NCBI RefSeq assembly: GCF_050320075.1
Contig: NZ_CP190018.1
DNA from: Escherichia coli
GTDB taxonomy: Bacteria > Pseudomonadota > Gammaproteobacteria > Enterobacterales > Enterobacteriaceae
Length of the DNA stretch: 64,000 nucleotides
Direction: 5' to 3' (one strand)
Part shown: positions 1 through 64,000 of the stretch, piece by piece
Layout: the number at the start of each line of letters is the position of its first letter
How positions within the stretch are numbered: the first letter of the stretch is position 1
Notes under the pieces: model-generated
What the model saw: only the letters and a program-made list of their open reading frames with translations
Database searches by the model: none
Told to the model about the DNA's origin: nothing
Translations under genes and position numbers: made by a program

Positions 1-510
1 ACTGTCTTGATCACCAGTTTCGATGAGCAATCCCAGCGGCGTAACATTATGGCAGCCGCCTGGTCAATGCCGGTGGAGTTTGAACCGCCACGCGTGGCGA
101 TTGTGGTAGATAAATCGACATGGACCAGGGAGTTGATTGAACGTAATGGTAAGTTTGGCATCGTTATCCCGGGTGTTGCAGCAACTAACTGGACGTGGGC
201 GGTGGGAAGTGTGTCGGGGCGTGATGAAGATAAGTTTAATTGCTATGGTATTCCGGTTGTGAAAGGTCCGGTGCTTGGTTTGCCGCTGGTCGAGGAAAAA
301 TGTCTGGCGTGGATGGAGTGTCGCCTGCTACCTGCAACTTCCGCGCAAGAAAAATACGATACGCTATTTGGCGAAGTGGTATCTGCAGCGGCAGACGCAC
401 GAGTATTTGTCGAAGGCCGCTGGCAGTTTGATGATGACAAACTCAATACGTTGCATCATTTAGGTGCTGGCACGTTTGTTACCAGCGGCAAGCGTGTTAC
501 GGCAGGTTAA
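1..510 (+). CDS. yddH: flavin reductase-like protein; 5' end probably lies outside the window (first in-window Met at 7)
   Basis: Frame is open from base 1; flavin-reductase-like sequence; convergent with pptA as at the K-12 pptA-yddH locus. Confidence 0.6.
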   Translation, partial: TVLITSFDEQSQRRNIMAAAWSMPVEFEPPRVAIVVDKSTWTRELIERNGKFGIVIPGVAATNWTWAVGSVSGRDEDKFNCYGIPVVKGPVLGLPLVEEKCLAWMECRLLPATSAQEKYDTLFGEVVSAAADARVFVEGRWQFDDDKLNTLHHLGAGTFVTSGKRVTAG

Positions 511-513
511 GCA

Positions 514-741
514 TTACATGCTGTAACCGGGTTTCTTTATCAAAGCCTCCATTTGGGGCGCGATTTCGGCATCCCAGATAGCTTGCCAAGATTCTGGTTG
601 AATCTGCTGTAGAGAAATGCTTATCGAGCTATCTTTACTGTTCAGATGGCGAATAATAACGTCGGTAATATCTGCAGCAAGTGCTGCTTTTTGTTGTTCG
701 TCCAGTTCACGCGGAAAACATTTAATGTCTATGTGCGGCAT
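514..741 (-). CDS. pptA: 4-oxalocrotonate tautomerase family protein (75 aa, starts Met-Pro)
   Basis: ORF 514..780 trimmed to internal ATG at 739..741, preceded by AAGGAG Shine-Dalgarno; [11 protein letters not shown]-terminus typical of tautomerases. Confidence 0.85.
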
Positions 742-1046
742 GATTGTGCTCCTTTTGAAAGATGTCAGTAAAATTAACACACGTTGTGAATGTCGTGTGT
801 CCGGTAATGCGTTTTTACGGCAATAATGCCTACTTGAAATTGTACATATTTGTACTACACACTTTTAAATAAAGCGCCAATGAAAACGTTAACTTGCAGA
901 ATATATTCTTCGCCAACATGCCATTAAGAAAACATCAATTTCCCGGCTTGCCAATTTGTTAACGCCCATTATAGTTATTCTTGCCCTCACTAAAAATTTT
1001 CATCCGTAATTACCCCCAATAAAAATCCATTCTGGAGACGCTTAAG

Positions 1047-3023
1047 ATGCAGCTTAATCATATCGTTAAAAGTCTGCTAATAACGGGATTATTCACCACC
1101 AGTTCTTTACCTCTCCTCGCGGCGGAAGCTCCTAAAGACGCCACCGCAGCCACGCAACAAGCAAACAATTTACTCTACAACCAGTTGCCGTTTGCCGATA
1201 ACACTGACTTTACTGATGCCCATAAAGGTTTTATTGCCCCTATCCCTCAAGACGTGATTAAGGGCGAACAAGGGAATGTTATCTGGGATCCACAACATTA
1301 CGCTTTTATCAAAGAAGGCGATAAAGCCCCTGATACGGTGAATCCGAGTTTATGGCGTCAGGCGCAACTGATAAATATCAGCGGGTTATTCGAAGTAACT
1401 GAAGGTGTCTATCAGATTCGCAATCTCGATCTATCAAATATGACCATCATTGAAGGCAAAGAGGGTATTACCGTCGTTGATCCCCTTGTTTCAGCAGAAA
1501 CAGCCAAAGTGGGTATGGATCTCTATTACAAAAATCGCGGCAAAAAACCGGTAGTGGCGGTTATCTATACACACAGTCATGTCGATCACTACGGTGGTGT
1601 TCGTGGCGTAATTGATGAAGCTGACGTTAAATCAGGCAAAGTTAAAATCTATGCGCCAGCCGGATTTTTGGAGGAAGCCGTTTCCGAAAACATCATGGCT
1701 GGCAATGTTATGAGCCGACGAGCCAGTTATATGTATGGCAACTTATTGAAACCTGATGTTAAAGGCCAGGTGGGGGCTGGACTGGGAACGACTACTTCAG
1801 CAGGAACAGTCACGTTGATTGCTCCTACTAACTACATCACCAAAACCGGACAAATAGAAACTATTGACGGGTTGACTTATGATTTCCTGATGGCGCCAGG
1901 TTCTGAAGCGCCTTCTGAAATGCTGTGGTTTATTGAAGAAAAGAAACTGATCGAAACCGCTGAAGATGTCACGCACACCCTTCATAACACCTATTCGCTG
2001 CGTGGGGCTAAAATTCGCCAACCGCTGCCGTGGTCAAAATATATTAATGAAGCTCTCAATTTGTGGGGTGATAAAGCCGAGATTATTCTCGCTCAACATC
2101 ACTGGCCAACCTGGGGCAACGATAACGTGGTCAAACTGCTTAAAAGCCAGCGTGATTTGTATCGTTACATCAATGATCAAACTCTGCGCATGGCTAATCA
2201 AGGGATGACCCGTGATGAAATTGCCGCAAACTTTAAACTGCCCTCTTCACTGGCTAACACCTGGGCGAATCGCGGCTATTACGGTTCGGTAAGTCATGAC
2301 GTGAAAGCAACTTACGTGCTTTATCTCGGCTGGTTTGATGGTAACCCCGCGACGCTTGATGAACTGCCGCCAGAAGAAGGCGCAAAAAAATTCGTCGAGT
2401 ATATGGGCGGTGCTGATGCCATTTTACAGAAAGCCACACAGGATTATGACCAGGGTAATTTCCGCTGGGTTGCCCAAGTTGTTAGTAAGGTGGTGTTTGC
2501 CGATCCAAACAACCAGGCAGCGAGAGATCTGGAAGCTGATGCGCTTGAGCAGTTAGGCTATCAGGCTGAATCTGGGCCGTGGCGTAATTTCTATCTCACT
2601 GGTGCACAGGAATTGCGTAATGGCGTACAAAAATTACCAACACCAAATACTGCCAGCCCAGACACCGTGCGTGCGATGACGCCGGAGATGTTCTTTGATT
2701 ATCTTGCCGTCCATATTAATGGTGAGAAAGCGGCAGATGCCAAAACCGTGTTGAATTTCGATTTTGGTGAAGATGGCGGCACCTATAAAGTGGAGCTTGA
2801 AAATGGTGTTCTCAATCATACCGCTGGTGTAGAGGCTTCGGATGCTGATGCCACTATCACTCTGTCTCGTGATGTATTGAACAAAATTGTACTGAAAGAA
2901 GAGACGCTGAAAGAAGCCACGGCCAAAGGAGATGTCAAAATTACTGGCAATGAGGAAAAACTCAACGAGCTGTTAGGTTATATGGATAATTTTGAATTTT
3001 GGTTCAATATAGTGACACCATAA
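1047..3023 (+). CDS. alkyl/aryl-sulfatase, metallo-beta-lactamase fold (YjcS/BDS1-like), with N-terminal signal peptide
   Basis: 658 aa; signal peptide MQLNHIVKSLLITGLFTTSSLPLLAAEA; HSHVDHYGG metal-binding motif; GGAG Shine-Dalgarno upstream. Confidence 0.8.
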   Translation: MQLNHIVKSLLITGLFTTSSLPLLAAEAPKDATAATQQANNLLYNQLPFADNTDFTDAHKGFIAPIPQDVIKGEQGNVIWDPQHYAFIKEGDKAPDTVNPSLWRQAQLINISGLFEVTEGVYQIRNLDLSNMTIIEGKEGITVVDPLVSAETAKVGMDLYYKNRGKKPVVAVIYTHSHVDHYGGVRGVIDEADVKSGKVKIYAPAGFLEEAVSENIMAGNVMSRRASYMYGNLLKPDVKGQVGAGLGTTTSAGTVTLIAPTNYITKTGQIETIDGLTYDFLMAPGSEAPSEMLWFIEEKKLIETAEDVTHTLHNTYSLRGAKIRQPLPWSKYINEALNLWGDKAEIILAQHHWPTWGNDNVVKLLKSQRDLYRYINDQTLRMANQGMTRDEIAANFKLPSSLANTWANRGYYGSVSHDVKATYVLYLGWFDGNPATLDELPPEEGAKKFVEYMGGADAILQKATQDYDQGNFRWVAQVVSKVVFADPNNQAARDLEADALEQLGYQAESGPWRNFYLTGAQELRNGVQKLPTPNTASPDTVRAMTPEMFFDYLAVHINGEKAADAKTVLNFDFGEDGGTYKVELENGVLNHTAGVEASDADATITLSRDVLNKIVLKEETLKEATAKGDVKITGNEEKLNELLGYMDNFEFWFNIVTP

Positions 3024-3035
3024 ATTTACTGCATA

Positions 3036-3062
3036 CCGGGCAGGTATCCTGCCCTTTTTTGG
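3036..3062 (+). terminator. rho-independent terminator after the sulfatase gene
   Basis: GC hairpin GGGCAGG-TATC-CTGCCC followed by a T run. Confidence 0.5.
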
Positions 3063-3069
3063 TTAAAAA

Positions 3070-4167
3070 ATGGCTGAACGAAGAAAAACTCATCACTCAT
3101 GGAAAACCCGCCGCGATATGGTTATTCGCGGCATGACGATTAGTTTGCCATGGTTTGCTTTTATCAATGTCAGTTTTGCATTGATAATTTTGCTGCGCCG
3201 TGTTCTGTTTAATGACCTTACTCCACCCTGGTTAAATGAAAAAAGCCTTATACATTCTATTGATATATCTGCAACGGGTATTCTGCTGATTTGCAGTGGT
3301 TTACTACTCATCCCTCGGCAAAAAACATTACCTATCCAGGTGCTATTAGTTGCCCTGAGCCTGCTATGGTCATGGTGTAGTTATCACTTTATTGCGTACT
3401 GGACGCTGCAGTTTGCTTATCCACTATGTGTATTATTAATGCTTAGTGGCGTTGTCGCACTTTATTTCCATACCCCATCATTGCTCGCATTTGTCATTCC
3501 CTTATGGTTCACCACTCCAATAGCGAGTCTTATGCTTAATCAACAGATCAATATTCATTTTGCTGTTGTATGGTGTATTTTTTCACTGGCGCTATATGGT
3601 GGGCGACTCATTTTGTTACGTTGGTTTGAAGAAGCATGGGTACAAAACAGTTATAACAACCAGTTAATTAATCGCCTTGATGCATTAGCACATCGTGATC
3701 CTTTAACTGGGATAGCAAACCGACGTGCAATGAACAGTATCTTACACGACGCGATGGATAACGGCGGGTCATTTGCTCTTATTATGCTGGATGTCGATTT
3801 TTTTAAACGTTACAACGACACTTACGGGCATCCTGCTGGGGATCGTTGTCTAATACAAGTTGCCGACGCTCTACAGCGTTCAACTCGCCAGTCGGAGGAT
3901 GTTGTTGTCCGTTATGGTGGCGAAGAGTTTGCCATCATACTTTTTAATGCAACATTGCCGGAAGCAGAGACGGTAGCAGCCAGAGTGAAGCAAGAACTTA
4001 AACTGGCAGCTATCCCACATCAGGCATCTGCTGTTAATGCATTTGTTACGGTTAGTCAGGGGATTACCTGTTCTGCTCCCGCAAAAACGGCTGAACAAAT
4101 TATTTCAGATGCCGACGCTGCGTTATACCGGGCGAAAGAAAGTGGGCGAAATCGATGGGCTTTATAA
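3070..4167 (+). CDS. membrane-anchored diguanylate cyclase (GGDEF domain, GGEEF active-site motif); start codon uncertain
   Basis: Hydrophobic multi-helix N-terminal half; C-terminal GGDEF domain with RYGGEEF and DxLTG-like motifs. Confidence 0.8.
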   Translation: MAERRKTHHSWKTRRDMVIRGMTISLPWFAFINVSFALIILLRRVLFNDLTPPWLNEKSLIHSIDISATGILLICSGLLLIPRQKTLPIQVLLVALSLLWSWCSYHFIAYWTLQFAYPLCVLLMLSGVVALYFHTPSLLAFVIPLWFTTPIASLMLNQQINIHFAVVWCIFSLALYGGRLILLRWFEEAWVQNSYNNQLINRLDALAHRDPLTGIANRRAMNSILHDAMDNGGSFALIMLDVDFFKRYNDTYGHPAGDRCLIQVADALQRSTRQSEDVVVRYGGEEFAIILFNATLPEAETVAARVKQELKLAAIPHQASAVNAFVTVSQGITCSAPAKTAEQIISDADAALYRAKESGRNRWAL

Positions 4168-4240
4168 GCATTAGGGGACTGGACAGATTACGTCTCTCCT
4201 CGCTTAACAAGGGCTGACGGAGGGTAATAATTGTCTATAG

Positions 4241-4792
4241 CTATCTTCTTAGCGATGTCTTTCTGGTATCACATTGGATCGGTGCAATTATTTTTCCTTT
4301 AATACCCATTATGTTAAGAAATTCAGAAACAGCTGTAATCTCATTGTTTTTTTCATTCGTCTTGATCTTCCAAGGAATCTGACTGTGCATTATTGAGAAC
4401 ACACTAATAACGTGAATCGCTCCCTTGCGACGACTCTTGTCATAAGAGTACCGGAGCGTTTTTCCATCAATTGCAATGACGTCTTTATCATCTGAAGAAT
4501 GGCAGTCAAGCATCCAGTTAATAAAGCACTCATAAAATTTTTCAGGACTGATACAGGATACAACTCTGGCAATGGTATCGTGAACAGGAATACCATTATC
4601 AAAATCACCATATTGCTTCAAAAAATCGAGATGTGTTTCCCCAAAATCCTCTATATCTTCCCAGCCTTCTGCACCCGAAATAACGGCACAAATAGTCAAC
4701 AGTAGAATATCCGATAATTTATGTTCCACTTTCCAGGCTTGTCTGTAATCGGGGATAATAGAAATATGTCCCATCAATTTTTTAAGTTCCAT
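4241..4792 (-). pseudogene. H-repeat-associated (ISAs1-family transposase-like) gene remnant, N-terminal ~183 codons only
   Basis: Aligns to the first half of the 378-codon H-rpt frame at 10493..11629, then diverges and stops. Confidence 0.7.
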
Positions 4793-4939
4793 TTTGTTCT
4801 CCTTAATTATGTAAGGAGTATTTGATCATGTATACGCAATAAAAAACAGCTTCAGGTAATGAGGAATATCTCAATTGTTAAACATAAAATGCGAATTGTC
4901 TAGTACAAAAAAGCAGCGTTACGTGATCTTTCCGTGGAT

Positions 4940-5065
4940 CGTCAAATTGTTCGAGAGAAAATACCAACATGATGGATTTTACTGTAAAAGTAATGTCGTA
5001 GTTTAAAAACTCATCATCCGGTAAAGCCTTGTGGGGCGTGGGCTTTCATACTTTTACCCTGATGT
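4940..5065 (-). repeat. H-rpt element upstream-end repeat, copy A
   Basis: About 120 bp closely similar to 11680..11810, each just upstream of an H-rpt reading frame. Confidence 0.6.
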
Positions 5066-5377
5066 CTGCTATACGCCGGACACCCTTTACGTAGCATTCG
5101 GAATTCACCCGTAAATTTATCACGGCGGTATCACGAAACCTCCGGTTCTGATGCCGCTTAGGACTAACGACACGTCAACACAGGTTCGGGTTTATTCATT
5201 TCACTGTATCTCATATAATCTGAGCACTCCCCCTGCGCTCGCTACTATGACTCTTTACCACAGCAACCGGGGTTGTTTGGGATCGGCTTTCAACAGCAGA
5301 TCCCGGTGGCTATTGCAAGTAAGTCTACTTTCCACATCAGTGTTACTGACACAGAAAATAATGAGTTATGATCCTTG

Positions 5378-5863
5378 TCATATTTTTAATATAGCCCCAT
5401 GAGCTATAGGATCAAAACCTTCTAACCATGAGGTGTTTTTATCGAATAATGCATCTGTTATATTTATATCGCCATATCTATCACATAATAAATTAGCGCC
5501 ACATAAGTCAGCACCAGAAAAATTTGAATCTTTAACGTCTGCATTGCAAAAGGTTGAATTAGTTAATATAGCACCCTCAAAGTTTGCACCTATTGACCTT
5601 GAATTACTAAAGTCACTTCCAGTGAAATCTGAGTTATTAAGAATAGCGTTCATCAGAGCCGCATTGCGAAAGACAGCATTTCTAGTTGATGTATGTTGAA
5701 TCATTACATTTCTTAAATGGGAATTTTCAAATTTCGCCCCATCAAGACAATAACCATTGAGGATGGCACGATGTAGATCCATCCCGCTAAAATCATATCC
5801 AGCAAGAGTGGTACTATCTATATCAAGAAATTTATTGGTTATTAAAAACGCGATTCTTATCAT
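5378..5863 (-). CDS. pentapeptide-repeat protein, putative immunity protein for the adjacent Rhs C-terminal toxin
   Basis: 161 aa with tandem A(D/N)LxG/F-type pentapeptide repeats; its start overlaps the Rhs stop by 4 bp (ATGA); AT-rich. Confidence 0.75.
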
Positions 5864-8800
5864 CTATTCCCCCAATCATCTAACTCCGGAAAAATTTGGC
5901 TAAACGGATATAGTGGTGCCGATAATGGACGCGTACCTGGCCGCTCAGGAGGAAGTTTATCACATAACAGACCCGCAACCATCCTGTGATTACCATTAAC
6001 AATCACATTCCCATCCATATCAACCGGTGGTGCTCCACTACCATCTTCCAGCATTTGTACGTAGTGAGCTACTACGGGTACTGAGACTTTTTGTTGTACT
6101 GTCAACAAGGGACTGTTGGCCACAACCATCCTGATGTTTTCAGGTGTCGTAGGTAAACATTTAGTCTTCTCTTGACTAAAGGTATCATCCCACAATTTTG
6201 TTAAACCCATCACTGCCTGTTGTCTGTATTTATCCATGGGGTCAGCAATCAACCAAGATGGACCTGACTGCTCTATGGAATCTTCTCCGGAGAGACCCAA
6301 CGGATCTATCTTAGTAGTTGGATTCAATGGATACTGATACAGGTTCCATGCACCTCTTAGCCCAATGGGATCCTGGGTGATATACCGCCCCTGCAACGGG
6401 TCATAGTACCGGTTGCGGTTATAGTACAGCCCCGACTCCTCATCATACTGCTGCCCCGGCAGACGGTACGGCTGTTGCAGTTGCTGCGCGCTGGTTTCGC
6501 CCAGCAGGTTTCCCCACTCGTCATACTCCCCCTGCCACGCCGTTTCCCCTTCCGGGCTGATGAGCGCCTGCGGCAGCCCCCGGTGGTCGCAGTGGTAAAG
6601 ATGAAGTGTCCTCTCCGGGATGTATTCCGCCTCCATCTGGTTTTTCATCTGTTCCGCCGTCAGCCCGCACTGCTGAAGCCATGCCTCACTCTCCGCACTC
6701 ACCGCACCCGCGCGCAGTTCCCGCTCCAGCCTCCCCAGCATCACCGACAGCTCCGCCGGTAGCGTCACCCCCGTGTCCTCCTGCAACACCTCCGCCAGAC
6801 TCCGGTGCCGCGCCTTCGCCTGTTCACCATTCTCTGTTTCGATTCTGATGAGCGGCGTGAAGCTCCCCGGCTGGTATACCGTCTGGATACGCGTGGTGCC
6901 GGTCTGTACCGTCGTCAGCCTGTCACCGTCCCACCCGTACCAGGTCTCCTCCGGTTTACGCGACAGCGACATCCACCCCGTCAGGTCACGCTCCCGCCGC
7001 CACACCCGTTTCCCCGTCCGGCGGCCCAGCGGGTCATAGAGGTAGCGGCTCTCCACCTGTGGCTCGCCGTGCTGTATCCGCGTGTAGAACACCAGGCGGT
7101 GCTGGCTGTCGTAATGGTAGTGGTGCGTCCGCTCGTCGTGCATCCGTATCACCCCTTCCGGGATACGGTCCGTCTTCTCCGCCAGCCTGCCGTATTCATC
7201 GTAGCGGTAGACATAGTGCGCATCTTCCGTGATGCGGTTATCCGGCCACGCCGTGAAGGTGCTGTCCGGGTGCAGTTCCGGGTCCGGCAGCCGGTTTCCT
7301 GCCGGGTCCGTCGCATACGGGATATCGATATCCAGGTTCGCCGCCGTGGTGTGAACGCCCGTCAGTCTTCCCGTGTCGCTGTAACGGTACTTCCGGCTCT
7401 CCTGCGGGCCGCTGATGCGCACCAGTTGCCCGTTATCGTTCCACGTATACTCACGGTCAAGCTGCGGAAGGTTCAGGTGCCTGCTCCGGAGCTGCCCTGT
7501 GAGGGTGTACGCCGTGGCCTGTTCGTACCCCGCTGTACTGCCCGCCCCGCCGAAGCTGCGGGCCGTCTCACGGTGCAGCCGGTCCCGCGTGTACTCGACC
7601 AGCGGCGTTCCGCCCAGCTTCATCCCCGCAAGATAACCGCTGCCATACGTCAGCCACTCCACCGGCGGCAGACCGTCCGGCTCCTGACGGGTCGCCAGCC
7701 CCTGTTCGCTGTAGACGTGCCTCGTCTCATGCTCCCACAGCATCTCCCCCGTCTCCTGGTTCTCCACCGTCTGCCGTTCGCCCGTCAGGCGGCCTTTATC
7801 GTCATAGCCGTAGTGGACCGCCACACGGTGGCCTTCGCTCAGGTGGCTGATTTCTGTCAGCCAGCCGTGGTCGTCATACTGCCACTGCTCCGCCGGGTCG
7901 CCGTTCACCGTCCGGTGCGTGATGCGCCCGGCGTCATCGTAGTACCACTGCGTGACCTGCCCCTCATCCTCGCTGCGGATGAGCTGCCCTGTGGCGCTGT
8001 ACCGGTAACGCTGTGTCCTGCCGTCAAAGCCGCGCTGCTCCGTCAGCCTGTCCACCGGGTCATACCGGAACGTGGACTGGCTGCCGTTCTCGTTGGTCAG
8101 CACGGTGATGCGCCCGGCGGCGTCATACTCCATGCTGCGCGTCAGTCCGCCCTGCGTGGTGCTGACGGCCTTTCCCCACGCATCATACTGTGTCTCACTC
8201 CGGCTGCCGTTCGGGGCAATGATAGCGGTGAGGTCGCCTGCGGCGCTGTACTCATAACGGGTTTCACGTCCCTGCGCATCCTTCTGACTGACCAGTTGAC
8301 CACGCGGGTTATAACTGCTGTAAGTGCTGATGCCTTCCTCCCGGTGAACCGCCGTCCTCTGACCGTACCGGTCGTATTCATACCGCGTCGTGTACCCTGA
8401 ACAGTCCGTAAATGCCTGAAGCTGACCGTACCGGTTTCGCGTTATTCTCCGCCTCACCCCGGTTCCGTCTTCCACCGCACAGGGCAGGCCACTGCGGGAA
8501 GAATCATAAAACCAGCGCGTAATGTTACCGTTGCGCGAGACCTCTTCCGCCAGCCTGCCCTGACGGTCATATTTCCGGCTGCGGCGCAGCCCGTCCGGGT
8601 ACGTCACTGACGTCAGTTGCAACTGGTTGTTGTAACCATACCGTACCGTCCTGCCGTCCGGCAGTATCACTGAAGTCAGCTTTCCCGACGCCATATGCAG
8701 CCGGTACTCCGTCCGCCGTCCCGCCGCATCCGTCTGCGCCTTCAGCCTCCCCGCCTCATCATACTCGCTGCGGGTGATGCTCCCGTCCCCATACTCCTTC

Positions 8801-10071
8801 TTCACCACCCGCTTCAGGCCGCCCTCGCCCTCCGTGTACAGCACCTCCCGCCGGTTCAGGCTGTCCGTGATGGTCACGCGGTCCTGCCCGTACTCAAAGC
8901 GGTAGTCCAGCCCCTCCGGGTTGACCTGCTCCGTCACCCGACCGGTATCATCATACCGGTAGCGGCTCTCCGGCCTCCCCGCATAATGGTGCGCCACCAT
9001 CCGCCCGGCGTGCTCCGCATCATAAGTAAACCCGCGCACCTGCGTCCCGCTGCGGTCATACACCGCCCGCAGTTCTCCGCTGGCCGTGTACGTGTAGCGC
9101 GCCAGCGGCGCAGTCGGCAGTTCATCCGGGTATGCCGGGTCGTGTGTCAGCCATACCGCCTCCAGCCGGATACCGTTATCGGCACCGTACTCTGTACCGG
9201 TGGGCAGCGTGTCGGGGAAAAACTGAGAAGAGGAAACAGAACGGGGACTGGCCGGAGAAGATAAAGAAGACTCGCGCTGTTTACGGAAGGCTTTCGCCCG
9301 CTGCGCCTGTGTGGTCAGCGCCAGATGAAAACGGCGGCCCGCGCCGTCCGTCACCCCCGTCACCGCGCCCGCCGCTTCCCCCTCTGCCGCCCGGTGGAAG
9401 GCCAGCGTCCGCCCGAAGCCGTCCACCACGCCCGTCAGCACCCGGTATGCGGGCGGCTCCGGCGGCAGCACCTCGTCCGCCTCCGGCACCCGCTCCGGCC
9501 AGCCGAGTATCCACCACGGCCCCTGAAGGCTGTTTGTCGCCAGGTACACATGCGGGCTTAAGCGGAGACTCTCCGGCAGCACCTGCCAGAGCGCGCTTAG
9601 CGGCTGCGAACTGTGCTGCTCCGCCACCCCGCCCCTTGCCAGCCAGAACGACTCGCTGCGGCTGTAGCTTATCTCGCCGGGAAACAGCGGCTCAAAGTGA
9701 ATGCTCCTGCCGCCACTGTCGTTGAGTATCAGTTCCCGCTCATGAACCTGTAAGCGGATATCGAAGGGCGCTTTCCAGCCGGGACCAAACACCCCCACCG
9801 GCGCGGGTGTCCTGGTCCGGTAGCTGCTGTAGGCGCGGGAAAGAATAAACGGCAACGGGCCGGGCAGCGCAAGATCCGTCTCGCCCGGCAGCACCTTCGC
9901 ACCCAGTAGCGGGTTCACCGGGTTACCCTTCTGCTCCTCCACCGGGCTGTTGGGACACACCGAGCAGGCCACTCCCGTCGGCGCACCTATCAGCACCCCC
10001 GCTGAACCCTGCACAATATCCAGTCCCTTGCGGGTCATATCGCCCTGTCGCGCCGCCGGTTTTCCGCTCAT
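5860..10071 (-). CDS. full-length Rhs family protein: PAAR-like N-terminus, YD-repeat core, DPLGL boundary, variable C-terminal toxin domain
   Basis: 1403 aa; conserved Rhs N-terminus [13 protein letters not shown]; many YD/RYxYD repeats; PxxxxDPLGL motif; GC-rich core. Confidence 0.9.
5863..6291 (-). other. Rhs C-terminal variable toxin domain (~143 aa after DPLGL), family not recognised
   Basis: Sequence after the DPLGL motif is unrelated to the conserved core and lower in GC. Confidence 0.6.
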
Positions 10072-10492
10072 GGTTTATTCCTTAAATTATTTATGGTTTT
10101 ATTCTGAGTGCAATCCATACTGATTCATAACCAGTGAATAAGATTTCCCCGAATAATCTATATAAATTAGCGAAGTCCTCTTCACTAATTAACCGTAAAA
10201 TCCCGTACCAATGAAATATAAAAATAACCACCCACACAAATTTATTGCAAATATTATTTATTATTGTATATACATCATTCACTGAACGTTCTCAAACTGC
10301 ATACCTTAGAACCATCAATTAAAGCCACAACAAAAAAAATCGATTACTTTATGTCGCATGACAAATATGAATTACATATTAATCAACCTTAAAAACAATC
10401 ATCTCTTATAATTAACAGCATACCATGAGAAACACAAAATCAATTTACCATGCATACCAGGAGCATAATTAACCTCTCACCGCAGGGCGAAA

Positions 10493-11629
10493 TCATGAAG
10501 GCCCGCAGCCAGCAAGGATTAGAGAAAGGTATTCATTCTTACGTCCTGCCCGCTTTTGCTTGCGTTTAATACCCGCTTTAAAGCTATTCTCTGCGGTCAG
10601 TAAATTCATCGCGATATGTCGACAAACTGCCAGATTTTCTCCCGCTTCTCCACGAACAATCTGGCATTCATCTTCCCGCATCCCCATATCAAGTCGCCAG
10701 TGCAGTTGATTTTCTACCGACCAGTGTGCTCGTGTTGCTTCCAGGAGTTCTTTCGCCGTAAGCGTCACCGAACTTATGTAGTAGCGAAGAATACACTTCT
10801 CTGATTTCACCGCTGTTTCTCCTTCCTGTCTGCTCGCCAGCACTATTCCTATCGTGCTCAGCTCTGACCATTCATAAGCTAAATCACCCAGAGCGGTTAA
10901 ATCATGGCTCACAATGCAGCATCGTGTATCTTCCCGTCCATGCCCTTTTTCCTGCGTGCTGTAACTGTCATACCTCTCACCCAGCCACATTGTCGGCGAG
11001 TACCCGTTATCAAACGCCTCCGCTAATTTTCCCTGATTTCCTTTCAGCGCCAGCAGGTAACCGGCTTTCTTTTTCAGAATTTCACGGGCGATTATATGCT
11101 GGCAACCCATTGCATCCAGCGTGACCAGACACCCTTTTAATTCCAGCAACTGGAGCCGTTCCGGGATCGCCGTTATCTCATTCGATTTTGCCCCTGTTTT
11201 CACCTGCCCCAAAACCAGACGATTTTCTGCGCTAAAAGCACTGACCCTATGGATCACGGCATTACGTTTCGATTTATCGTAAGTACCCCGTAATGACTTA
11301 CCATCAATCGCCACAACAGAGCCTTCAGACAACGTGTGACAGTCCTTCATCTACTGGATAAAAAGGGGCTGTAATTGTTTTGCTGAAATCATTCCCATCA
11401 CTCGGGCAATCGTGTGATGGGAGGGGGTGCCATTTTCAAAATCACCATACAGGCGTAACCATTCCAGATGCTCCTCACCAAAATCAGCAATTTCTTCCCA
11501 TCCTTCAGCGCCACCGATAATGGCGGTGATCGTCAGAAAAAGGATATCCGCCAGGCTGTAACTGGTTTTCCAGGACTGGCGATAATCGTGAATAATTGAA
11601 ATTTGATCCAAAAGGCTTAGTCCGTTCAT
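10493..11629 (-). pseudogene. H-repeat-associated protein (ISAs1-family transposase-like), 378 codons interrupted by an in-frame TAG at 11351..11353
   Basis: ORFs 11351..11629 and 10493..11350 are contiguous in one frame, separated only by TAG; the fragment at 4241..4792 has W at that position. Confidence 0.7.
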
Positions 11630-11679
11630 GGTGTGCTATCCATCAAAAAGAAAGGATAAGATCACACTGAAATAAGATG

Positions 11680-11810
11680 GTCAAATTGATCGAAAAAAAA
11701 GATCAACATGATGGGTTTTACGATAAAAGTAATGTCGCGATTTAAAAATTCATCATTCACCAAAGTCTTGTGGGGCGCGGGCTTTCATGCTTTTTCCCTG
11801 ATACGCTACC
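11680..11810 (-). repeat. H-rpt element upstream-end repeat, copy B
   Basis: Closely similar to 4940..5065. Confidence 0.6.
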
Positions 11811-12040
11811 GCTCTGCCCTGATAACATGATCTGCACGGCGCTATCATATCGACATATTTCTCTACATGCGAAAGGATGTTTTATTTTCGGATTATATTA
11901 AATTGATATTTCATATAAAAAACGAGATTACATAAATCATATAAATAATTGTACCAACTTTAATTACCATTCATAGCAAACAAATGGATGTCCAGTTAAC
12001 TACGCCAGTGATTTATTAACATTAATCTCCGGCATTATTG

Positions 12041-12647
12041 TTAAATAATGGCATTCCTTTTTAGTATTTCTTGTAACGTTGGTATCGGACATACAGCATC
12101 AGCAATCGCACTGATATTCGCGGCATTATCTTGAAACCATTCATGCCCCGGTCCCCATATGCGCATAACGCAGAGATAAGGGTAGCTGATCGCCAAACGC
12201 ATAAGGTTCAGCAGTGAGCTACGAATTCAACCAGATATAAAACGATTTTCGATATTCAATAACATTCTTCTTTAACTGTTCGGGTGCGTCAGGAGCCCAA
12301 CGCTCAGGGTAATCGGCGAAAGTGAATGTTGGATAGACATTAGCAACCAGCCAGACCAATAGCCGTTGAAACTGCTGACGTTCGGCGCGCCCAACCGGTG
12401 GCGCAAGGTCCGGGCGACGATCGAGAACCATCAATGCAATCGCCGCTGTCTCCGTCATAATCTCGTCATTTTCCAGCGCCAGTGTCGGAATCTGACACAA
12501 CGGGTTCAGGGTTTTCAATAACTCGCGTGAGGTTCCCTCGTGGTCAAAACCACTGACATCAACGAACTGATAAGGAATATCAGCCAGTGTTAGCATCAGC
12601 TCACTGATTGTAGAGCCCCATCCGGGTACGCCATACACCTTAATCAT
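12041..12647 (-). pseudogene. yncG: glutathione S-transferase homologue, disrupted by an in-frame TAG (12219..12221) and a downstream frameshift
   Basis: 142-aa N-terminal GST-like ORF ends at TAG; the GST C-terminal remnant CVMRIWGPGHEWFQDNAANISAIADAV continues in another frame to a stop near 12041. Confidence 0.6.
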
Positions 12648-12913
12648 ATGCCCCTCACAATCTTTTAAAGATTAAGTGTAGGACAGTACACAGGTTAACC
12701 AGCAAAAGGATTTGTCATTTTTTCGTCAGTTGTATTATTCCCCTTCAGGATTGTAAGGGGATGTTTTGCATCGTTTATCGATAACGGGTAGGATGCTGCG
12801 CCGATAGTTTTATACCCATAAAGAATAATGGTGATAACTATCATCGCCAGGATGAATAAACATTGTTCATGGCAACTTATATGACTTTTTCATTAAAGCA
12901 ATCAGGGAGAGCA

Positions 12914-14413
12914 ATGAGTAAACACGACACCGACACTTCAGATCAACACGCCGCGAAACGCCGCTGGCTTAATGCCCACGAAGAGGGGTATCACAAAGCG
13001 ATGGGCAATCGCCAGGTACAGATGATCGCCATTGGCGGCGCGATTGGTACGGGTTTGTTTTTAGGCGCGGGAGCCCGACTGCAAATGGCGGGGCCAGCAC
13101 TGGCACTGGTCTATTTGATCTGCGGCCTGTTTTCATTTTTTATTCTGCGTGCATTGGGTGAGCTGGTGTTACACCGCCCTTCCAGTGGCAGTTTTGTCTC
13201 TTATGCCCGTGAGTTTTTAGGAGAGAAAGCCGCTTACGTTGCAGGCTGGATGTACTTCATCAACTGGGCGATGACGGGGATTGTCGATATTACCGCCGTC
13301 GCTCTGTATATGCATTACTGGGGTGCGTTTGGCGGCGTGCCGCAGTGGGTCTTTGCGCTCGCTGCGCTGACCATCGTTGGCACCATGAATATGATCGGTG
13401 TGAAATGGTTTGCCGAGATGGAGTTCTGGTTTGCGCTTATTAAAGTGCTCGCCATTGTTACCTTTTTGGTCGTGGGTACAGTGTTCCTCGGTAGTGGTCA
13501 GCCGCTGGATGGCAACACCACTGGTTTTCATTTAATTACCGATAACGGCGGCTTCTTCCCCCACGGTTTGCTGCCTGCGCTGGTGTTGATTCAGGGCGTA
13601 GTGTTTGCTTTTGCCTCCATTGAAATGGTGGGTACAGCTGCCGGAGAATGTAAAGATCCGCAGACCATGGTGCCTAAAGCCATTAACAGTGTGATTTGGC
13701 GTATTGGCCTGTTTTACGTCGGCTCCGTGGTGTTGCTGGTTATGTTATTGCCGTGGAGCGCATATCAGGCGGGGCAAAGTCCGTTCGTGACGTTTTTCTC
13801 TAAACTGGGTGTGCCATATATCGGCAGCATTATGAACATTGTGGTGCTGACCGCTGCCCTCTCCAGCCTGAACTCAGGTCTGTACTGCACCGGACGTATT
13901 CTGCGCTCAATGGCGATGGGCGGTTCCGCACCGAGTTTTATGGCGAAAATGAGTCGTCAGCATGTGCCGTATGCCGGGATTCTGGCGACACTGGTTGTGT
14001 ATGTCGTCGGCGTATTCCTCAACTATCTGGTGCCGTCGCGCGTATTTGAGATTGTGTTGAACTTCGCGTCGCTGGGAATTATCGCCTCATGGGCGTTTAT
14101 CATCGTGTGCCAGATGCGCCTGCGTAAAGCGATTAAAGAAGGCAAAGCCGCGGATGTCAGTTTTAAACTGCCTGGCGCGCCCTTCACTTCCTGGCTGACA
14201 TTACTGTTTTTGCTGAGCGTCCTGGTGCTGATGGCGTTCGATTACCCGAACGGGACTTATACCATCGCGGCGCTGCCGATTATCGGTATTCTGCTGGTTA
14301 TAGGCTGGTTTGGTGTGCGCAAACGCGTTGCTGAAATTCACAGCACTGCGCCAGTCGTCGAGGAAGATGAAGAACAACAGGAAATTGTGTTTAAGCCTGA
14401 AACGGCGAGTTAA
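12914..14413 (+). CDS. ansP: L-asparagine permease (APC family amino-acid transporter)
   Basis: 499 aa from MSKHDTDTSDQ with GGGAGAG Shine-Dalgarno; polytopic membrane protein. Confidence 0.9.
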   Translation: MSKHDTDTSDQHAAKRRWLNAHEEGYHKAMGNRQVQMIAIGGAIGTGLFLGAGARLQMAGPALALVYLICGLFSFFILRALGELVLHRPSSGSFVSYAREFLGEKAAYVAGWMYFINWAMTGIVDITAVALYMHYWGAFGGVPQWVFALAALTIVGTMNMIGVKWFAEMEFWFALIKVLAIVTFLVVGTVFLGSGQPLDGNTTGFHLITDNGGFFPHGLLPALVLIQGVVFAFASIEMVGTAAGECKDPQTMVPKAINSVIWRIGLFYVGSVVLLVMLLPWSAYQAGQSPFVTFFSKLGVPYIGSIMNIVVLTAALSSLNSGLYCTGRILRSMAMGGSAPSFMAKMSRQHVPYAGILATLVVYVVGVFLNYLVPSRVFEIVLNFASLGIIASWAFIIVCQMRLRKAIKEGKAADVSFKLPGAPFTSWLTLLFLLSVLVLMAFDYPNGTYTIAALPIIGILLVIGWFGVRKRVAEIHSTAPVVEEDEEQQEIVFKPETAS

Positions 14414-14525
14414 TTGCAAAATTGCCCGGCTACGTGCCGGGCAAATTCAAATTACTGACGAAGGTGCCGGATACGGCGTGATAAAAGTCAGGCAAGTCTC
14501 ACCGTTTTCACCCTCGCCATATCTA

Positions 14526-15587
14526 TTACAGCGCAATACGAATCACATCATCCGGCTGGGTTGCTTCCTGCTGTTTAGTGGATTTTTGTTTCACACTGAC
14601 ATACAGCGTTTTACCATCGGCAGACAGCGCCAGGCTGTTCGGATGAGTCGGCGTATCGAACGTTTTCACCACTTTATAGCTTTTCGCGTCAATCACACTG
14701 ACTTTACCTGCCTGACGATGCGTTACGTAGGCTTCATTACGCGCCGGGTTAAACAGCACAGCCAGTGATTCCGGTGCCGCAACCTTCGCCAGAATATTGC
14801 CATTACGGGTATCGACCACTAACACTTCTGCGGCTTTAGAATCGGTGATAAATGCACGCTGCCTGGCGGTATCAAGGCTAATGTTGATAAAGAAGTGCTC
14901 TTTGCCGTCATCCAGCAGCTTTTTACGGCTGAGGATTTTATTGTCGGCGGTGTCGATGGTAATCAATTCGCCGTCAGCGTTAGTGGTGTAAAGACGTTTG
15001 CCTTTGCTATCCAGCGCCAGACCGGTACTCATTTTACCGGTGTTCTGGATGGCGGTTTTCAGTTTGATATTCTCGCCATCAACGACCCAAATCACGCTCT
15101 CTTTACCAATACCACTGATGTAAACGGTGTTCGTGGCATCATCAGCTACCAGCTCACGCGGTTGCAGCGGGCGCACCTCTTCCGTGCGCTTACGATCATC
15201 CAGCACCAGACGGCCTTTCACTTCGCCCGTTTTGGCATCTATCGCCGTGACCGCGCTGTTTACAGTGTTACCAAACCACAACGTCTGAGTCGTGTTATTG
15301 ATGGTGGCACCAAACGGCTTGAGATCGTTATGGATCGCCTGCGTCACTTCCAGAGTAACCGGATCAAGACGATAAACCACGCCGCCTTTATCCAGTTTGC
15401 GGCTTTGCGAAGTGGCGAGCCACAGCGCGTTCTCCTGCTGGCTATAAGCCATTTCGTAGGCACCTTTACCTACCGCTTTACGCAGCATTTCTTCTGCAGC
15501 CTGCGTACTGAATGATGAAGCAACAAGCAATGAACCTAACAGTAATGAACCACGCAGGCGCGATGAAAACAGATGACGTAAATGCAT
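14526..15587 (-). CDS. yncE: periplasmic beta-propeller protein YncE
   Basis: 353 aa with signal peptide; position between ansP and yncD. Confidence 0.85.
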   Translation of the reverse strand: MHLRHLFSSRLRGSLLLGSLLVASSFSTQAAEEMLRKAVGKGAYEMAYSQQENALWLATSQSRKLDKGGVVYRLDPVTLEVTQAIHNDLKPFGATINNTTQTLWFGNTVNSAVTAIDAKTGEVKGRLVLDDRKRTEEVRPLQPRELVADDATNTVYISGIGKESVIWVVDGENIKLKTAIQNTGKMSTGLALDSKGKRLYTTNADGELITIDTADNKILSRKKLLDDGKEHFFINISLDTARQRAFITDSKAAEVLVVDTRNGNILAKVAAPESLAVLFNPARNEAYVTHRQAGKVSVIDAKSYKVVKTFDTPTHPNSLALSADGKTLYVSVKQKSTKQQEATQPDDVIRIAL

Positions 15588-15828
15588 GACGACTCCCTTT
15601 GATGAACCGATATTTTTGCTGCTTCACAATGCTTCGCTAAGCGTAATCATCGTTACGCTCTTGTTATAAATGGGAATGGTAATCATTATTTTCTCAAATG
15701 TGGAGCATTTCTTGCCGTTACGACTACAATTTTCTCAATTACTTAACGTATCGTGCCGTTTCGTTTTCCATATATTTACAATTTTATTACCATGGCGGCG
15801 TTTTCCCATTCTTAACTTGGCTTTTTTC

Positions 15829-17931
15829 ATGAAGATTTTTTCCGTCCGACAGACCGTTTTGCCCGCACTGCTTGTCCTTTCCCCCGTTGTTTTTGCCGCT
15901 GATGAACAGACCATGATTGTCAGTGCCGCACCGCAGGTGGTTTCAGAACTGGATACCCCAGCAGCCGTGAGCGTGGTGGATGGCGAGGAGATGCGCCTGG
16001 CAACACCGCGCATTAACTTGTCCGAATCACTGACCAGCGTGCCTGGTTTGCAGGTACAAAACCGGCAGAACTATGCGCAAGATTTACAGCTGTCGATTCG
16101 CGGATTTGGCTCCCGCTCCACTTACGGAATTCGCGGTATTCGCCTGTATGTGGACGGTATTCCCGCCACCATGCCCGACGGACAAGGGCAAACATCCAAC
16201 ATCGATTTAAGCAGTGTACAAAATGTGGAAGTGCTGCGCGGCCCCTTCTCTGCTCTGTATGGCAACGCGTCTGGCGGTGTAATGAATGTCATCACCCAGA
16301 CCGGACAACAGCCACCAACCATTGAAGCCAGTAGTTACTACGGCAGTTTTGGCAGCTGGCGCTATGGGCTGAAAGCAACAGGCGCAATGGGCGACGGCAC
16401 TCAGCCTGGCGATGTCGATTACACCGTCTCAACCACGCGCTTTACGACCCACGGCTATCGTGATCATAGTGGCGCACAGAAAAATTTAGCCAATGCCAAA
16501 CTGGGCGTACGCATTGATGACGCCAGCAAATTAAGCCTGATTTTCAATAGTGTGGATATCAAAGCAGATGACCCAGGTGGGCTAACCGAAGCAGAATGGA
16601 AGGCGAATCCGCAACAAGCGCCACGCGCTGAACAGTACGACACGCGAAAAACCATCAAGCAAACTCAGGCTGGGTTGCGCTATGAACGTAGCCTGAGCGC
16701 ACAAGATGATATGAGTGTGATGATGTATGCCGGGGAGCGAGAAACGACCCAGTACCAGTCAATCCCGATGGCACCACAACTTAACCCGTCGCATGCGGGC
16801 GGCGTGATTACTCTGCAACGCCATTATCAGGGGATAGACAGCCGCTGGACACACCGTGGCGAGCTGGGCGTTCCGCTCACGTTCACTACCGGCCTGAACT
16901 ACGAAAACATGAGTGAAAATCGCAAAGGCTACAATAACTTCCGCCTGAATAGCGGCGTGCCGGAATACGGGCAAAAAGGTGAGTTGCGCCGTGACGAACG
17001 CAATCTGATGTGGAACGTCGATCCCTATTTGCAGACACAGTGGCAGCTGAGCGAAAAACTGTCGCTGGATGCTGGCGTGCGCTACAGCTCCGTATGGTTT
17101 GATTCCAACGACCATTACGTTACTTCGGGTAACGGCGATGACAGCGGTGATGCCAGTTATCACAAATGGCTACCTGCCGGTTCGTTAAAATATGCAATGA
17201 CCGATGCCTGGAATATCTATCTGGCAGCCGGGCGAGGTTTTGAAACGCCGACGATTAATGAGCTGTCTTATCGTGCTGACGGTCAAAGCGGTATGAACTT
17301 TGGTTTAAAACCATCCACCAACGATACAATTGAGATCGGCAGTAAAACGCGTATTGGTGATGGGCTGCTTAGTCTCGCATTGTTCCAGACCGACACCGAT
17401 GATGAAATTGTAGTCGATAGCAGTAGCGGTGGGCGTACGACTTACAAAAATGCCGGAAAGACCCGTCGTCAAGGCGCTGAGCTGGCATGGGATCAACGTT
17501 TCGCGGGAGATTTTCGTGTAAAAGCGTCCTGGACCTGGCTCGATGCGACCTATCGCAGCAATGTTTGCAATGAACAGGATTGTAACGGTAATCGGATGCC
17601 AGGGATCGCCCGTAATATGGGCTTTGCGTCGATAGGTTATGTACCGGAGGATGGCTGGTATGCAGGTACGGAAGCGCGTTATATGGGCGATATTATGGCA
17701 GATGATGAAAATACGGCCAAAGCGCCGTCTTATACTCTCGTCGGCTTATTCACCGGGTATAAATACAATTACCACAATTTAACTGTGGATTTATTTGGTC
17801 GTGTCGATAATTTATTCGATAAAGAATACGTTGGTTCTGTCATTGTCAATGAGTCAAACGGGCGATATTACGAACCTGCGCCCGGGCGAAATTATGGTGT
17901 CGGCATGAATATTGCATGGCGATTTGAGTAA
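15829..17931 (+). CDS. yncD: TonB-dependent outer-membrane receptor
   Basis: 700 aa from MKIFSVRQ; signal peptide; C-terminal aromatic residue (…AWRFE). Confidence 0.85.
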   Translation: MKIFSVRQTVLPALLVLSPVVFAADEQTMIVSAAPQVVSELDTPAAVSVVDGEEMRLATPRINLSESLTSVPGLQVQNRQNYAQDLQLSIRGFGSRSTYGIRGIRLYVDGIPATMPDGQGQTSNIDLSSVQNVEVLRGPFSALYGNASGGVMNVITQTGQQPPTIEASSYYGSFGSWRYGLKATGAMGDGTQPGDVDYTVSTTRFTTHGYRDHSGAQKNLANAKLGVRIDDASKLSLIFNSVDIKADDPGGLTEAEWKANPQQAPRAEQYDTRKTIKQTQAGLRYERSLSAQDDMSVMMYAGERETTQYQSIPMAPQLNPSHAGGVITLQRHYQGIDSRWTHRGELGVPLTFTTGLNYENMSENRKGYNNFRLNSGVPEYGQKGELRRDERNLMWNVDPYLQTQWQLSEKLSLDAGVRYSSVWFDSNDHYVTSGNGDDSGDASYHKWLPAGSLKYAMTDAWNIYLAAGRGFETPTINELSYRADGQSGMNFGLKPSTNDTIEIGSKTRIGDGLLSLALFQTDTDDEIVVDSSSGGRTTYKNAGKTRRQGAELAWDQRFAGDFRVKASWTWLDATYRSNVCNEQDCNGNRMPGIARNMGFASIGYVPEDGWYAGTEARYMGDIMADDENTAKAPSYTLVGLFTGYKYNYHNLTVDLFGRVDNLFDKEYVGSVIVNESNGRYYEPAPGRNYGVGMNIAWRFE

Positions 17932-17964
17932 TTACCTTGATGCCCGGTATTTGCCGGGCATTTA

Positions 17965-18675
17965 ATTGTGCACAGAAAACCCCCAGCTAGGCTGGGGGTT
18001 CCGGAAAGCTTTCAGCTTTAAGCCAGTTATTAAAACCCCTTTTGATTTGTTAAAACACCTTGCGGTCTGGCAACTGCAAGTGTCAAACAAGAAATCAAAA
18101 GGGGGTCCCAATGGGGAACGAAAAGAGCTTAGCGCACACCCGATGGAACTGTAAATATCACATAGTTTTTGCGCCAAAATACCGAAGACAGGTGTTCTAC
18201 AGAGAGAAGCGTAGAGCAATAGGCAGTATTTTGAGAAAGCTGTGTGAGTGGAAAAGTGTACGGATTCTGGAAGCTGAATGCTGTGCAGATCATATCCATA
18301 TGCTTGTGGAGATCCCGCCCAAAATGAGCGTATCCGGCTTTATGGGATATCTGAAAGGGAAAAGCAGTCTGATGCTTTACGAGCAGTTTGGTGATTTGAA
18401 ATTCAAATACAGGAACAGGGAGTTCTGGTGCAGAGGGTACTACGTCGATACGGTGGGTAAGAACACGGCGAAGATACAGGATTACATAAAGCACCAGCTT
18501 GAAGAGGATAAAATGGGAGAGCAGTTATCGATTCCCTATCCGGGCAGCCCGTTTACGGGCCGTAAGTAACGAAGTTGGATGCAAATGTCAGATCGTGTGC
18601 GCCTGTTAGGGCGCGGCTGGTAAGAGAGCCTTATAGGCGCATTTGAAAAACCTCCGGCTATGCCGGAGGATATTT
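17965..18675 (+). mobile_element. IS200-like insertion sequence (IS200/IS605 family), boundaries approximate
   Basis: Left-end hairpin CCCCCAGCTAGGCTGGGGG just upstream of a 152-aa HUH/Y1 transposase; about 0.7 kb. Confidence 0.6.
18111..18569 (+). CDS. tnpA: IS200 transposase TnpA (Y1 HUH transposase, 152 aa)
   Basis: MGNEKSLAHTRWNCKYHIVFAPKYRR with HxH motif (ADHIHML) and catalytic Tyr region. Confidence 0.85.
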   Translation: MGNEKSLAHTRWNCKYHIVFAPKYRRQVFYREKRRAIGSILRKLCEWKSVRILEAECCADHIHMLVEIPPKMSVSGFMGYLKGKSSLMLYEQFGDLKFKYRNREFWCRGYYVDTVGKNTAKIQDYIKHQLEEDKMGEQLSIPYPGSPFTGRK

Positions 18676-18677
18676 AT

Positions 18678-19343
18678 TTAACGATTGTATTGCTGGTATA
18701 AAATAGCAATATTTTGTTGCATAATTTCAGCAAGACAATGTCTGCATCCCTCTTTGTCTTTTGCTTTTAACGCGGCGAGTAATAGACGATAGTTTTCTAT
18801 ACGTTCCCGTAATTCCGCTGGATTAATCGCTTCATAAAGATAATGTAAACCAGGTCCCATCCTGACCCACAGTTGCTCAATCATCTCACACAGGATGGGC
18901 ATATTTGAACGATGATAAATTGCTAAGCGAAATAGCCTGTTCGCATTAATGATTTGTTCCATGTCGCCCTTTTCTTGCGCCTGCTGTAATTTCTCGAGCA
19001 ATTCCTCGAGTTCCGCCAGGTCTTGCGAGGTGAGGTTTTCAACAGCCAGAGTAACTGCCATTAATTCCAGCTCGTAGCGGATCCGATTGATTTCGTCTAA
19101 TTGACGTTTCCCCACTTCCGGAACTGTAAATGCTTGCGCTGGTGCGACAGAAAGCGCATTCACCGAAACCAGACGTAATAATGCTTCACGCACAGGTGTA
19201 ATACTCATACCTAATTGCTCCGCCAGATTTTTAGTAATCAGGCGTGCGCCAGGTTTTAGTGCGCCAATACTAAGCTGATGTTTCAGGTCATTCTCAACCT
19301 GCAGAGTCAAACTGACATGTTTCATTTTTTCCGTTCCAGGCAT
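18678..19343 (-). CDS. mcbR: GntR/FadR-family transcriptional regulator McbR
   Basis: 221 aa from MPGTEKMKH; AAGGA Shine-Dalgarno; N-terminal GntR helix-turn-helix. Confidence 0.85.
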   Translation of the reverse strand: MPGTEKMKHVSLTLQVENDLKHQLSIGALKPGARLITKNLAEQLGMSITPVREALLRLVSVNALSVAPAQAFTVPEVGKRQLDEINRIRYELELMAVTLAVENLTSQDLAELEELLEKLQQAQEKGDMEQIINANRLFRLAIYHRSNMPILCEMIEQLWVRMGPGLHYLYEAINPAELRERIENYRLLLAALKAKDKEGCRHCLAEIMQQNIAILYQQYNR

Positions 19344-19540
19344 TTTAATTCCTTCGCGTGTTTTCTGTCCAACCCTGCCTGCATGGCAGAAGGAGTTCAC
19401 CTGGGGTATTAAAGTGAATAATCATAAACCACTCACCTTTATTGTTATTAGCAGCAGAACAATGACGTAGTTAGTTAATTAAAGCTGAAAATAAGCTTTT
19501 TGCCTGGATTTTTATGGCGGCTTACGCCGCCGTCGTATCT

Positions 19541-20578
19541 TTAATCATCACCCGCCACGCGGATCACCACTTTGCCGAAGTTTTTACCCTTCAGCAGGCC
19601 GATAAATGTCTGTGGCGCATTCTCTAAACCGTCAGTAATTTCTTCGCGGTAGTGGATTTTATCCTCTTTCACCCATTGCCCCATCTCCTTCTGAAACTCA
19701 TGGATGCGGTGACCATAATCCTGAGCGATAATAAATCCTTGCAAGCGAATACGTTTTTTCAGCACCGTAGCCATCAGCAGAGGTAAACGATCCGGGCCGG
19801 GTGGTAGCTCTGTAGCGTTATAGCTGCTCACTAAGCCGCAGACGGGAATGCGCGCAGATGTATTAAGTAACGGTAGCACCGCATCAAATACTTTACCGCC
19901 CACGTTTTCATAATAGATATCAACGCCTTTTGGGCACGCTTTCGCCAGTTGTTCGGCAAAATCATCCGCGTGATGGTCAAGACAAACATCGAAGCCCTGC
20001 ACCTCAGTAGCATGGCGGCATTTTTCCGCGCCACCGGCCACCCCAACCACTCTACAACCTTTAAGTTTGCCGATTTGACCCACCGTCGCCCCTACTGGTC
20101 CTGTCGCCGCAGCTACCACCAGCGTTTCGCCCTCTTTAGGCTGGCCGATATCCAGTAGGCCCATATAAGCAGTAAAGCCTGGCATCCCCAGCACACCCAG
20201 CGACCACGATGGATTTTGCGGATGATCGCCAAGTTTCACCAAATCATCACCACTGGATATGTCATAGTCCTGCCATCCACTGTAGCCCAGCACCCAGTCG
20301 CCAGGCTGATAATCAGGATGATTCGACTCCACGACACGGCTCACCGTGCCGCCGACCATCACGCCGCCAATATCAACAGGCGGTGAATAAGATGGCTCAT
20401 CGCTCATACGTCCACGCATATACGGGTCCAGGGACAAATAAACTGTGCGCAGTAACACCTGTCCTTCACCCGGTGTGGCGACATCATCTTCTTCAAGACG
20501 GAAATTCTCCGGAACCGGTGCGCCATGCGGACGCGAGGCCAGAACCCAACGGCGGTTACGCTGCTTTTGTTGCCCCAT
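19541..20578 (-). CDS. curA: NADPH-dependent curcumin/dihydrocurcumin reductase (medium-chain dehydrogenase family)
   Basis: 345 aa from MGQQKQRNRR; Rossmann motif AAATGPVGATVGQ. Confidence 0.85.
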   Translation of the reverse strand: MGQQKQRNRRWVLASRPHGAPVPENFRLEEDDVATPGEGQVLLRTVYLSLDPYMRGRMSDEPSYSPPVDIGGVMVGGTVSRVVESNHPDYQPGDWVLGYSGWQDYDISSGDDLVKLGDHPQNPSWSLGVLGMPGFTAYMGLLDIGQPKEGETLVVAAATGPVGATVGQIGKLKGCRVVGVAGGAEKCRHATEVQGFDVCLDHHADDFAEQLAKACPKGVDIYYENVGGKVFDAVLPLLNTSARIPVCGLVSSYNATELPPGPDRLPLLMATVLKKRIRLQGFIIAQDYGHRIHEFQKEMGQWVKEDKIHYREEITDGLENAPQTFIGLLKGKNFGKVVIRVAGDD

Positions 20579-20758
20579 AATGCTCTCCTGTGCTTTTGGC
20601 ATGAATCCATCAATAGTAGCAGGCTCACGGGATTGGTTTTGTTTGCAGCCGTCACATCCCCTCTGCAACACGCAATAATTTCATCGAGGAATCCGTTGCT
20701 TCGGGCTGTTTTCGATAGTATTGATAACATCATCATCATTATTTTATCGAGGCCAGAC

Positions 20759-21277
20759 ATGTCCATCCGTTTTGCCCGCAAAGCGGACTGTGCTGCCATT
20801 GCGGAAATTTATAACCACGCCGTGTTGTATACGGCGGCTATCTGGAATGACCAAACGGTGGATGCAGATAACCGCATTGCCTGGTTCGAAGCGCGGACTT
20901 TAGCAGGTTATCCGGTGCTGGTGAGTGAAGAAGATGGCGTCGTTACAGGATATGCCTCGTTTGGCGACTGGCGTAGTTTCGATGGTTTTCGCCATACCGT
21001 GGAACATTCGGTTTATGTCCATCCCGATCATCAGGGCAAAGGTCTTGGGCGTAAATTGTTAAGCCGATTGATTGATGAAGCGCGGGATTGCGGGAAGCAT
21101 GTCATGGTCGCCGGGATCGAATCGCAAAATCAGGCGTCTTTGCATCTGCACCAGTCGTTGGGATTTGTCGTCACCGCACAAATGCCGCAGGTAGGCACTA
21201 AATTTGGGCGCTGGCTGGATCTGACATTTATGCAGTTGCAACTCGACGAGCGCACTGAACCGGACGCGATTGGATGA
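20759..21277 (+). CDS. mnaT: GNAT-family N-acetyltransferase (L-amino acid N-acyltransferase MnaT)
   Basis: 172 aa from MSIRFARKAD; acetyl-CoA motif QGKGLGRKLL. Confidence 0.85.
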   Translation: MSIRFARKADCAAIAEIYNHAVLYTAAIWNDQTVDADNRIAWFEARTLAGYPVLVSEEDGVVTGYASFGDWRSFDGFRHTVEHSVYVHPDHQGKGLGRKLLSRLIDEARDCGKHVMVAGIESQNQASLHLHQSLGFVVTAQMPQVGTKFGRWLDLTFMQLQLDERTEPDAIG

Positions 21278-21723
21278 ATCAGTCGCTTACCCTTGCTTTT
21301 TTGATTGCCGCCGGAATTGGTCTGGTAGTCCAGAACACGCTGATGGTGCGCATCACCCAGACCTCCTCTACCATTCTCATCGCCATGTTGCTGAACTCTT
21401 TGGTAGGAATTGTGCTGTTCGTTTCTATTTTATGGTTTAAACAAGGCATGGCGGGGTTTGGCGAACTGGTGTCCAGCGTGCGCTGGTGGACACTTATACC
21501 TGGCTTGCTGGGATCGTTTTTTGTCTTCGCCAGTATCAGCGGATATCAGAATGTGGGAGCGGCGACAACTATTGCGGCACTGGTCGCCAGCCAGCTGATT
21601 GGCGGTCTGGTGCTGGATATCTTCCGCAGCCATGGCGTACCACTACGGGCGTTGATCGGCCCAATTTGTGGCGCAATTTTACTTGTGGTTGGTGCCTGGC
21701 TGGTGGCCAGGCGCACATTTTAA
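21274..21723 (+). CDS. ydcZ: inner-membrane protein YdcZ (DMT-like)
   Basis: 149 aa hydrophobic; start overlaps mnaT stop (ATGA). Confidence 0.8.
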   Translation: MNQSLTLAFLIAAGIGLVVQNTLMVRITQTSSTILIAMLLNSLVGIVLFVSILWFKQGMAGFGELVSSVRWWTLIPGLLGSFFVFASISGYQNVGAATTIAALVASQLIGGLVLDIFRSHGVPLRALIGPICGAILLVVGAWLVARRTF

Positions 21724-21957
21724 TCAGAGGATGGTGCCACCTTTGGTTAACTGTTCGTGGCGCGCTTCCATATCTTCTTTATGCTTGCGACCGTGATGGG
21801 CGATCGCTGTGCGCAGACGCTGCTGCTGGGTGTAGCGATCTTCCCGACTTAACTCCGCGTCATCGCTCAGGGCGATTAATAATTCGTTCATATGGGCAAT
21901 GACGCTCTCTTCAATCGCGGCATCCACGCGCGCGATGACTTCATCCAGATGCGACAT
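21724..21957 (-). CDS. ydcY: small uncharacterised protein YdcY
   Basis: 77-aa ORF in the conserved position. Confidence 0.65.
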   Translation of the reverse strand: MSHLDEVIARVDAAIEESVIAHMNELLIALSDDAELSREDRYTQQQRLRTAIAHHGRKHKEDMEARHEQLTKGGTIL

Positions 21958-22042
21958 ACTTTCTCCTTAGCCACTTGTGAAATTTATCGATTCATCCAAA
22001 TGATATAAGTCTGCGTGGTGCCGTCAAGCCAGTGAGTAAGAT

Positions 22043-22216
22043 TTAAAACAGTGAAAACAACAGCGCCACCGGGAAACTCATCGGCCATGTTGCCCCCACC
22101 AGAAAGGCGCTTAAGAAACGGATGCGTTTCTTATCGTGAGAAAGAAACCAGGTGATAAGAAATGCGATTGCTGCCATAACCGCATAAAAAACAAGCATGT
22201 GTTGATAGAGAGACAT
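22043..22216 (-). CDS. ortT: small membrane toxin OrtT (YdcX), 57 aa
   Basis: MSLYQHMLVFYAVMAAIAFLITWFLSHDKK; ORF 22043..22291 trimmed to internal start. Confidence 0.7.
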   Translation of the reverse strand: MSLYQHMLVFYAVMAAIAFLITWFLSHDKKRIRFLSAFLVGATWPMSFPVALLFSLF

Positions 22217-22410
22217 GTACGGGCGTCCAGCCAGATGAATAAAACGCGCGCAAATATGCGTCATTTTTTGACGTGCATCAAGTTTTATCACCAGTTTGAG
22301 AAAAAATCATCAAACAGCAACTTGCCCTTATCCATCTTCAGAATGAGTATTATTGCGGATTTTCTTAACCCGTACTATACACATAGGGGCAATGATAAAA
22401 GGTGGCAAAA

Positions 22411-22506
22411 ATGAATGTTTCCAGTAGAACTGTAGTACTGATAAATGTCTTTGCTGCTGTTGGTTTGTTTACTCTTATCTCTATGAGATTTGGCTGGTTT
22501 ATTTGA
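22411..22506 (+). CDS. yncL: small membrane protein YncL (31 aa)
   Basis: MNVSSRTVVLINVFAAVGLFTLISMRFGWFI preceded by AAGGTGG Shine-Dalgarno; not in the ORF track (too short). Confidence 0.55.
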   Translation: MNVSSRTVVLINVFAAVGLFTLISMRFGWFI

Positions 22507-22602
22507 TGTAGTGATTTTGCACGCAGCACGTACTGTCAGAGAAATCAGTGCTCTGACAGTACGCAAGATCTTCTCATACTCTTACGATCTGCAATATTAT
22601 CC

Positions 22603-24027
22603 TTAATGTTTAACCATGACGTGGCGGACGACGGTGTAATCCTCCAGCCCATAAAGTGACATATCCTTGCCGTAACCAGAAAGTTTCTGCCCACCGTGCG
22701 GCATTTCACTTACCAGCATGAAATGGGTATTGACCCAGGTACAACCATATTGCAGCCGCGCGCTGACGCGATGCGCCCTGCCCACATCTTTCGTCCATAC
22801 CGAGGATGCAAGTCCGTACTGGCTGTCATTCGCCCAGTTCACCACCTGTTCTTCGTTGTCGAAGAGCGTAACACTCACTACCGGACCAAATACCTCTTTT
22901 TGCACGATGGCATCGTCCTGTAATGCGCCAGCCAGCAACGTCGGTGCATAGTAATAGCCATTACCCTTGCGCTTTTCACCACCGGTGATCACTTTGATGT
23001 GCCCTGTCGCTTTCGCCTCTTCTACCGCCTTGCTGACGCGTTCGAGATGCGCCAGCGAGCTTAAAGGTCCAAGCTCCGTAGACTCGTCATCCGGTGCACC
23101 CGATTTTAACGTTGCCACTGCAGCACCGAGTTTTTCCACCAGCGTATCGTAAATACCTTTTTGCGCGTAGATCCGACAAGCCGCAGTACAATCCTGTCCG
23201 GCATTGTAATAGCCAAAAGTACGTACACCTTCGACCACCGCTTCAATATCCGCATCATCAAAAACTATCACTGGCGCTTTGCCTCCAAGTTCCATATGAG
23301 TACGCTTTATGGACGGCGCGGTATGGCTGATGATGTGCTCGCCAGTGGCGATAGAGCCCGTCAGCGACACCATCCGTACTTTGGGATGTCCGGTCAGCGG
23401 ATCTCCCACCGTTTTGCCTCTGCCAAACAGTACGTTAATCACGCCTGCCGGGAAGATATCTTTCGCCAGCTCTGCCAACTTCAACGCGGTCAGCGGGGTA
23501 ATTTCTGATGGTTTAAGCACTACACAGTTCCCTGCCGCCAGCGCCGGAGCCAGTTTCCACGCGGCCATCATCAGCGGATAATTCCACGGTGCGATCGAAG
23601 CCACGACCCCCAACGGATCGCGACGGATCATCGAAGTATGACCTTCAAGATATTCACCTGCCGCCAGACCATTCAGACAGCGCGCCGCACCAGCGAAAAA
23701 GCGAAAAACATCGACAATCGCCGGGATTTCATCATTGAACGCACTATGCAGCGGTTTGCCACAATTACGGGACTCCAGTTCGGCAAAAACCTGACCATTT
23801 TCTTCGATAACATCAGCCAGTTTCAGCAGACATTCCGCACGCACTTTCGGCGTGGTTTGCCCCCATTCGGCAAATGCTGCATCTGCCGCGCGCACAGCAG
23901 CATCGACCTGCTCTGCGGATGCCTCGGCAATCTCCAGTAAAACGTCCCCCGTTGCCGGATTATAGACAGGCTGTTTTTCCCCTTCGCCGCTAACCAGTTC
24001 TCCGTTAATCAGTAACTTATGTTGCAT
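22603..24027 (-). CDS. patD: gamma-aminobutyraldehyde dehydrogenase (aldehyde dehydrogenase family)
   Basis: 474 aa; ALDH motifs including catalytic Cys region GQDCTAA and ELGGKAP. Confidence 0.9.
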
Positions 24028-24048
24028 AGCATATTCCTGTATCAGTGG

Positions 24049-24843
24049 TTATTGACCATTGTCGCCTTCGCGGGTTAGCCACCAGGCCCCCAGGATCGGC
24101 AAGGTTGTTACCAACATAACCAGCAGTGCCACCACGTTGGTTACCGGTACATCACGCGGTCGCCCAAGCTGATTGAGCAACCACAACGGTAACGTTCGTT
24201 CATGACCTGCCGTAAAGGTCGTCACGATGATTTCATCGAACGACAAGGCAAACGCCAGCATTCCTCCTGCCAGTAACGCCGAACTGAGATTCGGCAACAC
24301 TACGTAGCGGAAGGTTTGCCAGCCATTGGCCCCAAGATCCATTGACGCCTCAACCAGACTCCACGAGGTGCGGCGAAAACGGGCGATGACATTGTTAAAC
24401 ACCACAACTACACAAAAAGTCGCATGACCGACCACGATGGTGAAAAATCCCGGCTCCAGATTGATGGTTTTAAAGGCGGTTAACAACGCCAGACCAGTGA
24501 CAATGCCCGGCAGCGCAATGGGCAGCAGCAGTAACAGCGAAATGGCGTTTTTGCCGCAAAAGTCTCGTCGCCACAGCGCGGCAGCGGCCAGCGTCCCTAA
24601 CACCAGCGCCATTAATGTCGCCAGCGCCGCCACTTTAAGTGACAGTGTCACGGCATCAAGAATATCACTACGCTGTGCTGCCACGCTAAACCAGCGCAGC
24701 GTCAGGCCCTGCGGTGGAAAACTAAACGCCGCATCTTCAGTGTTAAACGCATAGGCGGCGATAATCAGGATGGGAAAATGTAGGAAAACCACGCCGCCCC
24801 AGGCCGCCAGTTTGAGGAAAAACGGTGCGCGTTCAGAGTGCAT
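24049..24843 (-). CDS. ydcV: ABC transporter permease
   Basis: 264 aa polytopic; last gene of the ydcSTUV cluster. Confidence 0.85.
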
Positions 24844-25774
24844 CGAACGCTCCCAGACGTTTCACGAACGCCAGGTACAGTGCGATGAGAACAATCGGCA
24901 CCAGGGTGAATGCCGCCGCCATCGGCATATTGCCAATCGCTCCCTGCTGGGAATAAACCATATTGCCGATAAAATATCCTGGAGGGCCAACCAGCTGCGG
25001 AACAATAAAATCGCCCAGTGTGAGTGAAAAGGTAAAGATAGAGCCAGCGGCAATACCAGGGATTGCCAGCGGCAGCACCACATAGCGAAAGGTTTGCCGT
25101 GGACGCGCGCCAAGATCAGCCGACGCCTGCAACAATGACGGCGGCAAACGCTCAAGCGCCGCCTGCACGGGCAGGATCATGAACGGCAGCCAGATATAGA
25201 GAAACACCAGAAAGCGCCCCAGCCCGGAAGTTGACAGCGTATTGCCGCCCACCGCAGGTAATGTAAGGAACGCAGTCAGCAGTGGTTCCAGCCCAAGATG
25301 TTGTAAAAACCACTGAGCCACGCCATCTTTTGCCAGCAATAACGTCCAGGCATAGGCTTTAACAATGTAGCTCGCCCACATCGGCAACATTACCGCAATA
25401 TAAAAAAACGCTTTCATTTTCCCGCTGGTATAGCGCGCCATATACCACGCCATTGGAAAAGCCAGAATGGCGCTGGCGATAGTGACTGCCACAGCCATAG
25501 TCAGCGTGCGGAGAATGATGTCGTAATTCGCCGGATTAAACAGCGCACGGATATTCGCCAGCGTCAGTTCCGGCGTTACCGACATGGTGAAATCGTCAAA
25601 GGTATAAAATCCCTGCCATAACAGTGTCAGCAGCGAGCCGAAATAGACAATGCCAAACCACATTAGCGGGCCAAGCAGCAGTAAAAACAGCCCCAGCCCC
25701 GGATTACGCCAGAAGAAACCGGACACCTTACCCAGACCTGGACGTGAAGGTGATTGCAATACATTCATCGCCAT
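24833..25774 (-). CDS. ydcU: ABC transporter permease
   Basis: 313 aa polytopic; overlaps ydcV start by 11 bp. Confidence 0.85.
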
Positions 25775-26788
25775 TCACCTCTCCTCAACCAGCGGCACCA
25801 TCACATCACGCGACCAGGAAACCATCACCTGTTGTCCGGGCGTGAGCGTGGCAGGCAGTTCTTCGCCTGTCATATTGGCCTGACTCACAAGCAGTTTTTC
25901 ACCGCCGTTCAATTTCAGTTCAAAACGTGTTGCCGCGCCCTGATATTGCACCGCCTGGATCGTGCCATTGGTCTGCAGTTCACCAGGGGTGTTGAGGCGG
26001 ATATGTTCCGGTCGCAGGGCGAAGCTTCCCGTCATGCCACAAAGTTTCTCTGCCATCAGTCCATCAAAAACATTCGATGTACCAACGAACCCGGCAACAA
26101 ACGGCGTGCGCGGGCGCATATAGAGATCGCGCGGGGAATCGACCTGCTCAATGCGTCCATTATTGAAAACCGCCACACGATCGGACATCGATAACGCTTC
26201 GCCCTGATCGTGGGTAACGAAGATAAAAGTGATACCGAGAGACTGTTGCAGTTTTTTCAGTTCCAGCTGCATCTGCTCACGCAATTTGAGATCCAGTGCG
26301 CCGAGCGGTTCATCCAGCAATAACACACGCGGTTCGTTCACCAGTGCTCTGGCGATGGCGACTCGCTGGCGCTGACCACCAGAAAGTTGTGACGGTTTGC
26401 GTTGCTGTACAAACCCCAATGCCACTTTCTCCAGCGCCTCTTGCGCCATCGCATGCCGCTGTTTTTTATTCACGCCTTTGACCATCAGACCATAGGCGAC
26501 GTTGTCAAGAATCGACATATGCGGAAATAGTGCGTAGTCCTGGAAGACAGTATTCACGTCCCGCTCCCACGGTGGCAGATTGCTGGCGGGTTTACCAAAG
26601 ATAGAGATAGCCCCGCCGGAAAGCTGTTCGAAGCCAGCAATCAGGCGCAGGCAGGTGGTTTTGCCGGAGCCGGACGGCCCCAGCATAGAGAAGAACTCAC
26701 CATCTTTTATCGCAATACTGACGCCATCTACTGCGCGCACGTCACCGTACAACCGCGAGACGTTGCCAAACTCCACTGCGTACGTCAT
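25775..26788 (-). CDS. ydcT: ABC transporter ATP-binding protein
   Basis: Walker A GPSGSGKTT, signature LSGGQRQR, Walker B LLLDEP. Confidence 0.9.
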   Translation of the reverse strand: MTYAVEFGNVSRLYGDVRAVDGVSIAIKDGEFFSMLGPSGSGKTTCLRLIAGFEQLSGGAISIFGKPASNLPPWERDVNTVFQDYALFPHMSILDNVAYGLMVKGVNKKQRHAMAQEALEKVALGFVQQRKPSQLSGGQRQRVAIARALVNEPRVLLLDEPLGALDLKLREQMQLELKKLQQSLGITFIFVTHDQGEALSMSDRVAVFNNGRIEQVDSPRDLYMRPRTPFVAGFVGTSNVFDGLMAEKLCGMTGSFALRPEHIRLNTPGELQTNGTIQAVQYQGAATRFELKLNGGEKLLVSQANMTGEELPATLTPGQQVMVSWSRDVMVPLVEER

Positions 26789-26805
26789 AAAACACCCCAG
26801 CGAAG

Positions 26806-27951
26806 TTAGCGACCGCCCATAATGGCAATGTAATCCTGCGTCCAGCGACTGTAGGGAACAAACTTGCCCCCTTCTGCTATAGGTGTTTTCCAGAAGGCGA
26901 TTTTATCGAAATAGTTAAAACCGTTTGTTTCACACCCTTTCTCGCCTAATAACGGACTGGCTTTACACCCTTCCGGCACTACCGGTAACGAGCCAAACCA
27001 GGCCGCCACATCGCCCTGCACTTTTGGCGTTAATGACCAGTTCATCCATTTGTAGGCGCAAACCGGATGTTTCGCTTCACTATGTAGCATGGTGGTGTCA
27101 GCCCAACCGGTAACGCCCTCTTTCGGGAATAGGGTCGCGACAGGCTGGCCTTCGGCTTTCAGGGCGTTGGCCTGATAGGGCCATGCACTGGAAGCAACCA
27201 CACCCTCGTTTTTGAAATCGCTCATTTGCACGGTAGTGTCATGCCAGTAGCGATGGATCAAACTATGTTGATCGCGCAGCACTTTCAGCACCGCCTGGTA
27301 CTGTTCTTCGGTGAGTTGATACGGATCGCTGATGCCCAACTGCGGCTGAGTGGCTTTAACGAACAACGCAGCGTCCGCAATGTAGATAGGGCCATCATAA
27401 GCCTGAACGCGGCCTTTATTGCTCTTGCCGTCCGGCAGATTCTGCTCAACAAAAACCACTTGCCAGCTATCCGGCGGCGTCGGGAAGGTTTTAGTGTTGT
27501 ACATCAACAGGTTCGGACCCCATTGGTAAGGTGTGCCATAAACTTTGCCACTAACGTTAAACCAGTCGCCTTTAACCACGCGCGGATCGAGCGTTTTCCA
27601 GTTGGGAATCAATGCGGTATTAATCGGCTGCACGCGTTTGCCCATAATCAGGCGCAGCGAGGCATCGCCGGATGCCGTAACCAGATCGTAACCCCCTTTG
27701 GTCATCAGACTGACCATTTCATCGGAAGTCGCGGCGGTTTTCACATTCACCGCGCAGCCAGTCTCTTTTTCGAATTGCGTTACCCAGTCGTATTGTTTAT
27801 CAGTTTGTCCGCGTTCGATGTATCCCGGCCAGGCGATAATATCCAGTCGCCCTTCCGGTTTATCTAAATTGGTAGGTGGTTCGGCGGCGTGAGCGGTCAT
27901 TATTGTCATGGTGAGCGCACACAGGCTGCTGCGGGCAAATGTCTTGCTCAT
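26806..27951 (-). CDS. ydcS: periplasmic substrate-binding protein of a polyamine-type ABC transporter
   Basis: 381 aa with signal peptide; PotD/PotF-like. Confidence 0.85.
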   Translation of the reverse strand: MSKTFARSSLCALTMTIMTAHAAEPPTNLDKPEGRLDIIAWPGYIERGQTDKQYDWVTQFEKETGCAVNVKTAATSDEMVSLMTKGGYDLVTASGDASLRLIMGKRVQPINTALIPNWKTLDPRVVKGDWFNVSGKVYGTPYQWGPNLLMYNTKTFPTPPDSWQVVFVEQNLPDGKSNKGRVQAYDGPIYIADAALFVKATQPQLGISDPYQLTEEQYQAVLKVLRDQHSLIHRYWHDTTVQMSDFKNEGVVASSAWPYQANALKAEGQPVATLFPKEGVTGWADTTMLHSEAKHPVCAYKWMNWSLTPKVQGDVAAWFGSLPVVPEGCKASPLLGEKGCETNGFNYFDKIAFWKTPIAEGGKFVPYSRWTQDYIAIMGGR

Positions 27952-28195
27952 AAAGTCTTACTCCTGTCGTAATTAATTGTTCAGCCGCCGTGCCGTAAAA
28001 ATATCTCCTTGTTTAACCATAGACGGCGGCTAGCAGGCACACCTTCGCCCCTGAGAAAATTTAATCAGGTTGTGAGCTACCGCGCATTATGCCGTCTGTA
28101 AGGTTATCTTCTGGAGTATAGACAAGGAGTTAGGAAATATGACTGCTATTCGAAATTCATATTACTTAACCTGAGAGGAATTAAATTAAACGCTA

Positions 28196-29602
28196 TTACA
28201 GTCGTTCTTGAATAAGTTTGCCTAATTGTTTAACCGCCTGTTCTTCGCGCTCGCCCCACTGCCACGCGGTATTAAAACGGAAAAAACGTGACCAGTTTTC
28301 ACCGGTAGAAAACATTTTACCCGGCGCAATACTGATATGATGCGTCAGTGCTGCCAGGCTTAATTCGCCCGCATCTAACGGCGCGGGGAGCTCCAGCCAG
28401 AGAAAATAACCGCTGTCATTATGATGAATTTTCACTTCCGCAGGCAGATAACGCAGCAGTGCCTGCCAGGCACGTTGTTTACGCTCCGCAAGCTGGCGAC
28501 GCAAGCGACGAAGATGGGCGTCGTATCGGCGCGTGGAAAGGTAATCCACCAGAGCAAGCTGCATCGGTGAGCTGGTGGAAAGCGTACTCATCAACTGCAA
28601 GCGTTGAATTTTACGTGCATGTTTTCCGGCGGCGACCCAACCAATACGAAAACCAGGCACCAGACATTTCGAAAACGAAGAGCAATGCAAAACGCCATCG
28701 TGGCGATCCCACGCTTTCGCAGGCAGCGGTTTTTCCCGTCCAAAATAAAGTTCGCTGTACACGTCATCTTCAATCAGCGTTACGTTGTACTGATTGAGCA
28801 ACGCTACCAGCCGCGCTTTTTTCTGCGGCGTTAAGGTAAATCCGAGTGGATTCTGGCTATTAGTCATCAGCCAGCACGCTTTCACCGGATACTCCTGCAA
28901 CGCCAGTTCCAGCGCCTTGAGATCAATCCCTTCTTTAACGTCCGTCGCCACCGATAACGCCTTCAGCCGTAACCGCTCCAGCGCCTGCAACGCGCCGTAG
29001 AAACAAGGATTCTCTACTATCACCCAATCGCCCGGTTCAGTGACCGCTTGTAAACTGAGGTTTAATGCCTCTAACGCCCCGGCGGTAATGACAATTTCAT
29101 CAGGAGAAATAGTGATGCCCTGTAAGGCATAGCGACGAGCAATAGCCTGACGCAGTTCTGCGTTTCCTGGCGGTAAGTTTTCAATCACGCTCATCGCCGT
29201 GGCGGTTTTGCTTACCTGCGCCAGCGAGCGGTTGAGTTGTTGGAGGGGGAAAAGTCGCGGGTCGGGAAAGGCCGAGGCAAACGGAACTACCGACGGATCG
29301 CGACTGGCCTGCAACATATCAAAAATATAGGTGTTGATATCGACTGCTTCATCTCGAGTGACAGGAATGACTGGCGCTTTCGGCATTTTTATTGCCTGTG
29401 GCGCAACGTAATAACCCGACTGCGGTCGCGCGATAATATATCCCTGACTTTCGAGCAACTGATAGGCATGGCTCACGGTCATAAAGCTCATGCCAGAAAG
29501 CGCCACCTGGTCACGCAACGAAGGCAAACGATCGCCAGGTTGCCAGATACCCGACGCAATCTGCTCGCGTAATTGTTCTGCAAGCTGCTGGTATTTTTTC
29601 AT
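28196..29602 (-). CDS. ydcR: MocR/GntR-family regulator with aminotransferase-like domain
   Basis: 468 aa; N-terminal GntR helix-turn-helix plus class-I aminotransferase fold. Confidence 0.85.
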   Translation of the reverse strand: MKKYQQLAEQLREQIASGIWQPGDRLPSLRDQVALSGMSFMTVSHAYQLLESQGYIIARPQSGYYVAPQAIKMPKAPVIPVTRDEAVDINTYIFDMLQASRDPSVVPFASAFPDPRLFPLQQLNRSLAQVSKTATAMSVIENLPPGNAELRQAIARRYALQGITISPDEIVITAGALEALNLSLQAVTEPGDWVIVENPCFYGALQALERLRLKALSVATDVKEGIDLKALELALQEYPVKACWLMTNSQNPLGFTLTPQKKARLVALLNQYNVTLIEDDVYSELYFGREKPLPAKAWDRHDGVLHCSSFSKCLVPGFRIGWVAAGKHARKIQRLQLMSTLSTSSPMQLALVDYLSTRRYDAHLRRLRRQLAERKQRAWQALLRYLPAEVKIHHNDSGYFLWLELPAPLDAGELSLAALTHHISIAPGKMFSTGENWSRFFRFNTAWQWGEREEQAVKQLGKLIQERL

Positions 29603-29680
29603 TATCGAATCGTAATTATGTGCAGATGATTCGGCAGTCTATATCAGTTGTTAAAAATGACAACTTTTCGTTAACTGTAA

Positions 29681-30097
<417 letters not shown>

Positions 30098-30142
30098 AAT
30101 TTCGACTGTCTCTCGCATGTCATTAACCTTTTTAATTGGCGA

Positions 30143-30319
30143 TTAACTCAAACCGAGTTGTTTCAGAATGGCTTTACGCAATGGTTCTTTAATCTCTTCG
30201 CTGGGGTGACGCGGCATGACACTGCGCCTCCCGTGAAACCTGAGTTTTAAATGGTTGCTGCCATTCGCTACATCGACGCCCTGAGATTCGAGCCAACGTC
30301 TGAACTCGCTTTGTTTCAC
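30143..30319 (-). CDS. hicA: HicA mRNA-interferase toxin (58 aa), apparent GTG start
   Basis: Translation (M)KQSEFRRWLESQGVDVANGSNHLKLRFHGRRSVMPRHPSEEIKEPLRKAILKQLGLS; GGGAGG Shine-Dalgarno 4 nt upstream; not in the ORF track (too short). Confidence 0.7.
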   Translation of the reverse strand: MKQSEFRRWLESQGVDVANGSNHLKLRFHGRRSVMPRHPSEEIKEPLRKAILKQLGLS

Positions 30320-30540
30320 ATCGCCTCCCTGCCGCTGAGTATATCAACAAAGTAAACATTAGTGTTTACCTCCGTGTGTAATTTGCTCGAAAATAGCACT
30401 AAATCGCCGCAACGGCAGAATGCAATGCAAAATCAGGAAGGAAGATTCCATAATTTCTTTGCGCTAATTTGCAAAACTGAATAATAACCTCAAGAAACGA
30501 TCGGCATCATAGCGGCAAAAGGTAAGAAAAAGGTGGCAGG

Positions 30541-30771
30541 ATGTTTACGAAGGCGTTATCGGTTGTCTTATTAACGTGTGCGCTGTTCTCAGGACAACTC
30601 ATGGCAGGGCACAAAGGACATGAATTTGTGTGGGTAAAGAATGTGGATCATCAGCTGCGTCATGAAGCGGACAGCGATGAATTGCGTGCTGTGGCGGAAG
30701 AGTCGGCGGAAGGTTTGCGCGAGCATTTTTACTGGCAACAATCGCGCAAACCAGAAGCGGGACAACGTTGA
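30541..30771 (+). CDS. yncJ: small secreted protein YncJ
   Basis: 76 aa with signal peptide. Confidence 0.6.
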   Translation: MFTKALSVVLLTCALFSGQLMAGHKGHEFVWVKNVDHQLRHEADSDELRAVAEESAEGLREHFYWQQSRKPEAGQR

Positions 30772-30862
30772 GTCATTTATTGCCGGATGCGGCGTGACGC
30801 CTTACCCGGCCAACAATATCATGCAGATTCAATAAGTTGTGAGTAACCAGAAAACTGGCATT

Positions 30863-32824
30863 TTACCCTTTTCGCTTCGGCAATGTTTTCAGCAGCTCAT
30901 CCGGACTTACGGAGGCGACAACACTTCCCGGTAACGGCATTTTCAGAATGTGATTTTTAATTTTGCCGATGACGTGCATCTCGCATGGGCGGCAATCAAA
31001 CTTTAGCGTTAATACTTCATCGCCGTTAACCAGTTGCATTGGCGTCGCCTTCCAGCTTTTGATATTGCCTTTCGCCTGTTTCGGGCACAGATTGAAGGCA
31101 AAGCGCAGACAATGCTTAGTGATCATCACCGGGACTTCGCCCTTCTCTTCATGTGCCTCATACGCCGCGTCAATCAGCTGCACACCGTAGCGATGATAAA
31201 ATTCACGCGCTTTCTGGTTGTATACGTTCGCGAGGAAACTCAGATGCGTTTGCGGATAAACCGGCGCAGGATCAGCAACCGGTTTACGGCTGCCCCGCTG
31301 GTAACCGGCAAGACGTGCAGCATCCAGCATGTCGGCGGCTTCACGGCGGAACTGATTTAACAGACTGTTTGGTACAAACAGCGCACCCGGCAAATTAATT
31401 TGCACATCGCGGGCGTAATAGATGGTTTGCCCCAGTTTTGCCAGACCATCCTTTAGATTGTTCATTGCTTTTTCGGCGTTATTGGCTTCGTCGAACTGCC
31501 CGTCCAGCGTATGCGTGATGCTGACACCCTCTTCACTGGTGAGGGTCAGAATCAGTTGTTCCTGCCAGCCGCCCAGTTCAATGTCTACCGCCACCCGACG
31601 TTCGCTGGAGGTTTTTGTCAGTGCCTGCTGCCAGTTATGATCAAGATTACGGTTTAGTGGGTGATGCGGGCGAATTTTGTGCAACTCTGCTGGCATTTCA
31701 TTGGGCCAGACGCGGTACTGATTTTCTCCGGTTTTCTCGACCGTATTGGCACGAAAGCCGACGACTTCACGTTTAATCATCACGTTCAGGCCGTCGCCAT
31801 TTGCCAGTGGTTCGGAAACGGCAACATCGAGATGATCTTTCGCCACTTTCAATACTTCACCCACCGGCAGGCCGATAAATTTCGGCGAATCGAACGCGCC
31901 AATATCGCCTTTACGGGCATTCACAAAATAATCTGTGCTACCACGGTGGAAAGTCTTTTCCGTCGATGGAACAAAGAAATGTTCAGTACGACCTGATGAA
32001 GCACGCGTCAGATCGCCACGTTCTTCAATAATGGCATCCAGCATCTGGCGATAATGGGCGGTGATATTCTTCACGTAGCTCATATCTTTGTAACGCCCTT
32101 CAATCTTGAAGGAGCGTACGCCAGCATCAATCAGCGCGCCGAGGTTGGCAGTCTGATCGTTATCTTTCATCGACAGCAGATGTTTTTCATAGGAAACCAC
32201 CCGCCCCTGATCGTCTTTCAATGTGTATGGCAAACGGCACGCCTGCGAGCAATCGCCACGGTTGGCGCTACGCCCTGTTTGCGCATGAGAAATGTAGCAC
32301 TGACCCGAATAGGCCACGCACAGTGCGCCATGAATAAAGAATTCAATGGTCGCGTCCGTGGCCTGGTGAATCGCGCGGATCTGCTCAAGATTCAGCTCTC
32401 GCGCCAGCACAATCTGCGTGAAGCCAACATCAGAGAGGAACTTCGCTTTTTCTACTGTGCGAATATCGCACTGCGTACTGGCGTGCAGTTCAATCGGCGG
32501 AATATCAAGTTCCAGAATCCCCATATCCTGAACAATCAGCGCATCGACGCCGGTCTGGTAGAAGTCGGTAATCAGCCGTTGCGCAGGTTCCAGCTCATCA
32601 TCATGCAAAATGGTGTTAAGCGTGACGAAAATTTTTGCACCATAACGATGGGCAAACGGCACCAGTTCGGCAATATCTTTCAGGCTATTACTGGCATTAT
32701 GACGGGCACCAAAACCAGGGCCGCCGATATAAACAGCATCGGCACCGTGCAAAATAGCTTCGCGGGCAATGGCGGCATCGCGTGCCGGGCTTAACAGTTC
32801 AAGTCGATGAGAAGATACGGTCAC
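30863..32824 (-). CDS. ydcP: peptidase U32 family protein; start uncertain (track ORF extends to 32866 with GTG)
   Basis: U32 collagenase-like family sequence with conserved C-terminal Cys-rich region. Confidence 0.75.
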   Translation of the reverse strand: MTVSSHRLELLSPARDAAIAREAILHGADAVYIGGPGFGARHNASNSLKDIAELVPFAHRYGAKIFVTLNTILHDDELEPAQRLITDFYQTGVDALIVQDMGILELDIPPIELHASTQCDIRTVEKAKFLSDVGFTQIVLARELNLEQIRAIHQATDATIEFFIHGALCVAYSGQCYISHAQTGRSANRGDCSQACRLPYTLKDDQGRVVSYEKHLLSMKDNDQTANLGALIDAGVRSFKIEGRYKDMSYVKNITAHYRQMLDAIIEERGDLTRASSGRTEHFFVPSTEKTFHRGSTDYFVNARKGDIGAFDSPKFIGLPVGEVLKVAKDHLDVAVSEPLANGDGLNVMIKREVVGFRANTVEKTGENQYRVWPNEMPAELHKIRPHHPLNRNLDHNWQQALTKTSSERRVAVDIELGGWQEQLILTLTSEEGVSITHTLDGQFDEANNAEKAMNNLKDGLAKLGQTIYYARDVQINLPGALFVPNSLLNQFRREAADMLDAARLAGYQRGSRKPVADPAPVYPQTHLSFLANVYNQKAREFYHRYGVQLIDAAYEAHEEKGEVPVMITKHCLRFAFNLCPKQAKGNIKSWKATPMQLVNGDEVLTLKFDCRPCEMHVIGKIKNHILKMPLPGSVVASVSPDELLKTLPKRKG

Positions 32825-32896
32825 ATTCTTATCCAGTAGCTGAAAAATGGCGGCTATTTTAGCCACAAGCGCGACGTTGCGAAATAGTTTTCCCGC

Positions 32897-33433
32897 TTAA
32901 CTGCGCGGGTAATGGATGAGGGAATGAAAATGTACGATTTGCTCCCCACCATTACGATAGACATGCGTAACGTCTGCAGCAAATCGAGCGCCTTTTCCAC
33001 AATTAAGGCTCTGCCATTCACCATCAACGCACAGATCAAGTTGCCCATCAATGACGACAACATGTTCGATTACTCCCTTCTCATGGGGCGTCGATTCGCT
33101 TATTGCACCGGGTGCCATCTGAATCGAGAAGTGTTCAAAGCAGAGTTGTGGATCATAAGGAAACAGCGAAGTGATCACCATCGCCTGCTGTTGCGGATCA
33201 TAAACTGAAGGCGTAGCGGACTGCGGCGGAGAAATAAATGTCGAAAATGGCACATTCAACCCGGTGGCAATTTTCCATAATGTCGCGACCGTCGGGCTGG
33301 ACTCATTACGCTCAATCTGCCCTAACATCGCTTTAGAAACGCCCGTCGCTTCTGCCAGTCGCGAAAGACTCCAGCCATGCTGCTGACGTAGTTGTTTAAG
33401 TGTGGTGGATAAAAAGCGAGCGAGATTTTCCAT
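32897..33433 (-). CDS. ydcN: XRE-family helix-turn-helix regulator with C-terminal cupin domain
   Basis: 178 aa; N-terminal HTH LKQLRQQHGWSLSRLAEATGVSKAMLGQIE. Confidence 0.8.
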   Translation of the reverse strand: MENLARFLSTTLKQLRQQHGWSLSRLAEATGVSKAMLGQIERNESSPTVATLWKIATGLNVPFSTFISPPQSATPSVYDPQQQAMVITSLFPYDPQLCFEHFSIQMAPGAISESTPHEKGVIEHVVVIDGQLDLCVDGEWQSLNCGKGARFAADVTHVYRNGGEQIVHFHSLIHYPRS

Positions 33434-33524
33434 GCGACTCCTCCGGCAAAACGGAAGTTTATCACTTGTGCGTTATAACGGACAAATGCTACGGTACCTG
33501 TACGTTATAACGCACGAGGTGACT

Positions 33525-34697
33525 ATGCGTCTGTTTTCTATTCCTCCGCCCACGCTACTTGCGGGGTTTCTGGCGGTATTAATTGGCTACGCCAGTTCAG
33601 CGGCAATAATCTGGCAAGCAGCGATTGTCGCCGGAGCCACCACTGCACAAATCTCTGGCTGGATGACGGCGCTGGGGCTGGCAATGGGCGTCAGTACGCT
33701 GACTCTGACATTATGGTATCGCGTACCTGTTCTCACTGCATGGTCAACGCCTGGCGCGGCTTTGTTGGTCACCGGATTGCAGGGACTAACACTTAACGAA
33801 GCCATCGGCGTTTTTATTGTCACCAACGCGTTAATAGTCCTCTGCGGCATAACGGGACTCTTTGCTCGTCTGATGCGCATTATTCCGCACTCGCTTGCGG
33901 CGGCAATGCTTGCCGGGATTTTATTACGCTTTGGTTTACAGGCGTTTGCGAGCCTGGATGGTCAATTTACGTTGTGTGGCAGTATGTTGCTGGTATGGCT
34001 GGCAACCAGGGCCGTTGCGCCGCGCTATGCGGTAATTGCCGCGATGATTATTGGGATCGTCATCGTTATCGCGCAGGGTGACGTTGTCACAACTGATGTT
34101 GTCTTTAAACCCGTTCTCCCCACTTATATCACCCCTGATTTTGCGTTTGCTCACAGTCTGAGCGTTGCACTTCCCCTTTTTCTGGTGACGATGGCATCGC
34201 AAAACGCACCGGGTATCGCAGCAATGAAAGCAGCCGGATATTCGGCTCCTGTTTCGCCATTAATTGTATTTACTGGATTGCTGGCACTGTTTTTTTCCCC
34301 TTTCGGCGTTTATTCCGTCGGTATTGCGGCAATCACCGCGGCTATTTGCCAAAGCCCGGAAGCGCATCCGGATAAAGATCAACGTTGGCTGGCCGCTGCC
34401 GTTGCAGGCATTTTCTATTTGCTCGCAGGTCTGTTTGGTAGTGCCATTACCGGGATGATGTCTGCCCTGCCCGTAAGTTGGATCCAGATGCTGGCAGGTC
34501 TGGCGCTGTTGAGTACCATTGGCGGCAGTTTGTATCAGGCGCTGCATAATGAGCGTGAGCGAGACGCGGCGGTGGTGGCATTTCTGGTAACGGCAAGTGG
34601 ATTGACGCTGTTCGGGATTGGTTCTGCGTTTTGGGGATTAATTGCCGGAGGCGTTTGTTACGTGGTGTTGAATTTAATCGCTAACAGAAACCGATAA
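33525..34697 (+). CDS. ydcO: BenE-family inner-membrane transporter
   Basis: About 390 aa from MRLFSIPPP with GAGGTG Shine-Dalgarno; divergent from ydcN. Confidence 0.8.
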   Translation: MRLFSIPPPTLLAGFLAVLIGYASSAAIIWQAAIVAGATTAQISGWMTALGLAMGVSTLTLTLWYRVPVLTAWSTPGAALLVTGLQGLTLNEAIGVFIVTNALIVLCGITGLFARLMRIIPHSLAAAMLAGILLRFGLQAFASLDGQFTLCGSMLLVWLATRAVAPRYAVIAAMIIGIVIVIAQGDVVTTDVVFKPVLPTYITPDFAFAHSLSVALPLFLVTMASQNAPGIAAMKAAGYSAPVSPLIVFTGLLALFFSPFGVYSVGIAAITAAICQSPEAHPDKDQRWLAAAVAGIFYLLAGLFGSAITGMMSALPVSWIQMLAGLALLSTIGGSLYQALHNERERDAAVVAFLVTASGLTLFGIGSAFWGLIAGGVCYVVLNLIANRNR

Positions 34698-34731
34698 TAA
34701 AAAGCGCCATCTAACGATGGCGCGTCTGGAA

Positions 34732-35400
34732 CTACTTTTTGTTAACGTCAAACATGGTGGCACCGGTCGCCATGTCATCAATAACTTGTTTAATATTTTC
34801 GAAAGCCATTGGCGTACTTTCGTTATTCAGGTCTTTACCTTCGCCCTGACGAACGACTTTGATAACCGGTTTATTAGTCGCTGCATCAATCAGCTCACCT
34901 TCAAAATAGAGGCGAGTATCCATGGTACGGTGGCCTGTAGCCATTTGCGTCCCCGCAACCACTAATGCAACAGGAACCACTTCATAGAATTGCAGCCCTT
35001 CTTTGCTGGTATCTACACCGGTAATGGCCCCACGGAAAATCAGACTATGCGGCCCAGCGGTGGTAACCAGTGGTTTACGCTGCGCTATCGCTTCTTTCAT
35101 TTCGGTGTTGGTATAGTTCAAAATTTTATCCAGAACTTTCTGCCCTACCTGGGTAGAAGGTTTCGGTACCGGATAATAAGTGATTGGGTTCCAGACGATG
35201 CTGTCATATTTGCTTTGATCAAAACTCGGGTCTACCCAACGTAAAACAGGTTTACCTGTTGCCGAGGTTGTTTCTTTTAAATCAGAGTAATTGTTTAAAA
35301 AACCAGAATATTTATCTGGCTGGGTGATTTTAGAGGCACAACCAGACAGAGCCAACAAGCCGCATAAAGCTGCAACTTTCGCAAATGATGTGGTACGCAT
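34732..35400 (-). CDS. ydcL: lipoprotein YdcL
   Basis: 222 aa; lipobox LALSGC after the signal peptide. Confidence 0.8.
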   Translation of the reverse strand: MRTTSFAKVAALCGLLALSGCASKITQPDKYSGFLNNYSDLKETTSATGKPVLRWVDPSFDQSKYDSIVWNPITYYPVPKPSTQVGQKVLDKILNYTNTEMKEAIAQRKPLVTTAGPHSLIFRGAITGVDTSKEGLQFYEVVPVALVVAGTQMATGHRTMDTRLYFEGELIDAATNKPVIKVVRQGEGKDLNNESTPMAFENIKQVIDDMATGATMFDVNKK

Positions 35401-35702
35401 GAATAGTTTCCTGAGATGATTATATTACTTTCTAAGTTATAGCAAAAAGCGCCGCTTCGTGTTGTGGCAAAAAAAGTGTTGGTGAAAATAAATTTTTTAG
35501 CCCCTTTTCAGACGACATAGTCAATGTCGAAAAAGGGGCTAAGTCAATCATCAGTAGTTAAATTTCAGTAAGTTAAGCGGCTAAAAAACTTCGACTACTG
35601 TGATTAATTTCACATCCCTTCGATAAAAAATATGCTTACCGAAAAGAAGAACAGTAAACCATCTCAGCGTGGGGAATTTTCACGCGCTTTGTTCTTACCG
35701 GA

Positions 35703-36296
35703 TCATTTTTTACGTGCCAGCATCGTGGCGAAACGCAGTTTAATACGATTACCGTTGGCGTCGGTGCGGTGCAGCTCGCCGACGTCTTCATTGTATTTCA
35801 CCATCTCCCAGCCTTCGTAATATCGACGTAATTCCCCCTCTTTGAAGGCAAACGGGAAGCCGACGGTACATGGATAATCAGCGGTATCCATCGCCGCCAC
35901 AATCAGGTTGTAACCGCCAGGTTTAGTGCAACGTTGCATATTGGCAATCAGCCCTGGGATGGTTTTAGCCTCAAGGAACATCAGCACCACAGTCGAAAGA
36001 ATAAAATCGTACTGTCCATCAAATGTGAGGTTATTCAGATCAACGACCCGGGTGTGTAAATTATCCAGATTTTCAATGGACTTAATGCGCTCGACGTTGG
36101 CGACACTCATGGCATTTTTATCCCATGCGTCAACATCATAACCATTGGCTGCCAGGTAAAGACTGTTACGACCATTGCCACAGCCCAGATCCAGCGTTTT
36201 ACCCGGTTTAACCACTTTCACCGCTTCCAGCACTTCAGAGTGTGTGCGGGTTAATTCATATTTATCAGTAAAATAGTTTTCATCACGAATGATCAT
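35703..36296 (-). CDS. tehB: tellurite methyltransferase (SAM-dependent)
   Basis: 197 aa; SAM-binding motif [15 protein letters not shown]. Confidence 0.9.
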
Positions 36297-37285
36297 TCTT
36301 TGTCCTCTGCTTTCATTAAAACGGCGCGCTCGGTTCTGACTAACAATTTTCCCTGCATCAGAAGCGCAAAAGTACGGATGAGCAGTATTGCAATAATAAA
36401 ATTGGTAAAGATAAACAGCGGCACCGCCAGCGTATGGAAAAATCCATTATCGCTGCCACTCCCCAGATGCAAACCGGTGGTTGCCAGTGCAGATACGCCG
36501 AACGAGAAACTCCAGAATGAAGCATTAAATGGCTGGGAGAGATACCATGGCATCAGACGTAGCATAAACAGCAGTTGCAGCAGTCCATAACCGAAAAGCA
36601 TTTTCGCCAGCGTGTCACCCTCGCCGCCGTTGACGCTCAGCCAGGCACTACAGGCCACCAGTGCAGGAGCGAGCTGAATGCCGAGTGAGGTCCGCAGTGC
36701 CGTGGGTAATTCTCCCGAACTGCGCAGACGCTGCAAGATCACAGGTTCAAGGCTTAGCCATGAGAAAACGCCTGCGCCTAAAAACACCAGACCTGCGTCG
36801 GTGTAGCCCAACGCACCACAGGCCATTGCGCTGATAAAGTTGTTGGCAACTGTCGGCAGATACAGTCCAGGCGTGGTAGCTTCTTCAGGGTGAGATCCGC
36901 GCCATAATCCCGCAGTTTGCCATGCGGCATAAGCCAGTTGCACCACGACACCAAAACTGAACAGGCACACCGCCAGTGGACGAAACCACGGAACAAAACC
37001 AATCGCCACCAGCATCGTCGTTGCCGGAAACAAACTCACAAAACTGCTCAGCACTGGATGGCGAACTTCCGCCAGCACGCTATGCGGAAAGCGTATGAGT
37101 CGGGTAATAAATGCGCTAGTCAATAATCCCCAGATGATCATCGCCAGAATCACTAGCCCATCCCCTAACCAGTGGCTGACCTGCCAAACCTGGCTGGCAT
37201 AGCGCCAGGCAAATCCCATCCCTATCGTCCCCAACACAATACCAAAGTAGCCTGCCGGCAAATTGAGCACTTTATCGCTCTGCAT
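36293..37285 (-). CDS. tehA: tellurite resistance protein TehA (C4-dicarboxylate transporter/TDT family)
   Basis: 330 aa from [14 protein letters not shown]; stop overlaps tehB start by 4 bp. Confidence 0.9.
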
Positions 37286-37408
37286 CTTCTTACTCATTTT
37301 GTTTAATTTATAAAGTACATTTGAAATGCATTTTATGGAATTTTCTCGAGCATAGCCAGAGCCGCAGAATTTGCTACGGTTATAGTAAGTCACCTGTGGG
37401 AAAACGCT

Positions 37409-38389
37409 ATGCGCAAATATCGTCTAAGTGAAGAACAGCGAGCCTTTAGTTATCAGGAAGATGGCACTAAAAAAAGTGTGTTATTACGGCAGATTATCGC
37501 CATTAGCGATTTTAACGATGTGATAGCAGGAACCGCTGGCGGCTGGATCGATCGCGAAACGGTGTTAGCACAGGAAGGAAATTGCTGGATTTACGATCAG
37601 AATGCTATTGCGTTCGGCGGAACGGTGATTTCCGGTAATACGCGTATCACCGGCACCAGCGTTCTTTGGGGAGAGGTTTACGCAACGGATAACGTCTGGA
37701 ACGATAATAGTGAAATCAGCCAGGATGCATATATAAGTGACAGCGTCACCATTCGTGACTCATTAGTTTGTGGTCAATGTAGAATATTTGGTCACGCCTT
37801 AATTGATCAACATTCTATGATCGTCGCCGCACAAGGCTTAACGCCCGACCATCAACTCCTGCTACAAATTTATGATCGCGCAAGGGTTAGCGCCTCGCGT
37901 ATTGTTCACCAGGCACAAATTTATGGCGATGCCGTCGTCCGGTATGCTTTTATTGAACATCGCGCCGAAGTTTTTGATTTTGCCAGCGTTGAAGGTAATG
38001 AAGAGAACAACGTCTGGCTATGCGATTGCGCTAAAGTCTACGGTCACGCGCAGGTGAAAGCTGGCATAGAAGAAGATGCCATTCCGACGATTCATTACAG
38101 TTCGCAGGTGGCGGAATATGCCATTGTGGAAGGTAATTGTGTGTTAAAACATCATGTATTGATTGGCGGAAATGCCGTGGTACGTGGCGGACCGATTCTG
38201 CTCGACGAGCACGTTGTAATACAAGGTGAGAGCCGTATTACAGGTGCGGTGATAATTGAAAAACATGTGGAGTTAACCGACCACGCCGTCGTTGAAGCCT
38301 TTGATGGCGACACGGTTCATGTCCGTGGTCCAAAAGTCATTAACGGCGAGGAGCGCATTACGCGAACGCCGCTGGCAGGGTTATTGTGA
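37409..38389 (+). CDS. ydcK: hexapeptide-repeat (left-handed beta-helix) protein YdcK
   Basis: 326 aa with repeated hexapeptide-like segments. Confidence 0.8.
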
Positions 38390-38920
38390 ATCGATAATAC
38401 GCGCGTATAAGTTCACATCATCATAGGCATCATTCAGGAACTCAGCCTGTTTCAGACAACCTTCAAGGATAAAACCATTGCGCAAGGCGACCTGGTTGCT
38501 TTGCACATTGTCCACCCGACATTTGATCACGAAGCGTCTAAGTTCACCAGACTGGGCGTAATGATGAATCAATGCCTGCAGCGCCTGAGAAATGATCCCC
38601 TGCCCCTGATGAGATTCGTCCAGCCAGTAGCCGATTTCAGCGGTTTTATTCAGTGGTTCAATACGATTAAACGAGATAACGCCGATAAGTTCATCTTCTT
38701 TGAAAATCATGAACATTTTGGCATATCCGCGTTGATGCAACATTACATTGCCCTGCACCGTTTTTCGCGTGTCCTCTTCACTTTGAACAAACTGCGGCCA
38801 GTTTAGCGACTGCTGTAACCAGGTTTTATTTTTACAGATTAACTGATAAAGAGGTGTGACGTGATTTTCTGCAACAGCATGTAATTCAAGTGATTCGCTT
38901 ACTTTTATCGTTTCGGTCAT
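38381..38920 (-). CDS. rimL: ribosomal-protein-L7/L12-serine acetyltransferase (GNAT)
   Basis: 179 aa from [16 protein letters not shown] motif [10 protein letters not shown]. Confidence 0.85.
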
Positions 38921-38982
38921 CTTATCTCCAGTCAATCCATGCAGTTGTTAAAAAAGCCGCCTGGCTGGCGGCTTAGGAAAGT

Positions 38983-39207
38983 TTACACCTCTTTGACGCT
39001 CTCCTGCTGCAGGATTTTGAGCATCTCATCTTTTAACTGTAGCTTTTGTTTTTTCATGCGGACCACTTCCGCATTGTACCCTCGACCGTCGGAACCTTCC
39101 TTTCTGGCAATTTCATGATCAAGTTTATTGTGTTTATCGAACAAGGACATAAAGCGAGGATTTTCGTTTTTCAGACGGGATATTAAATCTCGGTATTCTG
39201 GAAACAT
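38983..39207 (-). CDS. ydcH: small protein YdcH (DUF465)
   Basis: 74 aa; conserved position next to rimL. Confidence 0.7.
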   Translation of the reverse strand: MFPEYRDLISRLKNENPRFMSLFDKHNKLDHEIARKEGSDGRGYNAEVVRMKKQKLQLKDEMLKILQQESVKEV

Positions 39208-39346
39208 ACGCACTCCCTGTTAGTGGCTGACAAGGTGTATCTGAAATACACACTATCAGATTACTCATTTAACTTAGGGAAAAATGCGAGCGGGATCGTG
39301 TTTAACCAGACGGCACCTCCCGAAGAAGGTGCCGAAGAAAAAACGA

Positions 39347-41002
39347 TTAACTCATCACGCGGTCGTCAACATACTGACGTTTATCCGGCGCTGGCGGGAA
39401 ATACTGATACAGCCATGTTTCACTGATAGCGTCGCCCTGACAACGCAGATACATCCGCATATCGACCGGATCAGTGGAGTCCGAAGTCGGATACCAGTCA
39501 AACTGAATACGATAACCATCAATGGGTTCAATATAGAGAATTTCGATTTGCTTCGCTTCCCCACTGGAAAGCGTAATCACCGGCTCAATGCCTTTTGGTG
39601 CGGCAGCTTTCAGATCACCACCAACGAAATCGACGGCAAAACGACGCGCCCATTTTTCGGGATAGTGTTCACCTGGCGCCCAACCTTCCGGGAAACCGCC
39701 CATGCCGGTACGCGTCGCCATAACGCGCGCTAATGGGCAATGAACAGGCGGTTGCGCACTCCAGTACAGACGATACTGGAATGCAAACTCATCACCCGCT
39801 TTTACAGCTTTTTCTGGCTGCCAGAAGCAGACAATGTTATCCAGCGTTTCACCCGTAGTTGGGATTTCCATCAGGCCGATGGTGCCCTTACCCCACTTGT
39901 TACGCGGTTCCACCCACAGACTTGGGCGTTTGTTATACCAGCCCATAATGTCCTGATAATGAGAGAAATCACGATCCAGTTGCAATAAACCAAACCCTTT
40001 CGGGTTGTTGTCGGTGTAAGCATTGAACTGCAATTTTTGCGGATTGTTCAGCGGACGGCAAATCCACTCGCCGTTGCCCCGCCACATGGACAGACGATCA
40101 GAGTCATGGATTTGCGGATGAATGGTGTCGCACATCCGACGTTCATTAGTACCGCAGCTGAACATGCTGGTCATCGGCGCAATGCCCAGCTGTTTAATGT
40201 CTTTGCGCGCATACAGGTGATTTTCCACATCCATAATCACCTGACTTTTCTCACAATGGATAGTGAACTTATAGGCACCAGTAATGCTGGCGCTATCGAG
40301 CAACGCATAAACGGTAAAGGTGGTTGCCCCCGGTTTTACCGTATCAAACCAGAAGGCGGTAAAGTCGGGGAACTCTTCTTTACTGTCGGTGTAAGTGTCG
40401 ATCGCCAGGCCGCGAGCCGATAGACCGTATTGATATGTGTCGTCAACGGCGCGGAAATAACTCGCACCGAGGAATGATACGACATCACGGCGCGCCAGTT
40501 CGGGGGCTTTAAACACGCGAAAACCGGCAAAACCGAGATCGCTTTGCCCTTCTAATTGTTTGGTATCAACACCCGCATCGTTGTATTTGAACAACTCCGG
40601 GCGAAAGTGAATTTCACGCGCCAGATGTGTTGCGGGATCTACAGAAAACATACGAACGCGGCGACGGAATCCCATTCCCATATGGAAGAACTGAGCGTCC
40701 AGTTGACGGTTCTCAACGTTATGCCAGAGCGATTTTTCGGCGTCGTATTGAATACTGTTATAAGCCTGCGGCGTCATTGTCGCCAGAGTGTCAGGTAACG
40801 GACGCGGCGCACCTCGCCACGCTGTTTGCGCTAAGTCGTGCGCCATTGACTGTAGAATGGAGAAGTCAAAACGTTGGGTTTGCCCGTCGGCAATATCAGA
40901 ATCTGCCGCGAATGCCGCCTGAGAAAAAAGAGAAGCAATGCCGCTGGTACCGCACACGGCGGCCATAGCCATTGAACCTTTAATAAATCGTCTACGATCC
41001 AT
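39347..41002 (-). CDS. opgD: osmoregulated periplasmic glucan biosynthesis protein D, with Tat signal peptide
   Basis: 551 aa; twin-arginine signal [15 protein letters not shown]. Confidence 0.9.
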
Positions 41003-41226
41003 ACCTGAAAGTGAGTCCTTCTGGTGTTGTGAATGGTCCCGCGCTGGTCGTTTTCAGCGGCAAGAAAGTGCTTATTTATGACCGCTCACTCTAGACAATA
41101 TTTATTAATAATCCAATTGTTGAACTGAGAGAATATGCATAAATCGGCAATTTTTTTATGTCGATGGGATGAGCCTGATTCGTTTGTAAAATCAGGCAAA
41201 TTTTTGCAAAGGCGGATGGTCAGAGT

Positions 41227-42570
41227 TTAAAGCAAACCACAGCGACGTTTACTGCGTTCTTCCGCTTCCTGATAAAGCTGGAACTCATCCAAAACCGGGC
41301 AGCCCAACGCCTGCTCAAATGCTTCGCGACTGGCATTACCGTGACTGCGTGCCTGCGTTTCATTACCCAGATTTGACTGGAAGATCCCCGCCGCGCTAAC
41401 AGGCAAGAAATCTTCATAGGTAATGGGTTGCGCCACTACCCAACCACGTTCAATTAAGGGCTGTGGATCGTCTCCGGAATGAATCGCCTGACGATGCGCC
41501 TCACCTGAAGGCGTTAGACGGTACCGGAACCATGCCAACCCTTGCTGACGCATTAAAAACTCACTGTCAGGAAAAGTGCGGAAGGTTTCCTGTAAATGCA
41601 TTTGGTGAGTGAGATTATCCTGCCCGGTTCCAGCGTTACGCAGAAGATCATCATACAGTTGTCGCCCTTTCGGCGTTAATGCCACACCACGCTGCTCTAT
41701 TTCACCAAAGCGCGCGGTATGCGTACCCTGTTTCTGCCCTGCAAACAACACCGTCTCTTCCAGTGCTTTAAAGCTGGTCTGGCGTAGTAAAATCGGTACC
41801 TCGCGGCGCGGCGGCCCTTCGATCAGAATTTTGGGTTCAATCCCGCATTCAGGCATCATCGACTGCACCCGGTCAATATCCAGCGTACGTGGCGTCAGGT
41901 GGTTGATATGGCATCCAGGAAAACAGACCACATCAGCAATTAACCGATGTTCGTTGTGCAAGGCGCGATAGGTTTCTTCATCTACCGTTGCTGACTGGTG
42001 CCAACGAAACGTTTCCAGGGCTTCCTGCACAAACTCCTGTGCCTGTGTTTCGTTAAAACCGCCCCGCTGCTCATATTCCTCTAACAGTTGTCGACAACGT
42101 GGGGTGAAGATATCGCGCTGACGCAGAATCTCCGCCGCTTTCTGGCGCAAAATTTCGTTCTCGATAAGCTCAAGGCGGAGTAATGAAGTAAAAACGCGGA
42201 AGGGATTACGCGCCAGAGAAGCATCATCAATGGGCCGAAATGCTGTCGAATGTACCGGCACCCCCGCCTGCGAGAGATCGTAATAGCTCACCGGGTACAT
42301 CCCCATAATGGCAAACATCCGCCGAAGAGTAGCAAGCTCTTGTGCAGTCCCAACACGAATCGCCCCATGACGTTCAACATTCAGTCGCGCCAGCTCGTCT
42401 GCATTTACCATTTTTTCGTGCAGTTGAGGATTGTTTTCCAGCACAGCCAGATTCACATCAGCTACCAGTTCCAGCAGCGTGCCGTACTGCGGAACTTCTT
42501 GCTGGTACATGGCTGACATTGCCTGCGAAAACTGTTCCCGAATCTCATCCGCCGTGATGCTGTTCGCCAT
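41227..42570 (-). CDS. ydcJ: DUF1338-family metalloprotein YdcJ
   Basis: 447 aa. Confidence 0.8.
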   Translation of the reverse strand: MANSITADEIREQFSQAMSAMYQQEVPQYGTLLELVADVNLAVLENNPQLHEKMVNADELARLNVERHGAIRVGTAQELATLRRMFAIMGMYPVSYYDLSQAGVPVHSTAFRPIDDASLARNPFRVFTSLLRLELIENEILRQKAAEILRQRDIFTPRCRQLLEEYEQRGGFNETQAQEFVQEALETFRWHQSATVDEETYRALHNEHRLIADVVCFPGCHINHLTPRTLDIDRVQSMMPECGIEPKILIEGPPRREVPILLRQTSFKALEETVLFAGQKQGTHTARFGEIEQRGVALTPKGRQLYDDLLRNAGTGQDNLTHQMHLQETFRTFPDSEFLMRQQGLAWFRYRLTPSGEAHRQAIHSGDDPQPLIERGWVVAQPITYEDFLPVSAAGIFQSNLGNETQARSHGNASREAFEQALGCPVLDEFQLYQEAEERSKRRCGLL

Positions 42571-42786
42571 AGTGTCTGCCTCCAGTGGTCAGTAATCTGG
42601 AGTGTAGGTAACCGCATTCACTCCGGCGGGAAGAATTTACAAACTGTGATCTCGCCGCGAAAACATCAATATTATCCATTTTGCTGTAACATAATTGCTT
42701 TAATTGTTAATAATATTTTGCAATCAAGTTATCATAATCAAACAACTTCACTTGTCAGCGACACCGCTTCGTTTTTAACATCGCTT

Positions 42787-43710
42787 ATGGAAAAAAATAG
42801 TCTGTTTAGTCAGCGCATCCGTTTGCGCCACCTTCATACATTCGTAGCTGTCGCACAACAAGGAACTTTGGGGCGCGCGGCTGAAACCCTTAATTTGAGT
42901 CAACCTGCGCTCTCTAAAACATTGAATGAACTGGAGCAACTGACGGGCGCTCGCTTGTTTGAGCGTGGTCGTCAGGGGGCGCAACTTACCTTACCCGGCG
43001 AACAATTTTTAACGCATGCAGTCAGAGTTCTTGACGCCATCAACACTGCCGGACAGTCGCTTCATCGTAAAGAAGGTCTTAATAATGATGTCGTCAGGGT
43101 TGGTGCACTACCTACTGCGGCACTGGGGATATTACCTTCGGTTATAGGTCAGTTTCATCAGCAACAAAAAGAAACGACCTTGCAAGTTGCGACAATGAGT
43201 AACCCTATGATTCTGGCGGGTTTGAAAACCGGGGAAATCGATATCGGCATTGGTCGGATGTCAGATCCTGAACTGATGACCGGGCTTAATTACGAACTGC
43301 TGTTTCTTGAATCGCTGAAGCTGGTTGTCCGCCCCAATCATCCGCTACTTCAGGAGAACGTAACGCTAAGCCGGGTGCTGGAATGGCCGGTCGTTGTATC
43401 ACCAGAAGGCACTGCGCCACGCCAGCATTCAGATGCATTAGTGCAGAGCCAGGGATGTAAAATTCCTTCGGGTTGTATCGAAACGCTGTCTGCTTCGCTA
43501 TCTCGTCAACTTACGGTTGAATACGACTACGTGTGGTTTGTCCCTTCTGGCGCGGTAAAAGACGACCTGCGTCATGCCACGCTGGTGGCCCTGCCTGTTC
43601 CGGGACATGGTGCAGGCGAACCGATTGGAATACTGACCCGCGTAGATGCAACGTTCTCTTCTGGTTGCCAGTTGATGATTAACGCTATTCGAAAATCAAT
43701 GCCGTTCTGA
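42787..43710 (+). CDS. ydcI: LysR-family transcriptional regulator
   Basis: 307 aa from MEKNSLFSQRIRLRHLHTF; LysR N-terminal helix-turn-helix. Confidence 0.85.
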   Translation: MEKNSLFSQRIRLRHLHTFVAVAQQGTLGRAAETLNLSQPALSKTLNELEQLTGARLFERGRQGAQLTLPGEQFLTHAVRVLDAINTAGQSLHRKEGLNNDVVRVGALPTAALGILPSVIGQFHQQQKETTLQVATMSNPMILAGLKTGEIDIGIGRMSDPELMTGLNYELLFLESLKLVVRPNHPLLQENVTLSRVLEWPVVVSPEGTAPRQHSDALVQSQGCKIPSGCIETLSASLSRQLTVEYDYVWFVPSGAVKDDLRHATLVALPVPGHGAGEPIGILTRVDATFSSGCQLMINAIRKSMPF

Positions 43711-43748
43711 AAGGTGAAGGGATCTGTCGATCCCTTCCTTGAACATTT

Positions 43749-45389
43749 TCACACCGTAGCGAAACTAACTTGTTCACCCGCTCCGCGAGGTTCTGCCAAC
43801 ACAGAATGTTTGTTCAGACGGAATACGTCCACCGCCTCAGTTAATCGTGCCGCCTGTTCTTCAAGGGACACCGCCGCCGCTGAGGCCTCTTCTACCAGAG
43901 AAGCATTCTGTTGCGTCACCTTATCCATTTCAGAAATCGCCTGGCTAACCTGAGTTATGCCTCTGCTTTGTTCATCCGAGGCAGCGGCGATTTCCTGCAT
44001 GATATGTGTGACACTCGCGACGGCATCAACAATAGTGCTCATGGTTTTCCCTGCCATTGCCACCTCATCCGACCCCAGGTCAATTAACCTGACTGATTCA
44101 CTGATCAAGCCTTCAATCTCTTTCGCCGCCTGAGCGCTGCGGCTTGCGAGTGTCCGTACTTCGCTGGCGACAACGGCAAATCCACGCCCTTGCTCACCCG
44201 CTCGCGCGGCTTCAACGGCAGCATTCAGTGCCAGAATATTCGTCTGGAAAGCAATACTGTTGATGACGGCGGTGATCTCAGAAATTTTCTTCGAACTCGT
44301 GGAGATAGCGCCCATCGTTTTTACTACACCGGAAACCGTCTGCCCGCCATCGCTGGCTTTAATAGAAGCCTCTTGCGCCAGTTTGCTGGCATGATGCGCG
44401 TTATCCGCATTCTGTTTCACCGTCGCAGTAAGTTGCTCCATGCTGGCGGCAGTTTGTTCGATAGCCGCCGCTTGTTCTTCGGTGCGAGATGACAGGTCCG
44501 CATTGCCAGCTGAAATTTCGCTGGTGCCACGATAAATCTCTTCCGCACCCTGTCGAACAGTCCCTACTGTCATCCCCAGTGAATGCTGCATTTGCTGTAA
44601 ATGACGACTTAAGCGACCGATTTCATTACGACCCGCCGGTTCATCATTCATCGTCAGATCGCCACTGGCGATTTTTTCAATCCGTTGTGCGGCATGTTGC
44701 AGTGGACGAATGACGATCCGACGTAGCACTATAAATGTTATCAGCGTCATGACCAGGGCAAGCACAAACGCGCCAATCATGAACATCCCACCCAGGCGGG
44801 TGCGCTGATGGGCCAGTTCCGCCAGTTGGTTGGCTCTGGCGCTACGTATCTTAACGGCTTTGCTCAAAATATCGGTATAAGCATTATCCAGCGGTCGGAT
44901 CTGCTCACTTTCATGATTGATAATCGCTTCAAACATGCCATTTTTGGCATATTTCAACATCGGTTGCATACCCGTGATATAAGCCTGGAAGCGTTGATTT
45001 AATTCAGTGTCGAGGGCTTCATCAGCAGGTGTTTTCACCGACCGATTCTGATAAGCACGATAACCTTGCTGCGACTGTTTAATCTCCGATTCGGCTTGCG
45101 CAATATTTCGCTTCATTGCTTCCATTTCAGCAATACGACTCGCAGCACCAGCCTGAATCATATTGATCCGGGCTGAACGCAAAAAATCTGAACTGTTCGC
45201 TAACCCGGTCCGAATCTCAATCTCCGCAGTAACATCACGCTGATCGCGATCGGCCTGCCAAAGGAAATAGCCGGCCAGGGCTGAACTTAATGCGAATAGA
45301 ACTAAGATACCGCCAAGAATGCAGGCAAATAACGGAACCAGCCTGATGTGATGCAAAAAACCTAATCGCTGTGAGGGAGTTGTATTCAT
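43749..45389 (-). CDS. trg: methyl-accepting chemotaxis protein III (ribose/galactose sensor)
   Basis: 546 aa; two transmembrane segments, HAMP domain, MCP signalling domain with methylation sites. Confidence 0.9.
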
Positions 45390-45764
45390 TACCGTTGTCT
45401 CTCTTCCAGGTTTACTCCTGATAGAAAGTCATCGGCACTTGACGGTAATTTCTTACGACCAAAAACCTCTTTGCGTCACATTTTTACAACAATTATGGCA
45501 GAGAAGAATAATGCCATTGGAATGAAGAGAGTAACGAATGATTAAACTGGCTAAACCGAATGACGAAAAATTCTGGAAAACAGCACGCAATTTCGTGAAG
45601 TGATTATTTTCGTCCCTAAGGAAACCTCATAGGATGCCTGCGGGTGCCTGAGACTTTCTGTTTTCAGGCTAACCGGGAATCAGAAAGACGAAGGCCCCGA
45701 CCGATATTTCTATCAACTGTACTGCACCCATTTTGTTGGACGATGAAATGGAATAGCCCCTAAT

Positions 45765-46286
45765 ATGTCAAAGCCAAAATACCCTTTTGAAAAGCGCCTT
45801 GAAGTCGTGAATCACTACTTCACAACTGATGATGGTTACAGGATCATCTCGGCACGTTTTGGTGTCCCCCGAACCCAGGTCAGGACATGGGTTGCCCTCT
45901 ATGAAAAACATGGAGAAAAAGGTTTAATTCCCAAACCTAAAGGCGTTAGTGCTGATCCAGAGTTGCGTATTAAGGTCGTGAAAGCTGTGATCGAGCAGCA
46001 CATGTCCCTTAATCAGGCTGCTGCTCACTTTATGCTTGCTGGTAGTGGTTCTGTAGCCAGGTGGCTGAAGGTCTATGAAGAGCGCGGAGAAGCTGGTTTA
46101 CGCGCGCTCAAGATTGGCACCAAAAGAAACATTGCAATATCAGTTGATCCAGAAAAAGCGGCATCAGCATTGGAGCTGTCAAAAGACCGACGCATTGAGG
46201 ATCTTGAAAGGCAAGTTCGATTTCTTGAAACGCGGCTTATGTATCTAAAAAAGCTGAAAGCCTTAGCTCATCCCACGAAAAAGTAA
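45765..46286 (+). CDS. insJ: IS150 OrfA (InsJ), helix-turn-helix DNA-binding protein
   Basis: 173 aa MSKPKYPFEKRLEVVNHYF. Confidence 0.85.
   Translation: MSKPKYPFEKRLEVVNHYFTTDDGYRIISARFGVPRTQVRTWVALYEKHGEKGLIPKPKGVSADPELRIKVVKAVIEQHMSLNQAAAHFMLAGSGSVARWLKVYEERGEAGLRALKIGTKRNIAISVDPEKAASALELSKDRRIEDLERQVRFLETRLMYLKKLKALAHPTKK
46277..46283 (+). other. putative programmed -1 ribosomal frameshift site (A AAA AAG) joining orfA to orfB
   Basis: Slippery heptamer at the orfA/orfB overlap, as in IS3-family elements. Confidence 0.5.
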
Positions 46287-47134
46287 AAGTACTCAACGAG
46301 CTAAGGCAGTTTTATCCTCTTGATGAGCTTCTCAGGGCTGCGGAGATACCGCGCAGTACGTTTTATTACCATCTAAAGGCTCTCAGCAAGCCTGACAAGT
46401 ATGCGGACGTTAAAAAGCGTATTGGTGAGATTTATCACGAGAATAGAGGCCGATACGGATACCGTAGGGTAACGCTGTCTCTTCATCGAGAAGGGAAACA
46501 GATTAACCATAAAGCTGTTCAGCGCCTGATGGGAACCCTCTCACTTAAAGCAGCGATTAAGGTCAAGCGATACCGCTCTTACAGAGGAGAGGTAGGGCAA
46601 ACCGCCCCTAATGTTCTCCAAAGAGATTTCAAGGCTACGCGGCCAAACGAGAAGTGGGTTACCGATGTTACTGAATTTGTAGTCAATGGGCGCAAGCTGT
46701 ATTTGTCTCCAGTAATAGATCTCTTCAACAACGAAGTTATTTCTTACAGCCTTTCGGAAAGACCAGTGATGAACATGGTTGAGAATATGCTCGATCAGGC
46801 ATTCAAAAAGCTTAATCCTCACGAGCATCCTGTTCTGCACTCTGACCAGGGATGGCAGTATCGTATGAGAAGATATCAAAATATCCTTAAAGAACATGGT
46901 ATTAAACAAAGCATGTCCAGAAAAGGCAATTGTCTGGATAATGCTGTGGTGGAGTGTTTCTTTGGAACCTTAAAGTCGGAGTGTTTTTATCTTGATGAGT
47001 TCAGTAATATAAGCGAACTGAAGGATGCTGTTACGGAATATATTGAATACTACAACAGCAGAAGAATTAGCCTGAAATTAAAAGGTCTGACTCCAATTGA
47101 ATATCGGAATCAGACCTATATGCCTCGTGTTTAA
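46283..47134 (+). CDS. insK: IS150 OrfB (InsK), DDE transposase catalytic domain, expressed as an OrfAB fusion by frameshift
   Basis: Frame open from about 46268; DDE integrase-like sequence. Confidence 0.75.
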
Positions 47135-47175
47135 CTGTCCAACTTTTTGGGGTCAGTACAAACCGAGGCCAACGA

Positions 47176-47383
<208 letters not shown>

Positions 47384-47454
47384 GGGCAAGCGCGGGGATT
47401 TTCCCCGCGCATCTGACTAGCAGATTCATTTTCTCATGGCACCCCTTTTACACT

Positions 47455-47628
47455 TCAGTTAGTGCATGTTTTTTTCGATGCACTAATAGAACCATCATTA
47501 CAGACAAATTTGCCGCCTGCCGTACAGTGTGAGATCCCCCCTTTCGAACCAGAACAGGGTTTGCGCCCGGCATCGGCATAAAAGGAAACAAGCGTTCCCA
47601 TAAACAAGATAAGTGCCAGTTTTTTCAT
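47455..47628 (-). CDS. ydcA: small secreted cysteine-rich protein YdcA (57 aa)
   Basis: MKKLALILFMGTLVSFYADAGRKPCSGSKGG; GGAGG Shine-Dalgarno; not in the ORF track (too short). Confidence 0.65.
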   Translation of the reverse strand: MKKLALILFMGTLVSFYADAGRKPCSGSKGGISHCTAGGKFVCNDGSISASKKTCTN

Positions 47629-47798
47629 ATAACCTCCATGGTTTATCGAATCTTATGTTCGATTTGAACGTTATACGCTGGTTTATTTTGATACCGTTGA
47701 TGAGATCAAAGATCGGGCGAATTGATTAAAGATAAGCCAGATGGACGTATGGATAAGGATTATGGTTTTATTTGTCATACAAATAAATATAATAGGCG

Positions 47799-47862
47799 CT
47801 TCCGATGTAGACCCGTATTCTTCGCCTGTACCACGGGTCGGTTTTAGTACAGGCGTTTTCTT
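47799..47862 (+). ncRNA. rydC: RydC small RNA (Hfq-dependent, pseudoknot), approximate ends
   Basis: cybB-ydcA intergenic location; CTTCCGATGTAGACCCGTATTC...; hairpin CCTGTAC/GTACAGG with T-run; TATAAT-like -10 box upstream. Confidence 0.55.
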
Positions 47863-47872
47863 TAAATATCCT

Positions 47873-48403
47873 TCAGGAACGTTTACGCGGCATCATGCGT
47901 AGAAGTGTGTTGTCCTTCCAGAAATAGTGGTGTGCCAGTGCAGCCGCAGCGTGCAACCCGATGACAAAATATCCCAGATTCGCCAGCATTTCATGCCACG
48001 ACTTTAAGCTATCAACCCGTTCGAAATTGGCCTCTGATGCATAAGGCATCGTCAAACCAAACGCAAACCACGGGTTGCCTCGGTTATACATCATCACCAA
48101 ACCAATCACTGGCAGCGCAATAAACAGGAGATAAATCACCAAATGTCCCAAATGCGCCAGTCCCGTCATCATCGGTTTTGGCTTAGGTATAATCGGCGGG
48201 GTTGGGTATTTCAGCCTTAACAAAAGACGAACGACCATCAGCACGAGAATTGATATGCCACAGGAAACATGAATCATGTTGATGAGTGGCCGATCGCTAC
48301 GTGGGAAGAACCCCCGAAACTCCATTGCGCAATACGCTGCAATAACCAGCAAAAAGACCAGCCAGTGAATGCTGATTTGTAACCTTGAGTATTTATTTTC
48401 CAT
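47873..48403 (-). CDS. cybB: cytochrome b561
   Basis: 176 aa from MENKYSRLQISIHW; four-helix membrane protein with conserved His residues. Confidence 0.85.
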   Translation of the reverse strand: MENKYSRLQISIHWLVFLLVIAAYCAMEFRGFFPRSDRPLINMIHVSCGISILVLMVVRLLLRLKYPTPPIIPKPKPMMTGLAHLGHLVIYLLFIALPVIGLVMMYNRGNPWFAFGLTMPYASEANFERVDSLKSWHEMLANLGYFVIGLHAAAALAHHYFWKDNTLLRMMPRKRS

Positions 48404-48591
48404 AACATTTCCTGCTTTAACATAATTTTCCGTTAACATAACGGGCTTTTCTTAAAATTTCATTAAATATTGTTCACCCGTTTTCAGTACGTTACGTTTC
48501 ACGGCAAGAATGTAGATTGCCCATCCCGCCATCCTGGTCTAAGCCTGGAAAGGATCAATTTTCATCCGAACGTTCCTGACAGGAGAAGACC

Positions 48592-49593
48592 ATGAGTAAA
48601 GTTGGTATTAACGGTTTTGGTCGTATCGGTCGACTGGTGTTGCGTCGATTACTTGAAGTCAAAAGCAACATAGACATTGTCGCTATTAATGATCTCACTT
48701 CCCCAAAAATTCTCGCCTACCTGCTGAAACATGATTCAAACTATGGACCGTTCCCCTGGAGCGTTGATTTTACGGAAGATTCACTTATCGTTGATGGGAA
48801 AAGTATCGCGGTTTACGCCGAAAAAGAGGCTAAAAATATTCCGTGGAAAGCGAAAGGGGCAGAAATTATTGTCGAATGTACTGGCTTTTATACCTCCGCC
48901 GAGAAATCGCAGGCGCATCTTGATGCTGGTGCGAAGAAGGTGTTGATTTCCGCCCCTGCCGGTGAAATGAAAACTATCGTTTATAACGTCAATGACGACA
49001 CTCTGGATGGCAACGACACCATTGTTTCCGTGGCGTCATGCACCACTAACTGCCTTGCGCCGATGGCCAAAGCCTTGCACGACAGTTTCGGAATAGAAGT
49101 CGGCACGATGACGACCATTCATGCCTATACCGGCACTCAGTCACTGGTGGATGGCCCGCGTGGTAAAGATTTACGTGCTTCACGCGCAGCGGCAGAAAAT
49201 ATCATTCCCCACACTACGGGGGCGGCAAAAGCCATTGGTCTGGTGATCCCAGAACTGAGCGGCAAACTGAAAGGTCATGCGCAACGCGTGCCGGTGAAAA
49301 CAGGTTCCGTCACTGAACTGGTATCGATTCTCGGAAAAAAAGTGACTGCCGAAGAGGTGAATAACGCACTTAAACAAGCAACCACCAATAACGAGTCATT
49401 TGGTTATACCGATGAAGAAATAGTCTCTTCCGATATCATTGGCAGCCATTTCGGTTCGGTGTTTGATGCCACGCAAACCGAAATTACCGCCGTGGGCGAT
49501 TTACAACTGGTGAAAACGGTCGCCTGGTACGATAACGAATATGGCTTCGTCACGCAGCTTATTCGCACCCTCGAAAAATTCGCTAAACTCTGA
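48592..49593 (+). CDS. gapC: glyceraldehyde-3-phosphate dehydrogenase C, intact 333-aa reading frame
   Basis: NAD motif NGFGRIGR; catalytic SCTTNC. Confidence 0.85.
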
Positions 49594-49634
49594 CGCGCAC
49601 AGGCGGAGGAAAAAACCTCCGCCTCTTTCACTCA

Positions 49635-51074
49635 TTAAGACTGTAAATAAACCACCTGGGTCTGCAGATATTCATGCAGGCCATGTTTACCATCTGCGCC
49701 GCCAATACCGGATTTACGCCATCCGGCGTGGAAGCCTTGCATAGCTTCGAAGTTTTCACGGTTGATGTAAGTTTCACCAAACTTCAGCCCTTTAATGGCT
49801 TTCATCGCGACGTTCAGATTTTGGGTATAGATTGATGAGGTCAGGCCGTAATCACTGTCATTCGCCATTGCGATAGCATCTTCCAGCGTGTCAAATGCGA
49901 CCACTGGCAGAACCGGGCCAAAGGTTTCCTCATGCATAATCGACATTTCCTGGCGAACATCCAGCAGCAATGTCGGCGGATAATAATATCCTTTCCCCTC
50001 TACCGCTTTGCCACCCAACGCCACTCTCGCCCCTTCTTCTACTGCGCGCGCCACTTTTTGCTCGACCCTTTCCAGCGCCGCGGCGTTAATCAACGGCCCC
50101 ATCGCAATGTCGTTGCGTTCTGCGGGGTTACCAAATTGAACCGCCTGCAACGCTTCACCCAGCCGATTGACGAACTGATCATAAATGCCTTTCTGTACAT
50201 AAACACGTTCTGCACAGTTACACACTTGCCCACTATTAATGACGCGTGAATCAACGATGGCTTTGACTGCCAGTTCAAGATCGGCATCGTCCATTACGAT
50301 AGCTGGTGCTTTACCCCCCAATTCCAGGCACACTTTGGTGATGTTTTTCGCCGCAGTCGCCATGATCTTTTCACCTGCAGAGACGCTGCCTGTCATACTG
50401 ACCATTGCGACCTTTGGGTTACCCGCCAGTTCTTGCCCAACGGTTTCACCACGCCCCAGAACAAGGTTAAACACGCCGCGCGGAAGGCCTATTTCATCGA
50501 CGATTTTGGCGAATGCAATCGCATTGTTTGGCGTAAATTCACTGGGTTTAATGACAATGGTATTACCAGTCAAAAGAGCGGGAGCCATTTTGCGGGCAAT
50601 GAGGAAGAACGGGAAGTTCCACGGCAGAATGCCGGTAGTCACACCAAGCGCACGTTTAAACAGAAGAATATTTTCTCCTGGACGATCGCTTTGAATAATC
50701 TCGCCCTCGTAACGCCGTGCCCACTCCGCCATGTAATCGATATAGTCCGCAGTAAAAGCCACTTCGACTTCAGCCAGCTGCTGGATCTTGCCCCCTTCTT
50801 CAACAATCAGCGCACTGATTTCACTGGCGCGTTCGCGGATCCCGACGGAGATTTTGCGCAACCAACTGGCGCGTTCAATAGCAGGCAACGCTTCCCATTC
50901 TGGTTGTGCACGTTCTGCTGCATCGATTGCCTTACGGGCATCCTCGGCCTGACCATCGGGAATGCGGGAAATGACAGCCTCTGTAGCAGGGTTTACCACA
51001 TCAATCCATGCGTCTCCACGCCAGGTAACAAACTGTCCATCAATATACATAGGATGTTGAACGGGTACTGACAT
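49635..51074 (-). CDS. aldA: lactaldehyde dehydrogenase
   Basis: 479 aa; ALDH motifs ELGGKAP and QVCNCAERV. Confidence 0.9.
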   Translation of the reverse strand: MSVPVQHPMYIDGQFVTWRGDAWIDVVNPATEAVISRIPDGQAEDARKAIDAAERAQPEWEALPAIERASWLRKISVGIRERASEISALIVEEGGKIQQLAEVEVAFTADYIDYMAEWARRYEGEIIQSDRPGENILLFKRALGVTTGILPWNFPFFLIARKMAPALLTGNTIVIKPSEFTPNNAIAFAKIVDEIGLPRGVFNLVLGRGETVGQELAGNPKVAMVSMTGSVSAGEKIMATAAKNITKVCLELGGKAPAIVMDDADLELAVKAIVDSRVINSGQVCNCAERVYVQKGIYDQFVNRLGEALQAVQFGNPAERNDIAMGPLINAAALERVEQKVARAVEEGARVALGGKAVEGKGYYYPPTLLLDVRQEMSIMHEETFGPVLPVVAFDTLEDAIAMANDSDYGLTSSIYTQNLNVAMKAIKGLKFGETYINRENFEAMQGFHAGWRKSGIGGADGKHGLHEYLQTQVVYLQS

Positions 51075-51270
51075 GAGCGGCTCCTGTGATTTATATGTTT
51101 GTTTTTGGTAAATACATTGTTAATTAACATCAATCATCAGAGAGACGGCATCATGAAAGGACAATTCTGTGAAGGGCTTCATAAAAACAAGTGTAAAAGG
51201 AATAAGAGGCAGAAATAAAAGGCAGGAGTTATGCCCGTTTGCAAACAAGTGGTTCACAAACGGGCAATTT

Positions 51271-52071
51271 TTAACGTAACGAGCGACTTTCCATCGCCTC
51301 GATGAGCACCGCATCGTGTTTCAGCGTTTGCCATGCATGGATGACTTCTGCCGGAAAATCAACGTGAACGATAAAATCTCGCCCGCGGGGACCGTAGCCA
51401 TCGCTATCATCGCGTAAACGCGGCAGCTCGCCAGTGAGTAGTGAGAGATAACGCTCAACCGGCCATAATCCTTGCAACGGATTAACAAAGATTACACTGT
51501 CTGCGTTGTTTCCTAGCTGAGGAACGAATCCGGGATAACTTAACCAGCGAGGTGCATCTGGATTGTCCCCGGTCATACGGCGGAACGTCGCCATCGTGCG
51601 CCGCTGCATGGTGGGGTCCTGAACAACGATAGCCGTATGAACTCGTTCTACGGCCTGATTCAATAGCGCGATGCTAAAGCGTGCGTTTTCACCGCAGTTT
51701 GTTGACTGGTCTTCAATCCAGATTTTTTCATGCGGAATATGCCAGAACTGATGAGCGATATCCGCCAGGATGGTGGCTTCTGCTCTGCCAGTGGTGCGGA
51801 TAGTGTTGTAGTGCGGATGCTGTGCGATAGCGCTATACAAAAAAGTTGTCGAGTGACCGATACCACCACTAATCAGTAGAGGAATTTGCTGATCGCGGGC
51901 AATCTTACATGCCGCATCGATAGTCGGCATAACCGCATTGCCTGCAAGGATCACGCAATCGGCCTGATACGGCATCTCACCGGAGAAATCATCCTGCGCC
52001 AGCCACTGTCCGATAACATTTATGGCATCTATAGTTGCCGTCGAAAGCGTCGGAAACGGGGTAATGTTCAT
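51271..52071 (-). CDS. ydcF: DUF218-domain protein YdcF
   Basis: 266 aa. Confidence 0.8.
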
Positions 52072-52186
52072 GGTTCCTCCTTATCGTTCCCTTAAGAATA
52101 CTGCGTGAGATAATAATGAGAAGCGGAGCACTCTGAAAGGAAGATGATGCTTTTTCTACCTCGCCATCGCGAACCAGACACTGGTT

Positions 52187-52564
52187 TTAGTCATACTGTA
52201 TTTGCGGAGAAACTGTTGATAAAACATCAATAACATCATTTGACGTGGCAATGACATAATGCTCGATCACATTATTTTTATAAATTTCACAACTTTGCAT
52301 AGTAAACCATGCAAAGTAGGCGGAATTCACTACTCTATAGATCCCCGTTTGGTTAATACCGTGAATTCCTGACATTCCTAACAAATCACCTTCGTCAGTA
52401 ACACGAAATGAATGTATCCAGTCAAATGATAACTTAACTTCTGACTTGATCGCCGGACATATGAGGGTAAGTTCAAGCCTGGCATTTTTATAGCTTAAAT
52501 CTGATAGTTCGGCATTTTTAAAAGACAATGAAGTCGGAGTGATATTTATAAAACATTCATCCAT
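52187..52564 (-). CDS. hypothetical small protein (125 aa), AT-rich islet gene C
   Basis: Uninterrupted ORF co-directional with the two genes upstream; no recognisable family. Confidence 0.5.
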   Translation of the reverse strand: MDECFINITPTSLSFKNAELSDLSYKNARLELTLICPAIKSEVKLSFDWIHSFRVTDEGDLLGMSGIHGINQTGIYRVVNSAYFAWFTMQSCEIYKNNVIEHYVIATSNDVIDVLSTVSPQIQYD

Positions 52565-52683
52565 GTTAATACCCCTTCATATATGAGACTGCTCTCGATA
52601 GACGACACATTAACCTTCTGCAAAAACGGTGCGAGTCTGTTTACGTACCATGTATAATCGATGGACATTACTGTGATTTGAAA

Positions 52684-53142
52684 TTACCTTGTCCAGTCAT
52701 CAACCATTTTTTTCAGGGGGAACATCTGCAATACATTCATTAATGCGAAATATAATTCCCCCTGTGGCACCCATATTCTAATCTTCTCATCCCCTAAAAT
52801 GAAAAATTGCAATTGACGTTTGAAACCTAATGTTTTATCTTCAGGTAATTCAGCTTGTATTTTTTTATTGATATCATCAAGGTAGATGTGATGACAATAC
52901 TCATCAAACATACTCATTACTTCCAGACCGTTTACAGATGTCCATCTTTGTTCACTTTCCCAATAAACAAGAACCGGTTTGCGGCAGGTATATCTGCCTA
53001 AAAAGCGCTGAATGTGTTCTTCCTGATTCTCGTAAAATATTGCCTCTGCATTCGAGATTTGCCGACGCATTCGCCAGCGGATTTTTTCTTCATAAAAAGA
53101 CAATTTGTCGCATTTGGTATTACTCAAATTCATTGTCAACAA
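52684..53142 (-). CDS. hypothetical small protein (about 150 aa), AT-rich islet gene B; start uncertain
   Basis: Uninterrupted ORF; overlaps the end of islet gene A. Confidence 0.5.
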   Translation of the reverse strand: MLTMNLSNTKCDKLSFYEEKIRWRMRRQISNAEAIFYENQEEHIQRFLGRYTCRKPVLVYWESEQRWTSVNGLEVMSMFDEYCHHIYLDDINKKIQAELPEDKTLGFKRQLQFFILGDEKIRIWVPQGELYFALMNVLQMFPLKKMVDDWTR

Positions 53143-53512
53143 CTCGCATGGTTTTAAATATAAAATTTAAAAAACCGCCAAACAAATGAAGTGAAATTTC
53201 ATACTTCTTTGCCTTATAAACAATTACCGCATCTTTAATATTACCTGCATTTTGGTTATCTATAAGTTCAGCAATATCCATAACCTGCGATAAATGTTCC
53301 ACTCCCGTAAACTCGAACCTTTTTCGTTCCCTTCCGGCTGTAAATTCATCAACATAAAGTTCTGCCGTCAATATAAAATTATACTCGGTGTGGTGACATT
53401 CCATTCTGGTTTCTACTAAAACACCATCATGCCAGATAATATTGTCTAAATTTTTCATACTATTAATCCAATCCATTACTTTCTGATAAAATTTCCTCTG
53501 GAAGTTTTTCAT
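53120..53512 (-). CDS. hypothetical small protein (130 aa), AT-rich islet gene A
   Basis: Uninterrupted ORF; first gene of the three-gene islet. Confidence 0.5.
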   Translation of the reverse strand: MKNFQRKFYQKVMDWINSMKNLDNIIWHDGVLVETRMECHHTEYNFILTAELYVDEFTAGRERKRFEFTGVEHLSQVMDIAELIDNQNAGNIKDAVIVYKAKKYEISLHLFGGFLNFIFKTMRVVDNEFE

Positions 53513-53685
53513 AGAAAGAGATTAAAGCCTGACCGACGCAATCAAGCTCTATTATTCGCTCATAATACGATCTCATTAAAATATCATGCTTACTCATTGC
53601 AATACGTCCTGTTTACCATGGGCAGAGTATGAATGTAACTTATGTAAAATAGTACCGCCCTTGCTATTTTTCAGAATTCATAAAG

Positions 53686-54755
53686 GCTGAATTTACAATC
53701 CAAGTGCAACAAAAAAAGAAGTACTCATCAACTAGAATATAATTTTGTTTCCACACAAAAACCATTTCCAAATGATGAGTACTTCCTACCGACATCTTAC
53801 AATAAACGAGCGAGAAAAGATAATGATTTTACTCGCACAGGGCAAAAAACAAGCAGAAATTGCCAAAGCACTGGGACGTAGCTCCAGCACCATTTCTCGC
53901 GAGCTGAAACGACACGCTCTAGAAAGCTACAGTGCAACGAACGCACAAAACAGCTATTTGAAGCATCGTCAAAATAGCAAAGCACAGCGCAAATTAGAGC
54001 AGCCTGAATATTTCAATTTGGTGCAAGAAAAGTTTCTGACAGAAAACTGGTCGCCCGAACAAATCAGCGCACGATTAAAATTGGAAAAATCTGAATTATC
54101 CATTAGTTATTCAACCATTTATCGTGGTATTTATTCAGGGTTGTTTGATATAGGCGAACGCAAAGCCAGTCGCAAACTGCGCCACAAAGGCAAAACACGG
54201 CATACAAAAAATCATCATGAAAAACGTGGCAAAATTCAGATATCCAACCATTTGAACGACCGTCCCATTTCGGCGCAAAATCGCAGTCGCTTTGGACATT
54301 GGGAAGCCGATACCGTACTGGGTAAAGCGGGTGGAGCTTGTTTGCTGACGCTGACGGAACGCAAAAGTCGTTTTGAGTTGGTGAAGAAAATTCCTGCCAA
54401 AAAAGCCGAAGCAGTCCAAAAAGCCATGATTGAATTGCTGGATTCACATATATTGCGGTCAATTACGCCAGACCGTGGTAAAGAATTTGCCCAACATCGT
54501 TTGGTAACAGAAGCACTGGGTGTAGAATTTTACTTCCCCGAGCCGCATCAACCGTGGACACGGGGAACGAATGAAAATACAAATGGGTTACTTCGTGAAT
54601 ACTTTCCGAAGCACCAAGACATCAATCAGTGGAGCGAAGTTGATATTCAACAGGTGATCAATAAACTGAATTTACGACCACGTAAATGTTTAGGTTGGAA
54701 AACACCTTATGAAGTTTACTTCAAAAAATCGTTGCACTTGGTTTGACAATTCAAG
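53686..54755 (+). mobile_element. ISApl1 (IS30 family), upstream copy, transposase intact
   Basis: 1070 bp; imperfect terminal inverted repeats TGAATTTACAATCCAAGTGCAAC / TGAATTGTCAAACCAAGTGCAAC (reverse complement). Confidence 0.85.
53823..54746 (+). CDS. tnpA: ISApl1 transposase (IS30 family, DDE); 307 aa from MILLAQGKKQ, alternative upstream starts at 53772/53775 possible
   Basis: HTH region LGRSSSTISRELKR; C-terminal DDE integrase core. Confidence 0.8.
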   Translation: MILLAQGKKQAEIAKALGRSSSTISRELKRHALESYSATNAQNSYLKHRQNSKAQRKLEQPEYFNLVQEKFLTENWSPEQISARLKLEKSELSISYSTIYRGIYSGLFDIGERKASRKLRHKGKTRHTKNHHEKRGKIQISNHLNDRPISAQNRSRFGHWEADTVLGKAGGACLLTLTERKSRFELVKKIPAKKAEAVQKAMIELLDSHILRSITPDRGKEFAQHRLVTEALGVEFYFPEPHQPWTRGTNENTNGLLREYFPKHQDINQWSEVDIQQVINKLNLRPRKCLGWKTPYEVYFKKSLHLV

Positions 54756-54941
54756 ATACAAATTATAAATACTCTCAAGTGTATATTCAGTATGGGATTG
54801 CGCAATGATTGCCTAATAAAATTTCTGAAATATTTCTGTATCGCATAATTTTTTATATCAGATAAATTGTACTGGATTTCTTAAAAAATTGCAGTATAAT
54901 TGCCGCAATTATCCCACCGTTTATTTTTTGAGTAGTTTCTC

Positions 54942-56567
54942 ATGATGCAGCATACTTCTGTGTGGTACCGACGCTCGGTCAGTCCGTTTGTTCTTGTGGC
55001 GAGTGTTGCCGTTTTCTTGACCGCGACCGCCAATCTTACCTTTTTTGATAAAATCAGCCAAACCTATCCCATCGCGGACAATCTCGGCTTTGTGCTGACG
55101 ATCGCTGTCGTGCTCTTTGGCGCGATGCTACTGATCACCACGCTGTTATCATCGTATCGCTATGTGCTAAAGCCTGTGTTGATTTTGCTATTAATCATGG
55201 GCGCGGTGACCAGTTATTTTACTGACACTTATGGCACGGTCTATGATACGACCATGCTCCAAAATGCCCTACAGACCGACCAAGCCGAGACCAAGGATCT
55301 ATTAAACGCAGCGTTTATCATGCGTATCATTGGTTTGGGTGTGCTACCAAGTTTGCTTGTGGCTTTTGTTAAGGTGGATTATCCGACTTGGGGCAAGGGT
55401 TTGATGCGCCGATTGGGCTTGATCGTGGCAAGTCTTGCGCTGATTTTACTGCCTGTGGTGGCGTTCAGCAGTCATTATGCCAGTTTCTTTCGCGTGCATA
55501 AGCCGCTGCGTAGCTATGTCAATCCGATCATGCCAATCTACTCGGTGGGTAAGCTTGCCAGTATTGAGTATAAAAAAGCCAGTGCGCCAAAAGATACCAT
55601 TTATCACGCCAAAGACGCGGTACAAGCAACCAAGCCTGATATGCGTAAGCCACGCCTAGTGGTGTTCGTCGTCGGTGAGACGGCACGCGCCGATCATGTC
55701 AGCTTCAATGGCTATGAGCGCGATACTTTCCCACAGCTTGCCAAGATCGATGGCGTGACCAATTTTAGCAATGTCACATCGTGCGGCACATCGACGGCGT
55801 ATTCTGTGCCGTGTATGTTCAGCTATCTGGGCGCGGATGAGTATGATGTCGATACCGCCAAATACCAAGAAAATGTGCTGGATACGCTGGATCGCTTGGG
55901 CGTAAGTATCTTGTGGCGTGATAATAATTCGGACTCAAAAGGCGTGATGGATAAGCTGCCAAAAGCGCAATTTGCCGATTATAAATCCGCGACCAACAAC
56001 GCCATCTGCAACACCAATCCTTATAACGAATGCCGCGATGTCGGTATGCTCGTTGGCTTAGATGACTTTGTCGCTGCCAATAACGGCAAAGATATGCTGA
56101 TCATGCTGCACCAAATGGGCAATCACGGGCCTGCGTATTTTAAGCGATATGATGAAAAGTTTGCCAAATTCACGCCAGTGTGTGAAGGTAATGAGCTTGC
56201 CAAGTGCGAACATCAGTCCTTGATCAATGCTTATGACAATGCCTTGCTTGCCACCGATGATTTCATCGCTCAAAGTATCCAGTGGCTGCAGACGCACAGC
56301 AATGCCTATGATGTCTCAATGCTGTATGTCAGCGATCATGGCGAAAGTCTGGGTGAGAACGGTGTCTATCTACATGGTATGCCAAATGCCTTTGCACCAA
56401 AAGAACAGCGCAGTGTGCCTGCATTTTTCTGGACGGATAAGCAAACTGGCATCACGCCAATGGCAACCGATACCGTCCTGACCCATGACGCGATCACGCC
56501 GACATTATTAAAGCTGTTTGATGTCACCGCGGACAAAGTCAAAGACCGCACCGCATTCATCCGCTGA
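54942..56567 (+). CDS. mcr-1: phosphoethanolamine--lipid A transferase MCR-1 (mobile colistin resistance)
   Basis: 541 aa; MMQHTSVWYRRSVSPFVLVAS N-terminus, five-helix membrane domain, sulfatase-like catalytic domain with the nucleophile Thr in the CGTSTAYS motif. Confidence 0.95.
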   Translation: MMQHTSVWYRRSVSPFVLVASVAVFLTATANLTFFDKISQTYPIADNLGFVLTIAVVLFGAMLLITTLLSSYRYVLKPVLILLLIMGAVTSYFTDTYGTVYDTTMLQNALQTDQAETKDLLNAAFIMRIIGLGVLPSLLVAFVKVDYPTWGKGLMRRLGLIVASLALILLPVVAFSSHYASFFRVHKPLRSYVNPIMPIYSVGKLASIEYKKASAPKDTIYHAKDAVQATKPDMRKPRLVVFVVGETARADHVSFNGYERDTFPQLAKIDGVTNFSNVTSCGTSTAYSVPCMFSYLGADEYDVDTAKYQENVLDTLDRLGVSILWRDNNSDSKGVMDKLPKAQFADYKSATNNAICNTNPYNECRDVGMLVGLDDFVAANNGKDMLIMLHQMGNHGPAYFKRYDEKFAKFTPVCEGNELAKCEHQSLINAYDNALLATDDFIAQSIQWLQTHSNAYDVSMLYVSDHGESLGENGVYLHGMPNAFAPKEQRSVPAFFWTDKQTGITPMATDTVLTHDAITPTLLKLFDVTADKVKDRTAFIR

Positions 56568-56614
56568 TTTCTCCCTGTATTTTTTCCAAACCCACCGCAC
56601 ACTCCATTCGTATT

Positions 56615-57361
56615 ATGGGCGGTGGGGTGGGGTTTGTTATGCCGTATTTATCAAATAAACGCCTACTTGCTGAGATGAGTATCGCTCTTGTCATGGCGAT
56701 CGTTGCCACGCTGACCCTTGAGCACAGTCAGATTGATCTGATGGTCGCTGATTGGTTTTATCTGGGTATGGGGCATTGGATGGTTGCCAAGCAAGCTTTT
56801 TTGCCAGATTTGCTACTGTATTCTGGACTAAAAAAGCTGCTGATGGCGATGCTGATCTACTTGCTGGTTGCGACCATTTGCCGTGCTTATCATGAGAAAA
56901 AGGGCAATGCTATCACTGCCAAGTGGCTTGTCCCAGTGACAAAATTTCGCGTGCGTGAGCTTGCGTATCTGGTGCTGACTTTGATCCTAGTGCCGACAGT
57001 TGTCGCGTCATTGAAGGCATATACTCATGTGGTCTGCCCTGTGCATTTGACGATTTTTGATGGTACGCTGCCGTATTTGCCGATGCTTGATAGTATGCGT
57101 AACACCATTCCTGATAAGTGCTTTCCTGCGGCGCATGCCAGTAGCGGATTTGCGCTGTTTGCCTTTGCGTTTGCGCCAAGTTTGCGCCGCCGTCGTGGTG
57201 CGATCATCATCGTGGTGATGGCATTGGGCTGGGCGATGGGCTGCTATAAGATGATTATTGGCGATCATTTTTTGAGCCATACGGTGGTGTCGATGATGCT
57301 TGCGTGGGCGATGTCGGCAGGGCTTGCGTGGGTGTTTTTTAAGAAGGGTGAACAAGTTTAA
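56615..57361 (+). CDS. pap2: PAP2-family membrane phosphatase (start may be 56639)
   Basis: 248-aa hydrophobic protein directly downstream of mcr-1, as in the mcr-1 cassette. Confidence 0.8.
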   Translation: MGGGVGFVMPYLSNKRLLAEMSIALVMAIVATLTLEHSQIDLMVADWFYLGMGHWMVAKQAFLPDLLLYSGLKKLLMAMLIYLLVATICRAYHEKKGNAITAKWLVPVTKFRVRELAYLVLTLILVPTVVASLKAYTHVVCPVHLTIFDGTLPYLPMLDSMRNTIPDKCFPAAHASSGFALFAFAFAPSLRRRRGAIIIVVMALGWAMGCYKMIIGDHFLSHTVVSMMLAWAMSAGLAWVFFKKGEQV

Positions 57362-57364
57362 TCG

Positions 57365-58434
57365 GCTGAATTTACAATCCAAGTGCAACAAAAAAAGAAG
57401 TACTCATCAACTAGAATATAATTTTGTTTCCACACAAAAACCACTTCCAAATGATGAGTACTTCCTACCGACATCTTACAATAAACGAGCGAGAAAAGAT
57501 AATGATTTTACTCGCACAGGGCAAAAAATAAGCAGAAATTGCCAAAGCACTGGGACGTAGCTCCAGCACCATTTCTCGCGAGCTGAAACGACACGCTCTA
57601 GAAAGCTACAGTGCAACGAACGCACAAAACAGCTATTTGAAGCATCGTCAAAATAGCAAAGCACAGCGCAAATTAGAGCAGCCTGAATATTTCAATTTGG
57701 TGCAAGAAAAGTTTCTGACAGAAAACTGGTCGCCCGAACAAATCAGCGCACGATTAAAATTGGAAAAATCTGAATTATCCATTAGTTATTCAACCATTTA
57801 TCGTGGTATTTATTCAGGGTTGTTTGATATAGGCGAACGCAAAGCCAGTCGCAAACTGCGCCACAAAGGCAAAACACGGCATACAAAAAATCATCATGAA
57901 AAACGTGGCAAAATTCAGATATCCAACCATTTGAACGACCGTCCCATTTCGGCGCAAAATCGCAGTCGCTTTGGACATTGGGAAGCCGATACCGTACTGG
58001 GTAAAGCGGGTGGAGCTTGTTTGCTGACGCTGACGGAACGCAAAAGTCGTTTTGAGTTGGTGAAGAAAATTCCTGCCAAAAAAGCCGAAGCAGTCCAAAA
58101 AGCCATGATTGAATTGCTGGATTCACATATATTGCGGTCAATTACGCCAGACCGTGGTAAAGAATTTGCCCAACATCGTTTGGTAACAGAAGCACTGGGT
58201 GTAGAATTTTACTTCCCCGAGCCGCATCAACCGTGGACACGGGGAACGAATGAAAATACAAATGGGTTACTTCGTGAATACTTTCCGAAGCACCAAGACA
58301 TCAATCAGTGGAGCGAAGTTGATATTCAACAGGTGATCAATAAACTGAATTTACGACCACGTAAATGTTTAGGTTGGAAAACACCTTATGAAGTTTACTT
58401 CAAAAAATCGTTGCACTTGGTTTGACAATTCAAG
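57365..58434 (+). mobile_element. ISApl1, downstream copy, transposase inactivated
   Basis: Co-linear with the upstream copy at a fixed offset of 3679 bp; at least two substitutions seen, including the nonsense change. Confidence 0.85.
57502..58425 (+). pseudogene. tnpA: ISApl1 transposase pseudogene, codon 10 CAA->TAA (57529..57531)
   Basis: GGCAAAAAATAAGCAGAAATT here versus GGCAAAAAACAAGCAGAAATT in the upstream copy; remainder of the frame matches copy 1. Confidence 0.8.
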
Positions 58435-58436
58435 AG

Positions 58437-58470
58437 AAAAAACCCGGCGCTAAATGCTTACCGGGTTTTA
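58437..58470 (-). terminator. rho-independent terminator of hrpA
   Basis: Hairpin CCCGG...CCGGG with flanking A and T tracts just downstream of the hrpA stop. Confidence 0.55.
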
Positions 58471-58493
58471 GATTTATCAGGCAAATAGCAGTG

Positions 58494-61400
58494 TTAACCG
58501 CTAATCTGCTCCATCGCCTGCAAAATACGCTTATCTGAAATCGGATAAGGCGTACCAAGTTGTTGAGCGAAGTAACTAACGCGCAACTCTTCTATCATCC
58601 AACGGATCTCTTTCACGTCTTCATCCTCACGACGTGCGGGCGGCAGTTTGTTGATCCATTGCTGCCACGCCTGCTGGACATTTTCGACTTTCAGCATCTG
58701 AGCACGGTCGCGATGTGGGTCAACCGCCAGTTTTTCCAGCCGTTTTTCAATCGCCTGCAAATAACGCAGCGTGTCGCCCAACCGTTTGAAGCCGTTACTA
58801 GTGACAAAACCGCGATATACCAACCCGCCCATCTGCGCTTTAATGTCAGAAAGCCCCAGCGCCATGGTCATATCCACCCGCCCTTTCAGACGTTTATTGA
58901 TATTGAACACCGCAGTAAGGATTTGCTCGACCTGCTTCGCAATATCCACCACCGTGTCGTTCAGTTCAGCGCGGACTTTTTCATGCAGCGCAGCAAAACC
59001 TTCTTCCGTCCAGACCGGGCCACCATTGGCGTCGATCAGTTGATCCACACCGCAGGAGATACAGTCGTCGATCAGCTCCAGCACTTTGCCATACGGGTTA
59101 AAGTACAGCCCCAGCTTGGCTTTGTTTGGCAACTTCTCATGCAAATATTTGATTGGCGAGGGAATATTCAGCAGCAGTAGACGGCGAAGACCGTTCCACA
59201 TTGCCTGCTTTTGTTCCAGCGGATTATCAAACAGTTTGATCGCCACGCTGTCGCGTTCATCCACTAGCGCTGGCCACGCCTTCACTTTATAGTTGCCACG
59301 CTTCTGTTCGTAGCTTTCCGGCAGCTGACCAAAACTCCAGATATGTAAGCCGCTCTGCTCGATACCGTCATCCGCCACCGCAGACAGCGTTTCCTGCACT
59401 TTGCCTTTCAGCGCATCTTTCAGATCTTGTAGAGAGCGCCCTTCTTTTAGCTTCTTGTTTTTGTCATCCACCACACGGAAGGTGATTTTCAGGTGATCGG
59501 GCACCTGATCCCAGTGCCAGTCTTCGCGGTCAACGGTGACGCCAGTCATCCGCCGTAGCTCTCGTTCAAGGCTGTCGAGCAACGGCAATTCCAGCGGTGT
59601 GACGCGGCCTAAAAAAGCTTCGGCGTAGTTTGGCGCGGGCACAAAATTACGCCGTACCGGTTTCGGCAACGATTTAATCAGAGCAATCACCAGTTCGCGG
59701 CGCAGACCGGGGATCTGCCACTCAAATCCGCTCTCCTCCACCTGGTTAAGTAACGGCAGCGGGATATGTACCGTCACGCCGTCCGCATCCGCCCCTGGCT
59801 CAAACTGATAACTCAAACGCAGCTTGAGATTGCCCTGATGCCAGAAGTTCGGGTAATCCAGCTTGCTGATCTTTTCCGCCCCTTCTTTGATCAACATGCT
59901 CTTTTCAAAGTTGAGCAAATCAGGCGTTTCGCGGCTGACTTTTTTCCACCAGCTGTCGAAGTGACGTGCGGAGATCACATCGTGGCTGATGCGCTGGTCG
60001 TAAAACTCAAACAGCGTTTCGTCATCCACCAGAATATCGCGGCGACGTGTTTTGTGTTCCAGTTCTTCCACTTCGGCCCGTAGTTTCAGGTTTTCACGGA
60101 AGAATGCGTGACGCGTCTGCCAGTCACCTTCCACCAGCGCGTGGCGAATAAAGAGTTCACGACATAACGCCGGATCGATCTGGCTGTAGTTGACCTTGCG
60201 CGCGGCAACAATCGGCAAGCCATAAACAGTGACTTTTTCCGTTGCCATCACCGCGCCCTGCGCCCGTTCCCAGTGCGGTTCGCTGTAGGTGCGTTTAATC
60301 AAATGCTGAGCAACTGGCTCCACCCATTCTGGATCGATGCGTGCCGCAATGCGCCCCCACAGGCGGCTGGTTTCTACCAGTTCCGCCACCATTACCCATT
60401 TCGGCGGCTTTTTAAATAAGCCGGAACCGGGGAAAATGGAGAAACGCGCGTTACGTGCGCCGGTATATTCTTGTTTATCGGCATCTTTCATGCCGATATG
60501 GGAAAGCAAACCGGTCAGTAAGGCGATGTGAATTTCGCGATACTCCGCCGGTTCGCTGTTAACCGGAATGCCAAGTTCTTTTACCACCTGGCGCAACTGG
60601 GTGTAGATATCCTGCCATTCGCGCACGCGCAGATAGTTGAGATAATCGGTACGACACAGGCGACGGAAAGCGTTGGAAGAAAGCGCCTTTTGCTGCTCGC
60701 CAAGATAATTCCACAGATTTACAAACGCGAGGAAGTCGGATTCTTTGTCGTGGAAGCGACGATGTTTTTCGTCCGATGCCTGCTGTTTGTCCATCGGTCG
60801 TTCGCGCGGATCCTGGATGGAGAGCGCGGACGTGATAATCATCGCCTCACGCACGCAGCCATGTTTTTGCGCTTCCAGCACCATACGCGCCAGACGAGGA
60901 TCGACAGGCAATTGCGAAAGCTGGCGACCGAGCGGCGTCAGTTTATAGGCGCTGGCCTGTTCATCAGTGGTGATCGCGCCCAGCTCTTCGAGCAGACGCA
61001 CGCCATCCTGGATATTACGTTTATCCGGTGCTTCGACAAATGGGAACGCGGCGATATCGCCCAACCCCAGCGCGGTCATCTGTAAAATAACCGAGGCCAG
61101 GTTGGTACGCAGAATCTCCGGATCGGTAAACTCCGGGCGCGAGAGGAAATCGTCTTCGGAATAGAGACGAATACAGATCCCTTCGGACACACGACCACAG
61201 CGGCCTTTACGCTGGTTGGCAGACGCCTGCGAAATGGGCTCAATCGGCAAACGCTGCACTTTGGTGCGATAGCTGTAGCGGCTGATACGCGCCGTACCTG
61301 GGTCGATAACGTATTTAATCCCCGGTACGGTCAGCGACGTTTCCGCGACGTTGGTCGCCAGCACAATGCGCCGTCCACTGTGCGACTGGAACACGCGGTT

Positions 61401-62396
61401 CTGTTCGCTGTTCGAAAGCCGCGCATAAAGCGGCAAGATTTCGGTATGGCGTAAGTTCAGCTTGTTCAGCGCATCGGCGGTATCGCGAATTTCCCGCTCA
61501 CCGCTCATAAAGATCAGAATGTCGCCGGGACTTTCCTGGCTCAGTTCGTCTACGGCGTCAAAAATCGCCTGCAACTGATCGCGCTCGGTGTCATCGGCTT
61601 CTTCAACAATCGGGCGATAGCGCACTTCCACCGGATAGGTCCGACCGGAGACTTCGATAATCGGCGCATTATTAAAGTGGCGCGAAAAGCGTTCCGGGTC
61701 GATAGTCGCGGAAGTGATAATGATTTTTAGGTCAGGACGCCGCGGTAGCAACTCTTTCAAATAGCCGAGCAGAAAATCGATATTCAGGCTGCGTTCGTGC
61801 GCTTCGTCAATAATGATAGTGTCGTACTGCATCAGCAGGCGGTCTTGCTGGATCTCCGCCAGCAGGATACCGTCGGTCATCAGCTTGACCATCGTGTTAT
61901 CACTTACGTGATCGCTGAAACGCACTTTGTAACCGATGCAACCGCCCGGCTCCGTTTTCAGCTCTTCCGCAATACGGTTCGCCACCGTTCGTGCCGCCAG
62001 GCGACGCGGCTGGGTATGGCCGATCAGCCCTTTAATCCCGCGCCCCAGTTCCATACAGATTTTCGGTAGCTGAGTCGTCTTACCGGAACCGGTTTCCCCG
62101 GCGACGATCACCACCTGGTGATCACGAATCGCTTCGAGAATGTCCTTCTTTTTCTGACTAACTGGCAAATTGTCGGGATAAGTGATTTCCGGTCGTGCCG
62201 CTTCACGCAGCAGGACTTTCCCTGCCGCCTGGTCAATCTCTTTCGCCATCTCCTGGAAAATGGCCTGTTGTGCATCAGGATTTTTAACCTTCTTCACACC
62301 GTGCAGACGGCGTAAAAAACGCTGTCTGTCGCGCAGCATCAGCGAATCCAGCCGCTGCTGCAAGGCAGTAAAGGTCAATTTTTGTTGTTCTGTCAT
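58494..62396 (-). CDS. hrpA: ATP-dependent RNA helicase HrpA (DEAH-box)
   Basis: 1300 aa; Walker A GETGSGKTTQ, DEAH motif (IIIDEAHERS), helicase C-terminal and HA2 regions. Confidence 0.9.
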   Translation of the reverse strand: MTEQQKLTFTALQQRLDSLMLRDRQRFLRRLHGVKKVKNPDAQQAIFQEMAKEIDQAAGKVLLREAARPEITYPDNLPVSQKKKDILEAIRDHQVVIVAGETGSGKTTQLPKICMELGRGIKGLIGHTQPRRLAARTVANRIAEELKTEPGGCIGYKVRFSDHVSDNTMVKLMTDGILLAEIQQDRLLMQYDTIIIDEAHERSLNIDFLLGYLKELLPRRPDLKIIITSATIDPERFSRHFNNAPIIEVSGRTYPVEVRYRPIVEEADDTERDQLQAIFDAVDELSQESPGDILIFMSGEREIRDTADALNKLNLRHTEILPLYARLSNSEQNRVFQSHSGRRIVLATNVAETSLTVPGIKYVIDPGTARISRYSYRTKVQRLPIEPISQASANQRKGRCGRVSEGICIRLYSEDDFLSRPEFTDPEILRTNLASVILQMTALGLGDIAAFPFVEAPDKRNIQDGVRLLEELGAITTDEQASAYKLTPLGRQLSQLPVDPRLARMVLEAQKHGCVREAMIITSALSIQDPRERPMDKQQASDEKHRRFHDKESDFLAFVNLWNYLGEQQKALSSNAFRRLCRTDYLNYLRVREWQDIYTQLRQVVKELGIPVNSEPAEYREIHIALLTGLLSHIGMKDADKQEYTGARNARFSIFPGSGLFKKPPKWVMVAELVETSRLWGRIAARIDPEWVEPVAQHLIKRTYSEPHWERAQGAVMATEKVTVYGLPIVAARKVNYSQIDPALCRELFIRHALVEGDWQTRHAFFRENLKLRAEVEELEHKTRRRDILVDDETLFEFYDQRISHDVISARHFDSWWKKVSRETPDLLNFEKSMLIKEGAEKISKLDYPNFWHQGNLKLRLSYQFEPGADADGVTVHIPLPLLNQVEESGFEWQIPGLRRELVIALIKSLPKPVRRNFVPAPNYAEAFLGRVTPLELPLLDSLERELRRMTGVTVDREDWHWDQVPDHLKITFRVVDDKNKKLKEGRSLQDLKDALKGKVQETLSAVADDGIEQSGLHIWSFGQLPESYEQKRGNYKVKAWPALVDERDSVAIKLFDNPLEQKQAMWNGLRRLLLLNIPSPIKYLHEKLPNKAKLGLYFNPYGKVLELIDDCISCGVDQLIDANGGPVWTEEGFAALHEKVRAELNDTVVDIAKQVEQILTAVFNINKRLKGRVDMTMALGLSDIKAQMGGLVYRGFVTSNGFKRLGDTLRYLQAIEKRLEKLAVDPHRDRAQMLKVENVQQAWQQWINKLPPARREDEDVKEIRWMIEELRVSYFAQQLGTPYPISDKRILQAMEQISG

Positions 62397-62587
62397 AACG
62401 TTAGTGGGCAGTAGTCTGCCTGATTAATTTTCTTTTAAATGATAGATATAGAGTACCACATCGCGGCTTTCTATGCGTTGTTCAATAAATTCGAACATAG
62501 GCTTCGATTTATTGCGCTATCTCTGTGGCAGGATTGTGAATAAAGTGTCAGCAAGCAACGGGGCATCGCCCATTCAAACATCTATAA

Positions 62588-63202
<615 letters not shown>

Positions 63203-63315
63203 CCGGACACGATCTTGATGTGGACTGTAGATATTCAGTCCACATCTCAATCCGCTTACCTGTTTTCTATCGCTTTGTGCTCTTCCTTAAGCACAATCTG
63301 CGAGCGCCTGACTCG

Positions 63316-64000
63316 TTATTCTCGCGAAATACCATCCAACGTAGACAACACTTCCTCAGAAAGATGCAATTTTTCAGCAGCCATATTCTCCCGTAAATGC
63401 GCAACAGAAGATGTCCCTGGGATCAGCAAAATATTCGGTGAACGTTGTAACAGCCACGCCAGCGCCACCTGCATTGGTGTTGCGCCCAGGCTCGCTGCTA
63501 CATCCGAAAGTGTGGAGGATTGCAGCGGCGTAAAGCCCCCAAGCGGGAAGAACGGCACGTAAGCAATGCCAACGCGGGCCAAATCATCAATCATTGCGTC
63601 ATCAGCACGATGAGCAATGTTGTATTCGTTCTGCACACAGACGATTTCGGTAATCTTACGCGCCTCTGCGACCTGCGTCGGTGTGACGTTGCTCAGGCCA
63701 ATATGTTTTACCAGGCCTTGTTGTTGCATCTCTGCCAGCACGGTCAGGCTGGCTTCAATCGATCCTTCCGCCGGGCCATGACCATCCCCCATCATGACGC
63801 GCAGGTTAACCACATCCAGTACGTCCAGGCCGAGATTACGTAGATTATCGTGTACCGCTTTTTGCAGCTCTGCCGGAGAAAATGCGGGCAACCAGGAAGC
63901 ATCCTCACCACGTCGTGCACCAATTTTAGTGACAATTGTCAGGTCGTCAGAGTAAGGATGTAGCGCTTCGCGGATAATCTGATTGGTGACGTGCGGACCA
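63316..64000 (-). CDS. ydbC: aldo-keto reductase; N-terminal end lies beyond the window edge
   Basis: Frame open to base 64000; AKR-like sequence; adjacent to azoR. Confidence 0.7.
   Translation of the reverse strand, partial: GPHVTNQIIREALHPYSDDLTIVTKIGARRGEDASWLPAFSPAELQKAVHDNLRNLGLDVLDVVNLRVMMGDGHGPAEGSIEASLTVLAEMQQQGLVKHIGLSNVTPTQVAEARKITEIVCVQNEYNIAHRADDAMIDDLARVGIAYVPFFPLGGFTPLQSSTLSDVAASLGATPMQVALAWLLQRSPNILLIPGTSSVAHLRENMAAEKLHLSEEVLSTLDGISRE

What the first reader, a model, noticed from the sequence alone, without database searches (positions are those of the whole stretch)
1047..4167. Accessory alkyl-sulfatase plus membrane diguanylate cyclase module between the Rhs locus and pptA
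A secreted 658-aa MBL-fold alkyl/aryl sulfatase and a 365-aa membrane GGDEF protein with an intact GGEEF motif lie between the H-rpt remnant and pptA. From memory, K-12 has neither gene at this position. Pairing a sulfate-ester hydrolase with a c-di-GMP synthase hints at a substrate-linked biofilm or motility switch, but the two genes are separated by a terminator and may be unrelated.
Basis: partly seen in the sequence, partly recalled or inferred. Interest (0 to 1): 0.5.

Follow-up and report, generated by a model that had tools for sequence, protein, structure and literature searches.

The report
Known dgcY–alkylsulfatase gene pair
This stretch holds two intact genes, a periplasmic detergent-type alkyl-sulfatase and the membrane c-di-GMP synthase already named DgcY, that are an old Escherichia gene pair lost from most E. 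coli; the pair is already catalogued, but nobody has tested what it does.

Summary
Both ORFs are real and sit at the stated coordinates. ORF 1047-3023 is an SdsA1-type MBL-fold alkylsulfatase with a signal peptide. ORF 3070-4167 is a six-TM MASE5-GGDEF diguanylate cyclase with all catalytic motifs but no canonical RxxD I-site.

K-12 lacks both genes; only about 438 of 5426 complete E. coli genomes carry them, and always together.

The module is not new. The cyclase is DgcY, and the pair was reported in strains SMS-3-5 and CE10 (Povolotsky & Hengge 2016, as cited by the SalmoNet2 preprint). It is not DgcX.

It is also not an acquired island. The order yddH-pptA-sulfatase-dgcY recurs in the three other Escherichia lineages whose flanks I could read. 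Divergence from E. marmotae is high and similar for both genes, and both are under purifying selection. SMS-3-5 has the pair next to yncG with no Rhs element. In this window a 7.9-kb Rhs/H-rpt element sits beside dgcY. In K-12 and ECONIH1, H-rpt copies replace the pair at two different breakpoints.

The pairing looks non-random. The same sulfatase adjoins a MASE5-GGDEF gene at another locus in Enterobacter and, divergently, inside a Salmonella lambdoid prophage. Either gene also occurs alone.

A functional link, perhaps amphiphile-responsive c-di-GMP signalling, is plausible but untested.

The parts
514..741 (-). pptA (tautomerase), the conserved left flank of the module
   Evidence: NCBIfam NF002324 at 1.8e-46. 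The RefSeq annotation of the 99.98%-identical strain CFSAN061763 agrees (window coordinate = L001 coordinate minus 7954).
742..1046 (.). pptA-sulfatase intergenic region, holding a sigma-70-like site (TTGCCA-16-TATAGT) at 948-975 (+). K-12 homology ends at 830, where its H-rpt copy begins.
   Evidence: Consensus scan, which is a pattern match only. Breakpoints come from blastn.
1047..3023 (+). Periplasmic type III (MBL-fold, SdsA1-family) alkylsulfatase, 658 aa. It is a paralogue of K-12 YjcS (49% identity).
   Evidence: Pfam domains. PDB sequence matches 7tl5, 4nur (PSdsA), 4pdx (YjcS) and 2cfu (SdsA1). The HxHxDH motif (H176, H178, D180, H181) is invariant in alignment A2. dN/dS is 0.03-0.06.
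3038..3064 (+). Intrinsic terminator hairpin plus T-run directly after the sulfatase stop codon. The long-form dgcY ATG follows 6 nt later.
   Evidence: A hairpin follows the sulfatase stop in all twelve loci examined.
3070..4167 (+). dgcY: a MASE5-GGDEF diguanylate cyclase of 365 aa (alternative PGAP start at 3118). It has six TM helices, a stalk helix and a GGDEF domain, with GGEEF at residues 283-287 and RxxxD in place of the RxxD I-site.
   Evidence: It is 360/365 identical to the SMS-3-5 protein next to EcSMS35_1714. dN/dS is 0.15-0.20.
4160..12040 (.). A 7.9-kb Rhs/H-rpt element inserted between dgcY and yncG relative to SMS-3-5 (context, not part of the module). It contains an H-rpt remnant (4242-4911), a pentapeptide-repeat ORF (5378-5863), an Rhs core gene (5860-10071) and a second ISAs1 pseudogene (about 10493-11629).
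   Evidence: blastn against SMS-3-5, annotation of CFSAN061763 and NCBIfam.

Best explanation
SHOWN. The segment is the dgcY locus. It holds a gene for a Sec-exported, binuclear-zinc, SdsA1-type primary alkylsulfatase, that gene's own terminator, and then dgcY. DgcY is an inner-membrane diguanylate cyclase. Its sensor is a six-helix MASE5 bundle with no periplasmic domain, joined by a continuous helix to a catalytically complete GGDEF domain.

The pair is an ancestral Escherichia chromosomal segment (nhoA-yddH-pptA-sulfatase-dgcY-yncG). About 8% of complete E. coli genomes keep it. An Rhs/H-rpt element inserted beside dgcY, which is the state seen in this window. In lineages such as K-12 and ECONIH1, H-rpt/ISAs1 copies now replace the pair at two different breakpoints.

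INFERRED. The two genes form a co-selected, probably co-regulated unit rather than chance neighbours. The sulfatase cleaves long-chain alkyl sulfate esters in the periplasm. DgcY is expressed from the same upstream region, by terminator read-through in the tandem arrangement or from a shared divergent control region in Salmonella. It raises c-di-GMP in response to a membrane-borne cue.

My best guess for the cue is the amphiphilic substrate or its fatty-alcohol product. That would favour aggregation or biofilm during detergent-like stress, analogous to SDS-induced, SiaD-dependent aggregation in Pseudomonas aeruginosa.

My probabilities are: gene identities about 0.97; ancestral origin with Rhs/H-rpt-linked loss about 0.9; any functional or regulatory coupling about 0.45; amphiphile sensing by MASE5 about 0.2.
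For: Identity. Pfam, NCBIfam and PDB matches support both gene assignments. The invariant Zn motif and all GGDEF catalytic and substrate-binding residues are present: D241, D243, K246, N249, D250, G253, H254, G257, D258, R281-F287, D349, K356, R360. The AF2 model has pLDDT 84.5, with six TM helices, loops of 3-11 residues, and TM6 continuing into the GGDEF domain.

Name. The SalmoNet2 preprint equates the Salmonella gene yreP with E. coli dgcY, lying next to EcSMS35_1714. SMS-3-5 has the same two genes at this locus.

Ancestry. The order yddH-pptA-sulfatase-dgcY recurs on contigs of the DgcY clusters whose named members are E. marmotae and E. whittamii. The adjacent sulfatase-dgcY pair was read on a contig of the unnamed-Escherichia cluster. 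An E. ruysiae cluster was identified by protein identity only, without context. dS against E. marmotae is similar for both genes (0.82 and 0.89), with dN/dS of 0.03-0.2. Citrobacter koseri keeps only dgcY and C. sedlakii only the sulfatase, at the same yddH...yncG site.

Loss. H-rpt/ISAs1 copies sit at two different breakpoints, window position 830 in K-12 and 1116 in ECONIH1. About 90 of the 528 matching genomes carry less than 80% of the query; the five such rows shown are 62-70-bp remnants of the sulfatase 5' end.

Linkage. In E. coli the two genes are present or absent together (436 versus 438 genomes). Enterobacter contigs have tynA-sulfatase-MASE5 DGC-feaB, whereas E. cloacae has tynA-DGC-feaB. 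A Salmonella lambdoid prophage carries the pair divergently. L158 has the cyclase 2.8 kb away. Serratia fonticola has a GAF-GGDEF gene directly upstream of the sulfatase. By contrast, only 1 of 68 loci with distant sulfatase homologues has any GGDEF gene.

In the Salmonella pair the cyclase is Hafnia-like (77%) while the sulfatase is closest to Enterobacter and S. fonticola (91%). This suggests the pairing was assembled more than once.

Precedent. SDS triggers SiaD- and c-di-GMP-dependent aggregation in P. aeruginosa (PMC4768041).
Against: A strong terminator separates the genes, and a hairpin follows the sulfatase stop even where no cyclase follows. It is therefore the sulfatase's own terminator.

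The cyclase sits just after an upstream terminator whatever the upstream gene is: yddH in C. koseri, tynA in E. cloacae. In E. cloacae the spacer contains a good promoter-like TTGATG-N17-TATAGT. Co-transcription with the sulfatase is therefore not required.

Each gene occurs without the other in several lineages. About 18 other sulfatase contexts have no GGDEF gene, and many of those are prophage cargo.

The contexts are not phylogenetically independent, so my rough chance estimate (about 1% per context for a GGDEF neighbour) overstates significance.

No expression or activity data exist for DgcY or this sulfatase. MASE5 has no known ligand. The closest solved architecture, ImcA (six TM helices plus GGDEF), is regulated by a partner protein rather than a small amphiphile.
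Confidence: 0.5

Rival explanations
1. The genes are unrelated neighbours. The sulfatase is a stand-alone, monocistronic sulfur- or carbon-scavenging or detergent-detoxifying enzyme. DgcY is an independently regulated sensor cyclase. Their adjacency in Escherichia and Enterobacter is inherited history, and the Salmonella and Serratia cases are coincidence or hitch-hiking of adjacent DNA.
For: A terminator lies between the genes, and a hairpin follows the sulfatase stop in every lineage. Each gene occurs alone at the very same locus in Citrobacter species. The cyclase occurs alone in E. cloacae and Hafnia. Most sulfatase contexts lack a GGDEF gene. The E. cloacae spacer has its own promoter-like site.
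Against: MASE5-GGDEF genes adjoin the sulfatase in three different flank contexts and in two orientations. A fourth lies within 3 kb, and a different GGDEF type is adjacent in Serratia fonticola. The origins of the two genes in the Salmonella prophage pair are incongruent, which argues for re-assembly rather than simple inheritance. In Escherichia only 46 bp separate the sulfatase stop from the dgcY ATG, and that space is filled by the hairpin.
Confidence: 0.4
2. The pair is a horizontally acquired accessory island brought in with the Rhs/H-rpt element. This is the literal reading of 'accessory module'.
For: The pair is patchily distributed, in 8% of E. coli. GC content is slightly low, at 41-50%. 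It lies next to mobile H-rpt and Rhs DNA. Sulfatase orthologues are frequent prophage cargo elsewhere.
Against: SMS-3-5 and 86 other genomes carry the pair with no Rhs or H-rpt beside it. Synteny is the same in three other Escherichia lineages, and dS against E. marmotae is high and similar for both genes. Citrobacter species have one gene or the other at the same site. Strains lacking the pair keep a 62-70-bp stump of the sulfatase gene, which indicates deletion rather than non-acquisition.
Confidence: 0.05
3. DgcY is catalytically dead or acts only as a c-di-GMP receptor or scaffold, like CdgI/YeaI.
For: No biochemical data exist for DgcY. The literature held here reports function only for DgcX, PdeY and PdeT among the non-K-12 proteins. 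The canonical RxxD I-site is shifted to RxxxD.
Against: GGEEF and every conserved catalytic, metal-binding and GTP-binding position are invariant across 72 homologues. dN/dS is 0.15-0.20. A degenerate I-site removes product inhibition, not catalysis.
Confidence: 0.05

Closest known systems
DgcY (yreP) plus the adjacent alkylsulfatase EcSMS35_1714 of E. coli SMS-3-5 and CE10 (Povolotsky & Hengge 2016, as reported in the SalmoNet2 preprint 10.1101/2021.12.20.473597)
   Same: It is the same locus, gene order and proteins. DgcY is 360/365 identical and the sulfatase 646/658 identical to SMS-3-5.
   Different: In this window a 7.9-kb Rhs/H-rpt element is inserted between dgcY and yncG, and the homology breakpoint changes the last two codons of dgcY. 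I could not read the original 2016 paper, which is not held.
DgcX, the accessory E. coli diguanylate cyclase of EAEC/O104:H4 (PMC4287979)
   Same: It is also a non-K-12, membrane-anchored GGDEF cyclase with an intact GGEEF motif and patchy distribution.
   Different: DgcX has a MASE4 domain of about 270 aa and an intact RxxD I-site, places GGEEF at about residues 357-361, and always sits beside lambdoid prophage DNA. The protein here has MASE5, is 365 aa, lacks RxxD and is at a chromosomal ancestral site.
SdsA1 (P. aeruginosa), PSdsA (Pseudomonas sp. S9) and YjcS (E. coli K-12): type III MBL-fold alkylsulfatases
   Same: It has the same three-domain architecture (MBL domain, dimerisation domain and SCP2-like C-terminal domain), the HxHxDH zinc motif and a signal peptide.
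   Different: It is only 49% identical to K-12 YjcS and sits at a different locus. It belongs to a highly conserved enterobacterial orthogroup (84-92% identity across genera) that is often prophage-borne. Its substrate has not been tested.
The SiaABCD/SiaD response to SDS in Pseudomonas aeruginosa (PMC4768041)
   Same: It gives a conceptual precedent: an alkyl-sulfate detergent raises c-di-GMP through a dedicated cyclase and causes protective aggregation, in an organism that also degrades SDS with SdsA1.
   Different: SiaD is a soluble cyclase controlled by a phosphatase, kinase and partner-switch module, and it is not linked to sdsA1. The resemblance here is a hypothesis drawn from gene linkage only.
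ImcA of P. aeruginosa (PDB 8wcn; PMC10904736)
   Same: It is the best structural match to the whole-protein model: a six-TM domain directly fused to GGDEF, of about 379 aa.
   Different: The TM-score is only 0.40 and identity 23%. ImcA is regulated through contact with the iron-sensing protein IsmP. Homology of the TM domains is not established.

Membership tests
Type III (MBL-fold, SdsA1-family) alkylsulfatase | N-terminal metallo-beta-lactamase domain with the binuclear-zinc motif HxHxDH | tested here: met
   Pfam Lactamase_B at 1.1e-16. T175-H176-S177-H178-x-D180-H181-Y-G-G is invariant in 16 sequences, including YjcS.
Type III (MBL-fold, SdsA1-family) alkylsulfatase | Alkyl-sulfatase dimerisation domain plus SCP2-like C-terminal domain | tested here: met
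   PF14863 at 3.3e-62 and PF14864 at 3.1e-44. Full-length matches to 2cfu, 4nur, 4pdx and 7tl5.
Type III (MBL-fold, SdsA1-family) alkylsulfatase | Export to the periplasm (signal peptide) | tested here: met
   Sequence-level evidence only. The N-terminus has a K8 n-region, a hydrophobic core and an LLA|AE cleavage-like site. Solved homologues start at query residues 26-29.
Type III (MBL-fold, SdsA1-family) alkylsulfatase | Hydrolysis of primary alkyl sulfates such as SDS | not testable with these tools
   This needs an enzyme assay. It is inferred from homology only.
DgcY (MASE5-GGDEF diguanylate cyclase of non-K-12 E. coli) | MASE5 membrane domain followed by a GGDEF domain | tested here: met
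   PF17178 at 7.5e-44 and PF00990 at 1.9e-48. Six TM helices appear in the hydropathy profile and the AF2 model.
DgcY (MASE5-GGDEF diguanylate cyclase of non-K-12 E. coli) | Same gene as in reference strain SMS-3-5, adjacent to sulfatase EcSMS35_1714 | tested here: met
   SMS-3-5 has pptA-sulfatase-GGDEF-yncG at 1,720,718-1,724,988. The protein is 360/365 identical.
Active diguanylate cyclase (GGDEF A-site) | Intact GG(D/E)EF and conserved metal- and GTP-binding residues | tested here: met
   GGEEF lies at 283-287. D241, D243, K246, N249, D250, H254, D258, K356 and R360 are invariant in 72 homologues.
Active diguanylate cyclase (GGDEF A-site) | c-di-GMP synthesis in vitro or in vivo | not testable with these tools
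   No experimental data were found for DgcY in the held literature.
Product-inhibited DGC (I-site type) | RxxD motif five residues upstream of GGDEF | tested here: not met
   The sequence is R273-Q-S-E-D277-VVVRY-GGEEF, so the arginine is one position too far (RxxxD). The same holds in all aligned homologues.
DgcX | MASE4 domain, about 450 aa, adjacent to lambdoid prophage DNA at attB or another prophage site | tested here: not met
   This protein has MASE5 rather than MASE4, is 365 aa, and has no prophage at this locus.
Two-gene operon (sulfatase-dgcY) | Co-transcription from one promoter | tested here: inconclusive
   The genes are on the same strand with a 46-bp gap, and no sigma-70-like site was found between the terminator and the ATG. 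A strong terminator intervenes, however, and no transcript data are available.

The most novel reading that the evidence does not exclude
The MASE5 domain may be a membrane-embedded sensor of amphiphilic sulfate esters or the long-chain alcohols released from them. The sulfatase-DgcY pair would then be a portable 'detergent or sulfated-lipid sensing to c-di-GMP' module. It has been repeatedly kept or re-assembled in Enterobacterales, including on the lambdoid prophage that the SalmoNet2 authors found mainly in typhoidal and other invasive Salmonella serovars. This would give MASE5 its first ligand class. It would also link host or environmental sulfated amphiphiles to biofilm decisions.
Probability: 0.15. 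Interest if true: 0.6.

Novelty: already known. Interest (0 to 1): 0.3.

Why it matters
As gene content this is ordinary. It is a named, catalogued, strain-variable c-di-GMP gene and its neighbour, present in about one complete E. coli genome in twelve.

Two points have some value.

First, the locus is a clean example of how an Rhs/H-rpt element erodes ancestral chromosomal genes. One c-di-GMP enzyme of the E. coli pangenome therefore looks 'accessory' although it was present in the ancestor.

Second, the recurrent linkage of this sulfatase with MASE5-type cyclases, in three genera and on a Salmonella prophage, gives a concrete and cheap hypothesis for the signal sensed by an orphan sensor domain. 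It could be tested with alkyl sulfates or fatty alcohols and a c-di-GMP reporter.

Tried and rejected
DgcX was my first guess. I rejected it after reading PMC4287979 and PMC10459773: DgcX has MASE4, is about 450 aa, and is always prophage-adjacent.

I tried to read Povolotsky & Hengge 2016 and the Hengge et al. nomenclature paper by DOI and by PMC id. Neither is held. The DgcY name therefore rests on the SalmoNet2 preprint's account plus my check of SMS-3-5.

A full-text search for MASE5 gave only two relevant domain tables, for Enterobacter ludwigii and Pantoea.

It yielded only Citrobacter, Enterobacter, Hafnia and Aeromonas loci of use. It says nothing about absence from other Escherichia species.

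The exact-sequence look-up of the Salmonella Typhimurium homologue P0073 found nothing.

The GenBank phage collection holds only one record with the Salmonella sulfatase, and that match does not cover the cyclase.

The Rfam scan of 500-5500 found no riboswitch or sRNA in or around the two genes. It found only a group II intron fragment outside them.

The Foldseek search of the DgcY model mostly returned GGDEF domains, so it is not informative for the MASE5 bundle beyond the weak ImcA match.

I did not determine the phylogroup of the window strain.
Full report
OBSERVATION

The first ORF has the complete domain set of a type III alkylsulfatase: Lactamase_B, Alkyl_sulf_dimr and Alkyl_sulf_C/SCP2. 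Over its full length it matches the solved enzymes 7tl5, PSdsA (4nur), E. coli YjcS (4pdx), Pisa1 and SdsA1 (2cfu). The zinc motif HxHxDH (H176, H178, D180, H181) is invariant in an alignment that includes YjcS, to which the protein is 49% identical. The N-terminus looks like a Sec signal peptide, and the crystallised homologues begin at query residues 26-29.

The second ORF is MASE5 (residues 25-206) plus GGDEF (207-362). GGEEF sits at 283-287. All conserved catalytic, metal-binding and GTP-binding positions are invariant in 72 homologues. The I-site is RxxxD rather than RxxD.

An AlphaFold2 model has mean pLDDT 84.5. It shows six TM helices joined by loops of 3-11 residues, so there is no periplasmic domain. 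TM6 continues as one long helix into the GGDEF domain. Seven Lys/Arg residues in the first 24 positions argue for a cytoplasmic N-terminus.

RefSeq starts the gene at 3118. The upstream 16 codons are, however, conserved in frame, with a K/R-rich stretch and conserved Trp and Arg, in homologues down to about 50% identity.

A canonical terminator (a 7-bp GC stem plus a T-run, 3038-3064) lies between the genes.

DISTRIBUTION IN E. COLI

The whole 3.1-kb module is present in 438 of 5426 complete E. coli genomes. Searched separately, the sulfatase is in 438 genomes and the cyclase in 436, so they are kept or lost together.

K-12 MG1655 lacks both genes. Its similarity to the window ends at position 830, where the H-rpt gene ydcC begins. 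In strain ECONIH1 the similarity runs to position 1116, which is 70 bp into the sulfatase gene, and then meets an ISAs1 element. About 90 of the 528 matching genomes carry less than 80% of the query. The five such rows shown are 62-70-bp remnants of the sulfatase 5' end. These are the footprints of deletions at two different breakpoints.

ALREADY NAMED

The protein is not DgcX. DgcX has a MASE4 domain of about 270 aa and an intact I-site, and it always lies next to lambdoid prophage DNA.

The SalmoNet2 preprint states that yreP ('dgcY in E. coli') and an alkylsulfatase (EcSMS35_1714) 'were first described together' in E. coli SMS-3-5 and CE10, citing Povolotsky & Hengge 2016. I fetched SMS-3-5. 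It has nhoA-yddH-pptA-sulfatase-GGDEF-yncG-ansP, and the GGDEF protein is 360/365 identical to the one here. The module is therefore catalogued.

I found no functional data for DgcY. A 2017 paper lists proven function only for DgcX, PdeY and PdeT among the non-K-12 proteins.

ORIGIN

DgcY relatives fall into several clusters. Named members of those clusters are E. whittamii, unnamed Escherichia spp., E. ruysiae, E. marmotae and Citrobacter koseri. Identities of the cluster representatives to the query are 93, 82, 79, 77 and 65% respectively.

Contigs carrying the 93% and 77% representatives show yddH-pptA-sulfatase-dgcY. The contig carrying the 82% representative shows the adjacent sulfatase-dgcY pair, but it is too short to show flanks. 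I did not retrieve context for the 79% cluster.

Against the E. marmotae-type contig, dS is 0.82 for the sulfatase and 0.89 for dgcY. dN/dS is 0.03 and 0.16 respectively. This indicates long vertical co-inheritance under purifying selection.

At the same yddH...yncG site, C. koseri has only the cyclase and C. sedlakii only the sulfatase. Differential loss from a two-gene ancestor is the simplest reading.

Relative to SMS-3-5, window 4160-12040 is a 7.9-kb insertion. It carries an H-rpt remnant, a pentapeptide-repeat ORF, an Rhs core gene and a second ISAs1 pseudogene. Among the E. coli carriers, 344 have this Rhs-adjacent junction and 87 the SMS-3-5 junction.

The module is therefore 'accessory' only because Rhs/H-rpt-associated deletions removed it from most lineages. 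It is not an acquired island.

IS THE PAIRING MEANINGFUL?

I collected contexts of the sulfatase orthogroup (at least 79% identity). The sources were exact-sequence look-ups, 46 IMG/VR contigs and 80 metagenome contigs. I scanned them with GGDEF and MASE5 HMMs built from my own alignment.

A MASE5-GGDEF gene is the immediate neighbour in three different flank contexts:

- Escherichia, in tandem.
- Enterobacter, in tandem between tynA and feaB. E. cloacae has the same tynA-DGC-feaB site without the sulfatase.
- A Salmonella lambdoid prophage, arranged divergently between the P/DUF977 genes and the NinG/Q genes. About 24 further viral contigs carry the same element.

In addition, one metagenome contig has a MASE5-GGDEF gene 2.8 kb downstream. 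Serratia fonticola has a GAF-GGDEF gene directly upstream of the sulfatase.

About 18 other contexts have no GGDEF gene, and several of these are prophage cargo sites next to baseplate or P-loader genes. Among 68 loci with distant (48-72% identity) sulfatase homologues, only one contains any GGDEF gene.

Roughly 0.5% of enterobacterial genes encode GGDEF domains. That figure is my own estimate from the K-12 inventory quoted in PMC5635171. On that basis, four or five GGDEF neighbours in about 23 contexts is well above chance. The contexts are not independent, however, so this is only indicative.

In the Salmonella pair the cyclase is Hafnia-like (77%), whereas the sulfatase is closest to Enterobacter and S. 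fonticola (91%). This hints that the pairing was assembled more than once.

REGULATION

Only 46 bp separate the sulfatase stop from the long-form dgcY ATG, and the terminator fills that space. No sigma-70-like site was found there. Read-through is a reasonable guess for Escherichia. In Salmonella the two genes share a divergent control region.

Three observations weaken the case. A hairpin follows the sulfatase stop in all twelve loci examined, including those with no downstream cyclase. The cyclase also follows an upstream terminator closely when the upstream gene is yddH or tynA. The E. cloacae spacer holds a good promoter-like site. Transcript organisation is therefore unresolved.

MECHANISM

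I commit to the following. The gene identities and the evolutionary history are shown. The coupling between the two genes is inferred.

A periplasmic alkylsulfatase and a membrane-embedded MASE5 cyclase form a co-selected unit. DgcY raises c-di-GMP in response to a membrane-borne cue, possibly the amphiphilic substrate or its fatty-alcohol product. This would promote aggregation, by analogy with SDS-induced, SiaD-dependent aggregation in P. aeruginosa.

The closest solved architecture is ImcA (six TM helices plus GGDEF; TM-score 0.40). ImcA is controlled by a partner protein. Partner-mediated control is therefore an alternative input for DgcY.

I put about 0.45 on any functional or regulatory coupling and about 0.2 on amphiphile sensing.

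VERDICT

The novelty class is 'already known'. Interest is modest (0.3), resting on an untested but cheap hypothesis for an orphan sensor domain.

Noticed in passing
window 5202-5310 (minus strand), within the unannotated spacer 4912-5377: Rfam RF01999 (group II intron D1-D4-2) matches at 48 bits against a gathering score of 36, E about 1e-7, over the full model length. No adjacent reverse-transcriptase ORF is evident, so it looks like a group II intron fragment inside the Rhs/H-rpt element. The same 466-bp spacer occurs unannotated in 143 complete E. coli genomes.
   Followed up: partly
window 5378-10071 (minus strand): An Rhs core protein gene (5860-10071, 1403 aa) is followed, with a 4-nt overlap, by a 161-aa pentapeptide-repeat ORF (5378-5863). 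This is a candidate Rhs toxin-tip and immunity pair. The C-terminal tip was not analysed.
   Followed up: no
window 4152-4167, compared with L234 12355-12370: The homology breakpoint with SMS-3-5 lies 8 bp before the dgcY stop codon. The protein therefore ends ..RWAL here and ..RWEK in SMS-3-5, where the dgcY and yncG stop codons abut. Insertion or loss of the Rhs element thus altered the last codons of dgcY.
   Followed up: partly
L103/L104 and about 24 IMG/VR loci (L114-L150): In Salmonella the sulfatase and a 376-aa MASE5-GGDEF gene are carried divergently as cargo in the nin region of a lambdoid prophage, between lambda-P/DUF977 and NinG/Q, with a PipA-family gene nearby. The SalmoNet2 preprint reports this segment mainly in typhoidal and other invasive serovars.
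   Followed up: partly
L107-L113, L132-L140 (IMG/VR contigs): Sulfatase orthologues (about 85-87% identical to the query) without a cyclase are recurrent cargo in other prophage types, next to baseplate-assembly or P-like helicase-loader genes. This may explain why the enzyme is 84-87% identical across genera as distant as Serratia and Rahnella.
   Followed up: partly
window 1047-4167 compared with the E. coli genome collection: The sulfatase gene has two allele classes in E. coli: at least 99% identity in 338 genomes and 95-99% (about 97.8% in the rows shown) in 103. dgcY is at least 99% identical in 437 genomes. Against one cryptic Escherichia lineage, dS is 0.20 for the sulfatase but 0.54 for dgcY. 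Both observations point to recombination within the locus.
   Followed up: no
window 12041-12647: In the 99.98%-identical strain CFSAN061763, yncG (glutathione S-transferase), on the far side of the Rhs insertion, is annotated as a frameshifted pseudogene with an internal stop.
   Followed up: no
E. coli genome collection: One of the roughly 440-530 matching places for the module lies on a record classed as a plasmid. I did not inspect it, and it could be a misassigned replicon.
   Followed up: no

Follow-up and report, generated by a model that had tools for sequence, protein, structure and literature searches.

The RhsE locus (yncG-pptA) in this Escherichia coli genome raises the question of why an rhs gene should lie between two transposase remnants that are each accompanied by a similar sequence of about 120 bp, and of whether that sequence is an end common to both remnants through which the gene might be deleted or inverted. 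The initial annotation recognized the remnants as two degenerate H-rpt/ISAs1 ORFs in the same orientation, and both are indeed minus-strand remnants of ISAs1-family transposases. The reading that we favor, with a probability of roughly 85%, is that the repeated sequence represents the left ends of ISAs1-family insertion sequences (ISs), the right-hand one on a dead, complete IS and the left-hand one on a stump interrupted by ISEc1. The following features lie in the window, which is the whole 64-kb stretch of DNA that was analyzed:

4242..4936, minus strand: ISEc1 (H-rpt) fragment, nt 1-695 of 1291, with IRL CACGGAAAGATCACG at 4936-4922
4937..5063, minus strand: left repeat copy, a solo left-end stump whose nt 1-125 are window positions 5061 down to 4937
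5066..5309, minus strand: piece from the interior of a group II intron, with the pentapeptide-repeat gene on one side and the solo IS end on the other
5378..5863, minus strand: pentapeptide-repeat protein, 161 aa (Pfam Pentapeptide, E = 1.4e-19)
5860..10071, minus strand: rhs, full length, 1403 aa (Pfam RHS_repeat in 10 stretches, DUF6531, RHS)
10483..11800, minus strand: ISAs1-family IS of 1318 bp, here called type 2 (non-ISEc1 lineage), with both terminal inverted repeats (CAGGG...CCCTG)
10493-11629, minus strand: type-2 transposase pseudogene, made up of ORFs 11351-11629 and 10493-11350 (378 codons), with TAG at 11351-11353
11676..11802, minus strand: right repeat copy, type-2 IS nt 1-125 plus two flanking bases
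11801..11837, minus strand: conserved backbone segment (…GTGCAGATCATGTTATCAGGG….GCGGTAGCGTAT), where the variable island starts

The similarity of the two segments is real, and the positions first given for them (4940-5065 and 11680-11810) were correct to within a few bases. A repeat search of positions 3000-13500 returned a single long direct repeat, formed by 4937-5063 and 11676-11802, and BLAST detected no third copy in the whole window. The copies align without gaps over 127 nt with 106 identities (83%, E = 4e-34), a value that rules out chance similarity, and the longest unbroken identical run between them is 14 nt. In both places the repeat lies upstream of the ATG, at a distance of 46 nt on the right and 145 nt on the left, and its 3′ end carries a conserved TTGAC flanked by GATC sites.

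On the right, the repeat is the end of a recognizable element. The IRL of this type-2 IS (11800 down to ~11767) and its IRR (10483-10516) both begin with CAGGG and match at 26 of their first 34 positions. When the TAG is read as Trp, the transposase matches NF033564 with E = 7e-116 (386.7 bits, cutoff 70), and the ORF halves match Pfam DDE_Tnp_1 (PF01609) and DDE_Tnp_1_assoc (PF13808). The type of transposase, the inverted repeats and a length within the range of ~1.2-1.5 kb all agree with membership in the ISAs1 family. The transposase is not intact, being interrupted by the in-frame TAG, and a target duplication of 8-10 bp is absent from the flanks of the element (GGTAGCGTAT versus CGGTGAGAGG). 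The ISAs1 assignment stands despite this lost duplication because two relatives (L010 and L012) have 10-bp target duplications, AGGGAAGCAT and TGAACCACCT. Intact relatives were found at seven loci with diverse flanks; they are 1319 bp long, their transposases are 76-83% identical at the amino acid level, and all seven start with CAGGGCAAAAGCATGAAAGCCC, exactly 172 nt 5′ of the ATG. The right repeat copy spans the IRL and the leader as far as the conserved TTGAC and can be aligned with the left ends of the independent relatives L006-L012; beyond it, the sequence continues through the remaining leader to the ATG of the same element. On this evidence, the 172-nt leader, including the repeat, is part of the type-2 IS, and the two flanking bases (AT) of the right copy match the left copy by chance.

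The right-hand IS has no target duplication, and therefore its arrival here was not a simple transposition; rearrangement followed the insertion of this copy. Among intact relatives, the closest to it (83% amino acid identity) are metagenomic sequences, a search of a plasmid collection returned just distant ISAs1 relatives (~66%), and the NCBI annotation gives the element only a generic family name. In E. coli, the type-2 IS is present in ~146 of 5426 genomes, as one inactivated copy each and always at the RhsE locus.

The left-hand remnant is of a different kind, since the right-hand and left-hand transposases are only 50-52% identical in protein. Its ORF (4241-4792, minus strand) retains only the N-terminal DDE_Tnp_1_assoc domain. 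The fragment is 90.7% identical to K-12 H-rptB over nt 1-696 (L003 7235-7930), starting from the first base of that element, which is 1291 bp when complete (L003 7235-8525); the same size is given for full copies in a table of ISEc1 (PMC6963479). Here, a complete 1291-bp ISEc1 with an IRR is not present, as the fragment stops at nt 695 (window position 4242), and in a paper on ST38 strain 28Eco12 the equivalent of window positions 4290-4936 was annotated as a truncated ISEc1. The boundary with the repeat is exact, with the ISEc1 IRL beginning at 4936 and the stump ending at 4937. The left repeat is set apart from the left ATG by the IRL of ISEc1 itself and a 145-nt leader, and therefore the locus holds three ISAs1 elements rather than two. 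Nor is the 127-nt repeat a part of ISEc1: the copies in K-12, E. coli B, PM06121, XJ6.1 and L005 have unrelated left flanks. The left flanks of about ten copies contain no common ISEc1 target sequence. The segment had been taken for an end shared by both H-rpts, but it belongs only to the right-hand IS lineage and is foreign to ISEc1.

The left ISEc1 fragment is a mosaic, with a switch near nt 480 that is evident from the identity profile and from variable sites. From nt 1 to ~480 it is ordinary ISEc1 (93-98% over nt 1-400), and from nt ~487 to 695 (window ~4450-4242) it is a diverged remnant of 77-81% identity. The diverged part is an older remnant, and the segment at 4242-4373 is 99% common to strain PM06121, where it lies beside the same GGDEF gene. 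The fragment is thus itself a recombinant, with a crossover near nt 480.

No transposase gene follows the left stump, and similarity to the type-2 IS ends at 4937; the left stump, the right copy and the L005 fragment belong to one sub-lineage of this IS. Next to the stump is the intron fragment, which was recognized as Rfam RF01999 (group-II-D1D4-2) at 5202-5310 (48 bits, gathering score 36, E = 1.6e-7), with no further intron model matches in 3900-12400. Strain MFDS1019527 has an intron with an ltrA gene, split by IS2 and located 15 nt inside an ISEc1 IRL, and the fragment matches the 5′ portion of this intron with 85% identity over 244 nt. The homology starts ~95 nt past the GTGTG start of that intron and ends at the IS stump, and positions 5066-5309 contain neither a complete ribozyme (5′ GUGYG, domains V-VI) nor an intron-encoded protein.

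The genes that these remnants enclose form an Rhs module, with RHS repeats, a core that ends in DPxGL, a variable tip and a small downstream gene, the toxin and immunity roles being predicted. The initial annotation referred to an Rhs tip and immunity module. The tip is present, as the last ~143 aa past the DPLGL motif, but it is carried by a full-length rhs of 1403 aa and does not stand alone. It has zero sequence matches in Pfam, NCBIfam and PDB. The pentapeptide-repeat gene lies downstream of rhs and overlaps its stop codon by 4 nt, and from this position and overlap the 161-aa protein is presumed to be the Rhs immunity partner.

The distributions of the elements differ. A sensitive search found the 127-nt sequence in only 145 of 5426 genomes, at both RhsE places and as one more solo fragment; in strain 2020CK-00188, a solo leader fragment lies ~130 nt upstream of a gene pair for a peptidoglycan-binding protein and LprI. 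Within E. coli, the type-2 IS, the stump and the pair of rhs tip and pentapeptide gene are confined to one set of ~145 genomes, in which they occur together. A query with ~310 nt of ISEc1 had matches in 4958 of the 5426 genomes, and ISEc1 copies are present in nearly all E. coli genomes. Exact-pattern searches gave no match to the repeat core in a collection with one genome per species, and none to the stump|ISEc1 junction in representative genomes of 100,044 species.

Variants of the locus show where its parts are joined. In K-12, GF4-3, PM06121 and this window alike, the shared backbone ends at the same segment to within 5 nt, and this endpoint (11801..11837) is independent of what comes after it. 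Several junctions of alternative modules at RhsE coincide exactly with ISAs1 termini. Metagenomic contig L024 carries the junction of intron fragment, stump and ISEc1; beyond it lie a complete ISEc1 and, at the RhsB locus, the yhhJ flank. In contig L021, the junction comes after a vgrG-rhs-pentapeptide gene array in which vgrG is directly upstream of rhs, and the right-hand IS is absent. Target duplications accompany the junction structure in neither contig. The proposal that H-rpt/ISAs1 elements helped to shape the locus gains support from the junctions at ISAs1 termini, the recombinant left H-rpt and the occurrence of the junction at RhsB.

Where the elements begin and end, which families they belong to, that the H-rpt is a mosaic and how the locus varies are all directly observed, and from these observations we infer an order of events that begins with a nested insertion. 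The repeat is the left terminal region of one ISAs1 lineage, consisting of the inverted repeat that starts with CAGGG and ~90 nt of leader up to TTGAC. The right copy is still attached to its own complete, inactivated 1318-bp IS, and all that is left of a second IS, related to the first at 83% identity, is the left copy. ISEc1 probably inserted at nt 125 of this second IS, the remainder of which would have been lost afterwards via recombination between ISEc1 copies. We infer this nested insertion rather than observe it because the part of the interrupted IS that should follow (from nt 126, past an ISEc1 IRR and target duplication) was found nowhere, and it is missing as well from two contigs with a complete ISEc1. 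The distal end of the rhs module is occupied by a nest of three dead mobile elements, namely the stump, the ISEc1 fragment and the intron fragment. The repeats are probably functionless in themselves, and the elements count only as portable homology, with crossovers inside H-rpt moving rhs-tip modules between strains and loci, and crossovers inside the rhs core presumably doing likewise.

Two strains, GMF065 and KE55, suggest an alternative that we consider unlikely but worth entertaining, namely that the two stumps are not inert. In both strains the ISEc1 IRL is joined to the right-hand copy at the identical nucleotide (nt 125), such that the same nt-125|ISEc1-IRL junction occurs on the L-type copy in all carriers and on the R-type copy in these two. 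The R-type leader of GMF065 is 126/127 identical to the leader on the type-2 body in this window; all left copies read CACGG, and the right one of GMF065 reads CAGGG. That the right junction of GMF065 is a recent copy of its left one was rejected, as ~10 of 320 positions differ. A single random ISEc1 insertion does not account for these junctions; either a preference of ISEc1 for nt 125 or homeologous gap repair between the repeats might. The former would amount to a strong liking of ISEc1 for one position in the leader of another ISAs1 lineage, and the latter to natural homeologous repair between 83%-identical 125-nt repeats that lie 6.7 kb apart. If true, either variant would provide a small mechanistic insight into ISAs1 nesting and the remodelling of Rhs loci.

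We see little chance that the region is a composite transposon, in which two direct type-2 IS copies brought rhs and the presumed immunity gene and ISEc1 later truncated one of them. The two ends do belong to one IS sub-lineage and have equal orientation, and their confinement, together with the tip and pentapeptide pair, to ~145 E. coli genomes would be expected. However, there is no target duplication, the outer end of the second copy is gone, and the copies differ by 17%. The outer flank of the right-hand IS is the common island boundary, which is also found in strains without any IS. Moreover, L021 has vgrG-rhs with the downstream stump and no right-hand IS, and L024 has the junction at the RhsB locus.

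Slimmer still is the prospect that the 125-nt leader and ISEc1 constitute one genuine long-form IS of ~1416 bp. The stump terminus and the ISEc1 IRR agree at 29 of 36 positions, the ISEc1 IRL matches its own IRR at just ~11 of 13 bases, and the same junction is present on two diverged leaders. Against this, the junction pattern is missing from the representatives of the 100,044 species, and in all six metagenomic matches to the junction the L-type stump is identical and is preceded by the same intron fragment; the leader-ISEc1 unit has therefore not moved independently. The lack of target duplications in L024 and L021 also argues against such an element, as does the near identity of the GMF065 R-type leader to one that naturally sits on a type-2 body here.

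An equally slight probability attaches to retention of the repeat for a function, as a promoter, a small ORF or a structured RNA acting on downstream genes. The conserved TTGAC between GATC sites and the placement of the solo leader in 2020CK-00188 would fit such a role, but Rfam returned nothing above noise for the repeat (top match RsmY, 15.8 bits versus a gathering score of 57), a promoter scan found zero sites inside either copy, and a short ORF starting ATGAAAGCC varies in length among relatives. The repeat shows no special conservation, as the leader diverges among relatives about as much as the ORF does (71-74% versus 73-77% nucleotide identity).

Efficient RecA-dependent exchange in E. 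coli needs roughly 23-27 bp, and 17% divergence is a strong barrier to it. Least credible of all is the arrangement first proposed, in which both H-rpts are the same kind of element and their ~120-bp common end is a substrate for deleting or inverting rhs: although both ORFs are of the ISAs1 family and equally oriented, the repeat is real, and GMF065 and KE55 hint at an interaction between its copies, the left repeat is separated from the left ATG by the ISEc1 IRL and leader, other ISEc1 copies are without the repeat, the transposases are only 50-52% identical, the longest identical run (14 nt) falls short of that length and the divergence is high, the direct orientation of the repeats makes inversion impossible (allowing deletion or duplication only), and a synthetic query for the predicted rhs-deletion junction revealed no deletion product among 5426 complete genomes, the sole loss of rhs seen (strain U1) being an IS1-associated deletion that retained both repeats.

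Because the repeats are, in the reading that we prefer, the left ends of two old, related ISAs1 elements, what they represent is the usual debris of mobile elements, at a site already known as a hot spot for toxin genes in E. coli, and its importance beyond annotation is small. In this lineage, to which ST38 strain 28Eco12 belongs, the RhsE locus holds three ISAs1 relics and one group II intron relic, and one of these relics is an IS type without a name of its own that is labelled generically in genome annotation. The variants provide concrete cases of H-rpt homology shifting an rhs-tip module between strains and between RhsE and RhsB. They also come with a correction, in that the repeat cannot invert rhs and cannot readily delete it.

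The presence of H-rpts at the ends of Rhs elements is a feature long described, in the Rhs literature of the 1990s. A paper on the genome of E. coli W (PMC3032704) also discusses H-rpt in Rhs elements. Together with its 145-nt leader, the left ORF is ~91% identical to both K-12 H-rptB (yhhI) and H-rptE (ydcC) of the ISAs1 family, and in K-12 RhsE, ydcC occupies the same distal position as the left ISEc1 copy here. In contrast to the K-12 H-rpts, the copy in this window ends at nt 695 and is recombinant with an older remnant, and the 127-nt repeat beside it does not belong to ISEc1. The right-hand element resembles the ISAs1 family (NF033564) in its single DDE transposase with a DDE_Tnp_1_assoc N-terminal domain, its size of ~1.3 kb, its imperfect inverted repeats and the 10-bp duplications of active relatives, but it is a distinct member with 50% protein identity to ISEc1. 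According to PMC3522654, the Rhs IS (ISEc1) is the specific target of the group II introns E.c.I2 and E.c.I9, and the fragment found here is similar in being related to the intron homed in ISEc1 in MFDS1019527. Unlike those introns, it is a 244-nt internal piece without the first ~95 nt, domains V-VI or the reverse transcriptase, and its neighbor is not ISEc1 but a stump from the other IS lineage. Finally, the succession of intron fragment, IS stump, ISEc1 fragment and backbone, in which each element breaks off precisely where the terminus of its successor lies, is in all essentials like the nested or clustered IS remnants known from island borders.

E. coli chromosomes match the window with full identity at the RhsE locus, where the genes run nhoA-yddH-pptA, a sulfatase gene, a GGDEF gene, an H-rpt fragment, a pentapeptide-repeat gene, rhs, an ISAs1 pseudogene, a yncG pseudogene and ansP-yncE-pqqU. 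This 8.3-kb arrangement was found in 143 of 5426 complete genomes, including that of the ST38 strain 28Eco12 (PMC6963479). In this lineage yncG (12043-12650) is annotated by NCBI as a pseudogene with a frameshift and an internal stop, yncH is absent, and 11838-12042 has no K-12 counterpart. The two degenerate H-rpt ORFs that the initial annotation had placed in the same orientation on either side of rhs are both ISAs1-family transposase remnants, as listed here with the genes between them.

4241-4792, minus strand: ISAs1-family transposase remnant, N-terminal domain only
5378-5863, minus strand: pentapeptide-repeat gene, 161 aa, overlapping the rhs stop codon
Between the two transposase remnants: rhs gene, full-length, 1403 aa
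11351-11629 + 10493-11350, minus strand: ISAs1-family transposase pseudogene, a 378-codon gene with TAG at 11351-11353

The similar sequences of ~120 bp described before both ORFs were also confirmed, as a repeat search of 3000-13500 returned one long direct repeat of 127 nt (4937-5063 and 11676-11802; 83%). Its copies match at 106 of 127 positions without gaps (E = 4e-34 against the whole 64-kb window), share no perfect run longer than 14 nt, and lie 46 nt (right) and 145 nt (left) from the ATG; a third copy is absent from the 64-kb window. Both copies are left ends of ISAs1-family insertion sequences (IS): one still belongs to a complete but dead element, and the other is a stump.

The complete element, on the minus strand, is 1318 bp long, starting at 11800 with CAGGGAAAAAGCATGAAAGCCC and ending at 10483 with the inverted sequence, and 26 of the first 34 terminal positions match. 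Its first 125 bases are the right repeat copy, the extra two matching bases (AT) being flank. In E. coli this right-hand IS is known only as a single inactivated copy, and the flanks of the window copy carry no target duplication. Intact transposases with 76-83% identity to its own turned up in a protein search, mostly on IS-sized contigs. Because the same 172-nt leader, starting CAGGGCAAAAGCATGAAAGCCC, precedes the gene in seven loci encoding such transposases, with differing flanks and with 10-bp target duplications in two copies, the leader belongs integrally to a real, mobile IS lineage. The leader is not unusually conserved among relatives (71-74% identical versus 73-77% for the ORF). A third solo leader fragment, covering nt 12-164 with 93% identity to the right copy, occurs in the lateral-flagellar gene cluster of strain 2020CK-00188 (locus L005, 9000-9152), with a peptidoglycan-binding protein gene ~130 nt downstream and then an LprI-family lysozyme-inhibitor gene; several ISEc1-type elements lie in the same region.

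The initial annotation had read the ~120-bp sequence as an end shared by two H-rpts, but the left copy lies outside the H-rpt and belongs to the right-hand lineage. The K-12 ISEc1 element H-rptB is 1291 bp long (7235-8525 of locus L003), with ends CAGGGAAAGATCA… and …CCCTG, and its similarity to the window (90.7%) runs from its first base at 4936 down to 4242. Because this similarity starts at 4936 and the repeat at 4937, the left repeat precedes the H-rpt without being its end. What remains there is a lone 125-nt stump from a second member of the right-hand IS lineage, cut off precisely at the start of an ISEc1 inverted repeat, here CACGGAAAGATCACG. Furthermore, the two transposase types share only 50-52% protein identity, and a query with ~310 nt of ISEc1 matched 4958 of 5426 E. 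coli genomes, versus only 145 of the 5426 complete genomes for the 127-nt sequence. Hence three ISAs1 elements are involved, not two. A nested insertion would place the remainder of the stump's IS (nt 126-1318) after the right inverted repeat of ISEc1, beyond an 8-10-bp repeat of …TTGACGATC.

Downstream of rhs the order is intron fragment, IS stump, ISEc1 fragment and backbone, each truncated at the terminus of the next. The intron fragment is an internal piece of group II type (Rfam RF01999 at 5202-5310, minus strand; 48 bits versus a gathering score of 36), and 5066-5309, between the pentapeptide-repeat gene and the stump, is homologous right up to the stump to an ltrA-carrying intron of strain MFDS1019527. 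In that strain the intron lies 15 nt inside an ISEc1 inverted repeat, and in E. coli B another ISEc1 comes after a 165-nt piece of the intron. According to PMC3522654, the Rhs IS is the homing target of introns E.c.I2 and E.c.I9. Pieces of 57-91 nt related to the window fragment occur in ~2600 E. coli genomes; at the one short-fragment locus inspected, in E. coli B, the piece immediately precedes an ISEc1 left end.

Recombination between the repeats had been proposed to invert or delete rhs. Inversion is excluded because the repeats are direct, and searching 5426 genomes with a sequence constructed to mimic the predicted deletion junction gave no deletion product. With 17% divergence and a longest perfect run of 14 nt, RecA-dependent exchange would not be expected to be efficient, given minimal homology lengths and mismatch-repair barriers. 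The sole rhs loss seen is in strain U1, where window positions 5265-11578 are gone next to an IS1 and both repeats are kept. The IS1-associated loss, at 9323-10090 of locus L014, takes the pentapeptide gene along with rhs; IS1 entered the locus independently in U1 and CUVET16-394, in the latter by simple insertion.

The deletion-junction query did reveal a different junction in strains GMF065 and KE55. Here the right copy (126/127 identical to the right-hand type) gives way at nt 125, the exact position seen in the left stump, to the left inverted repeat of a complete ISEc1, the right inverted repeat of which abuts the right-hand IS at window position 10826; rhs is retained. The junction stretch in GMF065 (locus L018, 10159-11576) is identical in KE55 (L019). 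Alignment ruled out a recent copy of the left junction, and no common target was found among other ISEc1 copies. The junction arose either from an insertion preference or from homeologous gap repair that used the left locus as template.

The proposal that H-rpts shuffle this locus is borne out, with homology as the means. The yncG-side backbone ends at …GCGGTAGCGTAT, within 5 nt, in K-12, GF4-3, PM06121 and the window, regardless of what comes next. In PM06121 a PAAR-VgrG-M35 peptidase module replaces rhs, bordered by a solo 155-nt ISEc1 left end and a complete H-rptE, and the right inverted repeat of H-rptE directly adjoins an old H-rpt remnant that is shared, at 99% identity, with window 4242-4373. 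In K-12, which lacks the sulfatase and GGDEF genes, the same end of H-rptE meets window position 830. In XJ6.1 the right-hand IS is bordered at window 10826 by a complete ISEc1, and a vgrG-rhs module lies upstream. The ISEc1 fragment on the left is itself a mosaic (nt 1-400 are 93-98% identical to ordinary copies, nt ~487-695 77-81% to all of them), which points to a crossover inside H-rpt. The junction of intron fragment, stump and ISEc1 recurs in metagenomic contigs: in one (L024) the next features are a complete ISEc1 and then the RhsB-locus flank with yhhJ, and in another (L021) vgrG, rhs and the pentapeptide gene precede it, without the right-hand IS. From these boundary junctions, the mosaic and the two contigs, we conclude that the rhs-tip module moves between loci and strains with H-rpt as one arm of homology, which speaks against a composite transposon.

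The gene content of the yncG-pptA interval, a variable island, differs by strain: rhs, PAAR-VgrG-M35 peptidase or unrelated genes (L013, the PM06121 locus, 11293-18103; window 11801-11837). Its start always falls within 5 nt of one and the same backbone base, and the boundary backbone sequence (ATCAGGGCAGAGCGG…) is itself similar to an ISAs1 terminus.

For the Rhs C-terminal tip (~143 aa after DPLGL; 5860-6290 region, minus strand), sequence searches of Pfam, NCBIfam and PDB gave no match. On visual inspection, a 15-residue stretch resembles a ParB/sulfiredoxin-type motif, and the pentapeptide-repeat partner (5378-5863, minus strand) gives weak Qnr/MfpA-like matches. Our guess is that a DNA-directed toxin, blocked by a DNA-mimic partner, would fit. 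A second locus, present in this lineage and ~130 other E. coli genomes and annotated with two adjacent pentapeptide-repeat genes, shows 95% identity to a 320-nt stretch that runs from the end of the rhs tip into the pentapeptide gene; this locus may be an orphan immunity array.

The arrangement is a cluster of nested, dead mobile elements at a known hot spot of recombination, and the right-hand IS appears to be an as yet unnamed representative of a known IS family. The movement of rhs-tip modules through H-rpt homology is the classical picture of Rhs elements.

Follow-up and report, generated by a model that had tools for sequence, protein, structure and literature searches.

Toxin tips of Rhs and CDI proteins represent a major reservoir of unexplored enzymology. 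In the Escherichia coli DNA analyzed here, a stretch of 64,000 nucleotides that we refer to as the window, the tip of an Rhs protein is directly followed by a gene for a pentapeptide-repeat protein (PRP). In the literature that we searched, PRPs of known mechanism all act on topoisomerases. The locus raises the question of what the tip does, and whether its PRP partner would shield a cellular target or rather neutralize the toxin itself, which, if true, would widen the known roles of this fold. The E. coli pair is small (a domain of about 100 amino acids and a protein of 161), occurs in a model organism and is open to standard toxicity and rescue assays.

Organization of the Rhs locus

The ORF list and the raw sequence agree on an intact Rhs reading frame of 1403 amino acids (5860..10071, minus strand). 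The locus contains the following features:

4241..4792, minus strand: ISAs1-family (H-repeat) transposase fragment, downstream bound of the Rhs element (ORF list)
5378..5863, minus strand: PRP gene, 161 amino acids, immunity candidate (Pfam, family alignment, charge, synteny)
5860..5863, minus strand: Rhs stop codon overlapping the PRP start codon as ATGA (plus strand reads tcat)
5863..6159, minus strand: predicted ParB/sulfiredoxin-fold toxin domain, Rhs residues ~1305-1403
5983..5994, minus strand: G-N-H-R motif (GGT AAT CAC AGG), residues 1360-1363 (sequence, family invariance, alignment to GCHR of sulfiredoxin, Srx)
6160..6291, minus strand: tip linker, variable and without conservation in homologues, Rhs residues 1261-1304
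6292..6306, minus strand: DPLGL motif, residues 1256-1260, core/tip boundary (translation)
6292..10071, minus strand: Rhs core with DUF6531, YD/RHS repeats and Rhs-associated core up to DPLGL (NCBIfam, Pfam)
10493..11629, minus strand: ISAs1-family transposase pseudogene in two ORFs, upstream of the Rhs gene (ORFs, annotation)

Residues 1-1260 match the NCBIfam model RHS_core NF041261 with 2513 bits (cutoff 2000), a match that ends in ...IDPLGL; residues 1183-1260 match TIGR03696, and Pfam finds DUF6531 and twelve copies of RHS_repeat. From established knowledge of Rhs proteins, we take DPLGL to be the self-cleavage site. The tail of about 143 residues originally described beyond this motif proved to be exactly 143 residues long (SGEDSIEQ...DDWGNR, first codon starting at 6291). 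Its linker is wholly different in one homologue, and conservation starts near ...TFSQEKTKC. As is typical of the core/tip boundary in Rhs genes, GC content drops: the core has 60-70%, the tip 43-45% and the PRP gene ~35%. With its RHS core match, YD repeats, DPxGL motif, variable tip of lower GC content and small downstream gene, the locus corresponds to the usual polymorphic-toxin cassette of E. coli Rhs elements and occupies an RhsE-type site (ansP-yncG ... GGDEF protein, sulfatase, yddH). No vgrG, hcp or chaperone gene adjoins the Rhs gene. The annotation of an identical genome gives the counterpart of 4241..4792 as an 'ISAs1 family transposase' that is incomplete and carries a frameshift.

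The next gene, as had been noted before, encodes a 161-residue PRP and overlaps the Rhs gene by ATGA, which ORF list, raw sequence and Pfam all bear out. The overlap, indicating probable translational coupling, is accompanied by a Shine-Dalgarno-like GGGGGA run 5 nt upstream of the PRP ATG.

Fold and family of the toxin tip

The tip had originally been regarded as unassignable, and for sequence libraries this was a fair description: neither Pfam, searched as permissively as E<=10, nor NCBIfam had a matching model, and phmmer found no PDB sequence. A PDB profile search with the tip family had its best match at E 0.2, to SRP and cilia proteins, and was judged to reflect chance. Searching a protein database with the tip alone yielded two fragments only; the representatives of full-length Rhs clusters in this database probably carry other tips. 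Likewise, a scan of genome contigs found no relative with the single tip as query, whereas the family alignment as query led to 80 species-level loci. The alignment was also required for the fold, as single-sequence AlphaFold gave an unusable model (pLDDT 37). According to the alignment-based prediction, the tip is a divergent ParB/sulfiredoxin-fold domain of ~100 amino acids, and here the earlier description no longer holds.

Identity between the tip domain and sulfiredoxin or the ParB/Srx superfamily is ~10-19%. This superfamily includes sulfiredoxin, the ParB/KorB CTPases and the serine kinases SbnI and SerK; the tip differs from these in being a secreted toxin domain without HTH or second domain. 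In the family alignment, Q1326, S1330, G1360 and H1362 are invariant and R1363 and D1399 nearly so. Within the motif, G and H never vary and R is kept in >=90% of members. Across the family, the consensus reads D-G-N-H-R, its third position being H, V or T in some members; the E. coli tip has N-G-N-H-R. Its G-N-H-R aligns with GCHR of sulfiredoxin, the catalytic Cys of which is Asn in the tip, and the G-x-H-R loop appears equivalent to GERR of ParB and to DGHHR of the Tox-ParB toxins. From what is known of the ParB/Srx superfamily, we hence predict G-N-H-R to be a nucleotide-phosphate binding site.

The domain forms the C-terminal ~100 amino acids of at least 329 protein clusters (50% identity; representatives at E<=1e-3) and, among the 150 best matches, mostly ends 0-2 residues from the C-terminus. 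It is carried by RHS/DUF6531, SpvB/TcdB (Tc-toxin), PT-HINT, DUF637 and filamentous-haemagglutinin/CdiA-like scaffolds in many phyla.

Tox-ParB domains with a DGHHR motif were predicted to be nucleases or phosphotransferases by Zhang et al. 2012 (PMC3482391, here and below as far as the text covered goes). Compared by description rather than by sequence, the tip fits this class as a divergent member. Both are C-terminal tips on Rhs or filamentous-haemagglutinin proteins with a ParB fold and a D/N-G-N/H-H-R motif, and both are broadly spread over phyla and over several secretion routes. Unlike classical ParB domains, the tip family escapes Pfam: ParBc PF02195 matched neither the tip nor any of 62 family members, and we therefore regard the family as a divergent branch of the ParB class. 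A further difference lies in the partners. Those given in 2012 are Imm20, Imm27 and Imm-SuFu (PMC3482391), whereas here the partner is a PRP in most loci and otherwise a HAD-like or a 96-amino-acid protein. The first 300,000 characters of the PMC3482391 text contain neither 'pentapeptide' nor HAD/haloacid terms. In the literature searched for Tox-ParB, DGHHR or ParB-like T6SS effectors, we found nothing beyond the 2012 paper and no characterized ParB/Srx toxin member.

The pentapeptide-repeat protein and its association with the tip

Pfam assigns the 161-residue protein to Pentapeptide PF00805 (E 1.8e-8) and Pentapeptide_4 PF13599 (E 1.8e-6). Inspection of the sequence shows an unbroken run of 24 in-register pentads (residues 21-140) with L, F, I or V at nearly every fifth position, corresponding to about six coils without loop insertions. 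The protein is acidic (net charge -6, pI 5.0), as is its family (median net charge -6). The family signature comprises an N-terminal MIxIxxETGE, the residues H31, R32 and R51, invariant in the family alignment and located one coil apart, and a C-terminal T-x-W-P.

Of 5426 complete E. coli genomes, 143 contain tip and PRP as a pair with >=99% identity; the two proteins are annotated there as 'RHS element core protein' and 'pentapeptide repeat-containing protein'. A tip without PRP was never seen in E. coli, all 143 genomes with the tip having both. Conversely, the full-length PRP gene was always found with the tip; elsewhere in E. coli there is only a decayed fragment in an Rhs immunity array, among NTF2, HEAT and Imm57 immunity genes at the RhsA locus. 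A housekeeping role of the PRP, which would have spoken against the proposed pairing, is rejected by this distribution. Orphan copies were seen in Enterobacter and Intestinirhabdus, among them copies within immunity-gene arrays.

Beyond E. coli, an acidic PRP of the same family and of ~160 amino acids lies <=1.5 kb downstream of the toxin domain in 62 of the 80 species-level loci, and also in three further contigs with tip identities of 65%, 44% and ~36%. The PRP-paired loci belong to Proteobacteria, Bacteroidota, Bacillota, Myxococcota, Planctomycetota, Verrucomicrobiota and Actinomycetota. In at least seven phyla, a dedicated PRP partner hence accompanies a large branch of the toxin class predicted in 2012, one that Pfam does not detect; this association is new. 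Across loci, the start of the PRP gene in many cases shares 1-4 nt with the toxin stop codon, and the PRP gene follows the toxin domain whatever the delivery scaffold, i.e., Rhs/T6SS, CdiA-like, HINT, Gram-positive Rhs or Tc-toxin-like. Because the PRP follows the toxin domain in most species that carry this domain, it is almost certainly, as far as gene order can tell, the immunity protein of the toxin, and the pairing originally suggested for a single locus is borne out.

Pentapeptide proteins are also known as accessory components of T6SS clusters (PMC3942780), and the PRP might have been a secretion accessory or chaperone like TagAB/TagB instead of an immunity protein. We consider this highly improbable and have rejected a T6SS accessory role, since synteny tracks the toxin across all delivery systems and not the secretion system; the overlap with the toxin stop codon and the orphan copies in immunity-gene arrays speak against it as well.

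Target protection or toxin neutralization

The original prediction had assumed a tip that poisons DNA gyrase or topoisomerase IV, with the PRP protecting the enzyme by DNA mimicry like Qnr, MfpA, McbG and AlbG. Function-known PRPs in the PRP, DNA-mimic and immunity literature that we searched indeed all protect a topoisomerase, and PRP genes have been used as markers of gyrase-poison gene clusters (PMC5982219, PMC7897471). Like these proteins, the PRP described here is an acidic pentapeptide-repeat beta-helix and a putative self-protection factor encoded beside a toxin, and its weak sequence matches include QnrB1, MfpA and McbG-like chains. These matches, however, reflect the repeat alone, as NCBIfam scores are far below the cutoffs (Qnr, 33.2 vs. 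240 bits; MfpA, 34.3 vs. 360; QnrB, 33.4 vs. 460). Unlike Qnr, MfpA, McbG and AlbG, the PRP is shorter, lacks Qnr-type loops, has its own signature and partners a protein toxin rather than a small-molecule gyrase poison. To our knowledge, the protein gyrase poisons CcdB, ParE and FicT do not resemble a ParB/Srx domain, and target protection is not a known mode of action among the immunity proteins of polymorphic toxins. Moreover, evidence against gyrase had been expected from a match of the tip to a known nuclease whose target is unrelated, and the ParB/Srx match goes part of the way toward such a finding.

Sequence divergence points in the same direction. Mean identity is 34.5% for the PRP and 44.7% for the toxin, with the PRP being lower in 91% of 1128 pairs, and the divergence of the two co-varies (Spearman 0.50). 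Faster evolution of the PRP is difficult to align with protection of gyrase, which is highly conserved; it could, on the other hand, simply result from repeat proteins being only loosely constrained in sequence. In addition, other clades of the same toxin have partners that are not PRPs but either HAD-like proteins or a 96-amino-acid protein, unrelated to the PRP. A gyrase or topoisomerase target thus appears distinctly unlikely. Based on the toxin fold, the unrelated partners in sister clades and the faster PRP divergence, we favor direct neutralization of the toxin by the PRP over target protection. The acidity of the PRPs, the three invariant residues H31, R32 and R51 and the co-variation of PRP and toxin likewise argue for direct binding.

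Possible chemistry of the toxin

In one sister clade, the partner is a putative mini-HAD phosphatase of ~100 amino acids with intact motifs; examples come from Paucibacter and Mitsuaria, and the presumed nucleophile is the first Asp of DVDDT. NCBIfam has no family for the HAD-like or the 96-amino-acid partners and Pfam none for the mini-HAD; since no model of either library matched, the mini-HAD assignment rests on motifs read by eye. Its intact motifs hint at phosphotransfer, or a kinase-type chemistry, of the toxin. The ParB/Srx domain might then transfer phosphate from an NTP such as ATP to some essential molecule, be it a small metabolite, a protein or the end of a nucleic acid, with the PRP binding the toxin and the sister-clade mini-HAD removing the phosphate. 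For characterized ParB/Srx domains, nucleotide binding and phosphotransfer are indeed better supported than DNA cleavage. We nevertheless hold this possibility to be rather unlikely, as we can name no substrate, HAD-like proteins may act as inert binding scaffolds and most polymorphic-toxin immunity proteins are plain binders. Similarly doubtful is a more specific version in which the toxin would be a sulfiredoxin-like NTP-dependent phosphotransferase, not a nuclease, and would be countered by two antidotes, namely the PRP plugging the enzyme by mimicking its substrate or DNA and, in the sister clade, the HAD phosphatase erasing the modification. If a phosphotransferase were correct, the PRP would be among the first to function outside topoisomerase protection and would add a new fold to the immunity proteins of polymorphic toxins. 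The mini-HAD partner could serve as a handle on toxin chemistry that distinguishes reversal of phosphorylation from simple sequestration.

On balance, we think it probable that the cassette combines a ParB/Srx-fold phosphoryl-transfer toxin, most likely acting on DNA, with PRP immunity by toxin binding and not by gyrase protection. Upon delivery of the Rhs protein, the tip would be cleaved at DPLGL and the domain would act in the cytoplasm of the target cell. We infer a toxic domain that is probably a metal- and nucleotide-dependent phosphoryl-transfer enzyme, the G-x-H-R loop of which may hold the nucleotide phosphates; its likeliest substrate would be DNA, with nuclease-type damage. The translationally coupled PRP would be the cognate immunity protein, most likely by binding the toxin itself and without protecting gyrase. 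Its acidic, DNA-sized beta-helix might fill the substrate groove of the toxin, with the His/Arg/Arg patch on two stacked coils touching the toxin. A basic DNA-binding surface, however, is hard to reconcile with the acidity of the E. coli tip domain (pI 5.2), and so is a PRP that would mimic DNA by simple electrostatics. If toxin binding holds, the pair would provide a tractable system to study what a beta-helix mimics.

Related toxin-immunity pairs

A description similar to ours has been given for Tse6-Tsi6a of Stenotrophomonas rhizophila CFBP13503 (bioRxiv 10.64898/2026.07.13.738213, July 2026), an Rhs C-terminal domain 'of unknown function' with a pentapeptide-repeat-like immunity protein. 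Tse6 orthologues on varied delivery scaffolds were reported from Actinomycetes, Planctomycetes, Myxococcota and Gammaproteobacteria; the domain was called rare (37 strains) and provisionally a nuclease, and no ParB/Srx fold was named (bioRxiv 10.64898/2026.07.13.738213). Compared by description only, Tse6-Tsi6a resembles the tip/PRP pair in its Rhs setting and PRP-like immunity. None of the species listed in the preprint is among the organism names of the tip-family members that we examined.

Rhs toxins of the GH-E His-Me-finger class were found beside YjbI-like pentapeptide proteins by Jablonska et al. 2017 (PMC5714182), where the PRP was not assigned as immunity. We rejected a His-Me/GH-E reading of 'NGNHR' in the tip, which has no Pfam match and a predicted ParB/Srx fold. 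Like the locus described here, the DNA-targeting GH-E toxins combine an Rhs toxin with an adjacent pentapeptide-repeat gene, although the toxin folds are unrelated (PMC5714182).

Architecture of the Rhs-PRP cassette

The cassette and its flanks comprise the following features.

4241-4792 and 10493-11629, minus strand: ISAs1 (H-repeat) transposase remnants or pseudogenes, flanking the cassette on both sides
5378..5863, minus strand: ORF of the 161-aa pentapeptide-repeat protein (PRP), with an ATGA overlap with the Rhs stop codon
5860..10071, minus strand: ORF of the 1403-aa Rhs protein

The ORFs, the profile matches and the sequence bore out in every detail the original prediction of an Rhs tail overlapped via ATGA by a pentapeptide-repeat gene. 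Rhs residues 1-1260 match NCBIfam RHS_core (2513 bits against a cutoff of 2000), with DUF6531 and twelve RHS repeats recognised by Pfam. The core ends at IDPLGL, and the remaining 143 residues, whose first codon lies at 6291, form the tip. The 161-aa PRP matches Pfam Pentapeptide (E 1.8e-8), and a GGGGGA run precedes its ATG by 5 nt. The Rhs core has a GC content of 60-70%, the tip one of 43-45% and the PRP gene one of about 35%. Bases 5300-6400 are 100% identical to E. coli strain YZLc1-3, where the two genes are bordered by ansP/yncG on one side and by a GGDEF protein gene, an alkyl sulfatase gene, pptA and yddH on the other. Beside the Rhs gene of the window, vgrG, hcp, PAAR-adaptor and Eag-type chaperone genes are all absent, and delivery would hence have to rely on T6SS genes at other places in the genome. 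The E. coli cassette is an ordinary Rhs element whose tip falls in a predicted toxin class.

The rest of the window, from about 11700 to 64000, corresponds to NZ_CP123240.1 2693300-2745600 (L093) and is ordinary E. coli chromosome going by that genome's annotation, which lists the toxin systems ortT, hicAB and hokB, copies of IS200C and IS150, and tehAB, trg and hrpA.

The tip belongs to a large toxin domain family with a probable ParB/sulfiredoxin fold

The tip had been regarded as unassignable. This holds for Pfam, NCBIfam and PDB sequence searches, which gave zero matches, but not for an exhaustive HMMER scan of 1.84 billion cluster representatives, which retrieved 329 proteins at E<=1e-3, 117 of them at E<=1e-10. 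In nearly all of the best 150 of the 329 matches the domain forms the last ~100 residues of its carrier. Carriers range from orphan fragments of about 80 aa up to 2388 aa and include Rhs/DUF6531, PT-HINT and WapA-like proteins, DUF637 and filamentous-haemagglutinin (CdiA-like) proteins, and one SpvB/TcdB/Rhs Tc-toxin-like protein. The E. coli tip opens with a variable linker of ~44 residues, and the conserved part starts at ...[10 protein letters not shown]. An alignment of 62 family members (A1) yielded the consensus VT...I..A......T.Q..VS.P.V.RYV..L..G..APPIKVDG..IVDGNHRY.AG...G..P...PGT...........I..D..DWGN, in which Q, S, G and H are invariant and R and the D of DWGN nearly so (Q1326, S1330, G1360, H1362, R1363 and D1399 in Rhs numbering).

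AlphaFold modelled the domain with a pLDDT of 37 when given no alignment, and with a pLDDT of 92 and a pTM of 0.82 when given A1. In the latter model the core is beta-alpha-beta-beta-alpha, and GNHR lies at a helix N-terminus. Foldseek against AFDB50 returned family members, among them several that share 52-57% identity with the tip and bear the UniProt name 'ParB/Sulfiredoxin domain-containing protein'. In an hhalign comparison of A1 with human sulfiredoxin (Srx), its sequence confirmed against PDB entry 1yzs, PPI(K)V pairs with PPIDV and G-N-H-R-Y-x-A with G-C-H-R-Y-A-A; the E-value is 0.0025 and the probability only 12%, with a single sequence as template. We consider it very probable that the tip domain adopts the ParB/Srx fold, a judgement held below certainty because Foldseek of the model against the PDB gave no significant match and Pfam ParBc matches none of the 62 A1 members. 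The family fits the 'ParB domain toxins' of Zhang et al. 2012 (PMC3482391), who described them as tips of Rhs and haemagglutinin proteins, noted 'a strongly conserved DGHHR motif' and argued for nuclease or phosphotransfer activity. Our searches found no later literature on Tox-ParB.

Two damaged copies were also seen. P0001, an 80-aa protein from one E. coli record, is a tip variant that departs after ...KLPPERP into unrelated sequence, [18 protein letters not shown], and looks like a frameshifted allele that lost the C-terminal third of the domain. On the Logan contig L002 (1-510), a tip 65% identical to that of E. coli is interrupted by an in-frame stop that separates the DPLGL linker from the conserved domain; it is either a pseudogene, an orphan module or an assembly error, and the neighbouring PRP gene is intact.

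A dedicated PRP family accompanies the toxin

A search with A1 through one genome per species yielded 80 loci, spread over Neisseria, Aggregatibacter, Pseudomonas, Achromobacter, Budvicia, Snodgrassella, Bacteroidota, Paenibacillus, Cytobacillus, Clostridia, Sorangium, Pirellula, Verrucomicrobia and Actinomycetota. A PRP partner, counted as a PRP-profile match at most 1.5 kb downstream on the same strand, was present at 62 of them; of the 18 without one, two are contig ends. The arrangement recurs on L002 (tip 65%, PRP 66% identical to the E. coli pair) and downstream of an Rhs/DUF6531 protein with a 44%-identical tip. At L004:10164-10616 a 150-aa PRP ORF has an ATGA overlap with the stop of the GC-rich gene for the 2388-aa Tc-toxin-like protein; the gene caller missed this ORF, and it is absent from the source annotation.

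Alignment showed the downstream PRPs to be one family of ~160 aa, with an N-terminal MIxIxxETGE strand and a C-terminal T-x-W-P..F-x-P..G cap. H31 and R51 are invariant and R32 is kept at 94%; since 20 residues make one coil, H31 and R51 should stack on one edge. The family is acidic (median net charge -6, pI 4.8). Read directly, the E. coli PRP has 24 uninterrupted pentads in about six coils, without Qnr-type loops.

Among 5426 complete E. coli genomes, 143 have the tip, every one with the PRP. A PRP-gene match occurs in 275, and in 132 the sole copy is a decayed 5' part of the PRP gene, matching its first 285 nt at 95% identity, in the RhsA locus:

L090:7082-7366 (E. coli strain elppa4): decayed PRP fragment in the RhsA locus, between yibF and yibH

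There, downstream of RhsA, it neighbours the immunity genes NTF2-fold, DUF6258, HEAT (YibA) and Imm57, with no trace of a ParB tip beside it. Intact PRPs 57-68% identical to that of E. coli also occur without a ParB tip. The one in Intestinirhabdus alba (L092:6001-6486) stands alone between unrelated genes, without any toxin; the one in Enterobacter sp. (L091:2022-2537) lies in an array of small membrane proteins and orphan Rhs tips, the latter with sequence that is glycine-rich and membrane-toxin-like. Constant company of the tip in E. coli, a decayed copy in an immunity array and intact orphans are the habits of an immunity gene.

Toxin binding versus gyrase protection

We think that the PRP probably confers immunity by binding the toxin directly. 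The original prediction had it protect a target, gyrase. This was reasonable a priori, because in the literature searched every PRP with an established mechanism acts on topoisomerases, and gyrase-poison gene clusters have been located through PRP genes (PMC5982219, PMC7897471). Four points, none of them decisive, speak against it, and we hold it to be very unlikely. Judged by NCBIfam cutoffs, the PRP resembles Qnr (33 vs 240 bits) and MfpA (34 vs 360 bits) in the repeat only. The toxin has a nucleotide-binding enzyme fold, and we know of no protein gyrase poison with the fold of this domain. Other clades of the toxin family pair with unrelated partners, namely a 96-aa protein (locus L005) and, in a beta-proteobacterial Rhs subclade, a small HAD-like protein (mini-HAD). 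Finally, mean identity is 34.5% for PRPs vs 44.7% for toxins, the PRP being the less conserved in 91% of 1128 locus pairs, and PRP identity co-varies with toxin identity (Spearman 0.50). Such faster divergence with co-variation would be unexpected for a gyrase-binding protein and is usual for proteins that bind a diversifying toxin.

Substrate and chemistry

That the preferred partner is an acidic beta-helix of DNA-like size suggests a toxin groove that accepts duplex nucleic acid, in agreement with the nuclease prediction for Tox-ParB and with a 2025 preprint labelling ParB-motif Rhs tips in Pectobacterium as DNases. Plain electrostatic DNA mimicry by the PRP is disfavoured because the E. coli tip domain, too, is acidic (pI 5.2). 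Over the family as a whole the toxins vary in charge, and their median pI is 8.3.

The beta-proteobacterial sister subclade (Mitsuaria, Paucibacter and two metagenome contigs) has toxins 45-50% identical to the E. coli tip that end in ...LQIQP in place of DWGN. They are followed, often with a 4-nt stop-codon overlap, not by a PRP but by the 93-118-aa mini-HAD, which keeps all four HAD phosphatase motifs (hhhDVDDT, S-S-G, K-P, hhDD) and, going by these, may be an enzymatic immunity protein. More distantly, stand-alone ParB/Srx proteins of 115-153 aa in Bacteroidota share 23-30% identity with the tip, and after each of them comes a ~155-aa HAD_SAK_2 protein (PF18143, E 1.4e-22), in Pfam's description the HAD domain of 'Swiss Army Knife' RNA repair proteins; these genes are either toxin-immunity pairs or a repair module.

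L013:1173-1529, L038:348-704, L088:2716-3063, L089:4092-4373: loci of the toxin subclade with mini-HAD
L066, L068, L078, L079, L080, L085, L087, near 3290-3830: HAD_SAK_2 ORFs, starting ~20-85 nt after the ParB/Srx gene

The closest structural relatives of the toxin are ATP-dependent phosphotransferases and the partner is, by its motifs, an intact phosphatase, and the toxin might therefore phosphorylate something that the HAD partner restores; we regard this chemistry as rather unlikely.

Relation to published systems

The Tox-ParB class itself was already known as a prediction (Zhang et al. 2012, PMC3482391), with Imm20, Imm27 and Imm-SuFu as its immunity families; 'pentapeptide', 'haloacid' and 'phosphatase' are absent from the searched text of that paper. 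YjbI-like PRP genes were noted beside GH-E Rhs nucleases and not termed immunity genes (Jablonska et al. 2017, PMC5714182). For the ParB toxin class to be paired systematically with a dedicated PRP family is out of the ordinary, or has at least hardly been documented, and the same applies to the mini-HAD pairing in the sister clade. A July 2026 preprint (bioRxiv 10.64898/2026.07.13.738213) describes the S. rhizophila Rhs-Ct Tse6 as 'of unknown function', provisionally a nuclease, with a PRP-like immunity protein, Tsi6a, and orthologues in Actinomycetes, Planctomycetes and Myxococcota. Going by their description, Tse6/Tsi6a may be of the same family as the E. coli tip and PRP.

Follow-up and report, generated by a model that had tools for sequence, protein, structure and literature searches.

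An intact Rhs gene coupled to a pentapeptide-repeat gene in the yncG-pptA slot of Escherichia coli: probably a type VI-delivered toxin with its immunity protein

Does the long Rhs reading frame of this Escherichia coli locus still encode a toxin that can be delivered, and what might its toxin tip and the small gene behind it do? The Rhs locus, its architecture, its G+C mosaic and the exchange of its tips were described decades ago. The element analysed here lies in a stretch of 64 kb (hereafter the window, meaning the whole stretch of DNA that was analysed). It consists of an E. coli Rhs toxin gene of an ordinary and well-documented type, accompanied by an immunity gene, and as such it is already known. 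What is less ordinary is the uncharacterised tip, for which a pentapeptide-repeat immunity protein is the regular partner. The locus is made up of the following features.

4241..4911, minus strand: truncated ISAs1 (H-repeat) relic downstream of the Rhs gene, 91% identical to the start of K-12 ydcC
4912..5377, no strand assigned: non-coding tail of the element, found in complete form only together with the present tip and immunity module
5378..5863, minus strand: putative immunity gene for a 161-aa acidic pentapeptide-repeat beta-helix protein, whose ATG overlaps the Rhs stop codon (ATGA)
5860..10071, minus strand: Rhs coding sequence, 1403 codons plus stop, ATG start, product identical to RefSeq WP_001563834.1 'RHS element core protein'
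10072..10492, minus strand: A+T-rich leader, in which a ribosome-binding site, AAGGA, precedes the ATG by 7 nt
10493..11629, minus strand: pseudogene of an ISAs1-family transposase, interrupted by a stop codon, which adjoins the Rhs leader on its upstream side and has yncG beyond it

The Rhs ORF has no internal stop across its 1403 residues. Residues 1-1260 match the NCBIfam model NF041261 ('RHS element core protein') at 2513 bits against a cut-off of 2000, and the Pfam model RHS_repeat matches in 11 stretches (E = 1e-76), beside matches to DUF6531 and RHS. Thus, the gene is full length, as the initial annotation had claimed. Could a frameshift be masked by a sequencing error, which that annotation had named as a conceivable refutation? 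The complete 8-kb locus was found, at 99% identity or more in each case, in 143 of 5426 complete E. coli genomes. Since these are many independent genomes, a sequencing artefact is ruled out as the cause of the open frame, and a hidden error was rejected. The exact Rhs protein is already present in RefSeq for 143 genomes.

The base composition of the element was then compared with that of its surroundings, as a mosaic had been claimed. The core (6291-10071) has a G+C content of 0.64 and a GC3 of 0.78, whereas the values are 0.45 and 0.38 for the tip (5863-6290), 0.344 and 0.24 for the immunity gene (5378-5863), and the upstream intergenic leader (10072-10492) has a G+C content of 0.31. The entire window is at 0.491. 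In a sliding-window analysis, all 13 of the 500-nt segments within the core lie between 0.596 and 0.686. None of the 223 segments outside the element exceeds 0.572 (mean 0.486, sd 0.047), and the core is therefore far beyond the local distribution. This confirms a G+C-rich core beside an A+T-rich tip, immunity gene and upstream leader. On the plus strand, the core has stop-free runs of 545, 196 and 231 codons, so the long antisense ORFs that had been called spurious are real as open frames. No Pfam match was found for them, and they have no RefSeq annotation. They are what stop-poor, G+C-rich sequence would give; being an expected by-product of 64% G+C, they were rejected as genes.

The element occupies the slot between yncG and pptA, which is 'position 6' of Jackson et al. 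2009 (Table 3; PMC2935791) and the site of rhsE (b1456) in K-12; the yncG/ansP and pptA/yddH flanks are common to both. The neighbouring yncG is a pseudogene as well. Differences from K-12 are found both around and within the element: yncH is present in K-12 and absent in the window, which has a GGDEF gene and a sulfatase gene, and the tip and the immunity gene are not those of K-12, where ydcD is found. The E. coli Rhs elements studied by the Hill laboratory (clade I and 'position 6'; PMC2935791) have the same layout: behind a G+C-rich core that closes with DPxGL come an A+T-rich tip and a small ORF, and relics of ISAs1/H-repeats are present. Orphan tips downstream of the element were considered and rejected; the 4912-5377 segment has no notable ORF and no core remnant.

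Is the window Rhs the intact form of K-12 rhsE? The K-12 gene is indeed a truncated pseudogene: rhsE is annotated as a pseudogene, lacks the N-terminal part, and can be aligned only from nucleotide 2222 of the window Rhs gene onward. The window core is 80.8% identical to K-12 rhsE, 76.8% to rhsD and 72% to rhsA/B/C, whereas 89.9% identity is reached with the vgrG-linked Rhs in a type VI secretion system (T6SS) island of the genome Ecol_545. Within K-12, rhsE and rhsD share 95.6% identity. Judging from these identities, the window Rhs should not be equated with an unbroken K-12 rhsE; its core is of another lineage. The equivalence to the K-12 locus that had been assumed thus applies to the slot and not to the core. 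The homology to all K-12 cores (rhsA-E) ends at 6296-6320, which corresponds to the DPLGL motif (residues 1256-1260), and the tip beyond it is non-homologous. The alignments therefore agree with the earlier view of a conserved core with an exchanged tip, the A+T-rich tip and immunity gene lying beyond the motif.

The Rhs protein can be divided into the following parts, listed from the N-terminus.

9922..10071, minus strand: N-terminal peptide (residues 1-50), PAAR-like, presumed VgrG-docking piece, with predicted cleavage between N50 and P51 by alignment with Tse5
9694..9927, minus strand: DUF6531 domain (residues 49-126), N-terminal plug of the shell, Pfam PF20148 with E = 1e-18
6292..9921, minus strand: G+C-rich YD-repeat shell or core (residues 51-1260), delimited by Pfam, NCBIfam, the Tse5 match and G+C
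6292..6525, minus strand: Rhs-associated core, the aspartyl-protease C-terminal plug (residues 1183-1260), TIGR03696 with E = 1.4e-22
6157..6291, minus strand: post-cleavage linker (residues 1261-1305), predicted with low confidence (pLDDT 52-64)
5863..6156, minus strand: C-terminal toxin domain (residues 1306-1403), with the family motif described below and the C-terminal end DWGNR

The nearest solved structure to the shell is that of Pseudomonas aeruginosa Tse5 (PA2684; PDB 8cp6), with E = 1.5e-120. The Tse5 shell chain begins with PVNPMLG, and its residue 1 is aligned with P51 of the window Rhs (P51-VNPLLG); the chain closes with DPxGL. In the Rhs-associated core, D1234 in DPIGL and D1256 in DPLGL are aligned with D1141 and D1164 of Tse5, and L1260 with L1168. 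On this alignment, cleavage of the Rhs protein is predicted between N50 and P51 and between L1260 and S1261, with D1234 and D1256 as the catalytic residues. Common to the two proteins are a short peptide at the N-terminus, a shell that opens with PVNPxLG, a DUF6531 plug (the equivalent domain acts as a plug in Tse5; PMC10684867), two catalytic Asp residues, and the DPxGL motif followed by cleavage, which is here predicted by alignment. However, the toxin of Tse5 is a membrane pore-former to which the window tip is unrelated, and the Tse5 gene adjoins its VgrG gene, whereas the window Rhs has no adjacent vgrG. As for the PAAR-like N-terminal region of the initial annotation, the Pfam PAAR_motif model (PF05488) reaches residues 2-29 with E = 0.014 and 16 bits, below its cut-off of 27. 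The PAAR-like label is thus weakly supported, and the N-terminus is read as a peptide of some 50 residues like that of Tse5 rather than as a domain that satisfies the model; in Tse5, residues 1-47 are described as 'PAAR-like, essential for secretion' (PMC10684867).

How might such a protein leave the cell? No vgrG, no eag/DUF1795 chaperone gene and no T6SS gene was found within the 64-kb window. In Ecol_545, a complete set of T6SS genes that includes hcp and vgrG was found next to aspV; this is not the window's own genome but a related one with a 100% identical 8-kb locus, and it is rearranged compared with K-12. The Rhs gene beside vgrG in Ecol_545 is frameshifted and has a tip other than that of the window Rhs, while over the first 40 residues the two proteins agree at 39 positions. 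A class of 'neighbourless Rhs-Nb, related to T6SS2-Rhs' has been published (PMC6730261, summarising Ma et al. 2017), and its members, like the window Rhs, have no adjacent vgrG or eag. The window Rhs fits this class as the review defines it. It may serve as a natural example of modest value, in which the vgrG-side Rhs is broken in at least one genome and a 'neighbourless' copy with a near-identical head is intact elsewhere. This suggests a way in which a strain keeps its spike loaded after the linked effector has decayed.

Taken together, the yncG-pptA slot of the window probably holds a complete polymorphic-toxin element of the Rhs type, delivered by a T6SS and provided with a coupled immunity gene. 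By homology, the YD-repeat shell would fold around its own C-terminal toxin. The protein would cut itself at the N50-P51 bond and, via the aspartyl protease (D1234 and D1256), at the L1260-S1261 bond; the PAAR-like peptide of about 50 residues would seat the shell on the spike of a VgrG whose gene lies at another place in the genome, and the T6SS would fire the complex into neighbouring bacteria. Inside the target cell, the tip of about 100 residues would act as a poison; it is probably a ParB/sulfiredoxin-like enzyme directed at nucleotides or DNA, for which the GNHR motif would be essential. The producer would be shielded by the 161-aa pentapeptide-repeat protein, whose translation is coupled to that of the toxin. 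Recombination at DPxGL, joining a foreign conserved core to an exchangeable A+T-rich cassette of tip and immunity gene, is the probable origin of the G+C mosaic.

The element might instead be a silent relic, in which the Rhs frame is intact yet unexpressed or undelivered, and is open owing to the recent common descent of the 143 genomes and not to selection. The lack of a vgrG or eag gene nearby, the ISAs1 pseudogenes on either side, the decay of yncG next door and the loss of the N-terminal part from the K-12 Rhs at the same site would all suit a relic; moreover, since all 143 copies are at least 99% identical, there is little divergence for judging selection. Such a relic is nevertheless unlikely: three genes beside the element have decayed, yet its frame of 4.2 kb has stayed open, and neither the ribosome-binding site nor the coupled immunity gene is damaged. 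The N-terminal peptide also agrees with the one on the vgrG-linked copy, which is itself broken and lies in a genome whose T6SS is complete. In addition, neighbourless Rhs proteins are a recognised class, and killing via the T6SS has been shown for other E. coli Rhs-CT toxins (PMC6730261). Several points count against a delivered toxin: the element may be silent under most conditions, because dead ISAs1 copies bracket it and a very A+T-rich leader precedes it, the window has no vgrG, eag/DUF1795 or T6SS gene, and the PAAR model falls short of its cut-off. It is very improbable that the tip and the immunity protein act mainly inside the producer, as a toxin-antitoxin-like module made from an internal start and not as a delivered weapon. 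Toxin-antitoxin-like action from an internal start has been reported for Salmonella Rhs elements (PMC7043789), and short stand-alone ORFs consisting of the tip only were found in other organisms (P0001, P0004-P0008). However, the full delivery scaffold is conserved with its predicted cleavage sites, and no internal promoter stands out, the promoter-like sites numbering 6 against 4.8 expected by chance.

What kind of toxin is the tip? Nothing usable was obtained for it from Pfam, NCBIfam or the PDB sequences, whether it was searched alone or as a 60-sequence profile, and a Foldseek search against the PDB gave no significant match. Its relatives were gathered by an exhaustive representative search; a word-indexed search with three queries gave only proteins shorter than about 260 aa. 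I found a family of 328 clusters at 50% identity, with the motif Q..VS.P...Y...L..G...PP(I/V)..DG..IV(D/N)GNHR..AG. The family consensus is DGNHR, against NGNHR in the window tip; conservation is 90-100% at G, H and R, and the third position is N, H or V. Among 60 relatives, the only matches to curated models were weak ones, to DUF1015 (six members) and ddrB-ParB (one member), and the tip itself matches no curated ParB-type model in Pfam or NCBIfam. The fold is probably ParB/sulfiredoxin-like. The family resembles Tox-ParB (Zhang et al. 2012, PMC3482391) in being a C-terminal module on Rhs and other carriers, in its DG(H/N)HR-type motif and in this probable fold. It differs in that most members have DGNHR where Tox-ParB has DGHHR, in that no Pfam ParB model matches the window tip, and in the immunity genes: Imm20, Imm27 and SuFu are listed for Tox-ParB (PMC3482391), against a pentapeptide-repeat protein here, and the word 'pentapeptide' is absent from the available part of that survey's text. 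In summary, the toxin family is common, and it is without a curated model and without a known activity.

The putative immunity protein has pentapeptide repeats with a quadrilateral beta-helix. In six of the eight loci examined, the toxin is directly followed by a homologous pentapeptide-repeat ORF of about 160 residues (27-45% identity, E from 1e-17 to 1e-42), and these six pairs sit on quite different carrier proteins, including unrelated Rhs scaffolds. The same immunity gene was also found, in the one genome inspected, as pseudogene-annotated fragments (95% identity) in an orphan array downstream of rhsA. Judged by sequence comparison, the module of tip and immunity gene is mobile, because immunity fragments lie near rhsA and related pairs occur on unrelated Rhs scaffolds. 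With the tip and immunity gene as the query, only a partial match was found in 132 of the 5426 genomes; among the 19 of these 132 genomes that were listed, it was always the same stretch, under two annotated pentapeptide-repeat features.

How could a pentapeptide-repeat protein confer immunity? Qnr, MfpA, AlbG and McbG are pentapeptide-repeat proteins that shield targets of the DNA gyrase type. One tentative and rather doubtful reading is that the tip is the E. coli representative of a widespread, unmodelled family of ParB/sulfiredoxin-like toxins and that its immunity protein mimics DNA and plugs the nucleic-acid-binding site of the toxin. The near-neutral net charge of the toxin domain counts against a DNA-directed tip, since it is unusual for a DNA-binding protein. 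An AlphaFold model of a fused immunity-linker-toxin chain, made as a test of direct binding, has a pTM of 0.58, with both halves confident, and is not a confident complex. By another account, the tip poisons DNA gyrase or another DNA-handling enzyme, and the pentapeptide-repeat protein shields that enzyme without binding the toxin. This is quite unlikely. The known pentapeptide-repeat DNA mimics (MfpA, Qnr, AlbG and McbG) resemble the window protein in their repeats, but the latter is shorter (161 aa) and falls far below the family cut-offs, with 33-34 bits against the 240-360 needed for the Qnr and MfpA family models; moreover, its gene is the one after a toxin and not a resistance gene. Finally, the tip may be no ParB/sulfiredoxin enzyme but a small fold of its own with another activity, such as the binding or modification of a target protein; this is a possible but not a favoured answer.

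If the DNA-mimic reading is true, a pentapeptide-repeat protein would be recognised as the immunity protein of a polymorphic toxin, and the pair would offer a tractable entry to the chemistry of ParB-type toxins. The regular pairing is in any case a testable hint at the target of the toxin, and the tip with its immunity protein is the sole part of the element that could repay bench work, as a modest experimental lead. A pairing that may be similar is described for Stenotrophomonas Tse6/Tsi6a in a July 2026 preprint.

Rhs elements of this kind have been described before, and the protein itself is already catalogued. On the minus strand, an ORF of 1403 codons with zero internal stops runs from an ATG at 10071 to 5860, and its residues 1-1260 match the NCBI curated model NF041261 'RHS element core protein' at 2513 bits (cut-off 2000). 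Thus, the frame is full length, as the initial annotation had claimed. The protein has DUF6531 (residues 49-126), 11 RHS-repeat stretches, and an Rhs-associated core (residues 1183-1260). The base composition is divided as follows.

Base composition of the Rhs locus
6291-10071, minus strand, core: G+C 0.64, third-position G+C 0.78
5863-6290, minus strand, tip: G+C 0.45, third-position G+C 0.38
5378-5863, minus strand, gene after the tip (immunity gene): G+C 0.344, third-position G+C 0.24
420-nt leader upstream of the Rhs gene: G+C 0.31

These values confirm the previously noticed contrast between a G+C-rich core and an A+T-rich tip and immunity gene. In windows of 500 nt, the core also stands apart from its surroundings: all 13 core windows have a G+C content of at least 0.596, while none of the 223 windows in the rest of the 64 kb exceeds 0.572 (0.491 for the whole window). 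The long antisense ORFs reported in the core are also present, as three stop-free runs of 545, 196, and 231 codons. They have neither protein-family matches nor RefSeq annotation and are read as a by-product of the high G+C content.

The locus is flanked by yncG/ansP on one side and by pptA/yddH on the other. Jackson et al. 2009 (PMC2935791) number this slot 'position 6' and count it among the loci that they consider ancestral. In K-12, it is occupied by rhsE (b1456), a truncated pseudogene according to the initial annotation; indeed, it is annotated as a pseudogene and is alignable to the window gene only from nucleotide 2222 (80.8% identity). The window core is 76.8% identical to K-12 rhsD and 72% identical to rhsA/B/C, and the alignments to all K-12 cores end at 6296-6320, the DPLGL motif (residues 1256-1260), with none extending past it. 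Since K-12 rhsE has 95.6% identity with K-12 rhsD, the same slot holds a different core lineage in the window. The surroundings, too, are unlike those in K-12: between yncG and the leader there is an ISAs1 pseudogene (10493-11629) interrupted by an internal stop, yncH is missing, and a truncated ISAs1/H-repeat (4241-4911, 91% identical to K-12 ydcC) is followed by GGDEF and sulfatase genes. The latter two genes (1047-4167, a diguanylate cyclase and an alkyl/aryl-sulfatase), lying between the truncated ISAs1 and pptA, have no counterpart at the K-12 rhsE locus. In the RefSeq annotation of an identical locus, yncG (12043-12647) is a pseudogene with a frameshift and an internal stop; the sole ORF of this region in the window encodes a 142-aa GST N-terminal sequence.

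Of 5426 complete E. coli genomes, 143 carry the 8-kb locus with at least 99% identity. Carrier genomes annotate WP_001563834.1 'RHS element core protein' followed by a 'pentapeptide repeat-containing protein'. One carrier, Ecol_545 (NZ_CP018976.1), has a 100% identical locus. The search for a secretion partner was negative within the 64-kb window (no vgrG, chaperone, or T6SS genes), but this related genome encodes a complete T6SS beside tRNA-Asp, with tssA-M, two hcp genes, and vgrG. The Rhs gene directly downstream of this vgrG and the window core share 89.9% identity across 3761 nt, and the first 40 residues of the two proteins are identical at 39 positions. Judging from these identities, the window core belongs to the lineage of the vgrG-linked Rhs, not to that of K-12 rhsE. 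The vgrG-linked gene is frameshifted and has a different tip (2716507-2721007; 21507-26007 of L011, the region with the T6SS island), while the 'neighbourless' yncG-pptA copy is intact. In Ecol_545, the intact copy may now occupy the VgrG spike in place of the frameshifted one. According to PMC6730261, which reviews Ma et al. 2017, the T6SS2-cluster Rhs has relatives in a class of neighbourless Rhs proteins (Rhs-Nb), and T6SS-dependent killing was shown for other E. coli Rhs-CT toxins; the arrangement here matches that picture. In the same genome, a comparison of 321-394 kb and 4.04-4.09 Mb shows the Rhs region oriented as in K-12 and the gadA-bcsC region opposite, indicating a large chromosomal inversion relative to K-12, whose break points may lie at Rhs or IS copies.

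The nearest solved structure is Pseudomonas aeruginosa Tse5 (8cp6, E = 1.5e-120), which is processed into three fragments: an N-terminal 'PAAR-like' peptide of 5 kDa required for secretion (residues 1-47), a shell with DUF6531 as the N-terminal plug (residues 48-1168), and a toxin freed after L1168 by an aspartyl protease (D1141 and D1164) (PMC10684867). The start of the Tse5 shell chain (PVNPMLG) aligns with P51-VNPLLG of the window protein, its last residue with L1260, and the catalytic Asp pair with D1234 and D1256. Cleavage is therefore predicted at N50|P51 and L1260|S1261. The N-terminal peptide scores 16 bits with the Pfam PAAR model (cut-off 27); thus, the claimed N-terminal region stands as a short PAAR-like peptide, a fair description, but not as a PAAR domain that scores above this cut-off. 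With this and the core lineage as refinements, the initial annotation holds in observation and interpretation.

Pfam, NCBIfam, and PDB sequences contain no match to the tip (residues 1261-1403). When 1.84 billion representatives were searched exhaustively with HMMER, a family of 328 clusters emerged (E <= 0.001). Nearly all of the 150 listed members carry the match at the extreme C-terminus, in proteins of 73 to 2388 residues, the long carriers including Rhs proteins with DUF6531 and a TcdB/SpvB-type protein. The conserved part (residues 1306-1403) has near-invariant Q, S, G, P, G-x-H-R, and A, and many members end with DWGN[RKH]. Its AlphaFold model has a pLDDT above 95, and Foldseek gave no significant match for it. 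In hhalign against human sulfiredoxin (E = 0.0013, probability 18.6%), PPI.V...GNHRY.A was placed over PPIDV...GCHRYAA. 'Tox-ParB' tips with a DGHHR motif occur on Rhs and other carriers, with Imm20, Imm27, and SuFu listed as immunity families and a conjectured nuclease activity (Zhang et al. 2012, PMC3482391). Here, the tip probably represents a divergent enzyme of the ParB/sulfiredoxin type, with a nucleotide or DNA as its substrate. The linker before it (6157-6291, residues 1261-1305) includes an 11-residue stretch similar to LTKWWNDTASQ, which occupies the equivalent position in the unrelated K-12 RhsA tip; the two may share a motif for recombination or one that precedes toxins.

The ATG of the 161-aa ORF overlaps the Rhs stop codon, and its product is a pentapeptide-repeat protein (PF00805, E = 1.4e-19). 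Eight loci of tip relatives were examined; at six, the toxin gene is followed by a gene for a homologous pentapeptide-repeat protein (about 160 aa; identity 27-45%, E 1e-17 to 1e-42; one ORF is unannotated), including cases with a different carrier and a toxin of only 39-45% identity. The two exceptions have a 96-aa helical protein and no co-oriented gene, respectively. This conserved pairing supports the assignment of the 161-aa protein as the immunity protein for the tip. Since pentapeptide-repeat proteins mimic DNA, it also hints that the tip recognises DNA. The protein would presumably bind the tip directly; a fused tip/immunity model reached a pTM of 0.58, below that of a confident complex. 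Alternatively, the protein might shield the toxin's target, such as gyrase. A 2017 survey found pentapeptide-repeat genes beside GH-E nuclease Rhs toxins and did not call them immunity genes (PMC5714182). In a July 2026 preprint, a pentapeptide-repeat-like protein is described as the immunity partner of a functionally uncharacterised Rhs tip from Stenotrophomonas, a possibly similar pairing. The tip family, itself uncharacterised, and the pentapeptide-repeat protein paired with it offer a modest lead.

Fragments of the same immunity gene (95% identity, annotated as pseudogenes) lie in an orphan array downstream of rhsA in the one hit genome inspected. When the tip and immunity gene were used as the query, 132 genomes matched only in part; the 19 listed match this same stretch, of 320 nt, under two pentapeptide-repeat features, and a second match is present in the 143 carriers. 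These fragments, combined with the abrupt end of homology and change in G+C at DPLGL, form the displacement pattern of Rhs tips described by Jackson et al. 2009, in agreement with the proposed conserved core with exchanged tips.

Elsewhere in the window, three small A+T-rich ORFs (52187-53512, G+C 0.34-0.37; hypothetical in RefSeq, no Pfam matches) lie between ydcF and a composite transposon. This chromosomal, Tn6330-like ISApl1 - mcr-1.1 - pap2 - ISApl1 element (about 53676-58445), which confers colistin resistance and matters more in practice than the Rhs gene, has the small hypothetical genes adjoining ydcF on one side and hrpA on the other.

ORFs of the mcr-1 transposon
53745-54746
54942-56567
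56615-57361
57637-58425

The transposon is absent at the same site in Ecol_545. None of the best eight complete-genome records contains it together with the window flanks, each spanning 81% of the query (the transposon alone). The MCR-1 model scored 1302.7 bits (cut-off 1100), and copies of the transposon on plasmids and chromosomes match it at 99.8-99.9% identity.

Follow-up and report, generated by a model that had tools for sequence, protein, structure and literature searches.

The transposase gene of the H-repeat element upstream of rhs, in a 64,000-nucleotide stretch of Escherichia coli DNA (the window), is interrupted by a single in-frame TAG codon, and very probably a nonsense mutation has inactivated the gene here. 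The element, a single-copy insertion sequence of the ISAs1 family, is an H-repeat distinct from ISEc1 and is carried by a lineage that includes ST38. A G-to-A change has turned the TGG codon of the near-invariant Trp93 into TAG. Translation would then end after 92 residues and yield the N-terminal helical domain alone, which by analogy with Tn5 is presumed to bind the ends of the element. The DDE catalytic domain, with D109, D172 and E306, would be left unjoined, no full-length transposase would be made and the element would be immobile. Low-level read-through of the UAG codon, or re-initiation at the adjacent ATG94, may still occur. Public annotation already lists the internal stop, and the gene is a known, ordinary pseudogene of a mobile element.

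The split frame and its ancestral codon

A 378-codon transposase frame of the ISAs1 family (H-repeat) runs on the minus strand at 10493..11629 and has the TAG at 11353..11351 as its sole interruption. The ORF listing gives this frame as two abutting minus-strand ORFs, 11351..11629 (92 aa plus stop) and 10493..11350 (285 aa plus stop), and its single-frame translation reads ...AKQLQPLFIQ*MKDCHTLSEG..., with one internal stop that is directly followed by an ATG. The ORF coordinates, the frame and the peptide given in the initial annotation all agree with the ORF list and the translation.

After restoration of Trp93, the 378-aa product has two Pfam matches, PF13808 (DDE_Tnp_1_assoc) at residues 8-94 with an E-value of 6e-29 and PF01609 (DDE_Tnp_1) at residues 102-343 with an E-value of 4e-22. 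The N-terminal ORF (11351..11629, minus strand) holds the helical DDE_Tnp_1_assoc domain, for which the AlphaFold model places helices up to residue 97. The C-terminal ORF (10493..11350, minus strand) holds a complete DDE (RNase H-like) catalytic domain, with the catalytic triad and a Tn5-like fold. Because the two halves match consecutive Pfam domains, the two ORFs are one split gene and not a chance pair. Gene callers that report two 'transposase' proteins at this place (92 aa and 279-285 aa) split one pseudogene. The product scores 386.7 bits against the NCBIfam equivalog profile NF033564 (transpos_ISAs1), for which the cut-off is 70, and falls within the ISAs1 family.

A search of 5.8 billion protein clusters delivered 118 aligned homologues that cover position 93, 116 of them full-length. 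Tryptophan occupies this position in 117 of the 118 and cysteine in the remaining one. The four nearest DNA relatives, with 71-76% nucleotide identity and 76-83% protein identity to the window gene, all carry TGG at the position of the TAG, and no indel occurs across the 1137-nt gene. The tryptophan in 117 of 118 homologues and the TGG in all four DNA relatives support a single G-to-A transition, from TGG to TAG, in the codon of a near-invariant residue. The same change had been proposed initially from the ORF at 4241..4792, which does have tryptophan at the aligned place (FINWMLDCH); the nearly uniform tryptophan of the homologues and the TGG of the DNA relatives put the proposal on stronger evidence. 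Met94 is present in 116 of the 118 homologues, so ATG94 is ancestral and no new start was created.

The rest of the gene shows little decay. The catalytic residues D109 (11305..11303), D172 (11116..11114) and E306 (10714..10712) are present in the window frame and are invariant in a 55-sequence alignment, giving an intact DDE triad. Conservation reaches at least 95% at 109 columns, and only three other departures (L158R, V195L and E234D) were found there; intact homologues depart at conserved columns with a median of 1 and a 90th percentile of 3. By parsimony, 18 nonsynonymous and 43 synonymous codon changes fall on the window branch as compared to 8 and 47 on the sister branch; the direction of this nonsynonymous excess hints at some relaxed constraint and is not significant (Fisher p = 0.07). 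In the AlphaFold model (mean pLDDT 80) Trp93 is located in helix 83-97, the last helix before the strand 105-112 that bears D109. A sequence search of the PDB retrieved no structure of the ISAs1 family, only chance-level matches to PsaA.

Since there is no frameshift, since the triad and the two inverted repeats are retained and since only three other departures occur at the 109 conserved columns, we infer that the loss is young relative to the pace at which insertion sequences decay. The term 'recent inactivation', used initially, is appropriate as far as the scarcity of other decay is concerned; against it stands that the stop is fixed in all carriers found.

The insertion sequence and the rhs locus

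The transposase frame is part of a complete ISAs1-family insertion sequence of 1318 bp at 10483..11800 (minus strand), the ends of which were set where the homology to four or five relatives in unrelated flanks starts or stops. A 171-nt leader (11800..11630) precedes the 378-codon transposase frame, and the element ends 10 nt beyond the stop codon. The left terminal inverted repeat, CAGGGAAAAAGCATGAAAGCCC, is located at 11779..11800 (minus strand), and the same end was found in the relatives on contigs L002, L003, L005, L006 and L007. The right one, GGGCCTTCATGATTTCGCCCTG, is located at 10483..10504 (minus strand), where the homology of the relatives ends. These 22-nt repeats agree at 18 of 22 positions, and size and repeats are as usual for the ISAs1 family (about 1.2-1.5 kb, with short terminal inverted repeats). 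A promoter scan of the 171-nt leader gave nothing above chance.

A direct target-site duplication of the expected length (about 8-10 bp) was not seen around the window copy, the flanks of which, GGTAGCGTAT and CGGTGAGAGG, differ. The empty site, represented by an artificial flank junction, was found joined in 0 of 5426 complete E. coli genomes. Because an intact relative with 76% protein identity, on contig L006, has a perfect 10-bp target duplication (AGGGAAGCAT, at L006:306-315 and 1635-1644), target duplication is considered a trait of the family, which the window copy would have lost or never have shown. Two further contigs with intact relatives, L002 and L005, begin exactly at the end of the element; these contig breaks, together with the duplication in L006, suggest recently active, multi-copy elements in the metagenome organisms. 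On another metagenome contig with an intact relative, a canonical loxP site (ATAACTTCGTATAGCATACATTATACGAAGTTAT) replaces the left end of the element at L004:1-57, and this assembly is likely to represent chimeric or engineered DNA.

The insertion sequence is situated between a yncG pseudogene and the rhs gene. The latter (5860..10071, minus strand), a toxin gene (rhs core gene, 1403 aa), lies directly downstream of the insertion sequence according to the ORF list and the RefSeq annotation of the identical locus, and it begins 421 nt past the transposase stop on the same strand; the description of the transposase gene as 'upstream of rhs' was right. The element thereby has the hallmark of an H-repeat, an ISAs1-type element adjoining an rhs core, and its position upstream of the core is atypical. 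By the same two sources the gene for the pentapeptide-repeat partner of rhs is located at 5378..5863. Between the insertion sequence and the start of rhs lies an ORF of 63 aa (10091-10282), which corresponds in position to yncH of K-12 and is left unannotated by PGAP in the identical locus.

On the other side of the rhs unit, at 4241..4792 (minus strand), there is a truncated, frameshifted ISEc1-like H-repeat fragment with 52% protein identity to the upstream element, labeled 'frameshifted; incomplete' by PGAP. It corresponds to the truncated ISEc1 copy in the table for strain 28Eco12 (PMC6963479). At this locus the insertion sequence table of that ST38 genome paper contains only the downstream ISEc1 fragment and not the 1318-bp element (PMC6963479). 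The fragment had been taken for a second copy of the upstream element, a view that has to be given up: it is a different, ISEc1-like member of the ISAs1 family and not a paralogous copy. On either side of the rhs unit there is thus a dead ISAs1-family element (10483..11800 and 4241-4792); the two are different and point the same way.

Just upstream of the insertion sequence, yncG (glutathione S-transferase; 12041-12647) is broken into two ORFs, and in the identical RefSeq locus it is annotated as 'frameshifted; internal stop'. It is broken too in E. coli strain 9, which is without the element. In strain 9 (L011:7460-14459) the flank on the yncG side is shared up to the boundary of the insertion sequence, from where an effector island with T6SS PAAR, VgrG and DUF4123 genes replaces the rhs unit. 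These loci show the site downstream of yncG to be variable in its toxin cargo.

In some E. coli assemblies a lambdoid prophage with integrase and excisionase is inserted in the H-repeat, with its junction 1 nt before the TAG; the junction (L009:3264-3290, and L010) equals the window site 11351-11365. The same phage end is normally found beside potC, e.g. in O104:H4, and the H-repeat site resembles the potC core (CCCCTTTTTATCCAGTAGATGAAGGAC versus CCACCTTTTTATTCATAAGGTGGAGCAC). The mutant A of the TAG matches the phage arm, which the ancestral G would not, and improves the match to the potC-type lambdoid attachment core by one base. The H-repeat site is probably a secondary phage attachment site.

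Distribution of the stop codon

A total of 145 complete E. coli genomes contain the element with an identity of at least 99%, in all cases on the chromosome and with a median of one place per genome. The flanks are matched at 99% identity or more in the same 145 genomes, so all copies lie at one locus. Among these carriers the best 40 genomes listed are 100% identical at the locus, and carriers of the 100% identical locus were sequenced independently from humans, dogs, cattle, birds and water. Strains 28Eco12 and 266917_2 are among the carriers, and both belong to ST38 (PMC6963479). RefSeq (PGAP) labels the identical locus 'ISAs1 family transposase', a pseudogene with 'internal stop', e.g. CA897_RS12345 on NZ_CP042899.1.

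When the complete E. coli genomes were searched with an 80-nt probe carrying TGG, all genomes that cover the site (140 of 140) differed from it by exactly one mismatch. A 38-nt pattern in which the variable base was left as N detected TAG in nine of nine metagenome contigs with the site and had no match among the GTDB species representatives. A collection of 15 billion proteins contains both halves, the exact 92-aa one from at least 1000 contigs as well as the 285-aa one. An exact look-up in these 15 billion proteins, with 40 members listed per cluster, did not retrieve the Trp-restored protein. No intact close copy was found in the search of 5.8 billion clusters, where the best full-length match is 83% identical, nor on plasmids (best match 63%), nor among the GTDB species representatives.

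These figures refute the suspicion that the TAG base is a sequencing or assembly error, a doubt that had been raised along with the initial annotation. Such an error would have to recur in many independently sequenced complete genomes that are 100% identical at the locus, as the same single mismatch to the TGG probe in 140 of 140 genomes and as TAG in nine of nine metagenome contigs, with the 92-aa product encoded on at least 1000 contigs. Homologues that also end at this place had been named as a second possible objection, and no true one exists. The only apparent case, protein P0135 with 96 aa, ends there with several substitutions and represents the same locus in poor sequence: contig L008, on which it lies, opens with an Illumina adapter, and its differences from the window are errors of the C>A type only. 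A longer protein of 148 aa (P0124), considered as a stop-free allele, does not carry the tryptophan codon either; it is fused to a prophage that is integrated 1 nt before the TAG.

The TAG is fixed in every carrier found, within an E. coli lineage that includes ST38, and the genomes compared show the stop to predate the common ancestor of all sequenced carriers. An active element would have an uninterrupted transposase; here TAG is found at codon 93, and the element exists as one copy per genome at one locus. This occurrence in all carriers at one locus is consistent with immobility. H-repeat elements have never been observed to transpose in E. coli (PMC3032704), and for this reason one copy and no movement is only weak evidence that it was the TAG that immobilized the element. 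The upstream H-repeat is best described as an immobile relic that has become fixed and that stably marks the E. coli lineage to which the pandemic ST38 clone belongs. As an ordinary lineage-fixed pseudogene, the finding is of little consequence.

Other readings and comparison with known elements

Two further readings would leave the interrupted gene with a function. The gene might have been split into functional products, namely the 92-aa fragment and a 285-aa product re-initiated at ATG94, with either or both serving as inhibitors in trans or as domesticated regulators of ISAs1-type elements; the 92-aa fragment would bind the ends of the element, and the 285-aa product would be without that domain, like the Tn5 inhibitor. 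Several observations are in line with this: the ATG adjoins the TAG, the stop is located in helix 83-97 ahead of the first catalytic strand so that each piece is near to a whole domain, and the fold matches of the model include 1MUH, the Tn5 transposase, and 1B7E, the Tn5 inhibitor with its truncated N-terminus. Possible targets are at hand as well in the several ISEc1 copies of the carrier genomes (PMC6963479). However, Met94 is ancestral (116 of 118 homologues), so the ATG was not created for re-initiation, and no Shine-Dalgarno-like sequence is visible in front of it. The ISEc1 transposase is only 50-52% identical, which makes cross-recognition doubtful, and the carriers are near-identical and offer no handle on selection for either piece. 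We consider this reading very unlikely. Its more specific form, in which a 92-aa end-binding peptide and a truncated, Tn5-Inh-like transposase from ATG94 act in trans from the dead insertion sequence and damp ISAs1/ISEc1 activity in the ST38-type lineage, seems slightly less probable again.

Alternatively, the stop, initially named as a potential read-through site, could be read through in a regulated manner: UAG would be decoded at a useful rate by a suppressor or a near-cognate tRNA, little full-length transposase would be made and transposition would be throttled. The usual background of UAG read-through is about 1e-4 to 1e-3. The downstream frame is fully open with an intact catalytic triad, and the three other departures at conserved columns are not unusual for intact homologues (90th percentile 3). 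On the other hand, a stop at position 93 occurs in none of the 118 homologues and so does not mark a conserved recoding site, the place being taken by Trp in 117 of 118 homologues and by TGG in four of four DNA relatives. A stimulatory RNA structure is not apparent either, as the fold of the 141 nt around the stop is no more stable than that of shuffles (z = -0.29). The 64,000-nt window contains no tRNA gene. Suppressor alleles were searched at glnV and tyrT: the supF-type tyrT allele is present in 0 of 5425 genomes, and the supE-type glnV allele was detected in 155 genomes; among these, each of the 60 listed is a K-12 laboratory strain (4.5-4.8 Mb) without the element. The detection of the supE-type allele in K-12 laboratory strains served as the positive control of this search. 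The occurrence of one copy at one locus in 145 genomes also speaks against this reading. These observations lend the suggestion no support, and we regard regulated read-through as very improbable; loss of function by a nonsense mutation is the preferred reading.

With the pseudogenes that PGAP annotates as transposases with an 'internal stop', the preferred reading agrees without any difference, the window locus being that very object. The fold predicted for the transposase is closest to that of the Tn5 transposase and its inhibitor Inh (PDB 1MUH and 1B7E; E 8e-10, TM 0.53-0.57), whereas sequence identity to them is 10-14%. A product starting from Met94 would, like Tn5 Inh, be without the N-terminal domain. 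For Tn5 Inh, a dedicated internal start with a promoter of its own is used; any downstream product in the present case is putative and would be an accident of the nonsense mutation.

Among insertion sequences, the element resembles ISEc1, the H-rpt of Rhs elements with K-12 proteins of the YdcC/YbfD/YhhI type, in its length of about 1.3 kb, in its single 378-aa transposase with PF13808, PF01609 and NF033564, in terminal inverted repeats that begin with CAGGG and in its location next to an rhs gene. It differs from ISEc1 in that the transposase is 50-52% identical in protein, in that it lies upstream of the rhs core where H-rpt is usually found downstream, and in the nonsense codon. Its nearest intact relatives (83% protein identity, 76% DNA identity) are known from metagenomes only. 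Within the ISAs1 family the element is a distinct member, with about 50% identity to ISEc1, and as such may be of interest to curators of insertion sequence catalogues.
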